Shown here: one piece after another, positions 1 to 64,000 of the stretch
How the letters are laid out: every line of letters begins with the position of its first letter
Position numbering within the stretch: position 1 is the first letter of the stretch
Source of the DNA: Promethearchaeota archaeon
GTDB taxonomy: Archaea > Asgardarchaeota > Lokiarchaeia > Sigyniarchaeales > SOKP01
Reading direction: 5' to 3'
NCBI GenBank assembly: GCA_029838195.1
Contig: JALGVJ010000004.1
Coordinates: 173,476-237,475 of the forward strand
DNA: 64,000 nucleotides
Notes under the pieces: generated by a model
Told to the model about the DNA's origin: nothing
What the model saw: the letters and a program-made list of their open reading frames with translations, nothing else
Database searches by the model: none
Made by a program: the position numbers and the translations under genes

Positions 1-6
1 GACGGA

Positions 7-1218
7 ATGAATAAAGAAATATTTCTGGAATTAACGCCTGCTTTATTTTTTCTCGTGAACCATGTTGAGAGAGAGGGAGATTTTGAAGAGCGCGTTGAAA
101 ATCTGAACATGTCATGGATATCTAACGAAAAATTATTCGATCTATTGGAATATCTATTAATTTCTGATAAATCACCTTCAATAAGAAGGGGCGCTGCGTT
201 ATGTTTGTTGCATTTATATCCGAAAAAATGTTCCAAGCCTATAATTTGGGCCATTCAACATGAAAGGTCAATAATCATCTTAAAAACCTTGCACGATTTT
301 ATTTTCTCTCACGATACATCAGAAATGAAGGTTTTACGTTTTTTTTTAAATAAAAGATTAGAACACCTATATAAAATAGTTCCAGAAGAAGCCGGTGTCT
401 TGTTGGAATTAGGCGCAATTAAAGTTAGGAAAAATATCGTACATGATTATAAAATTATTATTGAAAAAAAGCATGTCATCACGTTAGAGCTTCCCGGCTG
501 GCATTTAAAGAAGCTACCACGGTGCATTGGTAATCTTAAAAGATTAAAATTGCTGAATCTTTGGGATAATAATTTGACTCATTTACCTTCCACCTTTAGG
601 AAGCTTACAGCTCTTCAATCGTTATATTTAGATTGGAATCATTTTTCAAAACTTCCCTACGTTCTTTCCCACATGAAATCCTTGAAAAAGATTAGTCTCA
701 CGAATAACAACAGGCTAAAAAAACTTCCAGATTCCATGCTAAAACTTTCAAGAAAAGTCACCGCCCCTCATTATGAGTTTGAAAACGTCCATTCGGAAGA
801 TGCTACTATTTTAGGCTTGTTAGAAATCATTATAGGGCAGAAATTGAAACAATTACAAGAAAATGGGCCCCTTTCAAAAACGTGTGCTTGTCATTATAAA
901 ATAAATCAAGATGGACGAGTTATTGGAATTTACATCTATGGGTATTATTTTTTCCAAATTTCCTTTTTTCCGGAACAAATAAGTAAATTAAAATATTTAG
1001 AAGAGTTGAGTATTCGGGACCAGAATATCAATTCCATTCCAAATTCAATTGAGCAATTATTGCATTTAAAAAAATTAGATTTAATGAATAATCAATTTAA
1101 TGAGATTCCTGATGTTTTACTGAGATTAAAATCTTTGAAACTAGTTGATTTAAGTTATAATCAAATTAACCAAATTCCTCCTCGTTTCTTGAGAAAGAAA
1201 ATGGAAATTTGGGTATAA
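7..1218 (+). CDS. Leucine-rich repeat protein with N-terminal HEAT-like helices
   Basis: Repeated LxxLxLxxNxLxxLP units (LKLLNLWDNNLTHLP, LQSLYLDWNHFSKLP, LKKLDLMNNQFNEIP); N-terminal HEAT-like segment DKSPSIRRGAALCL. Confidence 0.85.
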   Translation: MNKEIFLELTPALFFLVNHVEREGDFEERVENLNMSWISNEKLFDLLEYLLISDKSPSIRRGAALCLLHLYPKKCSKPIIWAIQHERSIIILKTLHDFIFSHDTSEMKVLRFFLNKRLEHLYKIVPEEAGVLLELGAIKVRKNIVHDYKIIIEKKHVITLELPGWHLKKLPRCIGNLKRLKLLNLWDNNLTHLPSTFRKLTALQSLYLDWNHFSKLPYVLSHMKSLKKISLTNNNRLKKLPDSMLKLSRKVTAPHYEFENVHSEDATILGLLEIIIGQKLKQLQENGPLSKTCACHYKINQDGRVIGIYIYGYYFFQISFFPEQISKLKYLEELSIRDQNINSIPNSIEQLLHLKKLDLMNNQFNEIPDVLLRLKSLKLVDLSYNQINQIPPRFLRKKMEIWV

Positions 1219-1232
1219 AATTCTGATTAAGC

Positions 1233-2417
1233 CTATTTCATGTTCTTAAACTTACCCGTTCGCATTAATTCACAGGGCAAAAAGTATGATTTTCCTGATT
1301 CTTCTACAAAATCTTCTAATTTTTTGCACCATTTTTCATAATTTCTTTTTCCGGGGCCAAAAGGACCGGGAATATCGAACGCTGCTAAAATTGCTTCATC
1401 AATTTCCTTATAACTCTTAACTACGCCCTCTTCTAAAAGGCGGCATGCTTCATTTAATTGTAATGCCATGTATAAATCTACATCAAACAAGTTAGCTTTT
1501 TCCGAGGATTTCCTTTTTAACTTACCATCTTCCGTCCATTCACATATTCCCTTGCCCGTTTTACGCCCCAAATTGCCCTCTTTCACTAATTTTTGCAATA
1601 CTCTTCCCGGAGCAAAATCCGGTGAAAGTGTTTTTTCAAAATATTTTAAAGTATCCATTTGTATATCCAATCCTAAATAATCCCATTTTGCACAAGGTCC
1701 CATTTGGTGCATGTACGCAAAATCAGCATCAATATTTTCAAGTGGAATACCACGATCCATTGCTTTATCAAGAAGCCAACTAATATACACGCTGGTCGGT
1801 ATCATGACCCGATTTACAATGAATCCAGGGCTCTCTTTTTCAATTCTAACGCATTTTCTTTTACCTTTTAAGGAAGGAAATCTTTCACCCACGGCAATGG
1901 CAATTTCCATGGTTTCTTCAGATGTTTTTCCCTTGATTATTTCGATTAAGCGGAGTAATGGAACAGGGATAAAAAAATGCATGCCAACTACTTTATCGGG
2001 ACGATTGCATTTTTCTGCTATTTTAGTTATGCTCATGGTGGATGTATTCGTCGCTAATATGGAATGAGAAGGAGATAGATGCCCTAATTTTTCAAATAAT
2101 TCTTGTTTTAATTCTAGTTTTTCTGGAATGGCTTCTATGATGAAATCTGCTTCCGCCACGGCTTCTTTTAAATCCAAATTTAAATTCAATTTTTTCATCA
2201 AAAGAGCTGTTGTAAAATTAGAGGGCAATTTTCCCTTTTGTTCAATTTTCGAGAGCCCTTTATTAATATAATCCCGTGCATTATTCAATATCTCGGAAGA
2301 AATATCAATCATATTAACTTTTTCAAAACCCGCCATGAGTGCAACTTCCGTTATTTCTCTCCCCATGGTTCCAGCTCCAACCACGGCGATTTGTTTAACA
2401 TGAGATATATCAACCAT
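1233..2417 (-). CDS. 3-hydroxyacyl-CoA dehydrogenase (duplicated C-terminal domain)
   Basis: VVGAGTMG Rossmann motif, IIEAIPEKLELKQELF, LATNTSTMSIT, GMHFF, PGFIVNR, GRKTGKG; ATG at 2417 preferred over TTG at 2438. Confidence 0.92.
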   Translation of the reverse strand: MVDISHVKQIAVVGAGTMGREITEVALMAGFEKVNMIDISSEILNNARDYINKGLSKIEQKGKLPSNFTTALLMKKLNLNLDLKEAVAEADFIIEAIPEKLELKQELFEKLGHLSPSHSILATNTSTMSITKIAEKCNRPDKVVGMHFFIPVPLLRLIEIIKGKTSEETMEIAIAVGERFPSLKGKRKCVRIEKESPGFIVNRVMIPTSVYISWLLDKAMDRGIPLENIDADFAYMHQMGPCAKWDYLGLDIQMDTLKYFEKTLSPDFAPGRVLQKLVKEGNLGRKTGKGICEWTEDGKLKRKSSEKANLFDVDLYMALQLNEACRLLEEGVVKSYKEIDEAILAAFDIPGPFGPGKRNYEKWCKKLEDFVEESGKSYFLPCELMRTGKFKNMK

Positions 2418-2493
2418 TGTTCTTACACTTGATTGCAATTTTCTTTAAATTCATGTATAAAAAACGTAAATTAAATAAAAAATTTAATATTAC

Positions 2494-2710
2494 CATTAGA
2501 GTGCGGGAAAGTACGCACTCTTTAGGAGGAGGATGATTCGCCCGTGGATTTAAATACTCACAATCCAATAATGATTATTAAGAAGATAGCCCCCAGCTTC
2601 TCTAACCGTAGAAACGAGATGGTTAACGTTTGGAAAGAATGTAAAACTGACACTCGTCAGCAATTCTCGATGAGTTACGAATCTTACGCCTTTAGGTGAG
2701 AGTCGTTCAA
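2494..2710 (+). mobile_element. Non-autonomous IS200/IS605-family (IS608-like) miniature element
   Basis: TTAC at 2490-2493, AAAG at 2508-2511, GAAT at 2679-2682 followed by imperfect hairpin cttacgcc-ttta-ggtgagag, terminal TCAA at 2707-2710; both ends share ctttagg; no ORF inside. Confidence 0.7.
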
Positions 2711-2723
2711 TTCTTGACAGAGT

Positions 2724-3758
2724 TCATGTTAAAAACAATTGAAAGATATTCCAAGAGATTACCATGGTTAAAATTCCCAGAAAAATGGAGATAGGGAGTC
2801 CGGGTAAAATCTTGTTTCGTTTTAATCCTGTAATCGTGATCCCCGTCCCGATGATGATAGCAATAGCAGTTAAAATCATTACAATTATATTCTCCGTCTG
2901 TATCAAGGCTGCAGATGTTAGCATGCTGTAAAAAGTTAAATCTCCGATTCCAATCTCTAATTGCGAAGTATCATATTCCAATTCACCTTCTTGTATTTTT
3001 TCTTCGATTGCTTCCCTTGCCATCTCTCGATCAGAATATTCTTCCGAGATATAATCAATCATTCTTCGAATAGGTCCTCTTTTTGCCTTGACTGCATAAA
3101 TATCCCACAGGGAGATCCCTATTAATATGGCTAAAGTTGTCCAAAGAGGCATGATCACTCCAAGAAGTGCGCCGGTCATTAACCCTATATATAAAACTAA
3201 GAAATTTCTGAAATGATAGGATTCAGCCGTGAAATATTTGTATAATATGAACAGAGTGAAAAAAGATATACAAGCAAGAAGGATGTAGTATAAAATAACA
3301 TAAAGAAGAAGGTTGAATTCAGTATATTCTACATTGTAAAACCCTAAAAAAAGAAGAATTTCAACATAAAATAAGGTTAAAAAGAAACACAGGAATCCAA
3401 AACTAATCCCAAACACGTATTTTAACACGTTAATGCCCCTCTTTTTAATTAAAAAGATAATTGTAAAAGAAGACACGGCGGCAATTGCAGTAAAAATAAT
3501 GCCATTTAAAAGTCCAGCGGTTGGACCATATTCTTCTTCTGAAATATATCCTCCGTCAATTTGAATTCCGGCCTCTACATAAGTAATATAAGCTAAAATT
3601 CCCGCACAAATTACAACAATAATAATAGGAATTGGATATAATTCTCGCTTTACTCTATATGTAGGAAAATAATTTGGTATGTTGCTTTTCTTTATCTTTT
3701 CTTGAGATTGTTCTCTTATTGAAGGAGAAGAGTTAGAATTATCGGGGGTTTGAGACAT
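2724..3758 (-). CDS. Presenilin-like GxGD intramembrane aspartyl protease (A22)
   Basis: About 9 TM helices; ISLWDIYAV (first Asp), IGIGDLTFYS (GxGD), LPGLPISI (PAL-motif variant). Confidence 0.88.
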   Translation of the reverse strand: MSQTPDNSNSSPSIREQSQEKIKKSNIPNYFPTYRVKRELYPIPIIIVVICAGILAYITYVEAGIQIDGGYISEEEYGPTAGLLNGIIFTAIAAVSSFTIIFLIKKRGINVLKYVFGISFGFLCFFLTLFYVEILLFLGFYNVEYTEFNLLLYVILYYILLACISFFTLFILYKYFTAESYHFRNFLVLYIGLMTGALLGVIMPLWTTLAILIGISLWDIYAVKAKRGPIRRMIDYISEEYSDREMAREAIEEKIQEGELEYDTSQLEIGIGDLTFYSMLTSAALIQTENIIVMILTAIAIIIGTGITITGLKRNKILPGLPISIFLGILTMVISWNIFQLFLT

Positions 3759-3871
3759 TCGGAAAATGTGAGTTTTAATGATACTAATTATTCTTTCATT
3801 TAAAAAATTATCATGGATAAATTTTTGGGTAAAATATATATAATTGGAAAAAAAATTAAAGAATAAGACTT

Positions 3872-4798
3872 TTATTCCTCGGAAGCTTCTGATGTGGCCG
3901 TGAGAGGGGCATCAATCACTACTAAGCTGCTTTTTTTCCAAGTTTTCAATGAGATCATCCCAATTATTAGCAATAATATTGGATATATTATAACTTCTAA
4001 TAGGGAGGGATTCGCATTATATCCGAGCAATGTTTTCATCAAGGAACCTACAATCTCAAGCCAGGCGGGAGTAGTAGCGAGGTCATCTGGAAAATTTTCG
4101 GGTAAAACATGTTTAATATTATAGAGTTCTTCTACAATGGGGTTAATCAAATTTGCTTCAATTAATTCGTGAAGTCCATACGTGATTAACCCTGCTGCAA
4201 AGAAAATCAAAACGATATTAGTAATTTTAAAAAAATTTGCTAAGGATAGCGTTTTTACCCTATAAAAAATTAAAATTCCCAAGATAAGAGCCCCGCCAAT
4301 GCCAACTACTGATCCCAGAATGATGCTTTCAGGCTCTAAAGACTCCACCGCTGCGTTTCCTGTTAACATTAGAACTAATTCAATGCCTTCTCGAATGATA
4401 ATGGTGAAAGTCAAAAAGGATATTGAAATGTATTTTTCTTTTTTGATTGATAATTTTACCTTTTGTTCTAATGTTTTTTTTAACTTAGGACCTTCCTTAC
4501 TCATCCATAAGATCAATGTAATAATGAAGATTCCTGAAAGGATAAAGGTAATTCCCTCAAAAATTTTTTCTAAAATTCCAGAAAATCCTCCTAAAAAGGC
4601 CTTAAAAGCCAAAGCAAATCCAACACTTGAAATTATTGCTAAAATGCTTCCACCATATACATATTTATAATAATATTGTTGTTGCGTGTTTTTTAGATAT
4701 AATAACAGAATAACAACGACAAGAACGGCCTCTAAGCCTTCTCGAAAACTTAAAAAAATTGGAACCAAAATATCCACGATTGTTACTATTTTTTTCAC
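3872..4798 (-). CDS. FTR1-family high-affinity iron permease
   Basis: Two RExxE motifs (FREGLEA, IREGIEL), multi-TM, GLHELIEA, LLGYNANPS. Confidence 0.9.
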   Translation of the reverse strand: MKKIVTIVDILVPIFLSFREGLEAVLVVVILLLYLKNTQQQYYYKYVYGGSILAIISSVGFALAFKAFLGGFSGILEKIFEGITFILSGIFIITLILWMSKEGPKLKKTLEQKVKLSIKKEKYISISFLTFTIIIREGIELVLMLTGNAAVESLEPESIILGSVVGIGGALILGILIFYRVKTLSLANFFKITNIVLIFFAAGLITYGLHELIEANLINPIVEELYNIKHVLPENFPDDLATTPAWLEIVGSLMKTLLGYNANPSLLEVIIYPILLLIIGMISLKTWKKSSLVVIDAPLTATSEASEE

Positions 4799-4836
4799 CT
4801 ATATTTTTAATTATTTTCGTGTTAAAAAAATAATTT

Positions 4837-4850
4837 TTAGTCATGCCTAA
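4837..4850. promoter_or_regulatory. Putative DtxR/MntR-family metal-responsive operator
   Basis: Near-palindrome TTAGTCATGCCTAA (TTAGGCATGACTAA on minus strand) ~40 bp upstream of the FTR1 start; resembles TTAGG-N4-CCTAA boxes. Confidence 0.55.
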
Positions 4851-4985
4851 TTATGAAAAAAATATTAATTTAAAAAACTTAAGGTTTATTTTTTATTAAT
4901 CTCTTTTTATTCATGAAGTATTTTTTAAAACCCATCATTTAATATACATGAATTAAAGCAATCTCTAAATCGGTTTATCAAATTA

Positions 4986-5771
4986 ATGCCATCTAAATAT
5001 AAGTATATAGAGAAAAAAATAAGAAAATACCGTAAAAATTTTTCAAACATAAAATTTAAAGAGAAGCTAATGAATTATGTTTATAAAATAGGAATATACA
5101 GTTCAAAAGATTTTGAATTAAAGGAAGATCTTGTAAGAAGAAAAATAATATTTCCTTGTCGTCTTGGAATCTTATTTTGTGAAACCGGACTTGCAGAGTC
5201 GTTTTTTGAGGAACTTTCAAATAAATTGAATAATGTTTTTGACTCTTTCTTTTTTACCATTCAAAATTTAGGGCGTTATACCTTTTCAGATCACATGTTA
5301 AAAAAAGCAGTTAAGAATGCAAATAAAAAGGGAAAAGATTTCGCGGAAAAAAATTATAACCTACACTCGACTAATAAATTTTATACTATCCTGATTCAAG
5401 AACGGGTAAAACATGATTTGGATATGATTGCAGCAATTACTGATTTACCGCTTTTCTCTTCTCATGATGATACTATTTTATTTTTATTCGGGGAGGCTCA
5501 TTTAAAACATGCTTGTTGCATTATTTCTACTTTAAAATTAAAAGAAAGTTTTTATAATCGAAAAGAGAATCAGCGGTTGTTAGAACAAAGAATTATAAAA
5601 GAAGTTATCCATGAGATCGGGCATTTTTTTCTCGGACACGAACATTGCGTTGATCAATCGTGTGTCTTCTGCTTTTCAAATAACTTGGAAGATATTGATA
5701 ATAAAGCCATTCATTTTTGCAATTCTTGCCAGCAAAAATTTGAGGATTTGAAAACAAAATTTAATATATGA
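4986..5771 (+). CDS. Archaemetzincin-like zinc metalloprotease
   Basis: LFLFGEA, KEVIHEIGHFFLGHEHC, Cys cluster CVFCFSNN...FCNSC. Confidence 0.8.
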   Translation: MPSKYKYIEKKIRKYRKNFSNIKFKEKLMNYVYKIGIYSSKDFELKEDLVRRKIIFPCRLGILFCETGLAESFFEELSNKLNNVFDSFFFTIQNLGRYTFSDHMLKKAVKNANKKGKDFAEKNYNLHSTNKFYTILIQERVKHDLDMIAAITDLPLFSSHDDTILFLFGEAHLKHACCIISTLKLKESFYNRKENQRLLEQRIIKEVIHEIGHFFLGHEHCVDQSCVFCFSNNLEDIDNKAIHFCNSCQQKFEDLKTKFNI

Positions 5772-5790
5772 AGGTTGCAAAGAGATTTTT

Positions 5791-7038
5791 TTAAAAACTC
5801 ACATTTGGTAAATGGTGAATAAATTCTTTTACTAATTCAACCCGTTCTTTACGTTCTTTTCTATAATAACGCAAGGGATATAACTCATTAATTACAAATT
5901 TGTAAATTTTTATCCATGTTTTAGCTACTTCACTAATTTTGTATCGAGATGCTATTTTTTTTGCTTTTTTTCCGAACTCTTCACGCAATGATTCATCTTT
6001 TAATAATTTTAAAACATATTCTTCAAATTCATGTAAATTATTGGCAAGAAAACCAGTCTCTCCATGTCGAATTACATCACGGATTCCATACCCATTTGCA
6101 CCAACATTTGGCGTACCTTGTGCCATGGCTTCAATTAAAACCAATCCTTCGGCTTCTACCCAGCTCCATAAACAAGTTAAATCTGCAGCATTATAAAGTT
6201 TCAATAAATCTTCAAAGGGCACCATTCCTAAATAGGAAACGCAATTCTCCAAGCGCCATTTTCTAATAAATCTTTTTACTAATCCTGTAGAAGGCCCAGA
6301 GTTTCCAACTATAACAAAATGGGAATCCGGATCTTTCTTGTGAATGTTTTTAAATGTTTTTATCAAGCTTATGGGATGTTTTTCTGGAGACAATCGGGCC
6401 GCAGATAATAAGATTTTTTTATCTTGCAAGTTGTATTTTTCCCGTATTCCATTTTCCTTGACGTTTTGAAAATAATAATCATGTATGCCGTTGGTAAGAC
6501 ATATAATGGGTTCTTTGAATTTTTTCTCTCTTAATAATTTCTTTTTGGATTTTGTTGCCACGTGAACTAAATCATATTTATCGACGACATGTCGCTCATA
6601 GCGCCAAATAATATCACTATTTGCTAAAAGACTTCCTAAAAAGGGAACATATTGAGCTGTATAGAATGTCATAGGACTATTATGAGTACCGATCATCGGG
6701 ATTCCCAAATATTTTGCCCAGTTGATTGCCATGGAACCAATGGTCGCATGGGTGTGAATATGAGCTATATCCAGATAATCTTCTTTACAAAAAAAGATTT
6801 TATGGATGGGTACGCTCAATACAAAACCCGTATCTTTTGAAATCCTCGCTCCCCCTAAATCGTGGTAATAAAGATTTTTTGGCTTCTTATAGCCATTTTC
6901 AATTCTGGGGGCAAAAACATGAACATTATGGCCTGTTTTAGCAATAGCTTCACTCAAGAATCTAACGGCATGTGCGGTCCCGTTAATTTGAGAATACATG
7001 CAACTGAAAAATCCAATGTTAAGTGCTTGTTTAGCCAT
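5791..7038 (-). CDS. Glycosyltransferase family 4 (GT-B)
   Basis: SQINGTA N-terminus, HIHT, ARLSPEK, EAEGLVLIEAMAQG (E-x7-E). Confidence 0.9.
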   Translation of the reverse strand: MAKQALNIGFFSCMYSQINGTAHAVRFLSEAIAKTGHNVHVFAPRIENGYKKPKNLYYHDLGGARISKDTGFVLSVPIHKIFFCKEDYLDIAHIHTHATIGSMAINWAKYLGIPMIGTHNSPMTFYTAQYVPFLGSLLANSDIIWRYERHVVDKYDLVHVATKSKKKLLREKKFKEPIICLTNGIHDYYFQNVKENGIREKYNLQDKKILLSAARLSPEKHPISLIKTFKNIHKKDPDSHFVIVGNSGPSTGLVKRFIRKWRLENCVSYLGMVPFEDLLKLYNAADLTCLWSWVEAEGLVLIEAMAQGTPNVGANGYGIRDVIRHGETGFLANNLHEFEEYVLKLLKDESLREEFGKKAKKIASRYKISEVAKTWIKIYKFVINELYPLRYYRKERKERVELVKEFIHHLPNVSF

Positions 7039-7394
7039 TGCTTACCTCTTTTAAAATAATGAATTCCTATTTTAAGAGCTCTTTAATTAAGAATCAGGAG
7101 AGGAGTTCATTTAATTGAAAAATTATCTCTCCATATTTATATAAACAATCGTTTCATTAAAAAATAAAATGTTTTAATAAAAATTTTTCTTGGTTTTAAT
7201 AACGATTAATTAAATATTTTCATGAATTTTCAAATATTTATTCAAAATAGGAGACAAATGTTCTTAATAGAGAGTTCAGAAAGAGTTTTGTACTTTTTAA
7301 AAATTTATTTTTATTTTCAAACTTTCTCTAATTAGTACAAAAATTTTTTTTTTGATACATAATTAATGCATGTTAGAATTCTTTAATTAATGGA

Positions 7395-7580
7395 ATGATC
7401 ATGGACGAAGCAGAGAAAAGAAAAATCGAACAAGATATTATTAAGAAAAGAAGATTACCTTATTCATTAGATTTAATAGAAGTTAACGGAGATAAATACG
7501 TAGTGTTGAATAATTATGGCTCTACGATAACTTATATTAAAAAAGGCGATGAATACTTCTTGGAAGAGGAATTAAAATAA
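7395..7580 (+). CDS. Small hypothetical protein
   Basis: 61-aa ORF with coding-like composition in an AT-rich intergenic context. Confidence 0.55.
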   Translation: MIMDEAEKRKIEQDIIKKRRLPYSLDLIEVNGDKYVVLNNYGSTITYIKKGDEYFLEEELK

Positions 7581-7893
7581 CTCCTTTTTATTCTCATAAA
7601 TAAGATTGAGTTAATAATGGGAGATTTTTTTAAGAAAATAAAGAGATAATAAACTCATTTTTAATTAACTAAAATTTAATTTTAATCAAGTGAAACTAGT
7701 ATTTTAAAATCATGCGGATTAGATGCTACACTTGATTAATTTAATGATATTAACAAACTCGCCGAGAAATAAGAATTTCTCTCACTTAATAATTCATTAT
7801 AGATAAGAATTTAAGAAAAAATTATTTTTATTAAATTAAGAAATATTAATTTTCAATGACGTTATAAAGTGGGGAAAGATTCAAAGACGAAGG

Positions 7894-9060
7894 ATGGATT
7901 CTACTGATTCAGGAAGTAACTTGAGTGAAAAATTTCGAGCGTGCGTGAATGAGCATACATCTTTATCTATGTATAAAAAAAGAGAAAATTTTTACTGCAT
8001 TATTCGAAAAGATTTATCTAAACCTTATGAGGTAGATGTAGATGCGTCCGAAGCGCCTATTACAAATAAAATGACAAAGGTCGCAGAACCATACGAAATC
8101 AGTATTGCTGATTTAAAGATTTTAGAAGATGAAGTATTTCCCATTAATGAGGCAATTAAAAAAGTATTCGGCCCTGAAAATGAGTTGAAATTAAAAACGA
8201 TTACCTTAGCGATTGGGGGTAGCATTACCGATTATGTCACGGTTGATAAAGGCGATTTAATAAAATTTGATGTAACCCCTACTCTTACCGGCTTGATGGA
8301 ATTCGTGGAAGAAAACAATGAGAGCATAATAGGATTCCTAAATTCTGAATATATTAGTGAAGAGGGAAATGTAATTTATTTAAATTGTGGAAGAGAAAAA
8401 CTATCCAAAAACATTCTTTCGATTAAATTAAAAATTTTAGCTTCCATGCAACAACGAGGATTATTCTTGCAACAAGAACATAAATATTATGGACTTCAAT
8501 TATACGTCATTATTGCCTCTCGAGTACAAGATGATAATAAATTATTAGAATTCTTAAAAGAATTAGGAATTGATTGGGAGTTAATCTTTTTTAGAAGAAG
8601 ATTAGCCATTCATGATTGGATTCAAATCGAATGTGAGAAAGATAAAGAAAATCTAAAAGGATTCTTACGAGCTAAATATAAAACTTTAAACTATTTTGAT
8701 GTTAATAATATCACTCTAGTGGTCGTTAAAAACGAATTACCTTTTATTGTTGCAGATAAAATGGCTTCACTTCTCTCTAACATGAAATCTGAACGTATTA
8801 ATCAATCCAAGGGGGAATCCTTACAAGATTCGGCAAGGAGCTCAAGGCTTTCAACCAGAAGAACCTATTATACCCGAGATTTTTATCAACCGAGGGATCA
8901 CCAAGGAGAAGAATATTCTATAACTTTAAAAAAAGCAGAAATCGCTGCTGCTGCTAAACTAGCATGTGCTTACTTGGGAATTCAAAAACAAATGGAGTTT
9001 GATAGAGATATTCCCATAACTGAAATTTTAAAATATCAAGAAGAATTAACCAATATTTAA
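7894..9060 (+). CDS. Hypothetical soluble protein
   Basis: 388-aa ORF; no family recognised. Confidence 0.75.
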   Translation: MDSTDSGSNLSEKFRACVNEHTSLSMYKKRENFYCIIRKDLSKPYEVDVDASEAPITNKMTKVAEPYEISIADLKILEDEVFPINEAIKKVFGPENELKLKTITLAIGGSITDYVTVDKGDLIKFDVTPTLTGLMEFVEENNESIIGFLNSEYISEEGNVIYLNCGREKLSKNILSIKLKILASMQQRGLFLQQEHKYYGLQLYVIIASRVQDDNKLLEFLKELGIDWELIFFRRRLAIHDWIQIECEKDKENLKGFLRAKYKTLNYFDVNNITLVVVKNELPFIVADKMASLLSNMKSERINQSKGESLQDSARSSRLSTRRTYYTRDFYQPRDHQGEEYSITLKKAEIAAAAKLACAYLGIQKQMEFDRDIPITEILKYQEELTNI

Positions 9061-9103
9061 TTAGTGATAATTAAAATAAAAAATAAAAAAAAATAAGATT
9101 CGT

Positions 9104-10111
9104 TCACTCTAATCCGTAAGAAGTTTTTAATAACTCGTGATTTACTTTTCCTACCGTAATAGTTTTTCCGGTTCTTAGATTATTTATCGTGTATGTTGCT
9201 GGAGCAAAAAGCCCAGGATCGATTTTATAAAAATCATAGTCTGCTTCTTTAAATATGACATTAAATGGTTTTCCATAACTTGATGATTGATTTGCTGGAG
9301 CTTTCTTTAAAATCTCAATAATTTCTGGCTCTTTTTCTTTTTCAGCATCAATTACATAAAAAGTAGATCCGGCAGCGATAATAGAATCATTAGTCAATCC
9401 CATGGCCGTAAAATCATCTTTAGCAATGGGAGCGATGGTGGTAATTCCAAATCCTTCTTTAATTACATCTAATGGAAAATGTAGTTCATGCAATTTGTGA
9501 ATCCCCGTTTCTACAATTCGAGCAGCAACTTGAATTGAACCTGTCAAGCAAGCAGTGGGAGCACAGACGGCATACGTATTTTCTGCGGGTACCTTACAAT
9601 TATCCGTAATTATTTGCATTACTTCTTCATTCGGCATTTCTCTCGTCTCAAAAACAATAACCGCACAGTTAGAATTATCCGTGTAATCTAACTCTTCGAA
9701 AAGCTTTTCTTTCTTTGCTTTAGATCTCGCTGGACCTGAGCCTAATGACTGGAAAACGACTTTCTTCTTAATTTTTCCATCTTTTTCCACTTCTTTTTTT
9801 AGTTTTACGCTCCATCCGGCTAATTGCGAGGCTAAACAAGAGATGATGGGATGAGAGGTATGAACATTGACTGCTGGAAGAAAATGTCCATCCACCTTGT
9901 AAGATGTAAATTCTACTGTTCCAAGACCCCCCATGCAAATTTCGCCTACTAATTTTCCGCCAATCCATCCCGCATGAGTCATATCTACAATGGTTTGGCC
10001 GGAGGTTAATTTAATTACTTTTGCACCATAGAGAGTCTGATTTTTTATAATATCTTCTACAATTTTTAGGGCTAAATCATTAACATTAATTTGTTCCAAA
10101 AAATTCACCAT
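9104..10111 (-). CDS. mch: Methenyltetrahydromethanopterin cyclohydrolase
   Basis: EICMGGLG, CLASQLAGW, GSGPAR, GSIQVAARIVETGIHK, TNDSII, DFYKIDPGLFAPA. Confidence 0.95.
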   Translation of the reverse strand: MVNFLEQINVNDLALKIVEDIIKNQTLYGAKVIKLTSGQTIVDMTHAGWIGGKLVGEICMGGLGTVEFTSYKVDGHFLPAVNVHTSHPIISCLASQLAGWSVKLKKEVEKDGKIKKKVVFQSLGSGPARSKAKKEKLFEELDYTDNSNCAVIVFETREMPNEEVMQIITDNCKVPAENTYAVCAPTACLTGSIQVAARIVETGIHKLHELHFPLDVIKEGFGITTIAPIAKDDFTAMGLTNDSIIAAGSTFYVIDAEKEKEPEIIEILKKAPANQSSSYGKPFNVIFKEADYDFYKIDPGLFAPATYTINNLRTGKTITVGKVNHELLKTSYGLE

Positions 10112-10287
10112 TAATGATGTTTTTATAATTTTTTAGGTAAAATGATTTTTAAATTTTTAGAATTTTACTGAAATCTTCCAGCATAAAGTCATGATTTAAG
10201 CATGAAAAAATTTAAAATTATAATTAGTTTTTAATATCAAACACGGAATGTTATACATGAAAAATCAAGAAAAACGAATGACATATT

Positions 10288-11808
10288 ATGGACAAGAAAG
10301 ATCATCGAATCTTGATGTTTTTGGATGAAATAAGAAAAGCTTTGAATTATTTTCTAGAACATTATCATGAAAATTCTGCACCTGTTCAAATTTACACGCA
10401 TTTAGATTCAGATGGATTAACTTCAGGGGCAATTTTAGGAAAAGCCTTATACAGGGAACAAATTCCTTTTCAAATTCGAGTATTGAAACAATTAGAAAAA
10501 AACGAAATTAAAAAATTAAAGGAATCGGCTAAAAAATTAAAGAATTTCATTATTTTTTCGGATTTTGGTAGTGGACAGTACAAGGAATTAGTCGAAAGTT
10601 TAAATAATACGGAAAAGCCCATATATTTTCTCATTTTAGACCATCACCTTCCTCAATCTGTTTCAAGCAAGGAAGAGATTGAATTACTTGAAAAAATTCA
10701 CGTGCAGACCTCCCCTTTTCATGTTAATCCTTATTTTCAAAATATTGATGGAAGTTCAGAAATTTCTGGAGCGGGTGTTTGTTATTATTTTTCTAAAGCA
10801 TTGAATGAAAAAAACGTGGATTTGTCCGGTCTTGCCATTATAGGTGCTTTAGGAGATATTCAAAATCAAGGAACACATAAATCTTTTAAAGGTGTGAATG
10901 AATTAATTTTAAAGGATGCCGTGGATATGGGTCTTGTAAAGGTTATTGATGACTTGAATTTTTCAACCACAAGACCATTAAATGAAGCTCTCGCCTATTC
11001 CTCTGATATTTACATGCCTGGTTTGAGTAATGACGTGAATAAATCATTAAAATTTTTACAATCCATAGGAATTTTAATAGAAAAATCTGATGGGCAGATA
11101 AAAACACTCTCTGATTTAACTAAAAAAGAAAAACAAAAATTAACTTCTGCCATAATAGAATATATTTCCATGAAAATGGACGTAGATCCTGGCGAATTTA
11201 TTAGTCGGCTAATAGTAAACAAGTATATTTTAGCCCAAGAGCCCGAAAATACAATTCTTAAAGATATGGGTGAATTTTCTAACCTTCTAAATTCTTGCGG
11301 CAGGACAAACAATGCCTCTTTAGGAATTGCTATTGCAATGGGAAACAGAACGGACGCTCTCACCAAGGCATTAGAAAACCTACAAGAATACAAGAAAACC
11401 TTAATGAACGCATTAAATTGGTTAAAAGAAGAAGATAAGATTAAACAAAAGAACTATCTTCAATATTTCTATGGGGAAAACATGATAAATGAGAATATCG
11501 TGGGAACAATTGCAACCATGCTAATTTTTGAAAAAGGACCGGTAATCGATTTAAATAAACCCATATTTGGTCTGGCAGAAAGAAAAGAAGAGCAAGTGTT
11601 TAAAGTTTCTGCAAGAGCAAGCAAGGAATTAGTGGAAAAAGGATTGAATTTATCTGAAGTGATTAGAGAAGCTTGTAAAAGAACTAACATTGACGTGTTA
11701 GGCGGCGGCCATCCTCCTGCTGCTGGCACGAAAGTGCCTCTTGATCGAGCCGAGATTTTTTTAGAACAGTGCAATGAAGTAATAAAAATTCAACTCTCTT
11801 CCCAATGA
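10288..11808 (+). CDS. DHH/DHHA1 phosphoesterase, archaeal RecJ-like (GAN/Cdc45-related)
   Basis: HLDSDG, FSDFGSG, ILDHH, GALGDIQ, LNSCGR, GGGHPPAAG. Confidence 0.88.
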   Translation: MDKKDHRILMFLDEIRKALNYFLEHYHENSAPVQIYTHLDSDGLTSGAILGKALYREQIPFQIRVLKQLEKNEIKKLKESAKKLKNFIIFSDFGSGQYKELVESLNNTEKPIYFLILDHHLPQSVSSKEEIELLEKIHVQTSPFHVNPYFQNIDGSSEISGAGVCYYFSKALNEKNVDLSGLAIIGALGDIQNQGTHKSFKGVNELILKDAVDMGLVKVIDDLNFSTTRPLNEALAYSSDIYMPGLSNDVNKSLKFLQSIGILIEKSDGQIKTLSDLTKKEKQKLTSAIIEYISMKMDVDPGEFISRLIVNKYILAQEPENTILKDMGEFSNLLNSCGRTNNASLGIAIAMGNRTDALTKALENLQEYKKTLMNALNWLKEEDKIKQKNYLQYFYGENMINENIVGTIATMLIFEKGPVIDLNKPIFGLAERKEEQVFKVSARASKELVEKGLNLSEVIREACKRTNIDVLGGGHPPAAGTKVPLDRAEIFLEQCNEVIKIQLSSQ

Positions 11809-11838
11809 AATAAACCTTACATGTTTTCCTTTTAAATT

Positions 11839-13143
11839 TTAAATCATGTATTCTTCTCCAATTTCTGGAGCAACGGAATTATATCCCTTTTTTACTAATG
11901 AACTAGAAAAACGGGTAGTAGATTTTTCATCCCCATGGATGCAAAACACTTGAGAACCATCCCGGAATTTCAAACCATTTACATATTCAAGTAATTGAGT
12001 TCCATCAGCATGAGAAGAAAAATCAAAATATTCATAATCACATTTAGCTACCACCCTTATTGGAGAGAGATCTTCTACAACACTTCCATGATCTCGTTTA
12101 TAATCAAAATACCCCTTATCTAATAAGGTTCTTCCTGGGCTATCCTCAACTTGATACCCCACAAAGTATATAGCAGATAAAGGATCCCTCAAAATGGTTT
12201 TTAAATATTCCATTACGGCACCTCCTTTTAACATGCCACTAGATGCGATAAAAACAGCATTTTCTTTTTTAATGGAACCCCTATCTATTTGTCTTGATAT
12301 AAATTTTGCTTTTTTCAATGCTTTTTTATAAATTTTATAATCTTTTAACGCTTCGGGATAGTTTAAGTAACTCGTACAAATTTTTCGTGATAGACCATCC
12401 ACATAAATTTGATCATTATAATTGTATTTATGTAAAATTAACAATACTTCTTGGGAACGCGCAACCGCAAACGCCGGAATCAATATTTTGCCTCCATTGC
12501 TTATTACATTTGATATCTTGTCAACAAAATTTTTCTCAAGCATCTCTCTATTAGGATGAGTTTTCAAGGCATATGTAGACTCAATAATCAAGCAATCAAT
12601 GGGAGGTAAATTTTCTGTAGAAGTAGGAAAGCATAAATTAGTGTTTTGGGTGTTGATATCGCCCGAATATAAGATGTTTTTCCCATCTACTTCTATTAAA
12701 ATAGACACGCTTCCGGGAATATGTCCTGCATTAATAAAGGTTATATAGAAATTTTCATCAATTTTTTGCCGAATCCCTTCCTCTAAAAACCAAGCATTAT
12801 TTCTTAACTTTTCTAATTCTCTATATCCAAATTGAAAATTATACTTGGAAATATTTAATGAGTCTTTAATTAAAATTTCAGAAATTCTTAATGAAATAGG
12901 ATTGGTATAAAAAGGTACTTGTTTCTCTTTATATAATTTAGGGAGGGCTCCCGAATGATCAACATGAGCGTGTGTTAAAGCAACACCTTTAAGATTTTTT
13001 ATATTAACTGGAAGGGGGAGTCTTGCATCTTTTTGAAATCCAATACCGTAATCTAATATACATTTTCTTCCATTATTAGAAGTTATTAAAATTCCTGCTC
13101 TTCCAATTTCACGGCATGAACCTAAAAACGTTATTTTCGTCAT
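11839..13143 (-). CDS. Metallo-beta-lactamase/beta-CASP ribonuclease (aCPSF2-like)
   Basis: THAHVDHSG, AGHIPGS, YSGD, IESTY, PAFAVARSQE, FSSHAD, HGD. Confidence 0.9.
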   Translation of the reverse strand: MTKITFLGSCREIGRAGILITSNNGRKCILDYGIGFQKDARLPLPVNIKNLKGVALTHAHVDHSGALPKLYKEKQVPFYTNPISLRISEILIKDSLNISKYNFQFGYRELEKLRNNAWFLEEGIRQKIDENFYITFINAGHIPGSVSILIEVDGKNILYSGDINTQNTNLCFPTSTENLPPIDCLIIESTYALKTHPNREMLEKNFVDKISNVISNGGKILIPAFAVARSQEVLLILHKYNYNDQIYVDGLSRKICTSYLNYPEALKDYKIYKKALKKAKFISRQIDRGSIKKENAVFIASSGMLKGGAVMEYLKTILRDPLSAIYFVGYQVEDSPGRTLLDKGYFDYKRDHGSVVEDLSPIRVVAKCDYEYFDFSSHADGTQLLEYVNGLKFRDGSQVFCIHGDEKSTTRFSSSLVKKGYNSVAPEIGEEYMI

Positions 13144-13413
13144 TTTTAAAGCATTAATAAAATATAGAAATAGTAAACAAGTTAACGTCTTATTTGATTT
13201 AATAATTTCAAAAAGATTAATTTTTGCATTTTTAGAAATTGATGAAATTATTCATTAATTTAAAATTTTATAAAGAATTTTTAAATTATTTTTAGAAAAA
13301 CATGGGTTTTGCTTGGATAATGGGATTTAAAAAAACTCAATATCATTAAAATTTTAATTAATCTAAAATAAAAAGTAAATATACTCTAAACAATTAAAAA
13401 TAGGGATATTTTC

Positions 13414-14277
13414 ATGAAATTCGAAGGAAAAGCAGAAATTGGAATTATAGGTGGAACTGGTTCGGATCTGGAATTGGAAAATGCCGAAGATGTTAAAATC
13501 TACACGCCTTATGGAAAAACTTCAGATTTCATTAAAATTGGAAATTTTCAAGGAAAACGGATTGCTTTTATTCCACGTCATGGAACGGGCCATGTCATTC
13601 CCCCTCACCAATTGAATTCGCGGGCAAATATTTGGGCTCTAAAAGAATTGGGTGTTCAATGCATCATTTCACCCAGTGCTGTAGGCTCTTTAAGAAAAGA
13701 ACATGGAAAAGGAAAATTCCTTTTGGTTGATCAATATATAGATCGCACGAAAAAGCGGTTAGATACATTCTATGAAGGAGGGCAAGTATGCCATATATCC
13801 CAAGCCGAACCTTATTGCGATTATCTCAATGGATTATTTCATGATAAAGGGAAAACGATTGAGGGATTGGAAATTCAAAAAGGAGGGACATACGTGTGCA
13901 TTGAAGGTCCCCGATTCTCCACGAGAGCTGAATCTATAATGTTTCGGACCTGGGGCGGAGATATAATTGGCATGACCACTTATCCGGAAGTAGTATTGGC
14001 TGCTGAAAAAGAAATGTGCTATTGCTGCATCGCCATGGTCACGGATTTAGATGTATGGGCGGGAGAGTGCCCAAATTGTGGAATTGTTGAATATCAAGAG
14101 AAATGTGAAAAATGTGGAGGCCCTGTTAATAAACTGGCTGTAAGCATAAATGAAATATTAGAGACTATGGAAAAAAATACCAAGAACTTAAAAAAGCTAT
14201 TGGAAATAACCATTCCCGAAATTGATACTTCAAGAGATTGTCCATGCAAGCATTCTCTTACGGGAGCAGTAATATAA
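13414..14277 (+). CDS. mtnP: S-methyl-5'-thioadenosine phosphorylase with Zn-ribbon-like insertion
   Basis: IGIIGGTG, PRHG, ANIWALK, IEGPRFSTRAES, IGMT, VTDLD; inserted CPNC-x8-CEKC. Confidence 0.9.
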   Translation: MKFEGKAEIGIIGGTGSDLELENAEDVKIYTPYGKTSDFIKIGNFQGKRIAFIPRHGTGHVIPPHQLNSRANIWALKELGVQCIISPSAVGSLRKEHGKGKFLLVDQYIDRTKKRLDTFYEGGQVCHISQAEPYCDYLNGLFHDKGKTIEGLEIQKGGTYVCIEGPRFSTRAESIMFRTWGGDIIGMTTYPEVVLAAEKEMCYCCIAMVTDLDVWAGECPNCGIVEYQEKCEKCGGPVNKLAVSINEILETMEKNTKNLKKLLEITIPEIDTSRDCPCKHSLTGAVI

Positions 14278-14356
14278 AGAAGAAAGAGAAAAAATTAGGG
14301 AAAAAATATTCTTTTTTTTATGTTTCATTCTTTTCATTACCTTTTTCATTTTAATT

Positions 14357-14884
14357 TTATTCCTCTACGGGAATTTGAACTAAGGTATAGACGTCATATT
14401 CTTTAAGTAAATCTCGCCCATGCAAGCTTCCCGTCAGTTCAATTACAAAAGCCACCCCTACAACAGTTCCTCCTGCTTTTTCAATTAATTTACATGCTGC
14501 TCTTGCCGTGCCTCCCGTGGCAAGGAGATCATCGAAGACTAACACTTTATCGCCCTTTTCAATGGCATCAACATGCATTTCTATGGTATCCGTTCCATAT
14601 TCTAATTCATAGGTCTCGCTTAATGTTTTATAAGGTAATTTACCGGGCTTTCTAATTAATATAAAACCTGCTCCTAATTGATAGGCAATCACACCTCCAA
14701 AGACGTACCCTCGAGCTTCGATTGCAGCGACTTTATTAATACCTTTCTTTTTATAATGCTTTACAATTTTATCGCATGCCTCTTTAAAAGGAGCATGTAC
14801 TTTACATAAGGTCGTGATATCTTTAAATTGAATGCCTGGTTTAGGAAAATCAGGAACATTTCGAATATATTTTTCTAAGTCCAT
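14357..14884 (-). CDS. apt: Adenine phosphoribosyltransferase
   Basis: PDFPKPGIQFKDIT, IEARG, RKPGKLP, YELEYG, VFDDLLATGGT. Confidence 0.95.
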   Translation of the reverse strand: MDLEKYIRNVPDFPKPGIQFKDITTLCKVHAPFKEACDKIVKHYKKKGINKVAAIEARGYVFGGVIAYQLGAGFILIRKPGKLPYKTLSETYELEYGTDTIEMHVDAIEKGDKVLVFDDLLATGGTARAACKLIEKAGGTVVGVAFVIELTGSLHGRDLLKEYDVYTLVQIPVEE

Positions 14885-15696
14885 TTTTTAAACTCCTTTA
14901 CATGACCTTAATTTATTTTCATGTGATACATTTTCTATTAATTATTTGAACTATTTAATATAATCGATTTGGTTAGGGGGTCTAACTAATAAATTAAAAT
15001 TATTATTTATTTTGTTTTATTTAATTTCATTTTTCGCGAAATCTTGTTTAGCTCCAACATTATCAATGGATTTGGACACGTTTATCGTTTTCTTATAATT
15101 TCTTTTTCCCATCCATAAGAGAATTCATGTTTTATTGACTAGGTAATTTCAATTTCTTATTTGGAATTAATTAAGATATGAATTTTTTCATGATTTTCAT
15201 AGAATTCCTCATTGCTTTTTTCATTAACAAGTATTTTTAATAAATTGTAAAGAGGGTTCCTGTAAATAATGAGATAATCCACGCGGAATATATTGCTAAG
15301 GATGATGATCAACACTTAAAATTCGGTAAATCACGAATTTCATTTAAAATCAATACCTTGGGAATGGATTAATCTAAATTGAGAGTCACGCAAGAATGAG
15401 GAATCTTTTTAATATATGCCCCTTACTTAATTGAAAAAATCTAAATATCTCAATATTATTATTACCTTATTTTTAAAAGTAGAATCTTACGTCCTATCGT
15501 TATTGTTAATATTCCAATCTGGTTTACTCCCTTCTTCAAAAGTAATTTAAAATCATTGACACCATCATCGTTTCATTTAGTAAAGGTTTAAAAAGACATT
15601 ATTTTTTATTATGATCGTACATGTTTGTTTAACATTTATTTCCAAAAAATTTAAAATGAGATAAAAACTAATTAATCAAATTGAGTGGCTTTTTGA

Positions 15697-16662
15697 ATGA
15701 AAATCCTACTTTTTGGACCCGAAAATGCCGGAAAAACTTCTCTAATGCGTACCACGTGCTTAGGCTATAATTTCATGAAAGTAGTAAATCTAAAACCAAC
15801 GAAAGGGATCAGTAGAGAGAATTTTATCTTCCGCGGTTTAGTAGAACTCTCCGTTTGGGATGCAGGTGGCCAACAGAGATATTTAGAAAGGTATTTCTCA
15901 AAGTCTCAACGAGAGTTAATCTTTTCTGAAGTCACAACGGCAATTTTCATGGTAGATTCAACTGTTATTGAGGATCGAATAAAAGAAATTTTCAACATGT
16001 TTTTAAAATACATTTTCGAATATAGCCCACATGTTGAGATGGTATACTGTCTATTAAATAAAATTGATCTTCCGAATTCAAAGGAAGATGAGCTTTATGA
16101 TTTTTTGATCAAAGATATGGACGACGATTTGAAGAAAAAGATTGCGTTCACACCCGTTTCTGTCAAGGAAGGAAGTGCTCAACATCGCTTGATTGAAATT
16201 TTAGATCATGAAATCATGAAAAATACCCTAAGCATGGCTAAAATGGGAAAAATCCAGCATTTTCTTCATGAATTGAAAAGTACCACGATTGCAGAGTATT
16301 TATTGTTCAATCAACCAGATGGATTATTAATTGCGTCAACATTAGGGAAATTTGAAAGCGAGCCTTTAAAATTTATGAGTTTAAAATTAAGTTTGCCAAA
16401 TTCTAATATTTATCAGATCTATAATAAAATTTCTAAAATGATTGATTTACAACCTTCTTCCTTAACATTATCAAGCATTTTATTTGAATCAGAAACAAGT
16501 TATATCATCACGAAGGAGATTAGTAATGGTAAGGTTTTATTAGCCGTAACAAAAAATAAGAAACTTGAAGTAATAATGGACGTATTAAAAGCATTAGCTA
16601 ATCAAAATCTAAAACAATTGGAGGAGATCTTAGAAGAACAAAATTTAAAAGAAATTTTATAA
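15697..16662 (+). CDS. Rag/Gtr1-like small GTPase with C-terminal roadblock-like domain
   Basis: G1 GPENAGKTS, G2 PT, G3 WDAGGQ, YFSKSQRELIF, G4 NKID; C-terminal YLLFNQPDGLLIAST. Confidence 0.85.
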   Translation: MKILLFGPENAGKTSLMRTTCLGYNFMKVVNLKPTKGISRENFIFRGLVELSVWDAGGQQRYLERYFSKSQRELIFSEVTTAIFMVDSTVIEDRIKEIFNMFLKYIFEYSPHVEMVYCLLNKIDLPNSKEDELYDFLIKDMDDDLKKKIAFTPVSVKEGSAQHRLIEILDHEIMKNTLSMAKMGKIQHFLHELKSTTIAEYLLFNQPDGLLIASTLGKFESEPLKFMSLKLSLPNSNIYQIYNKISKMIDLQPSSLTLSSILFESETSYIITKEISNGKVLLAVTKNKKLEVIMDVLKALANQNLKQLEEILEEQNLKEIL

Positions 16663-16726
16663 AAAAAAATGCGTAAATTAAAATAAAATAGAATTAATTT
16701 GAAGGGGAGTTAAAAAAGCATTTTAT

Positions 16727-17566
16727 TTATTTTTCCTTTTCCATTAAACCTCTTTTTGATAAAAGTTCCTGGCTTGAACGATGAGGTGTTCTTAAAACGG
16801 TATCGTTGGATTTCTCTATTTCTCGAGCATCATCACACATTTTAGCAGCATAACGCATCATTTCATGGGCAGCAGCCAATAATGGCATGTATTCCTCCCG
16901 CTCTTTTAAAACAAAACAAGCTTTACTCGTTACCTTTGATACGGAGCTTGCTAGATTAAATGCAGCAATGGCTTTTGCTCGTGCATATGGATTAGAAAAT
17001 CCGGCAATTTCAGTCGCCAACTCTGCCGTGATTTCAATTTGAGGAAGTACCGGAGCCTTGCCTTCTAACATGTCCATAATAACTTTATTTAATTCAACAA
17101 CTATAACTTGTAAAGCACCTGTTATAGCTAATACTTTTAATAAATCAGAATTGAATAAACTCATTTCTATCGGATCCAAAAAGGGGCGTCGAGCGCCAAT
17201 CATGGAATCACAATCTACTAAGATATAACCCATGCCTTTTTCTTTAATTTCTTCTATTGCTTTTTTAGCGGGAGCATCAGAAATTACTATTGCGGGTATT
17301 TGTCCGACCATTTCTCTTATTTGTTTAGGGCCTTTCAATGCGGCATTAGGCGAACTCATGATTATCAATTCGGGTTTCCAAGCTAATAATTCTTCCATGG
17401 CTTTCACACAGACTTCAGGGGGGTGCATGGCAGCACCAGATGTGACTTCTCTCACTTCAAGTCGAGTTGCTTCAGCTCTCTCATCAATGAGAAAAGCTAA
17501 CAAAAGAGAGCTTCCAATAGTACCATTTTTGAGAATTCCGATTTTTAATTTCTTTTCTTCGCTCAT
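16727..17566 (-). CDS. mtd: F420-dependent methylene-H4MPT dehydrogenase
   Basis: KNGTIGSS, IDERA, SPNAALKGP, DSMIGARRPFLDPIEMSLFNSD, FSNPYARAKA, AAAHEMMR, VLRTPH. Confidence 0.95.
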   Translation of the reverse strand: MSEEKKLKIGILKNGTIGSSLLLAFLIDERAEATRLEVREVTSGAAMHPPEVCVKAMEELLAWKPELIIMSSPNAALKGPKQIREMVGQIPAIVISDAPAKKAIEEIKEKGMGYILVDCDSMIGARRPFLDPIEMSLFNSDLLKVLAITGALQVIVVELNKVIMDMLEGKAPVLPQIEITAELATEIAGFSNPYARAKAIAAFNLASSVSKVTSKACFVLKEREEYMPLLAAAHEMMRYAAKMCDDAREIEKSNDTVLRTPHRSSQELLSKRGLMEKEK

Positions 17567-17739
17567 TATTCTCAACTTTTAATTTCTTCTTGTTATTACT
17601 CTTAAATTTTTTACTATATTAATAGTTTAATTTTTTTTTAACTTTTAAATAAGATTGAAAACTAACTATTTTAACAAGAATTGAAATTGAAATGAAATGT
17701 GAAATTTGAAAAATAAATTACCGATAAAAGGATTAAAAA

Positions 17740-18651
17740 ATGGAATTAAATGGAGTTGAAATTGAAGATACATATTGCGAAGCGTTTGGGAGCTTTCTTT
17801 CAAGAATTATCGTTACGGCTAAGAATGAAAAGTGGGCAAAAATTGCTGCTCAAGTAGCCACGGGATATGGCACGTCTACAATTCATTGCGACGCAGAAGC
17901 GGGATTTGATGTCTTGATTCCCGCCGATCAAACCCCGGATAAACGTCCTGGCGTGGCTTTAATGTTTTTTGTTGGAAAGAAGGAAAAAATAGGAAATGTT
18001 GTCATGAATCGATTAGGACAATGTGTTCTGACCTGTCCTACTACTGCTTGTTTTGATGGAATGAAGGAATCCTTAGATCCGAGTAAGGTTTTTGAGATTA
18101 AAATTGGAGCAAATTTAAGATATTTTGGTGATAAGTTCGAAGAAAAGATAGAAGGCACGTATGATTTTGAAGCGTGGAGAATCCCGGTCATGGATGGGGA
18201 ATTCATCTGCCAAAGCCTGGCTAAAGTTGGAAAAGGGATTGCAGGAGGTAATTTTTTGATAATCGCAAAAGATCAAGATTCTGGACTTGCAGCTGCTGAA
18301 AAGGCTATAGAAGCTATTAATAATGTTGAAAATGTCATTGCACCATTTCCAGGAGGCATTGCAAGATCTGGTTCAAAAGTTGGTTCGAAATATAGTTTTT
18401 TAAATGCTAGTACGAATGATCGTTATTGTCCCACGTTAAGAACTAAGATTGAAAATTCTGCGTTGAAAGAAGGGGATAATTGCGTGTATGAAGTCATATT
18501 AGATGGAGCGACAGAAGATGCCATAAAGAAAGCGATAAAAGTTGGCATTGAGGCAGCGGTAACTGTTCCTGGAGTGAACAGAATTTCAGCAGGCAATTAT
18601 GGAGGCAAATTGGGAAAATTTCTTTATAAATTACATGAAATACTAGGATAA
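17740..18651 (+). CDS. ftr: Formylmethanofuran:H4MPT formyltransferase
   Basis: MELNGVEIEDTYCEAF, TPDKRPG, RLGQCVLTCPTT, PFPGGIARSGSKVGS, SAGNYGGKLG. Confidence 0.95.
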   Translation: MELNGVEIEDTYCEAFGSFLSRIIVTAKNEKWAKIAAQVATGYGTSTIHCDAEAGFDVLIPADQTPDKRPGVALMFFVGKKEKIGNVVMNRLGQCVLTCPTTACFDGMKESLDPSKVFEIKIGANLRYFGDKFEEKIEGTYDFEAWRIPVMDGEFICQSLAKVGKGIAGGNFLIIAKDQDSGLAAAEKAIEAINNVENVIAPFPGGIARSGSKVGSKYSFLNASTNDRYCPTLRTKIENSALKEGDNCVYEVILDGATEDAIKKAIKVGIEAAVTVPGVNRISAGNYGGKLGKFLYKLHEILG

Positions 18652-18710
18652 AAAAAGAAAAGAAATTAAAAAATATATGATTTTTTTAAAAACTAATTTT
18701 TTATAAAATT

Positions 18711-20468
18711 TTAAAGTTTCCTGCGAATTCTTTTTTTAGGCTTTTCCTTTTTCTCTCTTGGAGGTTTAGCCTTTTCTTCACTAATTTCCTCTTTAGGCTT
18801 TTTTTCTTCTTTTTCTCCCCGCTTTTTCCTCTTTTTTTCCCTTATTTTCTTTTTAGGCGTAGGTACTTTTTCTTTTTGTTTTTGAGCAAGCAATTCTTCT
18901 TGCTTTTTCAAGAATCGTGTTTTAAAAAAACCCATTACAACTCCGATTCCGGCCACAGTGCCAAACGATAGACCAATGATGAGCATGGAAATGGGAAATA
19001 TTTCTTCCATCACGTTTGGTACGATTATAATTTCTTGAGGTGCTGCTAAGTAATCATCATTTAATCCCACGGATACCCCATCCGTGTCCGTTACATTAAC
19101 ATACACGTACCATATTCCTTTACTTAAATCAACGGTTCGAATAGTAATATTGAGATTTTCTACATATTCACGCGTGATATTAAAATATTCATTTTCGGTA
19201 TTTAATAAAGAGACCGTCACGAAAGCAATTCCCTCGACATCAGATGCATTAAAGGTAAAAGTTAGTAATTCACCATATTGAACAGTCAAGCTTGTATTCA
19301 GGGTTTGATTGTTTATTTTAAATCCGTATATCTTAGGGGGATTATTTTTCACTTCAAAATTTGCATAATACGTATCATTAACTCCCGAACTATCTTCTGC
19401 GGAAATTTGGACATCATAATTTCCTTTTGGTTGATTGGCTCCTACTGAGATGGTCCCTTCAAAAGAGCCATCATTTTTATTATCTAACATGATTGTTTCC
19501 GTTCCGCCTTCCGGATCTTCTACGATTGCAGAAACCGTGAGGCTGGATGGATTGTCTTCGTTATCGGAAACATTAAGCGACAACGTGGTTGATTTTGTTC
19601 GGAATATCGAATTCCTTGAAAACTGAACGGTCGAGATTAAAATTGTTGGAGGCGTATTTTCCACGAAAAATTTAAAATATTCATCGATCCATTTAGAACC
19701 AGAAGTGGAGTTAATTTTAACATAATAATATTTATTTACCGAATACGAGCTATTAATTTCGACAATGATTTGATAAGGATTAAGAGAGAGATCAACCGGA
19801 TGTTCGAAACTGGGAGTTCTACGATTATCATCAACGATGGAAATCTTCCAGGAATCAATACTCTCATTAACGGAAAATTCAGCTTTTAAAGCTTCTCCTC
19901 GGCGTAAGATGGTGGAGTTAAGGAAGGCAAGTGCATTTGATATGATTGTAAAATTTGTTAATGTTTCTCCCGTATTTAATTGAATTGTCTCATTATATAC
20001 GAGAAATCTAACTTCATGAAATCCTGAAGGCGTGGTATATGTGGATTTATAGACATAGGTCCATGTATTATTATATTGATTGCCAATCGGAGTCATATCT
20101 TCCGTTGTTGTTGTTCCATCATTGAATAAAAATTGGATCCTTGTTTTATTTACTCCTTTATTAGCATATCCGGATACATTAACGGTAAAATTAACGGACT
20201 CGAAATATCTCCTAATTGGTCTCGTGACATTTTTCCAAATATTAGAATAATTAAGAGGAATTCTCCCATTAAAAGAACTTAATGGTTTACTATTCTCATC
20301 TTTAGTTAAGAAGGGAATTGTTTCATTTTCCGAATCAATATCAGGAGACCCCTTACACTCTCGTGGATTAACCACACCACTTGAAAATATAAAGTTAAGA
20401 GAGATGCCTACCAATATTAATGCTATTAAGGTCAATTTTACAAATTGTCTCGTTTTCACGTGCCTCAT
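18711..20468 (-). CDS. Membrane-anchored surface protein with Ig-like repeats and Lys/Glu-rich cytoplasmic tail
   Basis: N-terminal signal/anchor, beta-rich repeats (NTPP, NNPP, GNYDVQISAED), many NxS/T sequons, C-terminal TM, tail KKKIREKKRKKRGEKEEKK. Confidence 0.75.
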   Translation of the reverse strand: MRHVKTRQFVKLTLIALILVGISLNFIFSSGVVNPRECKGSPDIDSENETIPFLTKDENSKPLSSFNGRIPLNYSNIWKNVTRPIRRYFESVNFTVNVSGYANKGVNKTRIQFLFNDGTTTTEDMTPIGNQYNNTWTYVYKSTYTTPSGFHEVRFLVYNETIQLNTGETLTNFTIISNALAFLNSTILRRGEALKAEFSVNESIDSWKISIVDDNRRTPSFEHPVDLSLNPYQIIVEINSSYSVNKYYYVKINSTSGSKWIDEYFKFFVENTPPTILISTVQFSRNSIFRTKSTTLSLNVSDNEDNPSSLTVSAIVEDPEGGTETIMLDNKNDGSFEGTISVGANQPKGNYDVQISAEDSSGVNDTYYANFEVKNNPPKIYGFKINNQTLNTSLTVQYGELLTFTFNASDVEGIAFVTVSLLNTENEYFNITREYVENLNITIRTVDLSKGIWYVYVNVTDTDGVSVGLNDDYLAAPQEIIIVPNVMEEIFPISMLIIGLSFGTVAGIGVVMGFFKTRFLKKQEELLAQKQKEKVPTPKKKIREKKRKKRGEKEEKKPKEEISEEKAKPPREKKEKPKKRIRRKL

Positions 20469-23179
20469 GATTTCTTTAGAATATAACTTTTTATTTCCTT
20501 ATTTTTATAAAATAACACGATTCCAACGGGGACTATCATTGGTAATAAGTAAAAGATTAAAAGATTGACGGGAGAAAGTATTATCTGTACTTCATAATAA
20601 AGTTTCACAAAGGTGTTACCTTGGGAATCCTTTATCTCAACGTTATATTCTTTTGTAGAAAAAGCATAGGGATTTAGAGAAGGCGTGATTTCTTTAACAA
20701 TTCTATTTTCTCCCGGATAAAGTTTTATTAAATTTGTCTCAACTTGCTCTCCATTGATATATAAAGAGAAATTCTCGGGTTCCTTTTGGTTATTTTGAAT
20801 TATGAGAATTAACCATGCGGTTTCTCCTTGCGGTACTTGACTAGGGAAAGAATCCCTAATTAAGCTTAATTTAGGAAGAATGGTAACGCTAAATTGCTTG
20901 GTAAAAAAGATCTCATCTCCCTTAGAAATGCTCATCTCAATCTCGGTAGATTCAACTTCAGTAGTTTCTTTTACCGAGAGTTCATAATAAAAGATTTCAT
21001 TATCATCGGGAGCTAAAACCTCTTCTATAGAAATATCTTTTATTCCTTCTCCCGAAAACGACACATTAAATTCTTGAGGGTTTCGAGCCAAATAATTAAA
21101 CACTTTCATGGAAACATCAATTGTTCCTCCAGGATAGGCGTTTTTTGAGTAGGAGAATTCCGAGTATTTTAATGCAAGAATAATGGTAATATTAACTCGA
21201 AGGGTAAGATACAGTACCCCATCCTTTTTGAAATTGATATTAAAGGTGGAATTTCCCAGATTAGCATTGGGATTAATTTCTATTTCAAAGGGGACGACAT
21301 TGCTAGCTGATTTGTTAATATACATGTTTTTAGATTGATTTCTTACCACGCCTTCCTCTATCGAGGCTATTAATGTTAAATTTTCATTCCGAATGCTTTT
21401 AATTGTAAATTCTATATCAAAAATTTGTCCTTGATACAATTCATTTAGATTATCAATTTCTTCCGTGCTAACATGATAAATGCCCGAACTAACGTTAAAA
21501 TATTTCGTGATGGATGCGGGAGCAAAATAAGTAGTATTGGCAATGATATTAATATAATAATTATTTGCAATAGGAAGCGTTTCATTGATTCTAAAGGTGA
21601 TTTCGTGAGAATCATCTCCTTCTGATAAAAAGGCCGTTTGAGATTGAATTAATGTTCCGTTAGGAAATTTAAATAAATAAGTGATGTTTGCGTTCGTGAT
21701 GTTATAAGTACTTAAAAGATAAGATTCATATACATAGCGAGTGGTCATGTTTAATATATCTTGTTCAAAGATAAATTCGGGGATGTCATCGGAAACGTTA
21801 TATTCAGCATAAATTTTAGAGGAGTTATAAATTTCAAGAGCTTTCATGTACGCTTCGCACAGTTTTAAATTAGAATTAAAATTTTTATTTCCATTTGATA
21901 ACGTTCCAATGGAATAATTATATGCATTGGACGTAGTATCGTAAAATGATGTTTCAAAAGTATTATATAACTCAAGAGCTCGATTATAATACGTGATATT
22001 TCCTGTTAAAGAGAAGAATTTTAAACACGCCATCATCATGAGAGCATTGGACTCCAGATCAATTAAATCACTCACTACCCTCCAATCTTCAGAAGCACTA
22101 TAATTATATGCTCCATGCTGGGGGCTCCATAAACTTTGATTTAATTTATTATATAATAGGGTGGCATTAACATAATAGGGTGAATTAACGGTTCCATTCA
22201 ATTTCCACATTTCTAACATTGCCATAATGCCAAGCGCATTAACGTTTAAATATTTAGCATGATCCGTGGAATTCATATCAAATCCAAGAACTGTATCATT
22301 CCAACGATTATTGATGAGGGTAAACATGGTAAGATTGGCCAAATAAAATGCTCTATTTCTTATTTGCACGTCTATTTCAGCAGATCTATTAATTAATAAC
22401 ATGGCCAATACAGCTTGTAAATTGCAATCCGTTCGATAATCAGTAGAGAAATTATAAAACCGAAACAACCCTTCTTGTTCATTCCAAAACTGAGAGGAAT
22501 TAACTAAATTAAAAGTGGTATTGATGATCCTCAATGGAGTGTTGTTATTAATGGTTAAGTTTTCAAAATTCTCTAAAATAAGAAATACAGGCATTAAATT
22601 ATCAACTAAATATCGATTTGTATCAATTTTTTCTCCTGTAGTTCCATTTAATGACCGAATGTATCCATATTCGAAATTACTTCTATTTCCCTCATGCCAA
22701 AAGGAAGTTGAATTAAAATCTTGAAGAACTTGAAGTAATTCATTATCAGTCAACTCATTCTTTAGCAAACTATTATAAAGTAGTAAATTATCCTCTGAAT
22801 AGGTAATATTAGTTAAAATCGAGCCGGAGGGATCTCCTTCCCTATAATACAAAATCAAGGGTAAGGTAATATTGGTTTGATATTTTGTTAAGAAAAAATC
22901 TTGGATGGATGAAAAATTTCTTGTAAATGGATCTTGAAAATCCGAAATCCCTAACGCTGATTGAGGGGGAATTTGAGTATGATTACTTGTCAAATTTTTG
23001 ATATTGCCCGGAACTTGGTCTTGCTCGTTAATTAATTGAACGTGCGTAGCATCATCATGATTAAAATTTAAAATATTGATAAAAAGAACAAAGATGAGAA
23101 AGATACAGAGAAATAACTTGAGAGTGGTATTTCTTCTGAAGTTTACTTTTTTCAAAAGGACTCGTTCGGCAAAACTCAT
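20465..23179 (-). CDS. Membrane-anchored surface glycoprotein with helical-hairpin (alpha/alpha)6-like domain and beta-sandwich domains
   Basis: N-terminal anchor; repeats LNVNALGIMAML, LESNALMMMACL...TGNITYYNRALEL; dense NxS/T sequons; C-terminal TM; 4-bp overlap with the next gene. Confidence 0.7.
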   Translation of the reverse strand: MSFAERVLLKKVNFRRNTTLKLFLCIFLIFVLFINILNFNHDDATHVQLINEQDQVPGNIKNLTSNHTQIPPQSALGISDFQDPFTRNFSSIQDFFLTKYQTNITLPLILYYREGDPSGSILTNITYSEDNLLLYNSLLKNELTDNELLQVLQDFNSTSFWHEGNRSNFEYGYIRSLNGTTGEKIDTNRYLVDNLMPVFLILENFENLTINNNTPLRIINTTFNLVNSSQFWNEQEGLFRFYNFSTDYRTDCNLQAVLAMLLINRSAEIDVQIRNRAFYLANLTMFTLINNRWNDTVLGFDMNSTDHAKYLNVNALGIMAMLEMWKLNGTVNSPYYVNATLLYNKLNQSLWSPQHGAYNYSASEDWRVVSDLIDLESNALMMMACLKFFSLTGNITYYNRALELYNTFETSFYDTTSNAYNYSIGTLSNGNKNFNSNLKLCEAYMKALEIYNSSKIYAEYNVSDDIPEFIFEQDILNMTTRYVYESYLLSTYNITNANITYLFKFPNGTLIQSQTAFLSEGDDSHEITFRINETLPIANNYYINIIANTTYFAPASITKYFNVSSGIYHVSTEEIDNLNELYQGQIFDIEFTIKSIRNENLTLIASIEEGVVRNQSKNMYINKSASNVVPFEIEINPNANLGNSTFNINFKKDGVLYLTLRVNITIILALKYSEFSYSKNAYPGGTIDVSMKVFNYLARNPQEFNVSFSGEGIKDISIEEVLAPDDNEIFYYELSVKETTEVESTEIEMSISKGDEIFFTKQFSVTILPKLSLIRDSFPSQVPQGETAWLILIIQNNQKEPENFSLYINGEQVETNLIKLYPGENRIVKEITPSLNPYAFSTKEYNVEIKDSQGNTFVKLYYEVQIILSPVNLLIFYLLPMIVPVGIVLFYKNKEIKSYILKKS

Positions 23180-23433
23180 TTATCAATACAATTATTTACC
23201 AAAATTCTTATTAACATTCAAAATTTTTCATATTTTTAAAAGTTTTTTCATGTTTTTCTTTAATTTTCCATAAAGAAGGCTCATTGGGAGGGAAATAAGT
23301 AGGTATTCATGTAAAATAATGAAAAAGAATGAAGAGATTAAAGAATTTAATTTTTCAGAATTTAAAATCTCTTATTGAGAGGATCTTTGAAAGAGAAAAG
23401 GATTTGTGATTGGAACTTAGAAAAAAAGGCTTT

Positions 23434-24942
23434 TTATATCTGAAAATTTTTTACCGTGAATTGCTCATTCAAATATTCCGGAATGTTTTCAATCTCAATT
23501 CGAATTTGCTCCATGGAATCTCGTTCTCGAATCGTCACGGTATTATCATCGAGAGATTCATAATCTATCGTTATGCAATAACAAGTTCCTAACTCATCTT
23601 GTCTCCTATATCGTTTTCCAATTGATCCTGCCTCGTCGTAAAAAGAGATAATGCGATGATTTAATAATAATTCATGGACTTTTTTGGCTAAATTTTTAAT
23701 CTCTATCTTGTTCCTCACTAATGGAAAGACTGCTACTTGATTTGGTGCTAAATAGGGATTTAATTTTAGGTTGATCCTCTCATTATCGACCGTAAAAGAG
23801 GTTTCAAGTAATGTATATAAGATTCTATCAATTCCAAAAGCAATTTCTAAAATTTGAGGAATTTCTTTTTCCTTGCTATTTGGATCCATCATTACACTAA
23901 AAACTTGTTTAGAAAATTCCCCGTGTCGTCTTAAATCATAATCCGTACGGTCATGAATTCCACAAATTTCAACCCATCCAAATTGTCTTGTTTTAATCTC
24001 TAAATCCCAAGCATCATCTGCATAATGTGCCCTTTCATTGGGAGAATGCTGTCTAAATCTCATGAAATCATCAGTAAAGCCTAATATTCTAGTTAAATAA
24101 TAGCCTAAATATAAACAGTAAGCGTAGGCCGGCTTTTTAAGAATTTTTGAATTAATTGCTTCTTCTAAAGTAATTTTGTTTGGAACTTGTACTTTTTCCT
24201 CCTGAAGCTTCCAATCTAACAGAGGCAAGCTGGTAGATTTGATCGTTTCATATTCTTCAAAATTCATCTCTTGCTTTTTGCCGATAAAGAGCTGTAATTC
24301 AAATTGATCGAATGCTCGCATTCTTAATACCATTTGACGAGGAGAGATTTCATTTCGATAGGCTTTGCCGTATTGAAAAACTTTTATTGGGTATTGTCTC
24401 CGATTCACTTGATCTAACCGATTAAATAATAAATAGGTAGTTGTTGCAGTTTCAGGTCGTAAATAGGCAATTGAATTATTTCCAACTGTAGTTTTTAACA
24501 TTAAATTATATTCTTCAATCTTCTCTATGGGAGTATCGCAATTAGGACAAGTAAGCTTGTGTTTTTTGATTAATTTTTCCATTTCATCGAATGAAATGCC
24601 ATCAATCATGGTATCCGGAAGTTTTTCTTGAAGAAATTTATCTGCTCGCAATAATGTTTCACATTTAGAACATTTGAGTACGGGATCAATAAATCGATCA
24701 AGATGTCCGGAGGCTTTCCATACGATTTCGGGCATTACCGTTGGGCATTCGACTTCTCCAAACCCTAATGCCCGCAATTCTTTTCTAAATAATGAGAGGA
24801 CATTGTTTTTTAAAGCCATGCCTGCTGGGCCGTAAGAATAAAATCCTGCCAACCCACCATAAATTTCCGGACTAGGGCCCCAAATAAAGCCCGCTCTTTT
24901 TAGAAGAGAATTAAAAGTGTCAATATTGTCTTCAATTTTCAT
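23434..24942 (-). CDS. glyS: Glycine--tRNA ligase (homodimeric type)
   Basis: IYGGLAGFYSYGP, WKASGH, YLRPETA, YRNEISPRQ, ERAHYA, GSIGKRYRRQDELG anticodon domain. Confidence 0.95.
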   Translation of the reverse strand: MKIEDNIDTFNSLLKRAGFIWGPSPEIYGGLAGFYSYGPAGMALKNNVLSLFRKELRALGFGEVECPTVMPEIVWKASGHLDRFIDPVLKCSKCETLLRADKFLQEKLPDTMIDGISFDEMEKLIKKHKLTCPNCDTPIEKIEEYNLMLKTTVGNNSIAYLRPETATTTYLLFNRLDQVNRRQYPIKVFQYGKAYRNEISPRQMVLRMRAFDQFELQLFIGKKQEMNFEEYETIKSTSLPLLDWKLQEEKVQVPNKITLEEAINSKILKKPAYAYCLYLGYYLTRILGFTDDFMRFRQHSPNERAHYADDAWDLEIKTRQFGWVEICGIHDRTDYDLRRHGEFSKQVFSVMMDPNSKEKEIPQILEIAFGIDRILYTLLETSFTVDNERINLKLNPYLAPNQVAVFPLVRNKIEIKNLAKKVHELLLNHRIISFYDEAGSIGKRYRRQDELGTCYCITIDYESLDDNTVTIRERDSMEQIRIEIENIPEYLNEQFTVKNFQI

Positions 24943-25375
24943 TCTTTATCCAACGCTCGAAAAGATATTTATTCAATTGATTTGAATTAAACATGTTATT
25001 TGTATTTTTTTACTATTAGCGATACATTGGCAAATATTTACACGTGGAGATGTAATTCGAAGGATTATTGAACTCTTTAAATTCTATTCTCAAGGGGATC
25101 TCTTTATCTGTGAGTCCCTATCTTTTTTTTCATTTAAAATTTCTTGGTGGACTTCCTTTAAATTAGTTTTTTTTAAGAATCATGAGAGACCTAATTCTTA
25201 TATGTAAGATTTTTTACTTTGAGAAGATTAAATAGTATAATATTAAAATTTTAATGGGAAAACGAAAATTTTTCTGAGTTTTCCATTATCAGATATATAT
25301 AAATAATATAAAAAGATAAAAATATCATAAAACATAATAAATAAAATTAAATAAATTACAAGCACTTGATTACTC

Positions 25376-26233
25376 ATGATTTATCAACAAGATTATTTTA
25401 CTAAATTCACCTTTTATGATGCCGTGGAGCTCGGACTTTTTAGCTGCATTACGGGATACTATGTTTTGTTCTTTTTTTATTTCTTTTTAATGCGATATCG
25501 CACTAGTAAGCGATTTTACTGGCTTTGTTTTTCATTTTTATTTTTAGCACTCGCTGTGGCACGAATTTTTTTCATTTTATACTACTTTTTCGTACCGGAA
25601 TTGGAAAATCAGATCTCACTCATGGAATTAATAAATCTATTAATGTTTACATATCGCATGGCTACTTTCTTTACGTGGATTAGCATATCTTTCATCATGG
25701 GCGTGCTAGGGGTATTGCTTTTTCCTCCGAACAAGGAATTAATCGAAATTCCTACAGAAGACAATAGTTTAAAAACAAAAATTATCTACTTCTTTCTACG
25801 GGATAAAGTGAAATTAACTTTGAGAGTAATATTGATGGGGGTTCCGTTGGTGATGGCGATCCTAGCTTTGACGTTACCAGATGAGCTTTTCATGGATCCT
25901 GATATTGCTACAACTTACAATCTATCCATTCAATTAAAAACGGTATTTGGCTATCCTTATGGACGTTTTATCTATAACATCATAATGCTCCCGTTGATGG
26001 TCTTCTTAATTCCTATTATCTTTCTCTACTTGGCATTTAAAACATTCGGAATTCTGCGGAGATCTTATACTTTAAATGCATTAGGATTTTTCCTATATTT
26101 CGCTGGGCGAGCAAGTACGGGAATTTTTGATGCTTTAATGTGGTATAATGCAAAAGCGATTATCCCTCCATTGTTTATCATTCTTGCCTTATTGGTTTTC
26201 GTGATTGGAAACGTATCAGAATCGCTTAAATGA
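25376..26233 (+). CDS. Multi-pass (~7 TM) membrane protein
   Basis: Seven hydrophobic segments and no soluble domain. Confidence 0.75.
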   Translation: MIYQQDYFTKFTFYDAVELGLFSCITGYYVLFFFYFFLMRYRTSKRFYWLCFSFLFLALAVARIFFILYYFFVPELENQISLMELINLLMFTYRMATFFTWISISFIMGVLGVLLFPPNKELIEIPTEDNSLKTKIIYFFLRDKVKLTLRVILMGVPLVMAILALTLPDELFMDPDIATTYNLSIQLKTVFGYPYGRFIYNIIMLPLMVFLIPIIFLYLAFKTFGILRRSYTLNALGFFLYFAGRASTGIFDALMWYNAKAIIPPLFIILALLVFVIGNVSESLK

Positions 26234-26438
26234 AATTATATCATTTATTTCGGGAGAGTCACCCCTATTCTACGAAGTAATTGTGTTTTCACATTTTTAT
26301 TCTTCTCTTTTATGAAAACATAAAAAATAATAAATGGAAAAACTTGAATTTTAATATATTAACGAAAAATAATATTTGCGAATACAATCTTTTATTAAAT
26401 TATTTTTAATTAAAAAAATCATTATCAAGGCAATTAAC

Positions 26439-28067
26439 ATGAGCATTCATGGACCTCAATATATTTTACCCTTGTTCATGGACAAACAAAATAAATCTAA
26501 CACTTTTAAAAACAACGAGGAGTTAATTTTAGCATTTTATCTACTTACTAGAGAACTAGACGAAAATTCAAAATTAATCTCTTTCTCTCGCCTCCTATGG
26601 CCTTTTATGACCGTGCAAGGGATAATAGGAAAGCACATTTTTTTAGATAGCCTCTTTGTATTAAATAAAGAAGGTAGGCTTACAAATCCTCCAAGACAAC
26701 CTTTAATCGGTCACGTGTTGAGAAATATTGAAAATAGGACTCAAATTGAGCAATTAGAAAGAATTATTGAAATCCTTACCTATAAAGATACAGAAGCCGA
26801 AGAGATTGGTAAGGGAGAAGAATCTGAATATCGTTCTTTAGTGATTGAAGGATTAGTATATCCGAGTTTTCTTAAAGCTCTTTCGGGCCTCCTTACTCTC
26901 ATTGAATATCAACCAATTGATGATTACATGCCTCTTGAGACGAATTTATCAGTAGAGAAAGCATTGGATATTGCTCAATTATATACTAATACCATCGAAG
27001 AAATGAGAGGAAACGCTCAACGATGGGACATGCAAGTTGAATTAATCCAAAAAAAAATTGATAAGATCCTCACGGATATAAATGTTGAGATAAAAGATGT
27101 AACAACACGTTATGATGCGAAAATAAAGAAAATCTCTGCTACTATTGATGATACCATGGCAGAAGAACAATTTAAAAAAGAAAGGGATAAAATCGACCAG
27201 TGGAAAACTAGCGAGAAAAAAAAACTTATCGAAACTTTTTCTTTAACCTTCAAAAATCTTGAACTTTTCTTAGAAGAGATCATAAAAAATAATAAATTTT
27301 TTTGCAGTCTTGACCTCTTGAAAACTAAACTCGTAGAAGACCTCATCATGGACTACCAAAATCATATAAATTATCTGGAGACAGAAGCAAAAAAATTCAA
27401 GCAAACTCTTGGTTCTATTAAAGAAAAATATCAAGAACTCAAAACTCTAATGGAACAAATTGAAAATGAAGCAAATAAAAAATTAGTGGAATTTAAAAAT
27501 CAGTTAGATTCAAAAATACGAGAAAAGAATAAGCAGGTTACCGAAATAACGAATGAGAAAATAGATTTGATTAATAACTTAAATGCTTTAAAAACACGAA
27601 TAGAAAATTTAGCTTCTAAAATTAAAGAAATCATTGCTAAAAAAAGAGAGACGTGTTTAAAAGAAGCAGAAGAATTAAAAGAATGGGCCTTGCCGGATGA
27701 AGTTTCTGACATTTTTTCACGACCTATTCAATGGATATACATGTCCATTTATGTACTTTTTTATGAAAATCAAGGCGCACAGGAAGAAAAAATGAATATT
27801 ATTTTTCCCGGCTATATAGATAATGAATCTAACACGTTGTACTTGCATTTTAGTGAAGAATTTGAAAATTTTAAGAAATTAATCTTAAATAAAATTGAAA
27901 CAGATATAATTTTAAGATCAAATTTCGAGTTTTCTTGTGAAAACAAAAATTTCCTAAAAGATCCAAATTTTACTAAAAAAATTCAACAAGGACTCTCCAA
28001 TTTGAGATATTTATTGCATGGAGAACAAGAACATCACATTAGAAAAATGTTAAATTCTATCTCGTAA
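26439..28067 (+). CDS. Hypothetical protein with long central coiled coil
   Basis: E/K/Q-rich heptad region flanked by globular ends; ATG at 26439 preferred over TTG at 26376. Confidence 0.75.
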   Translation: MSIHGPQYILPLFMDKQNKSNTFKNNEELILAFYLLTRELDENSKLISFSRLLWPFMTVQGIIGKHIFLDSLFVLNKEGRLTNPPRQPLIGHVLRNIENRTQIEQLERIIEILTYKDTEAEEIGKGEESEYRSLVIEGLVYPSFLKALSGLLTLIEYQPIDDYMPLETNLSVEKALDIAQLYTNTIEEMRGNAQRWDMQVELIQKKIDKILTDINVEIKDVTTRYDAKIKKISATIDDTMAEEQFKKERDKIDQWKTSEKKKLIETFSLTFKNLELFLEEIIKNNKFFCSLDLLKTKLVEDLIMDYQNHINYLETEAKKFKQTLGSIKEKYQELKTLMEQIENEANKKLVEFKNQLDSKIREKNKQVTEITNEKIDLINNLNALKTRIENLASKIKEIIAKKRETCLKEAEELKEWALPDEVSDIFSRPIQWIYMSIYVLFYENQGAQEEKMNIIFPGYIDNESNTLYLHFSEEFENFKKLILNKIETDIILRSNFEFSCENKNFLKDPNFTKKIQQGLSNLRYLLHGEQEHHIRKMLNSIS

Positions 28068-28084
28068 TACCTCCTACCAAGATC

Positions 28085-28765
28085 ATGTCAAATCATAGAG
28101 CCTCAAGATTAATTCTCAAAAAAAATCGCATTCGGGCTTTTTTTGCCTCTCTTGAAAAAAAGGCAGAGAAAAAAATTAAATATGAATCTATCGAGGAACA
28201 AATTCTAAGAGAAGGCATGGTTTACCGCCAAATGCGTCTTCCCGTGGAAAAAATTACTCCTGAATTCGAAGAAAAATTAAGAAAAAAAGTAGAAGAAAAT
28301 TTTCTTCGCGCGAAAGTTAGACGGGTAGAAAGAGAATCAAAACATGATTTAAGAAGTGTGATGGATATTTATAATAAAGCATGGCTCACGGCATCCACTC
28401 CGTTTAGACCTTTAACTCTAGAAGCCTTAAAGAAAATTTATAGCGATCCTGATACGGTGATTTTAATCGCGCGCGTATATAACATGGATGTCGGCTTTGT
28501 GATTCTCGATTTTGAGGGAGAGAATAAAGAGATTGGAGTTATAGCGGGATTGGGCGTTTTACCTCGATTTCAGCGCAAAGGACTCGGAACGGTCATTGGA
28601 ATGGCCGCGTGGAATTTTTTTAAAGAAAAGGGAGTTAAAGAACTCAGATGTGAAGTATATAAAGATAATGTTGTTTCTTATTCATTCATAAAGAAAATTG
28701 GTTTCGAGGAATTCGGAGTTAAAGCGTACAAACCGGAGGATTTTGAAATAGAAGAACGAACATGA
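28085..28765 (+). CDS. GNAT-family N-acetyltransferase (paralog 1)
   Basis: Motif A VLPRFQRKGLG, motif B NVVSYSFIKKIGF. Confidence 0.88.
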   Translation: MSNHRASRLILKKNRIRAFFASLEKKAEKKIKYESIEEQILREGMVYRQMRLPVEKITPEFEEKLRKKVEENFLRAKVRRVERESKHDLRSVMDIYNKAWLTASTPFRPLTLEALKKIYSDPDTVILIARVYNMDVGFVILDFEGENKEIGVIAGLGVLPRFQRKGLGTVIGMAAWNFFKEKGVKELRCEVYKDNVVSYSFIKKIGFEEFGVKAYKPEDFEIEERT

Positions 28766-28825
28766 ATAATTTTTTAAAAAGAATTAATTGAAATATAAGA
28801 GAATTAGATAAATTTAAATAAAATT

Positions 28826-29482
28826 ATGGCAAATTCAAGGCTTAATTTAAAGAGAAGAAGAATCAGGAGCTTTTTTTTATTAGCTGATAAAGCAGAAACA
28901 ACACGAGAAAAACTCCAAAATGAATTAGAAACTAAAGGCCTTACTTATATTCAAATGAAACTTCCCGTGGCAGAAATCACGGCTGAATTGGAAAAAAAAC
29001 TCAAGGAAAAAGTAGAAAAAAATATTCTTAATGCGAAAATTCGAGAAGCAAGAGAAGAAGATTTAGAAAGTATAAGGGACATTCACAATCGGGCTTGGAT
29101 GACGGCTGGAGAGCCATTCCGCCCAGTAACTTTAGATACTATAAAGAAAATCTACGATCATCCGGACACTCAAATTTTAATTGCCAAGGTATATGGAACA
29201 GATGCAGGATTTATCATATTAGATTTCGAGGGAGAAAATAAAGAGATCGGAGTAATCGCAGGGTTAGGCGTTTTACCTCGATTTCAAAGAAAAGGTCTTG
29301 GAACCGTAATCGGAATGGCGGCTTGGAATTATTTTAAGGAAAAAGGAGTGAAGGAGCTAAGGTGCGAGGTTCATGTAGACAATAAAGTTTCTTATAATTT
29401 CATTAAATCAATTGGATTTAGAGAATATGATAGGAAAACTTATACTCGAGATGATTTTTTAATAGAAGAAGATGATGACTGA
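28826..29482 (+). CDS. GNAT-family N-acetyltransferase (paralog 2)
   Basis: VLPRFQRKGLG, NKVSYNFIKSIGF; collinear with the upstream paralog. Confidence 0.88.
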   Translation: MANSRLNLKRRRIRSFFLLADKAETTREKLQNELETKGLTYIQMKLPVAEITAELEKKLKEKVEKNILNAKIREAREEDLESIRDIHNRAWMTAGEPFRPVTLDTIKKIYDHPDTQILIAKVYGTDAGFIILDFEGENKEIGVIAGLGVLPRFQRKGLGTVIGMAAWNYFKEKGVKELRCEVHVDNKVSYNFIKSIGFREYDRKTYTRDDFLIEEDDD

Positions 29483-29522
29483 ATAGATCATCCTTTTCCT
29501 AAGTACCATTCAAACGGAAGAT

Positions 29523-30959
29523 TTAATCATCATTTAGATTCATTAAAGATGTGATTTTCTCTGTTAATAATCTTACATTAAACTCGTCTAACAATTCAGA
29601 ATAATAACTCTTGGCTTTTTCAAAATATGAAATAGCAAGGTCTGCTGAAATATCTAAATAAATGTCCCCTAGTATGTTTAATGTTTCAGCGCATTTTTTT
29701 AAATGATTTTTTTTTTCATAAATTTCCAATGCCTTATTATAATATTCAATAGCTTTTGATGAATCTTGTAAAATCTCGAAAAATAGAGTTCCTATATGGA
29801 AAATTATATTGGCTTGTTGAAGATCTTTCCCATATTTATATGAAATCTCGGCCGCGAGTTCATGATATTCAATAGCTTTGAAGAAATCTTTCTTTTTCTC
29901 ATAAAAATTACCTAACGACTCTAATATCATGCTTTCTTTAATATCTTCCCCAATCTCCAAGATTCTCACGGCTTCTAAGCTTCTAAAGAGAAAATCTTCC
30001 GCAGCGTTAAAATCATTTAATTCAGAATGGATTTTTCCTAAAAGAAAATAACATTCCCATGCTAATTGAGCCTTAATGATTCGGTAAGATTTAGCATCGT
30101 TAATTTTCTCAATTAATTTCTCAGCAGTATTTAACTCTTCTAAAGCAAGGTCATAATAATGCTTTCCCCATTCATAATATAATTTACCCATTTTCGTATG
30201 CGTATGAATGATTCCAAATAAATCCCTTTCACTTTTAAAATAATAAAGATTTCTTTCTAAAATTTGCTTTATTTTATCATGTTCTTTTAATTCAAATAAT
30301 ACATCGATTAAATTACTGGAAGTCTTGATTTCTAAAGAGTGAAAACCATGTTTTCTTGCTAATTCCAACGCTTTAGAGTAATAGTCATGAGATTTTTCAA
30401 TTTCTTCTAGTATGAAATAGATATTTCCTAGATTATTATAGACTTGAATGATTTTTTCAATTTCATTTAATTTTTTTAATATATCCGCAGAATTATTAAA
30501 AAACAAAATAGCTTGATCGAAAAATCCCATTTCCTCGTGAATAATACCTAATTCATTAAATACAATCGCAATTTTTAAAAGATTATTTTCTTGAGTATAA
30601 TTATCGAGGGCTAGATTTAAAACCTTAACAGCCGCATCTAAATCTCTTTTTTTATAATATAAAGCGGATTTTTCAAGAAGCAATTCACTAATTGACTCTC
30701 CTAATTCAATTTTCCGTTCGATAAGTGTGTCTATTTCTTGAATTCTGTTGTCAATTTCAGGATTTTCTATAATTGTAAAATCCATTACATCTTTTTCCCA
30801 ATATTCTCCAATAGAGGGTTGAGCATCATTAAAAGCATCTTGCTTTTGCATTAATGAATGAGATTTTCCTTGAATTCGCGATAATAATGGTTTATTACAA
30901 TTAGGACAATAAAGAGAATCTGACGGTATTAGATTTTTACAATATGGACAAGGTTTCAT
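29523..30959 (-). CDS. Zinc-ribbon + tetratricopeptide repeat protein
   Basis: N-terminal CPYC-x10-CPNC; TPR units such as VYNNLGNIY...YYSKALEL. Confidence 0.85.
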   Translation of the reverse strand: MKPCPYCKNLIPSDSLYCPNCNKPLLSRIQGKSHSLMQKQDAFNDAQPSIGEYWEKDVMDFTIIENPEIDNRIQEIDTLIERKIELGESISELLLEKSALYYKKRDLDAAVKVLNLALDNYTQENNLLKIAIVFNELGIIHEEMGFFDQAILFFNNSADILKKLNEIEKIIQVYNNLGNIYFILEEIEKSHDYYSKALELARKHGFHSLEIKTSSNLIDVLFELKEHDKIKQILERNLYYFKSERDLFGIIHTHTKMGKLYYEWGKHYYDLALEELNTAEKLIEKINDAKSYRIIKAQLAWECYFLLGKIHSELNDFNAAEDFLFRSLEAVRILEIGEDIKESMILESLGNFYEKKKDFFKAIEYHELAAEISYKYGKDLQQANIIFHIGTLFFEILQDSSKAIEYYNKALEIYEKKNHLKKCAETLNILGDIYLDISADLAISYFEKAKSYYSELLDEFNVRLLTEKITSLMNLNDD

Positions 30960-31047
30960 GGCATAATAATGTTTTTATTATTTATTCTCTAAGATTTTTT
31001 TAGTATTAAGCAAATAAAAACTCAAGTTTTTAAATGAAAAGATTTTT

Positions 31048-31953
31048 CTATTGCTCATTTAATTCTTTTTGAATATCTTGTTCCTTAAGACCCAATGATT
31101 GCAATAAAATGGTTAATTGAATAATGGCATTTTTTGCATTAATTTTTTTTGCTAGTTTTAAGGCTTTTATGAATTCATCCTTTGCAGCTTTAATTTGTCC
31201 CATGTAAAACAAGGATTCTCCTACTAAACTTAATCCTTTTAAAATATATTCGGCAAGATTAGCTTCTTCCGCTTTTTTAATTGCTTTTTTAAAGAGAGTT
31301 AAGGCACTATCGTGTTTCTTATATTTTTTATTTATTATTCCTAAATTTAATAATGATACAATGATTCCTTTTTGGTCCTTTAATTGCTGATAAGCTTTTA
31401 AAGTTTTTCTATATAATTCCTCTACAACTTCCCAATTTTCTTGTGTTTCATGAATGGTAATTAAATTAGCTAGACAATCTAATAATCCATGAATATCTTC
31501 ATGGTCAGAACAAATAGAACTGCACTCAATAAAGACGTCAGTTGCCTCATCATATTTCTTCAGTTTAAAATAATTTAAACCGATCATCTTTAAACACGTG
31601 GTCATTTCTTGATATTGATGAAGTTCTTTATAAATTTTCAGAGCTTCCTCACATGCTTCTATTGATTTTTCATTGTCTCCTTTTTTATATAATAGCGTAC
31701 CAAGGAGTCCAAGAGAAGCAGAAATTCCTAATCTATCTTTCTGCTTTTTAAAATGGGTTAAACAAATGGATAGATTTTTTTCTGCTTCTTCAAATTCACC
31801 AATTTCTATTTGTAATAATGCCAAATCACTTAATTCTTGGATATAAATGGAAGTTTTTCCTTTTTTTTCCAAGTCTTTTAATTGTTCTTTTTTTTGTTTA
31901 ATTAATTTTTCAATCTCTTCTCTTGTTAATTCTACATCCTTTTGAACAATAAT
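31048..31953 (-). CDS. Tetratricopeptide repeat protein (start uncertain: ATT at 31953/31950 or TTG at 31872)
   Basis: TPR units (SLGLLGTLLY, SLLNLGII); frame open upstream of 31872 as far as an AGGTGA SD-like site. Confidence 0.75.
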   Translation of the reverse strand: MIVQKDVELTREEIEKLIKQKKEQLKDLEKKGKTSIYIQELSDLALLQIEIGEFEEAEKNLSICLTHFKKQKDRLGISASLGLLGTLLYKKGDNEKSIEACEEALKIYKELHQYQEMTTCLKMIGLNYFKLKKYDEATDVFIECSSICSDHEDIHGLLDCLANLITIHETQENWEVVEELYRKTLKAYQQLKDQKGIIVSLLNLGIINKKYKKHDSALTLFKKAIKKAEEANLAEYILKGLSLVGESLFYMGQIKAAKDEFIKALKLAKKINAKNAIIQLTILLQSLGLKEQDIQKELNEQ

Positions 31954-32234
31954 AGAAAGAGCTCACCTTTTTTCACTAATCATCTATCTAAAACTAATAC
32001 TATAAATTAAAATTAGCTATTTTACATGATAATATTTAATTGGACATGTTTCTTCCATTAGAGAGGAGAAAATGGTAAAAATGAGAAAAATATTAAATAA
32101 TACCTCTCTTTGAACCCCAAAAAGAGATTAGTATAAAACATCTGGTAATATTATTAATCTTAGAGAAAAATTATAAAAATATTCATCTATTTTAGCTATT
32201 GGAAAAAAGAAAACTAAATTAGAAGGGAAAAACC

Positions 32235-33347
32235 ATGAAACATCTGGCAAGATTATGGGATAAAATTGATGACAATAAAGTTAAATGTCATGTATGCGCT
32301 AATGAATGCTTAATAACTCCGGGTAATGTTGGGATTTGTAGGACTCGGAAAAATTTTGATGGAAAATTGTTCACTTTGATTTATGGTTCTTTAATTTCTT
32401 CAGGAAGCATAGATCCTATTGAAAAAAAACCTCTTTATAATTTCTGGCCAGGAGCAACGGCTTATTCAATCGCCTCTATTGGATGCTCCTTCCGTTGCGC
32501 AAATTGCCAAAATTGGTCTATTAGTCAAGCAAGTCCTTCCGACAACGGAAAAAATGGTTTTTACACATTAGAGGGGTTAGAAAATCGAAGAATGTCCTTA
32601 ATAGAATTAAGTCCAGAAGAATTAGTAAAAAGGGTCGTGAAAAGTAAGGCAAAAACCTTAGCCTACACGTATAATGAGCCTTTAATTTGGCATGAATGGA
32701 TTTTAGACGTTACACCCTTATTAAAGAGGGAAAATATAAAATCTATTTTGGTTACAAATGGATATTCTACGCCTGAAGCCTCAAAAGAGTTAATAGAAGT
32801 GGGGATTGATGCCGCAAATATAGATGTTAAATCAATGTCTGATACGTTTTATAAAAAGATATGTGGTGTCAAATCTGTTAAACCCGTATTGGAAACAGCA
32901 AAAAGGTTTAAAGAATACGGAATTCACGTGGAAATAACCAATTTAATCATCCCGGACTTGAACGACAAGAAAGAAGAGATTAAACAATTATGTGATTGGG
33001 TGGTAAATAATTTAGGAAAGGACACTCCGGTACATTTTTCGGCATATCATCCTGATTTCAAAATGCCTTCAAGAAAAAGAACATCTTATCGCACTCTTGA
33101 TATGGCTTATAATATCGCAAGAGAAGCTGGCTTATATTTTCCTTATATAGGAAACATACACCATGAAAAAGGAAGTAATACCTACTGTCCTCAATGCAAT
33201 CACTTACTCATTGGAAGAGAAGGATATAGTTTTACCAAAATTGATATTACAGAGGATAAGAAATGTCCAAATTGTGGATATAGCTTAGAAAATGCAATAA
33301 TTGGTGAAATAAATAAAAATCGCAAGGATAGATTTGCCTTTTTTTAA
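32235..33347 (+). CDS. amrS: AmmeMemoRadiSam system radical SAM enzyme
   Basis: CHVC..C N-terminus, DPIEKKPLY, GCSFRCANCQNWSISQ, AYTYNEP, C-terminal CPQC/CPNC. Confidence 0.9.
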   Translation: MKHLARLWDKIDDNKVKCHVCANECLITPGNVGICRTRKNFDGKLFTLIYGSLISSGSIDPIEKKPLYNFWPGATAYSIASIGCSFRCANCQNWSISQASPSDNGKNGFYTLEGLENRRMSLIELSPEELVKRVVKSKAKTLAYTYNEPLIWHEWILDVTPLLKRENIKSILVTNGYSTPEASKELIEVGIDAANIDVKSMSDTFYKKICGVKSVKPVLETAKRFKEYGIHVEITNLIIPDLNDKKEEIKQLCDWVVNNLGKDTPVHFSAYHPDFKMPSRKRTSYRTLDMAYNIAREAGLYFPYIGNIHHEKGSNTYCPQCNHLLIGREGYSFTKIDITEDKKCPNCGYSLENAIIGEINKNRKDRFAFF

Positions 33348-33398
33348 AGAAAAAAGAAAAAATAGTTTTAAAATAAAAGATTTAAGATTTATTTGTTC

Positions 33399-34061
33399 TT
33401 AAACCAGCGAAACACCATATATTAATAGAGCAAATCCTTGTACGAAACAAAATCCAGCAACAATTAAAGCAAAGGGTGGAAAAGAGAGAATTTTAGACAC
33501 GAACATCACGCCAGTTAAATAAAATTTCACCGTGAGCCCTATAATCGTAAAGATGATGAAAAAAATAACGATTAACACGATTTTAGGATCAATATAATTC
33601 TCTATTAAAGCAACGGCTGAATCTGGTATGAGGAACGCAATTGCTATTGTTACACCACCCGCAACAAGAAAACCAATGATACTGGGAATGGGCAAATCAT
33701 TTAAGGGTTTCATTAACGTTAAAATGCCTAAAACAATTAGAAATATGGATGTAAAATAATTTCGTTCATTTGCCGTTTGAGTCTGATAAGCTATACTAGG
33801 AGCGATATTAAGGATTAATCCGGCAACCCCTGAAATAATACAAAATAACCCAGCAAAAAATCCTAAAGCGGTTAAAAATTTCAAAAAGGCCGTGATATTA
33901 AAGTCCCATTCCTCAACTTTTGTTAATTTTCGCCATGATTTTCTTCTACTTGCCTCATAAAAAGCAAAAATTAGCCAAAAAACACCAAGAATAATGACAA
34001 ATAATCCCGCTAATTGGCCAAGCGGAATTAAGAATTGATCAGTTATCGCCATGATATTCAC
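33399..34061 (-). CDS. Multi-pass membrane protein, hypothetical
   Basis: About 6 hydrophobic segments; alternative ATG start at 34052. Confidence 0.75.
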   Translation of the reverse strand: MNIMAITDQFLIPLGQLAGLFVIILGVFWLIFAFYEASRRKSWRKLTKVEEWDFNITAFLKFLTALGFFAGLFCIISGVAGLILNIAPSIAYQTQTANERNYFTSIFLIVLGILTLMKPLNDLPIPSIIGFLVAGGVTIAIAFLIPDSAVALIENYIDPKIVLIVIFFIIFTIIGLTVKFYLTGVMFVSKILSFPPFALIVAGFCFVQGFALLIYGVSLV

Positions 34062-34189
34062 ATCTTTATTTTTAAATTTATATTAATCATTAAAATGGAA
34101 TTATTTAAAGTTAATATTATAATGTACTTGTAGTATAAAAAAATATTGTAGTCCAAAAATTTTCGAATGTAAAATAAGAAAATTAAAAA

Positions 34190-35869
34190 TTAAATAAAGG
34201 CGATAGTCTTCTTGATATAATCCAAGTATGTATTAATTTCTTGATTTTTTTTTTTTTCATTCCACCCATATTCCTTAGCCATGATATCTGCAACTATTCT
34301 TGCTGCTTTTTCTTGCTTTCTATGGTCGATGAAAATTGCCATTTCAGTACGCCTACAGAATACATCGATCAGATGAAGCGTGAGTTCATAACGGAGAGTG
34401 TAAACAATTTCAGCTTTAATAAAATAATAATCCTCTAAAATTTTCTCAGAAAGGTGAGGATTTTCTTGAATGATTTCTAATATTTTCAAGGCTCCTCTTC
34501 TATATTGTTGAAAAAGATGATTAGAGATTTTCTCATCCAATTCAAATCCACTTTCTTCAAGAGCCATTAGCCAATCTTCTTTTTCTATCATGATAATGAA
34601 TTTTTGTTTTGAAAAGCCTTTTTCTCTATGAATGTTAGGAAAAATGTCTTTTTTTTCCACCTCCTCAAAAAGATCCTCTGCCATTGCTCGCCATTCGGTC
34701 AATTTTCCTCCAGTGATTGTCAAAAGCCCATCATCAGAGAAAAATATTACATGCTTTCGAGAAACCTCACTCTCTGATTTCCCTTTTTGCATTACTAAAG
34801 GACGAATCCCCGCATAAGTAGAGAGAATATTATCATAATCCAATTCTGCATTTGGAAAATAATATTTTACCGATTTTATTAGATAATCAGCATCTTTTTT
34901 CGTACAAAAAGGACTTGATAAATCTCCTTCATAATCCGTATCTGTAGTTCCGATAATGGTGAAATCATCATTGCGAGGAAGTACAAAAAATGATCTATCG
35001 TCGGTTATAGAACTGATAATCGTTGCCATTCTATTTTTCACATGTTTTCTTAGAAATTGAACGTGCACTCCTTTTGTTGGTCGAATAAGAGGTTTGGGAA
35101 TATTTTCAGGATAATTTCTTAGTAATTGATCTGTCCATATGCCAGTGGCGCTTACGATTAATTTGCCTTTTATAATAACTTCCATGTTATTTTCGAGATC
35201 TTCACATTTTACCCCAATAATCTTTCCATTTTCTATTATATAATCCATAACCTTGCAATAATTAATTATATCCGCCCCTCTTACAACTGCTTCTTTTAGG
35301 ATTTCAAGAGTCAATCTTGCATCATCTACATTGCAATCATAATATACTACTCCCCCTTTGACTCCTTCTTGAATAAATTCTGGTTCCATCTCGTGAATTT
35401 TTTCGGCTGAATACCATTTATATTTCTTATAATTCTTGAATTCTTGACCATTATCACTTAAATAATCATAAATTTTACACGCTCCAGTGATATCTCTTCT
35501 TTTATACTTACCGCCTTCGATTTCGGCAAATAAAAAAGGGATGGGTCGGACTGTCGGGCAATGATGACGCATCCAATTTCGCTCGGTCGTAGCAGTTTTT
35601 ACTAAATCCATTTCTCCGTAAGCCAAGTATCTAATTCCCCCATGAGCTAATTTAGAGCTTCGAGAAGATGTGCCTGCCGCAAAGTCTTGCATTTCAACTA
35701 GAGCAACTTTTAGATCTCGCATAGCTGCTTCTCGAGCTACTCCTGCTCCAGTGACTCCGCCTCCAATTATAATTAAATCGTAATAAGTAGACTGGAGTTT
35801 TTCAATTATATCATTTCTTGCAAAATTATTCCAAGATATATCAAATATTTTACGTTCCAATTCGCTCAA
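34190..35869 (-). CDS. glpD: FAD-dependent glycerol-3-phosphate dehydrogenase/oxidase
   Basis: IIGGGVTGAG, GTSSRSSKLAHGGIRYL, DDARL, IGTTD, YAGIRPL, SRKH, GGKLT, C-terminal RRT. Confidence 0.88.
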   Translation of the reverse strand: MSELERKIFDISWNNFARNDIIEKLQSTYYDLIIIGGGVTGAGVAREAAMRDLKVALVEMQDFAAGTSSRSSKLAHGGIRYLAYGEMDLVKTATTERNWMRHHCPTVRPIPFLFAEIEGGKYKRRDITGACKIYDYLSDNGQEFKNYKKYKWYSAEKIHEMEPEFIQEGVKGGVVYYDCNVDDARLTLEILKEAVVRGADIINYCKVMDYIIENGKIIGVKCEDLENNMEVIIKGKLIVSATGIWTDQLLRNYPENIPKPLIRPTKGVHVQFLRKHVKNRMATIISSITDDRSFFVLPRNDDFTIIGTTDTDYEGDLSSPFCTKKDADYLIKSVKYYFPNAELDYDNILSTYAGIRPLVMQKGKSESEVSRKHVIFFSDDGLLTITGGKLTEWRAMAEDLFEEVEKKDIFPNIHREKGFSKQKFIIMIEKEDWLMALEESGFELDEKISNHLFQQYRRGALKILEIIQENPHLSEKILEDYYFIKAEIVYTLRYELTLHLIDVFCRRTEMAIFIDHRKQEKAARIVADIMAKEYGWNEKKKNQEINTYLDYIKKTIAFI

Positions 35870-35959
35870 TTATTCATCACTCTTAAAGGTTTTAGAATAA
35901 TAATTTAAAAGGAATATAAAAGTTAAGTGTTTATATTTTTTCATGAAAACCACATGGTT

Positions 35960-36769
35960 TTATTTTGAAATTAAAAATTTGCGTTTAGATAAACGAATTC
36001 CAACATAAGAAATTGAAAAAGAAACGAAAAAAGCAAAAGGTAAGTTAGCAATAATGATATAGGCAAATAGAGGGGTGGTAGAGAAAAAATAAAGAGAAAT
36101 AATGAGAATCACTAAAAAAAACGAGCTAATAAATGTAATTTTTAAATGCCCTATTAGGAAACCTAAAATGAAGTTAGGAACGGTAAAAATTATAAGAATA
36201 TTCGCAATGGCTAAAACCACTAATGCTGGCATGAACATGGTGAAAATTTCTAATTGGCTATATAATAATTGATCTAGCTGAAAAAGAGAATATAAAAATT
36301 GGGTGGTATTAAGAGAAATAAATAATAAAAAGTATGATAAAGGGGCTACAATTAACCAAGAGAAAATTACCCTTTTTTTCATGGATGGCTGTTTTTTACC
36401 TTTTAAAGAGTTAGCAACTATTTTATTCATTAAAACAGGATCAATTTTATTCACGTCATATTCAGGTGAATATTCGTCAATAAAATCTAATAATATCGTC
36501 TTTAAAATTTTATTAAGAAGGATATTATTATCTTTCGAATTTGCAATCATTGCGCCCAAAAGACCTTCTCGACTCATTGAAATAATTATTAATTTTTTAT
36601 TTTCACCCAAATCGAGATAATTAATAACGCTATTTAAGGCCTCCCGAGAAAAATTTGTAATAGAGGAGAAGAATCCTATCAGTAAATTACTGTCAAATAC
36701 GCTTTCTGTTAACAACTTTTCATATAATAGAACACCATTTTCATTTAAAATATAAATGCTTTCTATCAC
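35960..36769 (-). CDS. Longin-like N-terminal domain fused to ~4 TM helices
   Basis: MIESIYILNENGVLLYEK...LLIGFFSSITNFSRE longin-type beta-beta-alpha start; hydrophobic C-terminal half. Confidence 0.65.
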   Translation of the reverse strand: MIESIYILNENGVLLYEKLLTESVFDSNLLIGFFSSITNFSREALNSVINYLDLGENKKLIIISMSREGLLGAMIANSKDNNILLNKILKTILLDFIDEYSPEYDVNKIDPVLMNKIVANSLKGKKQPSMKKRVIFSWLIVAPLSYFLLFISLNTTQFLYSLFQLDQLLYSQLEIFTMFMPALVVLAIANILIIFTVPNFILGFLIGHLKITFISSFFLVILIISLYFFSTTPLFAYIIIANLPFAFFVSFSISYVGIRLSKRKFLISK

Positions 36770-36805
36770 GAATCTTCACATTTTTTTGTTAGTCATGCCA
36801 TGCTA

Positions 36806-38608
36806 TTAATTTTTCCCGGATGAGATGGAATTCACATTGGTTTGTTGAACATATTCAATAAAATCATCTAAATCAGCTTGATATTTTTTAAAACTATATA
36901 AATGTTGTCCAAAAATTTTAATTAATAGGAGGAATACATCGTGAGAATTTCGTTTAGTGTAAATTTTGTACTTTTCATTCTTCCTTTCTTCGAGGATAAG
37001 CAAAGATTCCATATTTTTCATCCTCTCAATATCCTCTTGTTTTGGATTATCCAATTCGATTAAGAGAATTTCTCCGGATTGAGGCAACTTAGACCTATAA
37101 TCTTTTAGAGAACCTGTTTCCACGATAAACTTTGAAATTATCAAGATCTTATCACATTGCGCAATAATTTCCTCAGGGCCTTGAAATATAAAAATTACAT
37201 GATATTTAGCTTTTATTTTTTTAATGAATTCGTTGAATTTATCATATTGAAGTTTATTTAAATAAAATTGTGGTATTTTAACTAAAAGGATGGTAGGAAG
37301 CTGTAATAAGACTCTACATGTTGAAAAAATTAAAAATTCCAGAGGATTTAGCTCATGCATTTTTTTATCTTTTTTATGGGTTAATCCGGAAATTTTCATT
37401 AATTCATCAATAAAATCCTTTTTCTCTTTCCATTTTCTTAATATTTTAAAAAGTCTTGCTCTTTTTTCAAACTCCTCATAAATCTCATCTTTTAGACCTA
37501 ATAATCCGGCTTTTTTTAGTACCTTTTCTAATGCCTTTCTATGAATTCTTAAAGGACTTTTAACTTTAATGCCTTTTTTTAATGCTTTAGATAGAGGTAA
37601 ATTTTTAATATTTTTCTTTTCCTCTGCAGAAAATATGAAAATATTATTTTTTTCTTCTGTGGTAAGTAATTGAACATGTTTTCCAAATATTTTAATGGTA
37701 CCAACAAAATCCTCTTTAGTTCCTATAAGAAAATCATGTAATTTAGGCAAAATTAAATCTATTTCTTCTTGAGTTAAATGATTCGAATCAATATAGATTC
37801 CTAGGGTCTGACTATTTCGAAGTTTAAAACTAATTTTATCTACATTCGACATGAGGGATACATTTTCAAAAATTAAATGCTGCGAATCTTTGAGAAGTGG
37901 GGGTAGTTTTAAGCGCTTTAAGATCTTTTCAATTAGTAATTCAACGAGTTCATGTACGTGCAACGGTTTATTTTCATCCCATTCTTTAATAGAAGGAATT
38001 TCTAAAAAATCTTTTAATTTGATAATTCTTGAAAGTTTTGGAGAAAATGATATTTTAGGAACTAAAGGATACACTTCAAAATTCACGAATAAATTCAAAA
38101 AGAAATTGGGAAAATGAATAAAAATTTCTCTATTAAAGGGATTGTTCTCAATACTATATGATTCAAAATGTTCGTCTAAAAGTTCTAATTCTTTTTCTAA
38201 AACAGATAAATGATAGCTATATTCTCTAACAATTGTTCTATTTAACCGTTTAATAATTTTTATTGGACTAATTAATCCATCTTCATCAAAATCGGGCTCT
38301 GCAGTAATTTCATTAAAATCAATTTCAGTTTCAACCGGAGTATGGATTTTTATTAAAGGAACTCCTTTTTCTAATACATCACGATTTGTGAAAAATAATA
38401 CTTCTACATAGCTTTTCTTATAAATTAAATTAAGAATTGTCATGACACCGAAGGTTCCCTCTCTATAAATCATCCAATACCGTTTTGAACTTCGCACGGC
38501 ATCCAAGATTTTTGCTCTTAATAATTTTAATTCTTGTTCCCGCTCATCTTTTTTTTTTAGATTTTCTTCTTCTATTGTTTCATTTTTTTCTTTTTCTTTA
38601 ATCGTCAT
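36806..38608 (-). CDS. UBC/RWD-like domain(s) fused to a degenerate ABC ATPase domain
   Basis: LEKELELL...YPLVPKI...W...helix (E2-like, no catalytic Cys); ABC-like scaffold IFENVS..ISFKL..TLGI and QCDKILII..GS..LPQSG lacking Walker A, LSGG, DE and H-loop; ATG at 38608. Confidence 0.65.
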   Translation of the reverse strand: MTIKEKEKNETIEEENLKKKDEREQELKLLRAKILDAVRSSKRYWMIYREGTFGVMTILNLIYKKSYVEVLFFTNRDVLEKGVPLIKIHTPVETEIDFNEITAEPDFDEDGLISPIKIIKRLNRTIVREYSYHLSVLEKELELLDEHFESYSIENNPFNREIFIHFPNFFLNLFVNFEVYPLVPKISFSPKLSRIIKLKDFLEIPSIKEWDENKPLHVHELVELLIEKILKRLKLPPLLKDSQHLIFENVSLMSNVDKISFKLRNSQTLGIYIDSNHLTQEEIDLILPKLHDFLIGTKEDFVGTIKIFGKHVQLLTTEEKNNIFIFSAEEKKNIKNLPLSKALKKGIKVKSPLRIHRKALEKVLKKAGLLGLKDEIYEEFEKRARLFKILRKWKEKKDFIDELMKISGLTHKKDKKMHELNPLEFLIFSTCRVLLQLPTILLVKIPQFYLNKLQYDKFNEFIKKIKAKYHVIFIFQGPEEIIAQCDKILIISKFIVETGSLKDYRSKLPQSGEILLIELDNPKQEDIERMKNMESLLILEERKNEKYKIYTKRNSHDVFLLLIKIFGQHLYSFKKYQADLDDFIEYVQQTNVNSISSGKN

Positions 38609-38618
38609 TTTCTTAATT

Positions 38619-41600
38619 CTACTCCTCAATTTCTATAGTTCTATATCTAAAATATTCTTCCATTCTTGATTCTGTTTGGAGAATTTTTTCTATAGAATCT
38701 TCTCCAAATTCTCTTTTAATAATTTCTTCGACCTCATTAATGGGCAGATCGGAATAAATAGAATAATCCGTTCCCGCCTTATCTTCTAAAACTTTAGAAA
38801 TTCCTTCCATTTTTTCTAATTTCATAATGACATTTTCTTGAACTTCTTTAAAAACAATTGTAATGGTTCTTCCTTTTCCTGGAAGCTGTTCTAAAAGCTC
38901 CTTAGGACTTCCGTAATCTATCAACCCTCGATTCCTTCTAAATATGGCCACTTTATGACAAAAACGCGATTCTTCTGGATAATGAGTTATAACAATCAAA
39001 GTAGTATTAAATTGTTCATTGATCCGAGTGAGTGAAAGCCATAAATTTTCTCTCACGATGGGATCAAGACCACTCGTCGGCTCGTCCAGCCACAGAATGA
39101 TTGGTTCATGAATTAAGGAAATCGCAATTGAAACACGCCGTTTCTGACCTCCTGATAAATTTTTCACGGGTTCATACATTTTATCCTCAATTTCTAATGC
39201 TCTTAAAATTCTACGGGCCCTTCGCCTCATCTCTTTTTCTGGAATCCCATATTGGTTGCCAAAATAGAGTAAATTTTGCAAAGTCGTGAAATTTTGATAA
39301 ATTTTAGAAAGGTCTTGAGGACAATATCCATAAATGGGGCGAATTTTCTTGGCATTTTTTTTCACATCCATCCCATAAATTTGAGAAATCCCTTTAGTTT
39401 TTCTCATGCCCAATAATCCCTTGATAAACGTACTTTTCCCAGCTCCGCTTTCTCCTAACACGCCTAAAATTTCTCCGTGTTTTAATTCCAGAGAAACTGA
39501 ATCTACAATCAATTTTCGTCCAGCATAAATACATAAATCTTCGCAGAATATTGCCGGAGAATTTTTTAAATAATCGATATTTAACTTTTCTCTAATATTT
39601 AATAACGATTTTACTCTTTCTATTAAATCAAAATACGAGAGGAAAGTTATAAAACCTAACAACCAAAAAAAAGCAATTTCAACTGAAAGAATCGATATTA
39701 ATAATTGATTCCAAGGTGTAGGATCAAATGCACGATCATATTGGAAATAATCTATAATAGTGATCCCGAAAGGGCAATTTCTTAAATCTCCTCCGAAATT
39801 GGGGGCATCCCCTAATCCTCCCGTTTTTTTACTCACGCATTCTAAAAACCAATCTATTAAAGCGTTCATGTCTTCGGGTTGATACCGATAATCATACAAT
39901 GCTTTAGAAGCACTATACGTGACTAGAAAATAAGAAATACTTATGCCTACATAAGTAGAAAGAGAGGGCATGATCGTAAACCCTCCATTATCTATTTGAG
40001 CTAATTTTAAAAATTCAACCGCTGAAATTTTTGATAAGGGATCTTTTTCCAGTGAAATCAATAATTCTAAACCATAATAGGTGGATATCACGTCACTATA
40101 AAATCCCATGAATAATGAAAAACCGCCATCCGCATTTTGGCAAGACTTTATCCAATGTTCTAATGAACTTATATTAATTTTTCCCAGACCACCTAATATT
40201 TTTAAAGATGAATAGGCCCAATAACTGGTTTCTACAGTGGAAATATTTGTGTTGATTAAATCTATAATTAAATAATAATAGGAGCCAAAAAGAAATGAAA
40301 TGTATTCGGTATCATTTCCTGCCCTAAAACCACCATCTGGATTTTGTAAATCAGCTAAATAATCTTGAGTGGTGGTTCGATTCGGAAGATAAATTTGTTC
40401 ATGGGTAAAAAAAATTCTATACAATTCAATAGCGCAAAATGTAGAAAATAAACTAGAATTCATTTGAGGACGAGAACCAAAACCGCCATCTTGGGGATTG
40501 TAACAATTTTCCACGAATTCCCAGGTATTATTAATGTTTATAAGTTCAGGAATTGCTGTTGAATTGTGCTGGTAAACCGAAAGTATACCTAAATAATTTG
40601 ATTCAATTGTTATATGCCCAAACAAACCATTTCTCGCTTGATGTTCATATAACCATTGATAATAATTAGAACGCACTTGTTTAATTCTTTCTTTAAACTC
40701 ATCATCTAATAGAGAATATTTTTCAAATAGAGCAATTGTATTCATAGCAGCCCATCCCGATTTAAAAGTAGATTCATGTTTATCTCCCGGCCGTAAACCA
40801 AAGCCACCATCAGAATTATTACAATTCAATACATAATTTAAAGTTTCAAATCTTTGTAAAGGCGTGAAACCGATTTCATACAGGGAAGAAACCGCATAAA
40901 ACGTAGATTGTATATCCGAAGGTTCTCCCACTTGTCTGGCATATCCGCCGTCTAAATTGGCATACCTTAAAAGAGTAAAATAACTTATTATTAAACCCCT
41001 TTCTATTAAGCTATAGGTCATGTTCAATTCTAAGAAAGCTTTTATTCCATAGTAGGTGCTCTCAGGCGTTGGTAAAATAGTGGTGTTTGTATACGCGTAC
41101 CCTCCTTCTCGCCATGTAGAATTAATGAAACTTGAAAGATTGACGTTATTTAACAAGGAATGGGCAGAAAAATTTCCTGCTAATTTCACGGCACAATAAG
41201 TTGAGATGATGTCAGAATCATTCACAATTGGATTAAGCCTAAAGCCATATCCATGGGGCTCTTGACTTTCTTTCAAATAATTGATAATTTTGTCAATTTT
41301 TTCCTCATCTATTACGGGATCAAAAAAACTGGGTTCCAATTTAGTGAGAGTTGCAACAACTTCATACGTGGAAAACATGTTGCTTAATCCATAAATATCT
41401 GAAAAGCCCCCATCATCATTTTGTTTTTCAAATAAATAATGAAAGAATAAATCGTCTACCTCGGGTTTAAGTAAGGAATTCGATTTAGGGTTTATCAAGT
41501 TAGACTGAGAAAATTCATCATCAGAGAAATTAATTGAATAAATGGCTCTATGCGTGGAATCTATATCAACTTCAATGAATAAACCAGAACTAGGATTTTG

Positions 41601-41768
41601 ATGGGTTAATGCGAAGTAGAGCATGTCATCTTTAAGTTCTCTGATTTCTTCATCGTTAAAATACTGTTTATATGGTGTGTTTATGATTATCAATAGTAGT
41701 ATGGGCGTCGCAAGTACCAGCGATATGATAATAGTTGTTTTTATTCTTCGCTTCCATAAGTAATCTAT
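38619..41768 (-). CDS. Prenyltransferase/squalene-oxidase repeat ectodomain - TM - ABC ATPase fusion
   Basis: About 11 QxxDGGF-like repeats; TM QLLISILSVEIAFFWLLGFITFLSYF; GESGAGKST, LSGGQKRR, ILWLDEPTSGLD, ITH; frame extended from TTG 41693 to ATA 41768 to recover the signal anchor. Confidence 0.8.
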   Translation of the reverse strand: MDYLWKRRIKTTIIISLVLATPILLLIIINTPYKQYFNDEEIRELKDDMLYFALTHQNPSSGLFIEVDIDSTHRAIYSINFSDDEFSQSNLINPKSNSLLKPEVDDLFFHYLFEKQNDDGGFSDIYGLSNMFSTYEVVATLTKLEPSFFDPVIDEEKIDKIINYLKESQEPHGYGFRLNPIVNDSDIISTYCAVKLAGNFSAHSLLNNVNLSSFINSTWREGGYAYTNTTILPTPESTYYGIKAFLELNMTYSLIERGLIISYFTLLRYANLDGGYARQVGEPSDIQSTFYAVSSLYEIGFTPLQRFETLNYVLNCNNSDGGFGLRPGDKHESTFKSGWAAMNTIALFEKYSLLDDEFKERIKQVRSNYYQWLYEHQARNGLFGHITIESNYLGILSVYQHNSTAIPELININNTWEFVENCYNPQDGGFGSRPQMNSSLFSTFCAIELYRIFFTHEQIYLPNRTTTQDYLADLQNPDGGFRAGNDTEYISFLFGSYYYLIIDLINTNISTVETSYWAYSSLKILGGLGKINISSLEHWIKSCQNADGGFSLFMGFYSDVISTYYGLELLISLEKDPLSKISAVEFLKLAQIDNGGFTIMPSLSTYVGISISYFLVTYSASKALYDYRYQPEDMNALIDWFLECVSKKTGGLGDAPNFGGDLRNCPFGITIIDYFQYDRAFDPTPWNQLLISILSVEIAFFWLLGFITFLSYFDLIERVKSLLNIREKLNIDYLKNSPAIFCEDLCIYAGRKLIVDSVSLELKHGEILGVLGESGAGKSTFIKGLLGMRKTKGISQIYGMDVKKNAKKIRPIYGYCPQDLSKIYQNFTTLQNLLYFGNQYGIPEKEMRRRARRILRALEIEDKMYEPVKNLSGGQKRRVSIAISLIHEPIILWLDEPTSGLDPIVRENLWLSLTRINEQFNTTLIVITHYPEESRFCHKVAIFRRNRGLIDYGSPKELLEQLPGKGRTITIVFKEVQENVIMKLEKMEGISKVLEDKAGTDYSIYSDLPINEVEEIIKREFGEDSIEKILQTESRMEEYFRYRTIEIEE

Positions 41769-42781
41769 TTAGCACCACCCCCCTTAACTTCCATTTGATA
41801 CTCCCATTCTCTTTTTTCTTTTAATTCTTCTTCTTGTATTCTTAATTGAAAATATCTTCGAAAAGTTGCCCTATCTTTATTAAAAGAATTAATTTTTACA
41901 TTATTTTTAATTAAATATTCAATCAAATTTGGTAATTCTTGTTCAAAATTTTCAATAAATACCTCAATGACATCGTTTCCTACTCGTATTATTTTTTCTA
42001 CCGGAAAGGTTTTAAAAACATTCATGACATCTTGGTTTAATCTTTCAATCGTGAATCTAGCCAACATGCCTTTACTCGGAAGAGTTGAGATTAATATCTG
42101 AGGATTTTCAAATTCAAGGATTTTCCCTTGCCGTAAGATGGCAGCTTTATCGCAGATTAAAGAGCATTCCATGTCATGTGAGATTATAAACATTGTAGTG
42201 CCTAATGTTTGATTTAATTTCTTGAGATAACTTAAGATTTCATATCGTTTACTAGCATCGACTCCTGTTGTAGGCTCATCAAGAAATAGAACCTCTGGTT
42301 GATGAATGAGCCCAATTGCCATAGACACTCGTTTCTTCTCACCACCACTCATGCGCTCTAATGGTTTTTTCCACGTATCTTCCGGAATATCTAAAATGTG
42401 AAAGAGCTGTTCCGCAACTTCTTCCGATTTTTTTGTTTTCAAACCGTATGCAGAAGCAAAGGTATCAATATTAGCTTTAGGTTTCAAATCATAGTAAAGA
42501 TTTAACTCTTCGAGCTGAGGAACATACCCTATGGAAGCTAAAATTTCTGCATGATTGCTCTTTTTAGCAGGTGACAACCCATTTACAAGAATCTTTCCAG
42601 TCCAATATTTTTTACTCAATTGGCATGTAATCGCTCGAATTATGGTAGTTTTTCCTGCACCAGAAATCCCAAAAAAACCGATAATCTCACCTTTTTTAAC
42701 AGAAAATGAAACGTCGTGAATGACTTGTTTTTTGCCGAACTTTACGTTTAGATTCTCTACGATAATTACTAGTTCTCTCAA
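41765..42781 (-). CDS. ABC transporter ATP-binding protein (ABC-2/DrrA-like)
   Basis: GISGAGKTT, GYVPQ, MSGGEKKR, VLFLDEPTTGVD, ISHD. Confidence 0.93.
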   Translation of the reverse strand: MRELVIIVENLNVKFGKKQVIHDVSFSVKKGEIIGFFGISGAGKTTIIRAITCQLSKKYWTGKILVNGLSPAKKSNHAEILASIGYVPQLEELNLYYDLKPKANIDTFASAYGLKTKKSEEVAEQLFHILDIPEDTWKKPLERMSGGEKKRVSMAIGLIHQPEVLFLDEPTTGVDASKRYEILSYLKKLNQTLGTTMFIISHDMECSLICDKAAILRQGKILEFENPQILISTLPSKGMLARFTIERLNQDVMNVFKTFPVEKIIRVGNDVIEVFIENFEQELPNLIEYLIKNNVKINSFNKDRATFRRYFQLRIQEEELKEKREWEYQMEVKGGGAK

Positions 42782-42866
42782 TTTTATGTTCCTTCCACGT
42801 GTTTTGTTCAGATTTTTAATTTTTTAATGGGATTCATGATGGTTTTTTAAAAATTTCAAGAATTGT

Positions 42867-44096
42867 TTAAACCTCATATTTTCTTAAATAAAAAACGATG
42901 AAGCTAAGCACGAAAAATAAACAACTTATGCCTAATAACCAATAAAAATCAAAACCAAAAACCGACTTTCCTTTCGTGACTATTCCCGTTATAATGGGTT
43001 TTCCATGGGATAAAGGCAACATGTATGCTGCAACTTGTAAATAGACGGGCATGGATTCGATTGGAACGAAAATCCCGCTTAAAATCACGATTAAGATGAA
43101 AAAAGCAAAAAATAATTGATTAGCTTCCGTTTTGGTATTACTCGTACAACTTATGAATATGCCCATGCTTAAGGCGGCAAAACCAATCATGTATAATGCA
43201 AGAAATAAATCAAATAATGAGCCAACCAAATACAAGCCATTCAAGAGGCTTGAAGTTAAAAGTATGATAACTTGGGCCAATAAGATAAGGGAATACGTGA
43301 TGTATTTTGATAATAAGATCTCATGTCTTTTAAGCGGCGTGAGAAGTAATCGTGCGATGGGTTTTTCTCGAACGACGACTAAAATCGTCAAGACCATTGA
43401 AATACCAAAAATCATCATTGGTAATAACAATGTCATGGCATTATTAAATTGAAAATTATAATTGGGAGGAATGGAAAATTCTTCATAACCAACAATCTTG
43501 AATTGCGATGTTAATTTATTGTCATGAACAAATATATTAAGAGAATCTTGAACTGCATTCAAGAATTCCTGTAATTTTTGAATGTCAGAGGAATCTACAA
43601 TGCATTGAATGAACGCCGGTTGACCCCAGTTGATCATTTCAGAAAAATCCATGGGAAGGACGATGATTATACTGATTTTATTCGAAAGCAACTGATTTCT
43701 TGCTTTTTCCATTGCATAAACTTCTTCAGAAGCATTATAAAATTGCTCTAATGAAAGTTTTTGAGATTTATTCACTGCATTCACGTAAGGAATGGTATAA
43801 TTATCAATTTTATGCTCAGTATAGTCATTAGGATTTATGAATGTATTTGAATCGTAAGATATAACTATTGTTTTAATAGGAATGGGATTCTGACTAGAAC
43901 TAATGGATAAATAGGCAAAAAGCGTGATGATCAAGGGAGGAAGTACTAAGGCTATAAATAAATTATAAGGGTCACTGCGTAATAATCGAAATTCTTTTTT
44001 AACCATTTTTAAAATTCTGAAAAGGCTGGCTTTTATATTTCGAAAGAATCGCCTTGAATTCCCCTTCTTTCTCAGTCTTAAAATGCTAGAAGCCAC
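42867..44096 (-). CDS. ABC-2 type transporter permease with extracellular domain
   Basis: KKEFRLLRSD, TM1, large loop, RLLLTPL..EILLSK, LSGIFVPIESMP, LPLSH; GTG at 44096 behind GGAGGT preferred as start. Confidence 0.88.
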   Translation of the reverse strand: MASSILRLRKKGNSRRFFRNIKASLFRILKMVKKEFRLLRSDPYNLFIALVLPPLIITLFAYLSISSSQNPIPIKTIVISYDSNTFINPNDYTEHKIDNYTIPYVNAVNKSQKLSLEQFYNASEEVYAMEKARNQLLSNKISIIIVLPMDFSEMINWGQPAFIQCIVDSSDIQKLQEFLNAVQDSLNIFVHDNKLTSQFKIVGYEEFSIPPNYNFQFNNAMTLLLPMMIFGISMVLTILVVVREKPIARLLLTPLKRHEILLSKYITYSLILLAQVIILLTSSLLNGLYLVGSLFDLFLALYMIGFAALSMGIFISCTSNTKTEANQLFFAFFILIVILSGIFVPIESMPVYLQVAAYMLPLSHGKPIITGIVTKGKSVFGFDFYWLLGISCLFFVLSFIVFYLRKYEV

Positions 44097-44097
44097 T

Positions 44098-45258
44098 TCA
44101 AACCTCCACTTTTTTAATTTTAAATACAAGATAAGCCAAGAATAGAAAAACTAAACTAATCAAGTTTAATGGGATAAAATCTTCAAGAGAAATGGATAAT
44201 CCCTTAAGTGTAATGCCGGTTAACAGGGAGATCGCATGACCTAATGGTAGACTATTGATTAATACTAGCATTACGGGAGACAAGGAGGATTCATCGACAA
44301 AAGCTCCCGAGAAGATTAGAATTGTAATGAAAAACATGATATAAAGTTGATTTGCAGTTTGTTCTGAAGGACTTATGGCTGATATGAATAATCCAATGCA
44401 CGTGCCACAAAATCCGATGGATACCAACACCAGATATAGCTCGAGTAAAGAACCTAAAGAATATAACCCAAATAACGCAATAGTAACAAAAATTTCTGCT
44501 GATTGTAAGATCATGATCAAGGTATTTGCTAATAACTTGCTTAAAATGATTTCGATTTTTGCTGTCGGAGTTAATAACATTCGAGGAAGCGGCCCTTCGG
44601 AAACAATGGAAAGCGAGGTTAGATTCATTGTCGTTCCTAGAACGATAAGAGGAAGCATGATGGAAACGGCATAATTTAAAACTTGTGTTTCCCAAAAGGG
44701 AACATCAAATTCGAGGGAAGGCGCCATGACGGTCATGTTTTCTGTCATTCCCACTTCAATCCGGAATAAAGCAATGGGCTCTTGCAAGGATACTTCAATG
44801 GCGGCTACTGCGTTTAAATCTGAACCATCGACATGATAAATGATAACAGGATCTACTTTCTTAATAACGGATTCAGAAAAGTTTTCAGGTAATACGATAA
44901 ACACATCAATGGTTTCTTGCCTCAATAATTCAATATATCTATTAAAAGTATACTCATATCCAGAATAATTATGAGCAATATACGATTCATAGAGACCGAA
45001 AGAACTCGTATTATCCCGCATTATGGAAATAAAAACATCATCATACTGATGCGCATCCTTCTCCTTTCTAAAACCCTTCCAACAATGCATTTCATCCTTA
45101 CTTAAAACCGCGGCATTAAAATATTTCGTCGGGCCTCCCCCTGAAGTGAGACCAAATACGATAATTAAAATTAAGGGGATAAGAAACAAAAGGATGAGAG
45201 TCCTTCTATCAGATCGAATACGACCAAATTCTTTAAAAATCAACCCGCGAATATTCAA
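44098..45258 (-). CDS. ABC-2 type transporter permease with extracellular domain
   Basis: FKEFGRIRSD, TM1, large loop, RMLLTPT..EIILSK, FSGAF, LPLGH. Confidence 0.9.
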   Translation of the reverse strand: MNIRGLIFKEFGRIRSDRRTLILLFLIPLILIIVFGLTSGGGPTKYFNAAVLSKDEMHCWKGFRKEKDAHQYDDVFISIMRDNTSSFGLYESYIAHNYSGYEYTFNRYIELLRQETIDVFIVLPENFSESVIKKVDPVIIYHVDGSDLNAVAAIEVSLQEPIALFRIEVGMTENMTVMAPSLEFDVPFWETQVLNYAVSIMLPLIVLGTTMNLTSLSIVSEGPLPRMLLTPTAKIEIILSKLLANTLIMILQSAEIFVTIALFGLYSLGSLLELYLVLVSIGFCGTCIGLFISAISPSEQTANQLYIMFFITILIFSGAFVDESSLSPVMLVLINSLPLGHAISLLTGITLKGLSISLEDFIPLNLISLVFLFLAYLVFKIKKVEV

Positions 45259-45669
45259 GAAATGAGTCTACCCCCTTATTTTGATATTTAACAATAATAA
45301 ATTAAATTTCTTTCTTTTATTTTTTTTTATTTTTAACACGCAAATTAGAAAAATTATAGTAATTTAGATTTCACAAAGCCTCACTCCTAAAATTAATAGT
45401 AGTAATATTTCCTTTAATTAAAATAGTAGTGATTGAGATTTGTTAGAATAAAGAAAAAATAACAAATATTTTTTTTTCATTCCTGTTTTCTAAAACCACT
45501 ATGATCCGTGTCTCAAGCGTTCAGTATAAAATGAATGAATTTAAAAAAATAGAGAAAAAATCACTTCTTAATACAATGTAAATTAAATTATATTGATGAG
45601 AAAGAGATATCAATTGAGAATTTGGATTCAAATAAATAACTTTTTTTTTAATCGATAAAATCATGATTT

Positions 45670-47112
45670 CTACATGAGATAAGTATTTTGAAACCATTCT
45701 TCTAAATTTTTAAATCTTCTCGATTTAAACGATAAGAGGAGATGATTGCGAGCATCCTTATTTATTCTTTCAAACAAAGCCTTACAAAGATCTGGATTGT
45801 CTCTGGCAATATCGTGTTCCCATTTAGGATCCTTGCTAAGATCAAATAATTTTTGAAAAGTTTGGTCATTAGAAGTTATTAAGGCATGATGATCATCTTT
45901 ATATAGCGTCCAAAGGGCCATTCCACAAGTCACGTAATTTCTTCCTTCAATAAAATGATCATCTTCGTTAACAAACACGGATAAATCTATACCTTCAAAA
46001 ATATCCGGAATTTCTTTATTTAAAAATCCAAGAATCGTAGGCAAGACATCATGAATGTACACGTGCGTTTTTTTCACGCGCTTAGGCCCATTTACTCCGC
46101 CAGGAGGTTTGATAATAAAGGGAATCTCAACTAATTCAGGATATAAGAAAGTAGGAATTTTTCCAATAGCTCCATGCTCCCCTAATAAGTGCCCATGATC
46201 ACTAGTTAAAATAATTAAAGAATCTTCATATAGCTCCATTTCTTTCAATTTTTCCATGAAATATCCAAACCACGCATCACATTGAGAAACTTCTCCCGCA
46301 TAACAAGCTCTCATGCAGTTTAATTCTTCTTCAGATAAATAATCATGAGTCTCAGAATAGAGAGGATGTATGATTTTATTACCATTATAGTTCTCATCTA
46401 AATAGAGATTTAAATATTTATCAGGAGGATCCCAAGGCTCATGCGGGTCGAACTCATCAATTAAAAGAAAGACATTATTATAGTGTTTTAAAGTTTCCAA
46501 CGTTTCAACAGCTTGTCGAAAAGTTCTTGCCGGAAAATAATCTTTTTCTTCTTTTCTATCCTGGACATTGGCGAGATATCGATTTAATAAGAGTTTTTGT
46601 ATTTGAACTTGCGAGCGATTTTCTTTAGTCTTTTTTATTAAGAACTGGCGTACAAGTTGATTAATTTCTCGTTTATCTCCCTTTATTCTCGCCCGATATT
46701 TATCAAATTCTTGTCCCCGAATGAAATGCCATTCATCAAATCCAAGATGGAAATTCATGTTGGGTTTAAATTGATGATACGTGCTGGAAATAAAAGCTGT
46801 AATAAAGGCAAATCGATTTAAATACTCTGATAGATGAACTTGATGGGAAGGAATGGGAGTCCAACCGGGCGATTCAGTCATATCATCTGTTCGAAGGTAG
46901 GGTGGATCGTTATCAAAAGGAAATGTTCGAATGCCGGTATGAATCGCTCTTCGAGCTGGAATAGTTGGTAAAGATTCGGGATAAGCATTATCAAATACTA
47001 TCGCGTCTTTAGCAAATGCATCGAAATTAGGTGTTTTTATCCAGTCATTGCCATGAGTTTTTCCCGTGTGATCTTTACGGAGTGTATCAAAAATGATGAG
47101 AAAGATTTTCAT
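45670..47112 (-). CDS. Sulfatase-like / alkaline phosphatase superfamily hydrolase
   Basis: FDTLRKDH, TPNFD, PTIPARRAIHTG, DPHEPWDPP, TSDHG. Confidence 0.85.
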   Translation of the reverse strand: MKIFLIIFDTLRKDHTGKTHGNDWIKTPNFDAFAKDAIVFDNAYPESLPTIPARRAIHTGIRTFPFDNDPPYLRTDDMTESPGWTPIPSHQVHLSEYLNRFAFITAFISSTYHQFKPNMNFHLGFDEWHFIRGQEFDKYRARIKGDKREINQLVRQFLIKKTKENRSQVQIQKLLLNRYLANVQDRKEEKDYFPARTFRQAVETLETLKHYNNVFLLIDEFDPHEPWDPPDKYLNLYLDENYNGNKIIHPLYSETHDYLSEEELNCMRACYAGEVSQCDAWFGYFMEKLKEMELYEDSLIILTSDHGHLLGEHGAIGKIPTFLYPELVEIPFIIKPPGGVNGPKRVKKTHVYIHDVLPTILGFLNKEIPDIFEGIDLSVFVNEDDHFIEGRNYVTCGMALWTLYKDDHHALITSNDQTFQKLFDLSKDPKWEHDIARDNPDLCKALFERINKDARNHLLLSFKSRRFKNLEEWFQNTYLM

Positions 47113-47251
47113 GAGCTTCGCTTACAATAATTTATTATGATGAATTTACTTATTATTTTATTTAAATGATTCATTTTAATTGAAAATTTATATTCTTTTT
47201 AAAGTAAAGAGAAATGAGTTTTTATGCGTGGTAACCAAAATTAAGTATTGT

Positions 47252-48229
47252 TCATTGCTTGATTAATTCCTTTAAGATTAAAAGCATAGAAAAAATATCG
47301 TGATAATTATGTTCAATGCATTTTTTAACCAATCCAACGTAGCGCTTTGGATTGTCCACATATTTACGATAACACAAGCCCACTAAACTGCTTGGTAATA
47401 CGTTCTCTCTTTGAAAATCTAATAATTGACATTCAATATTCGTTAAAGTATAATTATCATGCAATCCCTTATATTTTCGGCGACAATTATGATAGAGATC
47501 CACGTGGTAATAAAGTGTATTGCTCTTTTCATAAGGATCTTCGTTATCATATACCAAAGGATTCTCATCAAAAAAATATAATAATCTATTGGCAATATAA
47601 GGGATGTCATAACTCTTTCCATTATATGTAATAAAGCCTTTAAAGTTTGGAAGCACGATTTTTTTGAAATGCTCTAAAACCGCCACTTCTTCTTCTAATT
47701 GGCGTGCAAAATATTGTAAAATGCGAAATTTATCCTTATCTTGATATCCCATCCCTAAGATAATAATGGGACTATCATATAAATCTAATGTTTCAATATC
47801 AAGAAAAAGAAGATCCTTTTTCTCAAAACAAAAAAGTAAATCTATATCATGAATGTATCTATTTTGAATAAGATGGGAAAAGTCCTTTTCTTTAATTAAC
47901 TTTAATAGTTCATTTGCCGAATCTTTGTAACGCACGTTATATATTAAATCCTCTATGGTGTTAATCCCTCTCCTAAATAATTGCTGCTCAATTACCTCTC
48001 CTACCTGATATATGGCTTTTAAATTCCCTAATAAGTGTTTTCGGGTAATAGATAAATCTAATTCGATATCAGGATGCTCAATTTCCCATTGAATTTCCAT
48101 GAAGCATCCCATATCATTCTCTCGAATCACGTGATTAGGAAATAATTCTGTAAGGGTTTTTCCCTTATATTTACTGATATCCTCTGAAATATCAACACTA
48201 AATTCATCAAAATTTAAACGAAAATCCAT
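47252..48229 (-). CDS. RNase H-like (YprB/RNase_H_2) exonuclease-domain protein
   Basis: FLDIETL, TYNGKSYDIPY, HVDLY, HNYHD. Confidence 0.85.
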   Translation of the reverse strand: MDFRLNFDEFSVDISEDISKYKGKTLTELFPNHVIRENDMGCFMEIQWEIEHPDIELDLSITRKHLLGNLKAIYQVGEVIEQQLFRRGINTIEDLIYNVRYKDSANELLKLIKEKDFSHLIQNRYIHDIDLLFCFEKKDLLFLDIETLDLYDSPIIILGMGYQDKDKFRILQYFARQLEEEVAVLEHFKKIVLPNFKGFITYNGKSYDIPYIANRLLYFFDENPLVYDNEDPYEKSNTLYYHVDLYHNCRRKYKGLHDNYTLTNIECQLLDFQRENVLPSSLVGLCYRKYVDNPKRYVGLVKKCIEHNYHDIFSMLLILKELIKQ

Positions 48230-48402
48230 TATTCCTCTCTTAGCATTGCGTATTATTTAAGAATAAAAGGCCATTGAATTTTAATAAAATAATACATCAG
48301 AACCTTTTTAATTTAAACTTTTATAATTAAAAATAACATGAAAAAAATCTAAACTCTTTGTTTCTTCCTAAAGGTTTCCCCTTTAAATCATTATTATAGC
48401 TT

Positions 48403-49749
48403 TCATTTAAAAAACATGTCAATGTTCGGAATGGTATCCTCATATCTTGAAGGAGATGCCCCCGTTTTGAAGAATTTTCTAGATTCCGAATCTTCTAATA
48501 CATAGTTCGAACCTCCTCCGTGGATCATGCAATAGGGATCTAAAAATCCAATTGGCGCAGAATATTGGCGAATGAATCCGCGCCCGCCCATCGTCCTGAA
48601 GCAATGAATAGCACTTTCAAAAGCTAACTCTGTTGTTTGGATTTTTAGCCCCATGGTATTCGCCGCCATTATTTTTGAAGTCCCTAACTCGGGATGAATA
48701 TCTAATTCCCGAACGTAATTAATTAAAGCAGAGATCAAAAGATTTAATTGACGTATGTTTTCAGAAATTGGGAATCGAATGACTTGATATTTATGTAACC
48801 TTCGATTGAACTGATGCCTATTTAACGCCCACGTGTGAGAATATAAGAGTTTTTTCATCGCATCTCCTAAAGCCTCTGCTGAAATTACAAGACGCTCCTC
48901 TGTCAATTGGTGAAACGCAATCTCTAAGCCATGACCTTGAAGTAAATTTTCACGAGGAATGTCCACCCGATCAAAAATTAATCGACTTACGAAAGCGTCG
49001 TTCATACCGTACGTCCTAATTCTTGCTGAGCGAAAATTCTTTAATTTCTGATGCTCCGTATCCACGATTACTGCTCCTATGGGTCCATTATTCAAGCGAC
49101 CATATAGCACTAAGTAATCACATAACATGCCATTCGTGATGAAAACTTTTTTACCTTTAGCAATAATCTTATCGTCTTGGACTTGTAGATTTAGCTCCAT
49201 ACTGGAAATATCACTCCCAGCATTAAATTCAGTCATTGCGGAAGCAGCTATTGCGCCGTCTCTTGCAACCGGCAGCAAGAATTTTTCTCTTTGGTAATCA
49301 TTAGCCTTGTAATCAACAGGATTACAATAAAGGGTACCACCGGCTAAGCGTCCCATTTCCACGCTCCAATTTCCGGCAATATATCGTTCGCTATATTCCG
49401 ACCACCTGCCACCGCATAAAGCAAAGGCGATTAGGGCATTTCTCATTACTTTTCCGACTTCATGTTCATCTTTATCAACCAGAACCGTGCTATAATATCC
49501 TTTTTGAGCTAGTTTTTTCATGATGCGGAAGATGATTTCTTTTTTTTTATCTTGGGTGGGCTCTTCCACGTAATAATTAAGTTCTTCCAATTCTCTCAAA
49601 TCCTCATCAAGTTCTTTTTCGAGAAATTCGTAGAATTCTTCTAAAAACTCTTTTTCATTAGGTTTTAGAAGCGGATTGTTCAAAATATCGAGTTCCGGCA
49701 CGTAGCGCGTTATTCGAATCGGTTCAAATTCACGTAATCTTATATCCAT
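48403..49749 (-). CDS. Acyl-CoA dehydrogenase family protein
   Basis: AMTEFNAGSD, GKKVFITNG, LTEERL, RHQFNRRL..YQ, MGGRGF. Confidence 0.9.
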   Translation of the reverse strand: MDIRLREFEPIRITRYVPELDILNNPLLKPNEKEFLEEFYEFLEKELDEDLRELEELNYYVEEPTQDKKKEIIFRIMKKLAQKGYYSTVLVDKDEHEVGKVMRNALIAFALCGGRWSEYSERYIAGNWSVEMGRLAGGTLYCNPVDYKANDYQREKFLLPVARDGAIAASAMTEFNAGSDISSMELNLQVQDDKIIAKGKKVFITNGMLCDYLVLYGRLNNGPIGAVIVDTEHQKLKNFRSARIRTYGMNDAFVSRLIFDRVDIPRENLLQGHGLEIAFHQLTEERLVISAEALGDAMKKLLYSHTWALNRHQFNRRLHKYQVIRFPISENIRQLNLLISALINYVRELDIHPELGTSKIMAANTMGLKIQTTELAFESAIHCFRTMGGRGFIRQYSAPIGFLDPYCMIHGGGSNYVLEDSESRKFFKTGASPSRYEDTIPNIDMFFK

Positions 49750-50072
49750 TTTTTATCTTCTTTTTGTTTTTTATTAGGTATACTAATTGGTAAATAGTAA
49801 AAGATATAAATAAATGTTATAAAAAAGGTCAATAATTTTACGTTGATTTTTTGATGAGAAGTGTTGATGGTGAAAATTAAAATGTATGTTTAGTATATAG
49901 AATAAAAATATAAATTCAAGAAATTTAATTCAATTTTAAATTCAGAGGGAAAAAATTACATCCGGTATATTTGTAAAATAAGATACAATCAAGTTAAAGC
50001 GATAAATTCATAATTCTCCAATTATATCAATATTAATTATTTAAAAGAAAAACCTAAAAAAAAAAAGTTAAA

Positions 50073-50684
50073 TTAAAAAGTAAATCCTGCTGGTAAATCG
50101 GATTCAGGTGTATTTTCTGGAACGAACATTAAATCTAAAATAGTATAGGTAGGATCTTTAGTCCTAAAAATGGGAATAACTCTTTTACCAATTTTCGGTT
50201 CACCTACCGCTAAAACACTCATTAAAATAGTCTTCACTTCCTCGTCGAATTCAACATTAATAAACTTGATTGGTTTCGGTAACATGTTAAAAGCACCTGA
50301 ACGATGTGTAATGATGAAAGAATGAATGCGAGCACAATTTTTTGCTTTATCCGTTATATCTACTATCATGGCTTTACGGAGACAATCAGGACAATAGATT
50401 CTGAAGGGTTCAAAAACAGACCCTTTTGCAAGACAATTATCATTATCACAGCGGGTTGCCAATAATCGCCCTTTTCCTAATGATTCAAAAAAAATGGCTT
50501 CTCCTCCATAAGAATGAATATACGTCATATCTCGTGGATTCGTGATTCCTGCTAACTTATTTTCATTTTTATCGAAAATGGGTTGGTTTTTTTCAATAAT
50601 ATGAAATTTTCCTCGTATCTTATATTTTCCATCAATAACCTCAACAAATCCCATTTCTTCTTCTGTTTTTGGCATTTTTTTCAA
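50073..50684 (-). CDS. DUF35 / Zn-ribbon-OB-fold thiolase partner
   Basis: GRLLATRCDNDNC...PFRIYCPDC followed by OB-fold strands; 4-bp overlap with the thiolase gene. Confidence 0.85.
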   Translation of the reverse strand: MKKMPKTEEEMGFVEVIDGKYKIRGKFHIIEKNQPIFDKNENKLAGITNPRDMTYIHSYGGEAIFFESLGKGRLLATRCDNDNCLAKGSVFEPFRIYCPDCLRKAMIVDITDKAKNCARIHSFIITHRSGAFNMLPKPIKFINVEFDEEVKTILMSVLAVGEPKIGKRVIPIFRTKDPTYTILDLMFVPENTPESDLPAGFTF

Positions 50685-52102
50685 TCCTCCTTTAATAGGT
50701 TATTTGGATTCATTAGTATGGTACACGTGACGTGCGATCCTACTCCAGCATGACTAATTGCTAAGCCTCTTTTTGCATCTTTTACTTGTAAACTTGTCCA
50801 ATCTTTAGGTTTTTGCCTTCCAAATGCTTCCCATTTTTCCCATGGCTCATGAATTTCATCCCAACGATTCCATAATTGATAAGCAATTTCGGCAATTTGC
50901 ATTAACCCCGTCGCACCTACAGCATGCATGCAACCCAATAATCCTCCAGAAAGATTGCTTGGTAATTTTCCGGGTTTTCTCGTGTGTGGATTAATGAGAT
51001 ATGCATCCCCCGATTCAATATACTCAGCTCCATGTCCGTACGGTCGAATGCCAATATCTTCATAAGTTTGAATATCACTAATTGTAAAAGCATCGTGAAG
51101 TTCAATAACATCTAAATCTTCTGTTGGGTCCACGACACCAGCCATCCGATATGCATAATTAGCCGCCATTCGAGCAGCTAAAAACCCCGTAAAACCGGGA
51201 TACCTATCGCCACCGGGAAATTCTTTACCTAAGTTGTCATATTGACCAGGACTTTCATTAGGTAATAATGGTATAGGCATGTTCCTACGATCTCCCACTC
51301 TTAATGTATGGCTTCCTGCTGCAATATAAATCCTTAATGGTTTATCCGTGATTTCATAAGCAGTCTTCTCATCACAGACAATACCGCAAGCGGCTCCGAC
51401 ACTCATGAGGCAACAATCAAGAACTCTTAATGGGTGTGCTACAACGGGTGAATTTTTAACGTCTTCGATAGTAATATCAAGACCTCCATGAGCATGAGGG
51501 TTCATTCGAGCATATCCTCGATTTTTAACTGCAATTTTTGCCATAGTATCCCGAAAGGAAGGATCTTCTTTCGCAAAGATTTTCCAGTAGCGTTGAGCCA
51601 TTACTGCATAATAGCCAGTATAAATATGGCCGAGCGGAGTTTCCCAATCCTTATCTGCCGCGCATGCAATGAGATGATTTCCTTCATCCGTAGGAACTTC
51701 ATCCATTCGTTCCCATCCCATTGCTAAGGCGCAATCGCTATAACCCGAAGCTACAGTTTTGACGGCTTCCCACATTGTAGACCCTCCCGTAGCACCTCCT
51801 GTTTTTACGCCAATATTTCCTAAGGGATCGAGACCTAAACGATCATGAATGACAGCTTCACCTAATAATTGATCGCCAAAATGATCGGCGAAATGACCAT
51901 AATAACACGTATGAATGTATTGTTTTAATTCAGTTGGAGTCATATTAACAAAATTTGCCGCTTCTGTAAAAGCTTGTATGCATAATTCTTCTGTTCGAGT
52001 CGTTGGAAAAGCTCTATCGAACTTTGACATGCCTACAGTGACTAAATAGACGGGGCGCATTAATTTTGGAATTTTTAATTGTTTATCACTAAATTTTATC
52101 AT
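50681..52102 (-). CDS. Thiolase-superfamily protein (SCP2/Ltp2-like, nucleophilic Cys absent)
   Basis: KTGGATGG at the Cys position, NPHAH, ELHDAFT, NLSGGLLGCMHAVGATG. Confidence 0.88.
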   Translation of the reverse strand: MIKFSDKQLKIPKLMRPVYLVTVGMSKFDRAFPTTRTEELCIQAFTEAANFVNMTPTELKQYIHTCYYGHFADHFGDQLLGEAVIHDRLGLDPLGNIGVKTGGATGGSTMWEAVKTVASGYSDCALAMGWERMDEVPTDEGNHLIACAADKDWETPLGHIYTGYYAVMAQRYWKIFAKEDPSFRDTMAKIAVKNRGYARMNPHAHGGLDITIEDVKNSPVVAHPLRVLDCCLMSVGAACGIVCDEKTAYEITDKPLRIYIAAGSHTLRVGDRRNMPIPLLPNESPGQYDNLGKEFPGGDRYPGFTGFLAARMAANYAYRMAGVVDPTEDLDVIELHDAFTISDIQTYEDIGIRPYGHGAEYIESGDAYLINPHTRKPGKLPSNLSGGLLGCMHAVGATGLMQIAEIAYQLWNRWDEIHEPWEKWEAFGRQKPKDWTSLQVKDAKRGLAISHAGVGSHVTCTILMNPNNLLKED

Positions 52103-52422
52103 GATTCATTCATCACTTTTGTATAAATTATAATATTAACTATTAAAAATTTTCTTAATATGATAATGAGAAAGCGAAAAAAAGAAAAAATCTTTAATGT
52201 TTAAGATATCAATTCAAACGGAACAAAATTTAATAAAATTGATAAATTCAGAAGTGAATTATTTGACAAGCTATTCTCATTTTATTTACAAAAAGATTGT
52301 GGAATAAAAAATGGAATTTAATTGAAAAATAAGAAACTTGACATTTAACTTTCTTGAATGATGACATTTAAATATTTTAAAACGATATTAATATTAGAAC
52401 AAAAAAACCATTTTATTCTTTC

Positions 52423-52650
52423 ATGAATTTTATTTGCCCTTCTTGCTTTTCAACGGACTACAGAGAGTCCAAAAAATATTATAAGTGTAAGCATTGTGGA
52501 AAACTCTATGATAAAGACCTATATAAAGAATTCGGAGAAAACGCAATGTCTAGAAAAGAAGCAAGATCTTTGGCAAGAGGGTTAAAAGAAGCTTTTGGAG
52601 ATAACATTCCATGGGAAGAAATTCTTAAAGATTTAGATGAGTTAAAATAA
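52423..52650 (+). CDS. Small Cys4 zinc-finger protein
   Basis: CPSC-x13-CKHCG. Confidence 0.7.
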   Translation: MNFICPSCFSTDYRESKKYYKCKHCGKLYDKDLYKEFGENAMSRKEARSLARGLKEAFGDNIPWEEILKDLDELK

Positions 52651-52672
52651 GGATTTAAAGATTTAAACTTTC

Positions 52673-52807
52673 TCATCTCAAATTATCTCTTATAAAATAC
52701 TCTTCTTCATCTCTTTTAATTTGTTCTCTGATAAGTTCATTTAATCTTTTAATAGAATTTAAGTCTTTTCTAAATCCAACCAAATCAATAAAATTTGATT
52801 TCTTCAA
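52673..52807 (-). CDS. Possible small protein (44 aa, below the ORF-track cutoff)
   Basis: TTG-started frame LKKSNFIDLVGFRKDLNSIKRLNELIREQIKRDEEEYFIRDNLR, convergent on the Zn-finger gene. Confidence 0.3.
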   Translation of the reverse strand: MKKSNFIDLVGFRKDLNSIKRLNELIREQIKRDEEEYFIRDNLR

Positions 52808-53080
52808 TACGTGAGTTATTAATGATTTTTACGGTTAATACAAGAAATTTAGGAATTTTTTTTAAAAATGTGAATGCTGAATCGGTACATCCAGTTGCTC
52901 ATGAATGTCGTCAACAATTTCCGAAAAAAATTAAACTAATCGAAAAGAGCAAGAAACGTAATGGAAATAAAAAGAAATCATTAATACATGCAATAAATTA
53001 TATTTTAATCAATGAATGCGGCGATTTGATATAGAACGCAAAAAAATTTATAAATTTTGAAGAAAAAATTCAACAATTCT

Positions 53081-54508
53081 TCAAGAAATCCTTATTCCTT
53101 TTTCCATCAAAACTTTTTGAACATGAAACATGTTTACATTTCTACTTGTAACTTTTTCTTTAATGGATACAGCAGAAGCAATGCCGGCTGCTTGACCAGT
53201 TATCGCACAACAAACCATTTGTCTCGTGGTGGCGTGGGAAATTTTATCTCCTGCCACGGCTCGCCCAACCACGAGGAGATTTTCAATATTTTTTGGTAAC
53301 ATGATTCTATAAGGAACTTGAAAATATCTTCCCGTAGTGGGCAAAATGAGTCGTCCATAACCATCCATGAATTCAGGGCAAATTCCAATACTATCTGCGA
53401 ATTGGGCTTGATTAGTCACGTCTTGTTCTGTTAATTCATATTCTCCTAATATTTTTCTTGATTCTCTGGTTCCTATTGAAAATCCAAAGTTTTTTAGTCT
53501 TGCTTTTTGGAAGCCGGGGACTCGTTTTCGTAATTTCTTAAGAGCTTGAATAACCCGTTTTCGCCCCTCTATCTCCGCTTTTGTAAGATCTTTAATATCT
53601 GTACAATCAATATTTCCCATGTGGATGCCATTAAAAGAGAAAATTTCTCCTCCTTCAGAATAACTATTCCAAAAATCTTTTACTTTTATGTGAGTCGGAA
53701 CTTTTATTCCTTTTTTCAAATCCTCTAAGGGTTCTAATAGACAAGAGATTTCATCCATGAAAAATAACTCTCCCGTAATTTTTAAACATGATAACAGTCT
53801 TGGTTTTTCTTGGACTTTTTTAATGAACCAAGAAAAAAATTCCTCGATATCCACTCCACTCACGCTAAAATTCAAGGTAATTCCCAACAATTTTTCTCGC
53901 GGATCTTTTCGAAAAGGAGCTCCCGCTTTAAAAGCAATGTCGGCATCCCCTGTAGCATCAATTACTCGCTTGGCTAAAATGACATTTCTGCCCGATTTGC
54001 TCTCAGTAATTACTCCCTTAAGGGTATTTCCATCTTTAAGGACATTCACGGCCATGCTATGTAGTAAAGGAATCACTCTTGCCTCTTCTATCATTCTATC
54101 AGCTAAAATTTTAAACAATTCCGTATTTAACACGGCATGCGTGAACTTGCCATCCTTAATTAATCCTTTTTTCTGAAAATATAACCCCATTTCCGTATTC
54201 ATGAGATTTTTATTGAACTTATTAACCACGGCTCCCATCTCTTCCGCTCTCCGTTCAAACTCCAAATAAATTCCCCCGGCTTCCACTGTTTTTGCAAATC
54301 TATACCAGCCGATCGTGCCTACCATGGATTGCGTGATTGTCCCGCCGAAAAAACCAAATCTCTCCATGAGCAGGACTTTCATGCCCTCTCTTGCTGCTGC
54401 AATTGCCGCAGAAATACCGCTTGGACCTCCACCTACGACTAAAACATCCACATCAGCCAATACCGGTATTTTTTTTACATTATCTTCAATTTCTATCATC
54501 TTTATCAT
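53081..54508 (-). CDS. FAD-dependent oxidoreductase (FAD_oxidored/PF12831-like)
   Basis: VVGGGPSGISAAIAAAR, IDATGDAD, GTRESRKI, QVPYRIMLP..NLLVVGR, GQAAG. Confidence 0.88.
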   Translation of the reverse strand: MIKMIEIEDNVKKIPVLADVDVLVVGGGPSGISAAIAAAREGMKVLLMERFGFFGGTITQSMVGTIGWYRFAKTVEAGGIYLEFERRAEEMGAVVNKFNKNLMNTEMGLYFQKKGLIKDGKFTHAVLNTELFKILADRMIEEARVIPLLHSMAVNVLKDGNTLKGVITESKSGRNVILAKRVIDATGDADIAFKAGAPFRKDPREKLLGITLNFSVSGVDIEEFFSWFIKKVQEKPRLLSCLKITGELFFMDEISCLLEPLEDLKKGIKVPTHIKVKDFWNSYSEGGEIFSFNGIHMGNIDCTDIKDLTKAEIEGRKRVIQALKKLRKRVPGFQKARLKNFGFSIGTRESRKILGEYELTEQDVTNQAQFADSIGICPEFMDGYGRLILPTTGRYFQVPYRIMLPKNIENLLVVGRAVAGDKISHATTRQMVCCAITGQAAGIASAVSIKEKVTSRNVNMFHVQKVLMEKGIRIS

Positions 54509-54853
54509 TTACCTCTAAAAAATGATTCATTTGAATAGAGAAATTCCTCCAATTTCTCATTATTTTTTTTTTTTTTGAAATATCCTAATTTTTTAAAAAT
54601 TTAAATTATACTCCAATTTTCTTATCCATGTTCTATTCCTTTTCTTCAATTAATTTTTAAAACACCTTACTTACTTAAATTAAATTATTTTTTTCCTCCG
54701 ATAAAGATAAAGAAAAATAGATAAATTATCACGTAAAAAAACCAAAAAAATAAAAAAAATTCCTTGCGAACTAAAGTTAACTTCTAATCACTAAAATTTT
54801 TTCCTTTAATTATAAGATGGATTATATCAAGGAAAAAAAAAAAATATTATTTA

Positions 54854-55732
54854 TTATTGTTGCGGTAAATTTAGAATCTTGCGAGTTTCATCGGGAGTAG
54901 CCACTTTTCTCCCGGCTAATTTCGCAACTTTAGCCGCCCATTCTACTTGTTCCCAACTCCCTTTTGCGAGCTCTCCCGTAATCGTTCTTATATTATCCTC
55001 TAATCCAACGCGAATATGACCTCCCATCGGTGCGGCACACATCCCTGCTCGAAATTGGTCCTTTGCTACCCCACACACGCTCCAAGTAGCATCCGGTGGC
55101 ATGAGATTCCGTAAATGAGCTATGTTTTCATACGAAAAAGGGATCCCTCCCAACACGCCAAAAACAAGTTGAAAATGGAGGGGCTGTTCAAAAAGTCCTT
55201 GTTGCTTGTTGAGGAAAAGCATATTATACATCCCACCAAGATCATATATTTCCATCTCAGGTTTAGTCTTAGCTTTTTTGAATTCTTTGGCAAATTTTTC
55301 AATCATTCGAAAATTATTCACGAATACATTAGTATTCCCCATGGTAACTTTTCCGGTTTTATGATCTCCAACGCTAAAGTTCATGCTATTCGTGTTTAAT
55401 GATCCTAATTCTGGTTTGAACTCCTTAATAACCGCAATCCTTTGTTTCTCCGTAGCAACCGTACTTATCGCCGTACTCAGGTTTATCAAAATTTCCGGAG
55501 CTTTTTCCTTTATTACATCTATTACAGCCTTGATTTGCTCTAAATCTGCAGTTGGATTTCCTTTCTCGGGATCTCGGGCATGAATATGCACTATAGATGC
55601 CCCAGCCTCGTAACATTTTTTCGCTTCCTCTCCAAATTCTTCCGGGGTATAGGGAACAGCAGGATTCTGCCTCTTAACAGTTACGGCTCCCGCAAGAGCT
55701 GCGGAGATTACAACTGGTGTCTTTACAACCAT
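54854..55732 (-). CDS. Beta-keto acid cleavage enzyme (BKACE/DUF849, Kce-like), paralog 1
   Basis: NPAVPYTPEE, VHIHARD, KPEMEIYD, HIRVGLEDN. Confidence 0.9.
   Translation of the reverse strand: MVVKTPVVISAALAGAVTVKRQNPAVPYTPEEFGEEAKKCYEAGASIVHIHARDPEKGNPTADLEQIKAVIDVIKEKAPEILINLSTAISTVATEKQRIAVIKEFKPELGSLNTNSMNFSVGDHKTGKVTMGNTNVFVNNFRMIEKFAKEFKKAKTKPEMEIYDLGGMYNMLFLNKQQGLFEQPLHFQLVFGVLGGIPFSYENIAHLRNLMPPDATWSVCGVAKDQFRAGMCAAPMGGHIRVGLEDNIRTITGELAKGSWEQVEWAAKVAKLAGRKVATPDETRKILNLPQQ
55169..55222. repeat. 54-bp exact direct repeat, copy 1 (copy 2 at 56216-56269), inside the BKACE paralogs
   Basis: ttgaaaatggaggggctgttcaaaaagtccttgttgcttgttgaggaaaagcat read identically at both positions. Confidence 0.85.
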
Positions 55733-55888
55733 TTTACTTTCCCTTTTTAATATTATTCTTGATATTTTTGCATTATAAAAGTAGAATCTTTTAAATAAAA
55801 ATTTTATAAAATGGTCAGAAAAAAGAATTAAAATAAAATAAAAAAATTTAATTGAATATTGACATGGAATTTTCTTAACTGTTCCTTC

Positions 55889-56785
55889 TTAAAGTTCCAC
55901 ATCCTCTCTTAGGAGATTTAATGCTTTTCTTGCTTCCTCTCCTTGTACAACCTTGCGACCTGCTATCTCGGCCACTTTCTTTGCCCATCGTACTTGCTCC
56001 CATGACCCTTTTGCTAATTCTCCGGTAATGGTTCGAATATTATCCTCTAGCCCTACTCGAATGTGTCCACCAAGAGCGGCGGCACATAAAGCTGCTTGAA
56101 ATTGAGCCTTTGCGACTCCACACACGCTCCACGTGGCATTTTCCGGTAAAAGTTCAAGAATATGTGCGAGGTTCAAGGGCGTAAATGGAATTCCTCCAAG
56201 CACTCCCCACACTAATTGAAAATGGAGGGGCTGTTCAAAAAGTCCTTGTTGCTTGTTGAGGAAAAGCATGTTGTAAAGCCCGCCAAAATCATAAATCTCC
56301 ATTTCAGGCTTTGTCTTAGCCTTTTTCATTTTCTTGGCAAATTTCTGAATCGTGGAGAAGGTATTTTTAAATACATTATCGGGAGCGAGTACCACTTCAC
56401 CGGTTTTCCAATTTCCCACGGAAAAATTCATGGAATTCGTGTTTAAAGAGGCTAAGGGAGGTTTGAACCTTGCCACGGGAGCTATTCTTTGTTTAGGCGT
56501 AGAAAGCGCCGATATTGCGGTGGATAAATTAATAATTATATCGGGAGCTTTTTCTTTAATGGCTTTGATTACCGATCCAATAATCTCTAAATCATGAGTA
56601 GGCACGCCATTTTTATTTGGGTCTCGGGCATGGATATGAACAATTGCGGCGCCTTCATCATAACATTTTTTTGCTTCTTCGGCAAATTCTTCAGGAGTAT
56701 AAGGAACTGCGGGATTTTGATTTTTCATCGTGACAGCGCCAGCGAGTGCTGCCGAGATCACGAGAGGTTTTCCAGATTCCGACAT
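55889..56785 (-). CDS. Beta-keto acid cleavage enzyme (BKACE/DUF849, Kce-like), paralog 2
   Basis: Same motifs as the neighbour: VHIHARD, KPEMEIYD, HIRVGLEDN. Confidence 0.9.
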   Translation of the reverse strand: MSESGKPLVISAALAGAVTMKNQNPAVPYTPEEFAEEAKKCYDEGAAIVHIHARDPNKNGVPTHDLEIIGSVIKAIKEKAPDIIINLSTAISALSTPKQRIAPVARFKPPLASLNTNSMNFSVGNWKTGEVVLAPDNVFKNTFSTIQKFAKKMKKAKTKPEMEIYDFGGLYNMLFLNKQQGLFEQPLHFQLVWGVLGGIPFTPLNLAHILELLPENATWSVCGVAKAQFQAALCAAALGGHIRVGLEDNIRTITGELAKGSWEQVRWAKKVAEIAGRKVVQGEEARKALNLLREDVEL

Positions 56786-57122
56786 TTTAAAATTTCACTT
56801 CCTTTTTTTATTTTTGTTTTTACATATCAGAATTAATTTCAATTAAAACATTAATAATTAATTAAAATATTGTATTATCTCTTATTTAAACTTTAAAAAT
56901 TCAAATTTACATTGAATGAAATGACATTTTAAGAAAATTAAGAGGTATATTTTGGATAATGCTTCCTGACTCTAAGTGTTGTATTTTAGAACATGGAACG
57001 AGAGTAATGATTAGTTTCAGAAAAAATGATAGTGAGAGCGAGAGGAAAAAATCATTAAGGAGAAAAAAATTTAAAAGAAAATGGTTCATGATTATTTAAA
57101 AAATTAAGAAAGAAAGAATAAC

Positions 57123-57434
57123 ATGAAAAAAAAAGATAAATTTAGGATCATGAGCATGATTTTTTTCTGGACTGGTATATTATTTTTGACATGCTCATTG
57201 ATGTTTTTTTTAAACGTTATTCGGATGCCATTATTTGAGATTTGCGGGAGTCCTTGTGAATATTGGTGGAGTTGGGTAATAGATTATCCTCCACGAGACA
57301 TTTGCATATTGATTTGTCGACCTAGAAATGGTTTATATAAACCCTTTTTCCTCTTGGGACTAGTATTTTTAGCATTAGCTTTAACCCTACGAGTGGTTTT
57401 TGAAAAGAAAAAAAAACAATGGAATAAATTTTAA
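57123..57434 (+). CDS. Small two-TM protein with Cys-rich loop
   Basis: Basic termini; two hydrophobic helices flanking CGSPC...CILIC. Confidence 0.65.
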   Translation: MKKKDKFRIMSMIFFWTGILFLTCSLMFFLNVIRMPLFEICGSPCEYWWSWVIDYPPRDICILICRPRNGLYKPFFLLGLVFLALALTLRVVFEKKKKQWNKF

Positions 57435-57563
57435 ATTCTTTAACATGGTGAAAATATTTAATTCTCATTTAGGAATCCTTGTTTAATATATTGAAAAGAT
57501 GGTTCACGCAGTCATAGAAATGTGCAACTTTAATACGCATATGTCCATGGAAAAAAGAAGAGT

Positions 57564-58616
57564 TCATTTGAACATGGCTTTTAAAATAATTCCAATCTTT
57601 TTTATCGCAAGGTGGATATCCTCTTTTGTAATGCCATAATGCGTGACAAATCGAACCCGATGTTTATCGATGTTAAAGGCCAATACACCTTCTTTCCGGA
57701 TTCCACCAATGAATTTACTCACCCGCACCTTTTCCGGAAACGTAATGATCAAGATGTTAGTTTCGGGCTCCGGGATGGATATGGGAAAATCAAATTGTCT
57801 TAAACCCTCCGCAAGTAGTTTAGCATGATAATGATCTTCTTTCAACCGTTGTATCCATTCTTGTTCAAGAGCGACTAACCCAAAAGAAGCAATGATTCCC
57901 GCTTGTCTCATGCCTCCCCCGACCATTTTACGAAATTTTCTTGCTTTTAAAATGAATTGTTTAGAACCTGCCACGATGGAGCCAACGGGGCATGAGAGCC
58001 CTTTAGAGAGACAAAACATGATACTATCCACGTGTTTTGTAAATTCGGTAACAGGAAGGCCCAAGGCGACCGCAGCATTAAAAATTCGAGCGCCATCGAG
58101 ATGTAACTTGAGATTATTACGTTCCGTAAATTTCTTCATGTTTGCGAGATGGGAAGGTTTAATTACCGTTCCTCCATAATAATTATGAGTGTTTTCGGTA
58201 CAGAAAAGCGTGATGGGATGTTCATTAGTATCTTCATTATTTTGCGTTATTTCTTGTAAATGCTCGAAGGAGGGTACGCCTTTATTCGAAGGATACGTGC
58301 GAATCATCAACCCTCCTATTCGAGTAGCACTTTCTACTTCATTCATGTAAAGATGGCTGAGCTCCTCTACTAAAATTTGATCCCCAGGATGGGTGTGAGA
58401 AAGCAAGGAAACAAGGTTACCTTGAGTTCCTGAAGTGACATACAGCGCAGCTTCTTTTCCAATTATTTTGGCAGCTTTTTCTTCCAATTCATTAATGGTA
58501 GGATCTTCACCAAGCACGTCATCACCGATTTTTGAATTATCGAGGGAGCGCAACATGTTCCACATGGCAGGAGACGGTTTCGTGACGGTATCTGACCGGA
58601 GATCAATCACGTTCAT
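57564..58616 (-). CDS. ltaE: Low-specificity L-threonine aldolase
   Basis: IDLRSDTVT, GDDVLGEDP, SGTQGN, ENTHN, LHLDGARIFNA, CLSKGL (PLP Lys), GGGMRQAG. Confidence 0.92.
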   Translation of the reverse strand: MNVIDLRSDTVTKPSPAMWNMLRSLDNSKIGDDVLGEDPTINELEEKAAKIIGKEAALYVTSGTQGNLVSLLSHTHPGDQILVEELSHLYMNEVESATRIGGLMIRTYPSNKGVPSFEHLQEITQNNEDTNEHPITLFCTENTHNYYGGTVIKPSHLANMKKFTERNNLKLHLDGARIFNAAVALGLPVTEFTKHVDSIMFCLSKGLSCPVGSIVAGSKQFILKARKFRKMVGGGMRQAGIIASFGLVALEQEWIQRLKEDHYHAKLLAEGLRQFDFPISIPEPETNILIITFPEKVRVSKFIGGIRKEGVLAFNIDKHRVRFVTHYGITKEDIHLAIKKIGIILKAMFK

Positions 58617-58746
58617 GGTAAATTATCTCGCATTAGTAAGATAATCTAAATAATTAAGAACCATTTAATAAAATAATTATTCTTAGAATTGTTAATGCAT
58701 TTAAAAAGGCACTAATAGGAAAAGCTAAACAAGAAAGGGAAATATC

Positions 58747-60312
58747 ATGAAATTCATTCCAAATATCATCCCAGAACCCGTCCAAATCAAACATGGGAAA
58801 GGTACTTTTAAAATGGATGAAAATCACGTGATTTTCACGGAGGGCCTTTTTAAGGAGGAGGCCCAATTTCTGAAAGATTTATTAATTAAAAATTTCAACC
58901 TTAACCTTTCTATTGAAATGGTTAACGAGCTCAGCAAGCCTAATAATGGTATTAATTTATCTTCCATAGATTTTCCTCAAGAAATGCCCGAAGAAGGATA
59001 TGAATTAGAAATCACGTCCGAATACATCATGATAAAGGCAAGAACGCCGGCAGGTGGCTTCCATGGCATTCAAACTTTAAGACAATTAATTCCAATCATT
59101 TCTAACGAGAGTCTCACGAAGGCATCATGTAATTTTGATATTCCATGTGTTGAAATCCTTGATTATCCCCGCTTTAAATGGAGAGGTTTCCTGTTGGATG
59201 AAGCGAGGCATTTTTTCGGAGGTTCTACGGTTAAAAAAATGTTGAACCTAATGAGCTTATTGAAATTAAATAAATTTCATTGGCATCTTACTGATGATCA
59301 AGGATGGAGAATTGAGATTAAAAAATATCCCCTCTTAACAAAAATAGGTTCAAAAAGAAAAAGGAAAAAATTGCATTCGGGTCGAAGAAAGCCCAGAAAA
59401 GAGCAGTTCTCGGAGGAATATTCGGGTTTCTATACAAAAAGTGAGATTAAAGAAATAATTGAACACGCAAGAAAACGCCACATTACCATAATTCCTGAAA
59501 TTGACGTGCCGGGCCACGTTTCAGCTCTTCTTGCAGCCTATCCGCAGTATTGCTGTGAGTGGAAAAAAAAGCAGTTTGAAGTCAGCACGCAATATGCCAT
59601 CCATGAAGATGTGTTATGTGCAGGAAAAAAAGAAACTTACCACTTCCTTCACGATATTTTGAATGAAATCATAGAATTATTTCCTTCAAAAATAATCCAC
59701 ATTGGAGGAGATGAGGTGCCAAAAATACAATGGCAACAATGCTCGGAGTGTCAAGCTCTCATGAAAAAAGAAAAGCTAAATAATGAAGAAGAACTACAAG
59801 TATGGTTTACCAATGAAATTTCTAATTATCTAAACGATCACGAGCGCATTCCCATGGGTTGGAATGAAATTTTAAATAAGAAGTTAGTAGAATCGGCAAT
59901 TTGTCAATACTGGACTCCAAATTTAGACGTACTCCTTCAGCATGTTAAAAAAGGCCGTGTCGTGGTCATGTCTGAATTTGAATACGTCTATTTAAATTAT
60001 GGTTATAAGTTTAATCCACTGGATAAAGTGTATCAATATGATCCTATTCCTAAAGGGTTAGAATACTCTTTTCATGAACAAATCTTGGGAATTGAGGCAT
60101 GCTTGTGGACTGAATTTATTCCGGATCAAAATGCCCTTGAATGGTACACCTTTCCTCGCCTAATCGCCGTGGCGGAAACTGGTTGGACTATCGAAAAAAA
60201 TAAGAATTTTGAACACTTCATGGAAAAACTGCCCGCATTTTTAAAAATTTTAGAACAACATGACGTTCGCTTACCAGAAAAAGAAGAATACATGAAAGGT
60301 ATGAAAATTTAA
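58747..60312 (+). CDS. Beta-N-acetylhexosaminidase (GH20)
   Basis: DYPRFKWRG.LLDEARHF, FHWHLTDDQGWR, PEIDVPGH, HIGGDE, ACLWTE. Confidence 0.95.
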   Translation: MKFIPNIIPEPVQIKHGKGTFKMDENHVIFTEGLFKEEAQFLKDLLIKNFNLNLSIEMVNELSKPNNGINLSSIDFPQEMPEEGYELEITSEYIMIKARTPAGGFHGIQTLRQLIPIISNESLTKASCNFDIPCVEILDYPRFKWRGFLLDEARHFFGGSTVKKMLNLMSLLKLNKFHWHLTDDQGWRIEIKKYPLLTKIGSKRKRKKLHSGRRKPRKEQFSEEYSGFYTKSEIKEIIEHARKRHITIIPEIDVPGHVSALLAAYPQYCCEWKKKQFEVSTQYAIHEDVLCAGKKETYHFLHDILNEIIELFPSKIIHIGGDEVPKIQWQQCSECQALMKKEKLNNEEELQVWFTNEISNYLNDHERIPMGWNEILNKKLVESAICQYWTPNLDVLLQHVKKGRVVVMSEFEYVYLNYGYKFNPLDKVYQYDPIPKGLEYSFHEQILGIEACLWTEFIPDQNALEWYTFPRLIAVAETGWTIEKNKNFEHFMEKLPAFLKILEQHDVRLPEKEEYMKGMKI

Positions 60313-60491
60313 TCTTCAATCCCTCCTCATCGCCTTGAAAAAAAATATCCTTGATATATATATTCAATAACTTCTTATTTGATAGTGACTCCATTAATTT
60401 AAAAAAAAATTAAATCAATTTAAAAATCTGAAATCATGTTTTTATTTCTAAAAATTTTGTACACTTTAAAAAAAAATGGTGAAAATGTAAA

Positions 60492-61784
60492 ATGAGTCAA
60501 GAAAAGCTAACTTGGTATGAAGCTCAGGTTGTAAAAGACATGTTTTCCACAATGGGCGGAAGAGCGGTGAGAGGAGTAATGTCAAACTATTTCTCATCCA
60601 GGATTTATACTGGAAAACTGGGGTTAATTCAAATCACTAACTATTTAGAAGCCATGCTCGAACCGGAAGAACGAAGGGCTCTTATCATCTGTGATGATTT
60701 CACGCAAAAATTCGCAAAAAAAATCACGGATTACTTGGATACCATTAACATGGAATGGAAAGTATGGCCAGGAGCCATTCCGGAAGTTCCCATTGAAACT
60801 ATTGAAGAAGGAGCAAGGGTTTGTGAGGAGTTCAAACCTCGCGTGATTTTTGGAATTGGTGGCGGCTCTGTAATGGACACGGTGAAAATGGTTCTCATTA
60901 AATATGAAAAACCTGAAGAAAATCTTCTAATGATCCTTCCATTTTTTGGTTCTTTAGGATTACGTAAGAAAGTGAAATTTTGGATTGCAGTTCCAACCAC
61001 AAGTGGAACTGGAAGTGAAGTAACGCAAGCTGCTGTCATCACGGATACTTCTAGGAAACCACCTAAAAAGATTGAAGTATTAAGCGATGAAATTTTTTCC
61101 GATATAACCCTCTTAGATCCTTATTTCGTGAAAGACATGCCTCCTTTTTTAACCATGGCCACGGGGCTTGATGCCCTTGCCCATGCTCTAGGAGCTTATG
61201 TGTCAAATTGGGGTACCCCCTTTATTGATGCTTTAAACTTGAAAGCTATTGAGGAAACAATAAAGTATTTGCCTCGAGCCGTTAAATTTGGTGCACGAGA
61301 CATGGAAGCCCGAAGCCACATGCAAATGGCTTCATTGATGGCTGGAATTGGATTTGGTAATACCACAACCGGGATTGATCATTCTTTAGGCCACTCATTC
61401 GGGAAGATATTCGGAGTTCACCACGGACTTAGTGTTGGGTTGTTTCTTCCTTATTCTATCGAATTTCAATACAAAGTCACGGATAGATGGAAAGATTTAC
61501 TCCCGCTCTTCAAGATCAAGCCAGAAAACAAGAGTAGGGACCAGCTTTTCATGGAGTTCATTGAAGCATTAAAAGATTTTATTCGATCGATCGATGGACC
61601 AACTTGCGTGCAGGAATTGACAAGACCAAAAATTGAAAAGGAAGAGTACATGAGCAAGCTCGATTTAGCTGCTGAGTATGCTAATGATGACGCCGTTTCT
61701 CTTACGAGTTACCGCCCCATCAATAAAGAGCTTTACAAAAAGATATATGAATATGCCTGGGATGGCAAGTTCATTGATTTTTAA
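60492..61784 (+). CDS. Iron-containing alcohol dehydrogenase
   Basis: GIGGGSVMD, VPTTSGTGSEVT, GLDALAH, HSLGH, HHG. Confidence 0.93.
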   Translation: MSQEKLTWYEAQVVKDMFSTMGGRAVRGVMSNYFSSRIYTGKLGLIQITNYLEAMLEPEERRALIICDDFTQKFAKKITDYLDTINMEWKVWPGAIPEVPIETIEEGARVCEEFKPRVIFGIGGGSVMDTVKMVLIKYEKPEENLLMILPFFGSLGLRKKVKFWIAVPTTSGTGSEVTQAAVITDTSRKPPKKIEVLSDEIFSDITLLDPYFVKDMPPFLTMATGLDALAHALGAYVSNWGTPFIDALNLKAIEETIKYLPRAVKFGARDMEARSHMQMASLMAGIGFGNTTTGIDHSLGHSFGKIFGVHHGLSVGLFLPYSIEFQYKVTDRWKDLLPLFKIKPENKSRDQLFMEFIEALKDFIRSIDGPTCVQELTRPKIEKEEYMSKLDLAAEYANDDAVSLTSYRPINKELYKKIYEYAWDGKFIDF

Positions 61785-61805
61785 TTCAAGAAGGTGAGGA
61801 AAAGA

Positions 61806-63686
61806 ATGAGTGAAAAATTATATGGATATAATGGTAAGATAGCTTATATTAATTTATCAAAAGAAAACGTGGAAGTGAAAGATTTAGATCCCCAAATTGC
61901 CAAGGATTATTTAGGGGGGACGGGTTTAAGTGCGAAGATAATCCATGACATGTTGAAGGAGGAAGATTATGAAACGTTAAAGAAAGATCTGCTTGCGGAA
62001 ATCAATCCTTTAATTTTTGCAACGGGTCCCGTGACAGGAACGCTACGTCCCTCTTCGGGAAGGTATTCGGTTTCGGGAATTTCTCCCTTGACGGGGATTT
62101 GGGGAGAAGGAACGTCAGGAGGGACATTTTGCATATCCTTGCACAATTCGGGATATGATGCGCTGGTCATTACGGGGAAAGCTAGCACTCCAAAGCTTAT
62201 ATACATTTATGACGCTAAAATTGAAATTCTGGATGCTCAAAAATATTGGGGTAAAAATACTTACGAATCCCAGCAAATGATCGTGGCAGACTTGAATAAT
62301 GATAAGGTACGGGTGGCAACGATTGGCCCCGCTGGCGAGAATCTCGTGAAATATGCCGCAATCATCAATGATGAGGGAAGAGCCGTTGGGCGCTGCGGCA
62401 TGGGGTGCTTAATGGGATCAAAGAACTTAAAGGCCATTGCCATCCATGGAACTAATCGAGTAGAAATAGCCGATGTTAATGCCATGAGAGCGATGCTCCA
62501 ACAAGAGCAAAAGGAAATTGAAACGGATTTCATGAAATCTGCAGTATTTCACACGTTTAGCTTGTACGGAACGAACTCCTATCTCGATATTGGCATGTCT
62601 TTAGGGGATTCACCTGGCTATTATTTTACGAAGACCGAATATTTAGCGGAAAAGTTAGCGGGTAAAACATTAAAAGAGACTTTTCCTGTCTTGGATTACG
62701 GCTGCGCAGGATGCATTTTAAGGTGCGGGAAAACCACGATAATTGAATGGAATGGAGAAGAGCTCACGGTTGATGGGCCCGAGTATGAAACAGTATGTTC
62801 TTATGGTCCCATGCTTGGGATTTTTGAACCAAAACCCGTTATTTATGCGAATCATAAATGCAATCAATTAGGCATGGACACGATTTCAAGTGGAGTTAGT
62901 ATTTCATTTCTAATTTATCTCGTTGAAAACAATATTGGGATTCCCAAGATCAAGGAATATTTAGGAGACTTGAACCTTGAAGAAATTAAATGGGGCAATC
63001 ATGAGTTAGTTCTAAAATTAATTGATAAAATTGCGAAAAAAGAAGGAATCGGTGCCATTTTAGCCGAGGGGACGCGGTTCATGGCACAGAAATTTGAAGT
63101 CGATCTGGAGTTGGCAGCTCACGTGAAGGGGTTGGAAATGCCCATGCACGACCCGCGAGCTTTTGCTGGCCAGGCGCTCAGCTACATGACGTGTTGCGTG
63201 GGTGCGAATCACGAGAAATGTGATTGGTTTGCAGCAGAATTAGGTAATTTGGCATATCCAAAATTACGAATTAAGGGTGGGGATCGACAGAGCATCGACC
63301 GACGGGAAAAAGGAGTGATTGCACTTCAAGACTTGCGAGCTATTGACGATTCGGCAGTGAATTGTAATTTTAGAAATCCGCCCTTAGAAAACATCATTAA
63401 TTATATTAATGCTGCCACCGGCTTTAATTATAATAGAAAGTCGCTCATGATGGTAGGAGAACGGATTAACACCTTGAAGCGATTAATTAATTGTAAGTTA
63501 GGTATCACGCGAAAAGATGATAAGCTGCCAGGCCATCTCTTAAAAGTGTTAGAGGAGGGTAAAACTGCTGGTGTCAAGCTTGATTTAGAGAAAAACTTAC
63601 AACGATATTATAAAGAACGCGGCTGGGATTGGGATACGGGCTTTCCTACAAAAGAGCAATTAGAAAAATTAGGAATTCAATCTTAA
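61806..63686 (+). CDS. Tungsten-dependent aldehyde:ferredoxin oxidoreductase family
   Basis: YLGGTG, SPLTG, IGPAGEN, GRCGMG.LMGSKNLKAI, CAGCILRC, GPEYET, GMDTISSG, HVKGLEMPMHDPR. Confidence 0.93.
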   Translation: MSEKLYGYNGKIAYINLSKENVEVKDLDPQIAKDYLGGTGLSAKIIHDMLKEEDYETLKKDLLAEINPLIFATGPVTGTLRPSSGRYSVSGISPLTGIWGEGTSGGTFCISLHNSGYDALVITGKASTPKLIYIYDAKIEILDAQKYWGKNTYESQQMIVADLNNDKVRVATIGPAGENLVKYAAIINDEGRAVGRCGMGCLMGSKNLKAIAIHGTNRVEIADVNAMRAMLQQEQKEIETDFMKSAVFHTFSLYGTNSYLDIGMSLGDSPGYYFTKTEYLAEKLAGKTLKETFPVLDYGCAGCILRCGKTTIIEWNGEELTVDGPEYETVCSYGPMLGIFEPKPVIYANHKCNQLGMDTISSGVSISFLIYLVENNIGIPKIKEYLGDLNLEEIKWGNHELVLKLIDKIAKKEGIGAILAEGTRFMAQKFEVDLELAAHVKGLEMPMHDPRAFAGQALSYMTCCVGANHEKCDWFAAELGNLAYPKLRIKGGDRQSIDRREKGVIALQDLRAIDDSAVNCNFRNPPLENIINYINAATGFNYNRKSLMMVGERINTLKRLINCKLGITRKDDKLPGHLLKVLEEGKTAGVKLDLEKNLQRYYKERGWDWDTGFPTKEQLEKLGIQS

Positions 63687-64000
63687 ATTTTATTATTTAA
63701 AATTAATTTTTTTTTTTATTAACTTCACTCATTTTGAAAAATGCTTAAAACTTTAGAGGAGCATACTTTCTTTTTACTTCATGGTATTAATTTTAAGAGT
63801 AATTTAGGAGAGAAATTAAGTGTTCTAAAAATGATCATGGTTATTGAACATACATGAACAAGATTGGAATGAGAACAGAAAAGAAGAAAAAAAATATGAG
63901 GTAGCAAATTAATCTCAGTTACCACGCTCCAGCTCTAAGATTGACGACAAAACCACCAAAAAGTTGAAAAAATATGACGATCTATTATATATTAATGAAT

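Follow-up and report, generated by a model that had tools for sequence, protein, structure and literature searches.

Longin and E2-variant/RWD domains of Asgard archaea usually appear in lists of "eukaryotic signature" parts without a known job. In the 64,000-nucleotide stretch of Promethearchaeota contig JALGVJ010000004.1 analyzed here (the window), putative domains of both kinds are encoded beside an ABC pump, which raises the question of whether these genes build one machine and what such a machine might do. An earlier sequence-only reading had described six packed minus-strand genes at this locus, and all six ORFs, here called g1 to g6, were located. With their borders they are as follows.

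35960-45258, minus strand: operon of six genes, g1 to g6
45259..45669, minus strand: intergenic region upstream of g1, 411 nt, A/T-rich as read directly; probable promoter region
44098..45258, minus strand: g1, ABC-2 permease of 386 aa with an extracytoplasmic loop between TM1 and TM2 (PF12698)
42867..44096, minus strand: g2, second ABC-2 permease (PF12698)
41765..42781, minus strand: g3, soluble intact ABC ATPase with a regulatory-type C-terminal domain starting at LPSKG (PF00005, TIGR01188)
38619..41768, minus strand: g4, signal-anchor, 12 prenyltransferase-type repeats, TM helix, intact ABC ATPase, and C-terminal domain (PF00432, PF00005)
36806..38608, minus strand: g5, long N-terminal helix, putative UBC/RWD-like region (about 40-246), and dead NBD with C-terminal domain (about 249-597; 607-aa frame), from the AF2 model and alignment
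35960..36769, minus strand: g6, cytoplasmic longin-fold domain (1 to about 125) followed by four TM helices (AF2, Foldseek, VIA, hydropathy)
35870..35959, minus strand: intergenic region 3' of g6 with a short hairpin (AAAACCA-TG-TGGTTTT) and T-rich/TATA-like sequence, read directly; probable operon end

Two of the genes encode ABC-2 permeases and two encode ATPases with intact catalytic motifs; the other two products are a dead ATPase and a longin-4TM protein. Spacings of 1, ~85, -4, 10, and 36 nt, as reported previously, were reproduced with GTG 44096, ATA 41768, and ATG 38608 as the starts of g2, g4, and g5, each preceded by a G-rich Shine-Dalgarno-like run. For g2, GTG 44096, with a GGAGG run 6 nt upstream, is the likely start, in place of the TTG at 44129 given by the ORF lister; g1 starts with TTG downstream of the Shine-Dalgarno-like run AAGGGGGT. 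That g4 and g5 lie only 10 nt apart speaks for a single transcript, and from spacing only we infer co-transcription of the operon.

The pump core is the part most readily placed. Against PF12698 (ABC2_membrane_3; Pfam cut-off, 31.6 bits), g1 scored 72.8 bits and g2 104 bits, so that both permeases pass the curated threshold for an ABC-2, or type V, exporter. In g1, hydropathy placed TM1 at residues 20-38 and the other TM helices from about residue 193 onward. The soluble ATPase g3 is DrrA-like (PF00005 ABC_tran, 89 bits; TIGR01188 drrA, 183 bits; Pfam/NCBIfam), and all its catalytic motifs are intact (GISGAGKTT, VPQ, SGGEKKR, LFLDEPTTGVD, and ISHD). The same holds for the ATPase part of g4 (GESGAGKST, CPQ, LSGGQKRR, LWLDEPTSGLD, and ITHY), and g3 and g4 together thus provide two NBDs with Walker A, Q-loop, LSGGQ signature, Walker B, and H-loop. 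Among solved sequences, the insect ABCH-9C transmembrane domain was nearest to the g2 TMD (E 2e-6), and ABCA3 (E 1e-42), ABCA1, ABCA4, ABCA7, and TM_1403 (E 1e-36) were nearest to the g3 NBD, which bears out at the sequence level the likeness to ABCA/ABCH lipid transporters noted before. The core itself is of a familiar type: among type V ABC exporters, it stands nearest to ABCA/ABCH.

The second ATPase carries a far less familiar attachment. In g4, PF00432 (Prenyltrans) matched with 137 bits in four stretches, and PF00005 followed after one TM (96 bits; Pfam). The ectodomain, about 650 residues overall, contains twelve Q-x-x-DGG[FY] units spaced ~50 residues apart and matched RabGGTase beta (E 9e-15) and FTase beta subunits in the PDB by sequence, as expected of prenyltransferase-type alpha/alpha repeats; these probably form two alpha/alpha toroids. 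In frame upstream of the called start lies KRRIK followed by ~20 hydrophobic residues, conserved in 10/10 relatives; this signal-anchor is missing from the ORF calls because the start codon is ATA. Counted from that start, the TM helices span residues 11-29 and 689-707. The ectodomain is also rich in N-X-S/T sequons (2.3 per 100 residues versus 0.3-0.9 in the cytoplasmic parts; 15 found versus 6.6 expected), a pattern repeated in 11/11 orthologues. Because of the signal-anchor, the TM helix before the cytoplasmic NBD, and the sequon excess, the repeat domain is very probably extracellular, in line with the ectodomain assignment of the sequence-only reading. The remark in that reading that there are only two TMDs needs correction: g4 adds one or two TM helices and g6 another four.

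As to what the toroids do, a zinc prenyltransferase is ruled out: among 57 family members no His in the ectodomain is conserved at the level of at least 93%, and the Asp/Cys/His zinc site is missing. Nor do the same 57 sequences show a conserved DxDD or DDxxD cyclase motif, their conserved acidic residues being single positions of the repeat motif. A cytoplasmic enzyme likewise does not fit a sequon-rich domain predicted to lie between a signal-anchor and a TM helix. Isoprenoid binding is a candidate role suggested by analogy of fold.

In g5, the NBD fold has been kept and its catalytic apparatus lost. No Pfam match was obtained for the protein, and the Pfam/NCBIfam search returned a weak GldA/DrrA match only, at residues 386-578. 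In the AF2 model (pLDDT 83, pTM 0.78), residues 249-597 gave VIA Z scores of 18.3 to CbiO1 (3gfo) and 17.5 to 4yer; NBD and C-terminal domain superpose on TM_1403, NosF, and ABCA4, and the top Foldseek match was TM_1403 (4yer; E 2e-12). The alignment of six g5 orthologues showed Walker A, Q-loop, LSGGQ signature, Walker B, and H-loop all replaced, and no ABC catalytic motif occurs among the invariant columns of 33 homologues. An active ABC ATPase is excluded by this motif loss, and g5 is, on its sequence, a catalytically dead pseudo-ATPase, as had been proposed. Also as proposed, three proteins carry NBD-type domains with a common end motif: CDKAAIL..LPSKG, CHKVAIF..LPGKG, and CDKILII..LPQSG align in register. 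The LPxxG junction and C-terminal domain that g5 has in common with g3 and g4 suggest that it descends from the pump's own ATPases and probably docks with them.

The UBC/RWD assignment of the g5 N-domain is backed indirectly at most. Direct sequence matches failed to appear: none of 32 members matched the UQ_con, RWD, or UEV models even at E 10, no relevant PDB sequence match was found, and six-frame Pfam searches of the genome did not pick up g5. The indirect evidence consists of transitive profile matches and topology. The A3 profile of g5 (positions 103-200) matches tandem units of Asgard proteins in which Pfam also finds RWD, UQ_con, UBC_like, FANCL_d1, and RING; weak profile stretches there overlap the UQ_con/RWD stretches. 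Aligned with Asgard E2s by hhalign, the enriched unit alignment gave P 0.0024, confined to the YPxxP region. In the AF2 model, the DSSP string (H122-154, E156-160, E163-172, E177-183, E192-195, then helices to 240) corresponds to an alpha-beta4-alpha(-alpha) topology with a Y-P-x-x-P turn after strand 3, in which E185, P188, and P191 are invariant and Y187 is near-invariant. There is no Cys among the invariant or near-invariant columns, which excludes an active E2; if E2-like, the N-domain would be a noncatalytic variant.

For g6, no Pfam/NCBIfam match was found, and curated longin-family models reached the g6 family at subthreshold level only (Sybindin, 4/28; Intu_longin_1, 2/28; best E 0.01). 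The AF2 model (pLDDT 84) shows a beta-beta-alpha-beta-beta-beta-alpha-alpha N-domain, with the DSSP order E-E-H-(H)-E-E-E-H-H, followed by four long helices. Foldseek matched AP sigma, zeta-COP, and TRAPP at probability 1.0; VIA Z was 13.6 to the VAMP7 longin domain and 13.4 to Sec22, and the best 30 matches were all longin domains. Solved longin domains superpose with Z 12-13.6 and an rmsd of 2.4-3.3 Å over 110-121 residues. The longin-like domain with four TM helices read from the sequence is thereby supported.

Do the six genes belong together? Their order is kept in 10/10 relatives fetched, from several genera, whereas the flanking genes vary. This recurrence, which includes the pseudo-ATPase and longin genes and answers the synteny check suggested by the earlier reading, is more than chance and supports the operon as a conserved unit. 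Of 24 same-family genomes, the same 17 contain the g4 toroid, g5, and g6, and in the same 7 none of the three was found; a divergent copy of the cassette (22-37% identity) occurs in another family, in a genome of 65-67% GC. No copy of the cassette was found in ~44% of the genomes sampled from its family, and it is thus dispensable. Inside the cassette there are no GTPase, trafficking, or ubiquitin-like genes, and the flanking genes, not conserved across relatives, give no substrate hint. The literature yielded no paper describing the six-gene cassette; the accessory set is a variant, for which we found no description, belonging to Loki-type Asgard archaea.

With moderate confidence, we favor the reading that the six genes form one lineage-specific machine around a heteromeric type V (ABC-2, ABCA/ABCH-like) exporter. 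Starting from domain identities, topology indicators, motif loss, synteny, and co-occurrence, we infer a complex, its direction of transport, its cargo, and a regulatory role. g1 and g2 would form a transmembrane heterodimer with an extracytoplasmic loop on each subunit, and g3 and g4 would be the two working ATPases, g4 being threaded through the membrane so that its ~650-residue toroid part lies outside while covalently attached to the motor. On ATP-driven closure, the g3/g4 NBD pair might extrude or flip a hydrophobic, lipid-like cargo via g1/g2, the leading guess being an isoprenoid lipid or lipid-linked molecule, and the tethered toroids might receive or hold it as a built-in acceptor. 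g5, apparently composed of two UBC/RWD-like interaction domains, a dead NBD, and a C-terminal domain as in g3/g4, would probably dock via its NBD-like and C-terminal domains, with g6 anchoring the g5/g6 pair in the membrane. Both proteins would be noncatalytic and face the cytoplasm, where they might regulate the pump or tether it to other proteins.

The best-surviving alternative, although an unlikely one, is that g5 and g6 are a membrane-bound module of their own (pseudo-NBD plus longin-4TM), for example a small-GTPase platform, that has only a promoter or a genomic neighborhood in common with the ABC genes. In the single-contig genome G033, a short g5-like pseudo-NBD, corresponding to the C-terminal half of g5, adjoins a g6-like gene; this genome lacks a toroid fusion of the g4 type, the sole match lying elsewhere at E 7e-4 (18 bits), and nothing in it matches the g5 N-domain. 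Such a pair can therefore exist apart from the pump. Likewise, in two relatives 1.7 kb with two opposite-strand genes separate g4 from g5 while g5 and g6 stay adjacent, and Arf, Ras, or Roc GTPase domains are frequent in the Asgard longin-fold clusters that lie near g6 in structure space. In the window's family, however, g5/g6 never occur without g4, nor g4 without g5/g6, and the junction and C-terminal domain common to g3, g4, and g5, together with the short g4-g5 gap, also argue for a connection to the pump.

Less probable still is that the complex is a mechanotransducer, in which cytoplasmic ATP hydrolysis moves the extracellular toroids through the g4 TM helix and g1/g2 and nothing crosses the bilayer through the pump. 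As in the models FtsEX, LolCDE, and MacB, the toroids' work would then lie outside the cell, where they might extract, remodel, or present an envelope or S-layer component. The single TM helix that covalently joins ectodomain and NBD would offer a direct mechanical link; the ectodomain with its 12 repeats is very large and conserved; and ABC-2 relatives such as NosDFY use docked periplasmic partners, NosF being among the best structural matches of the g5 NBD. Against this, g1 and g2 are of the type V family, whose characterized members translocate lipids, polymers, or drugs, and by sequence the nearest solved relatives are ABCH/ABCA lipid transporters, not type VII MacB/FtsX. The idea of an importer or scavenger, with the toroids as a tethered receptor for an external quinone, polyprenol, sterol-like lipid, or corrinoid that g1/g2 pull inward as in ABCA4, is improbable given that characterized prokaryotic ABC-2 systems are overwhelmingly exporters, even though a tethered extracellular domain formally resembles the substrate-binding domains that some ABC importers carry as fusions, the inward-directed type V transporter ABCA4 is among the NBD relatives, and the alpha/alpha toroid is a common ligand-binding scaffold (one g4-family member also matches the A2M/TED toroid family PF07678).

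Within the favored reading of a six-gene exporter, it is tempting to speculate that g5/g6 act as an adaptor arm, the longin domain recruiting an Asgard small GTPase or another longin/roadblock protein while a ubiquitin-like or RING partner is recruited by the E2-variant-like domains, so that trafficking-type machinery switches or positions the lipid exporter. We consider this a long shot. If true, it would be a prokaryotic example of eukaryote-style control of membrane lipid transport, and a connection of the accessory arm to GTPase or ubiquitin-like systems would bear on the origin of regulated membrane traffic. Longin and E2-variant/RWD-like domains fixed in a conserved operon around an ordinary, assayable ABC pump provide a concrete biochemical setting for their archaeal role. 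An ABC ATPase covalently tied across the membrane to a large extracellular toroid pair would, if true, be a design of which we found no description, and a toroid-tethered pump bears on lipid movement to or beyond the surface in archaea with isoprenoid membranes.

Comparison with known systems sets these features in relief. In ABCA transporters (ABCA1/3/4/7) and insect ABCH-9C, as in the cassette, an extracytoplasmic domain lies between TM1 and TM2 and the NBD is followed by a regulatory C-terminal domain. In the cassette, however, these parts are split over four polypeptides, the large ectodomain consists of prenyltransferase-type repeats and is carried by an NBD instead of a TMD, and g5 and g6 have no counterpart in ABCA/ABCH. 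The NosDFY(L) system of denitrifiers likewise combines an ABC-2 permease, an ATPase with a C-terminal domain (NosF, a top structural match of the g5 NBD and C-terminal domain), and a large extracytoplasmic partner docked on the pump. That partner, NosD, is however a beta-helix protein in its own right, where the cassette has a toroid fused to the ATPase, and the Nos system has neither a dead NBD nor a longin protein. In LptB2FGC, the extracytoplasmic domain of the extra single-TM subunit LptC takes lipid cargo from the ABC pump, a logic like that proposed for g4; there, the TMD fold is type VI, LptC is unfused to the ATPase, and cytoplasmic accessory subunits like g5/g6 are missing. Thermotoga maritima TM_1403-type ATPases (PDB 4yer) have the NBD and C-terminal domain layout of g3, g4, and g5, but TM_1403 is a stand-alone intact ATPase with no N-terminal UBC/RWD-like region and no ectodomain. 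Finally, the longin domains of VAMP7, Sec22, Ykt6, adaptin sigma/mu, and TRAPP Bet5/Trs23 superpose on the g6 N-domain; in contrast to these trafficking proteins, g6 has no SNARE motif and is not a coat part; four TM helices come straight after its longin domain, and its gene lies in an ABC operon.

The assembly carrying the window comprises 4.5 Mb in 94 contigs at 32% GC, and a database search labels the genome's closest public proteins as Promethearchaeota (Loki-type Asgard). The six minus-strand genes that a sequence-only reading had placed at 35960-45258 were found there as six minus-strand ORFs, designated g1 to g6.

Features of the six-gene cassette (window coordinates)
44098-45258, minus strand: g1, ABC-2 permease of the ABC2_membrane_3 type (73 bits)
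42867-44129 as listed, minus strand: g2, ABC-2 permease of the ABC2_membrane_3 type (104 bits)
41765-42781, minus strand: g3, DrrA-like ABC ATPase
38619-41693 as listed, minus strand: g4, Prenyltrans (PF00432) in four stretches (137 bits in total), a single strong hydrophobic helix and ABC_tran
36806-38629, minus strand: g5, without Pfam match; weak GldA/DrrA match at residues 386-578
35960-36769, minus strand: g6, without match in domain-family searches

A scan for bacterial promoters and terminators, a type of scan unsuited to an archaeon, returned nothing above shuffled expectation. Immediately 3' of the g6 stop, in 35870-35959 (minus strand), a short perfect hairpin, AAAACCA-TG-TGGTTTT, precedes T-rich, TATA-like sequence and then a GlpD-like gene; this hairpin may mark the operon boundary. 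The stretch is contained in six sequencing runs, all of DNA, from hydrothermal-vent and sediment metagenomes, with no RNA run among those listed.

Three proteins of the cassette carry NBD-type domains, and the terminal motif that these had been said to share aligned exactly as quoted. When g3, the NBD of g4 and the C-terminal part of g5 were aligned, each with its orthologues, Walker A, Q-loop, signature, Walker B/D-loop and H-loop were all retained in g3 and g4, and all five were absent from g5 in each of the six orthologues included, with IDSNHLTQE replacing GxxGxGKT, LNPLEF replacing LSGGQ and LLVKIP replacing hhhhDE. Common to g3, g4 and g5 are a CxK..I block and an L-P-x-x-G junction, followed by a C-terminal domain. 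Residues 249-597 of the g5 AF2 model (pLDDT 83, pTM 0.78) superpose on ABC NBDs with a Z of 18.3, and NBDs bearing such a C-terminal domain, namely TM_1403, NosF and ABCA4/1/3/7, are among its best Foldseek and VIA matches. Motif loss, NBD superposition and the common C-terminal layout together indicate that g5 is a true pseudo-ATPase descended from this NBD subfamily, which bears out its earlier description as a dead ATPase.

The UBC/RWD label given to the N-terminal domain of g5 fared less uniformly, failing direct tests and gaining support from topology, a conserved turn and transitive profile links. With E values up to 10 admitted, Pfam searches run on each of 32 members gave no relevant match; neither did a sequence search of the PDB. 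Comparison of the plain domain alignment with Asgard E2s by hhalign returned only a 15-column YPxxP match (P 0.06-0.11), and an ESM Atlas feature search yielded low-score leads only (BRE, 0.77). Fold searches were run with the whole g5 model and their lists were dominated by NBD matches, so that their scores do not bear on this domain. In the model, a long helix (122-154) is followed by four strands and then by helices to residue 240, and strands 3 and 4 are joined by a Y-P-x-x-P turn in which E185, P188 and P191 are invariant and Y187 nearly so. A helix, four strands and helices with a Y-P-x-x-P turn is the layout of UBC/UEV/RWD domains. Searching 1.84 billion representatives with a profile of g5 residues 40-246 recovered, besides g5 orthologues, about 25 remote proteins, each with one to four tandem units that align to positions 103-200. 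Pfam RWD or UQ_con matches were present in 7 of the 10 remote proteins scanned, in five of them above the curated cut-off, and some also match UBC_like, FANCL_d1, BRE or RING; the weak profile stretches overlap the Pfam UQ_con/RWD stretches. The unit-enriched alignment matched Asgard E2s over the strand-YPxxP region with a profile-profile P of 0.0024. The indirect support for the UBC/RWD label appears reasonably coherent. Since no conserved Cys was found among the family columns of this domain, it would, given a UBC-type fold, be a non-catalytic E2 variant.

Related units also occur elsewhere in Asgard archaea. The proteins P0285-P0313 (300-700 aa) consist of two to four units in tandem, each related to the N-domain of g5. 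Pfam RWD/UQ_con matches and a RING finger are frequent among these proteins, which look like arrays of E2-variant domains. Elsewhere in the source genome, beyond the window, two adjacent open frames (G000:C72:36950-37391) share one UQ_con (E2) match, covering profile positions 23-62 and 67-139, respectively; an assembly error, a frameshift or an intron could account for the break. G000:C26:20072-20548 encodes an E2 that is intact.

The reading frame of g4 indicates that its listed TTG start at 41693 is too far downstream. Just after an in-frame TAA, the frame encodes I-D-Y-L-W-K-R-R-I-K and then ~20 hydrophobic residues, and a basic and hydrophobic segment occupies the equivalent position in all 10 relatives examined. 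Only 3 of these 10 have an ATG at this segment; in several it starts from an ATA and reads I-[DE]-R-K-K-K-R-R. In the window, the ATA (41768-41766) and the stop codon of g3 overlap, forming ATAG, and GGGGGGTGG lies ~8 nt upstream of the ATA; no such run precedes the TTG. Most likely, g4 initiates at this non-canonical ATA, and 41694-41768 (minus strand) would encode a missed N-terminus. Several g4 orthologues have no ATG, GTG or TTG ahead of the conserved signal-anchor, and public gene calls of the family have very ragged N-termini because of the non-canonical starts.

With numbering from the ATA, two hydrophobic helices of g4 span residues 11-29 and 689-707; the repeat domain lies between them and the NBD after the second, an arrangement that predicts an extracellular repeat domain. 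The N-X-S/T sequons agree with this placement: the ectodomain has 15 against 6.6 expected from its composition (2.3 per 100 residues) versus 0-0.9 per 100 residues in cytoplasmic domains and proteins, a contrast seen in all 11 orthologues. The ectodomain contains twelve Q-x-x-DGG[FY]-type units with a spacing of ~50 residues, a number that would suffice for two six-hairpin alpha/alpha toroids. The nearest solved sequences are the beta subunits of RabGGTase and FTase. No ectodomain His is conserved at >=93% across 57 g4 family members, which rules out a zinc prenyltransferase identity, and the ectodomain is best read as a binding scaffold.

For g6, the proposed longin-like domain with four TM helices was confirmed at the level of predicted structure. 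The AF2 model (pLDDT 84) has a beta-beta-alpha-beta-beta-beta-alpha-alpha N-domain, then four long helices at 130-264. Foldseek matched it at probability 1.0 to adaptin sigma/mu, zeta-COP, TRAPP and Sec22, and longin domains fill the top 30 VIA rows, with Z 13.6 to the VAMP7 longin (rmsd 2.4 A over 110 residues) and 13.4 to Sec22; roadblock/MglB follow lower, at Z about 9. Sybindin and Intu_longin_1 matches at the sequence level were sub-threshold (6/28 members). A positive-inside C-terminus and a cytoplasmic longin domain fit, in our reading, an N-in topology with four TM helices. A sub-threshold, 26-bit ABC2_membrane_3 match in the homologue from genome G033 had suggested that the four TM helices of g6 represent a degenerate ABC-2 permease; this was rejected as unsupported, since hhalign comparison of the g6 family with the g1 and g2 families gave P 0.3 and 0.12, and no ABC-2 family matches occur among g6 family members. 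Structural neighbours of g6 in the ESM Atlas include Asgard clusters of ~280-310 aa, with Arf/Ras/Roc GTPase domains in 45-100% of members, to which the model aligned at TM about 0.45.

Conservation of the gene order, suggested earlier as a check, held: g1-g2-g3-g4-g5-g6 is kept in all 10 relatives, from several genera, with differing flanks. Insertions of 1-2 kb interrupt the cassette in four of them, either in the g2-g3 gap or in the g4-g5 gap. Loci L016 and L022 have an extra ~1-2 kb separating g3 from the second permease gene; at L019:7186-8568, and at the equivalent position in L021, a 1.7-kb insert between g4 and g5 has two opposite-strand genes. One encodes a multi-TM protein of 239 aa; the product of the other is soluble, 152 aa long and, in an hhalign comparison, without similarity to the g6 family. 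The g5 and g6 database clusters (95 and 45) are all Asgard-labelled; the g4 fusion forms >230 clusters, for which 'prenyltransferase/squalene oxidase repeat-containing protein' and 'ATP-binding cassette domain-containing protein' are the usual names. Among 301 genomes sampled from the phylum, g6 was found at full length in the window's family only (38/68 genomes), and outside it only longin domain matches within other proteins were found. Within the order, a genome from a different family carries a divergent cassette (22-37% identity, 65-67% GC; L059 and L060, G029:C165 and C147), with g3-g4-g5 on one contig and g5-g6 on another. This divergent high-GC copy implies that the cassette is older than the window's low-GC family.

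We consider g5 and g6 to be putative non-catalytic regulatory or adaptor subunits of the pump; the rival explanation is that they form a separate module, apart from it. The g4 toroid, g5 and g6 were found in the identical 17 of 24 same-family genomes and were not found in the identical other 7. In G033, a single-contig genome of another family (55% GC), a gene for a 267-aa g5-like protein adjoins a g6-like longin-4TM gene (L058:7311-8947, C1 about 3669300-3670950); this protein resembles only the C-terminal half of g5 (a short pseudo-NBD), and the genome has neither a g4-type toroid fusion nor a g5 N-domain match. Complex prediction for full-length g5 and g6 with their own alignments scored 0.00, 'no answer', and speaks neither for nor against binding.

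One NBD is bound per type V TMD; on this basis, g3 and g4 would serve g1 and g2, and g5 would be supernumerary. In sequence, the TMD is closest among solved structures to ABCH-9C and the NBD to ABCA3/1/4/7, all of them lipid transporters. Given this relatedness and the tethered pair of predicted extracellular toroids, the most economical model is that a hydrophobic, lipid-like cargo is exported or flipped and passed to a built-in acceptor. Rival readings are an importer instead of an exporter and a mechanotransducer instead of a transporter.

As the sequence-only reading had held, no description of such a system was found in searches of the non-subscription literature on ABC transporters and on longin, RWD and prenyltransferase-ectodomain proteins of Asgard archaea or Lokiarchaeota. 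New in the present analysis are the Shine-Dalgarno-supported ATA start and conserved signal-anchor of g4, the orthologue-wide sequon statistics, the strict g4/g5/g6 co-occurrence table, the high-GC homologues and stand-alone g5/g6-like pair, and the transitive RWD/UQ_con link of g5 via tandem-unit proteins. The pump core is a known kind of system; its accessory composition is new.
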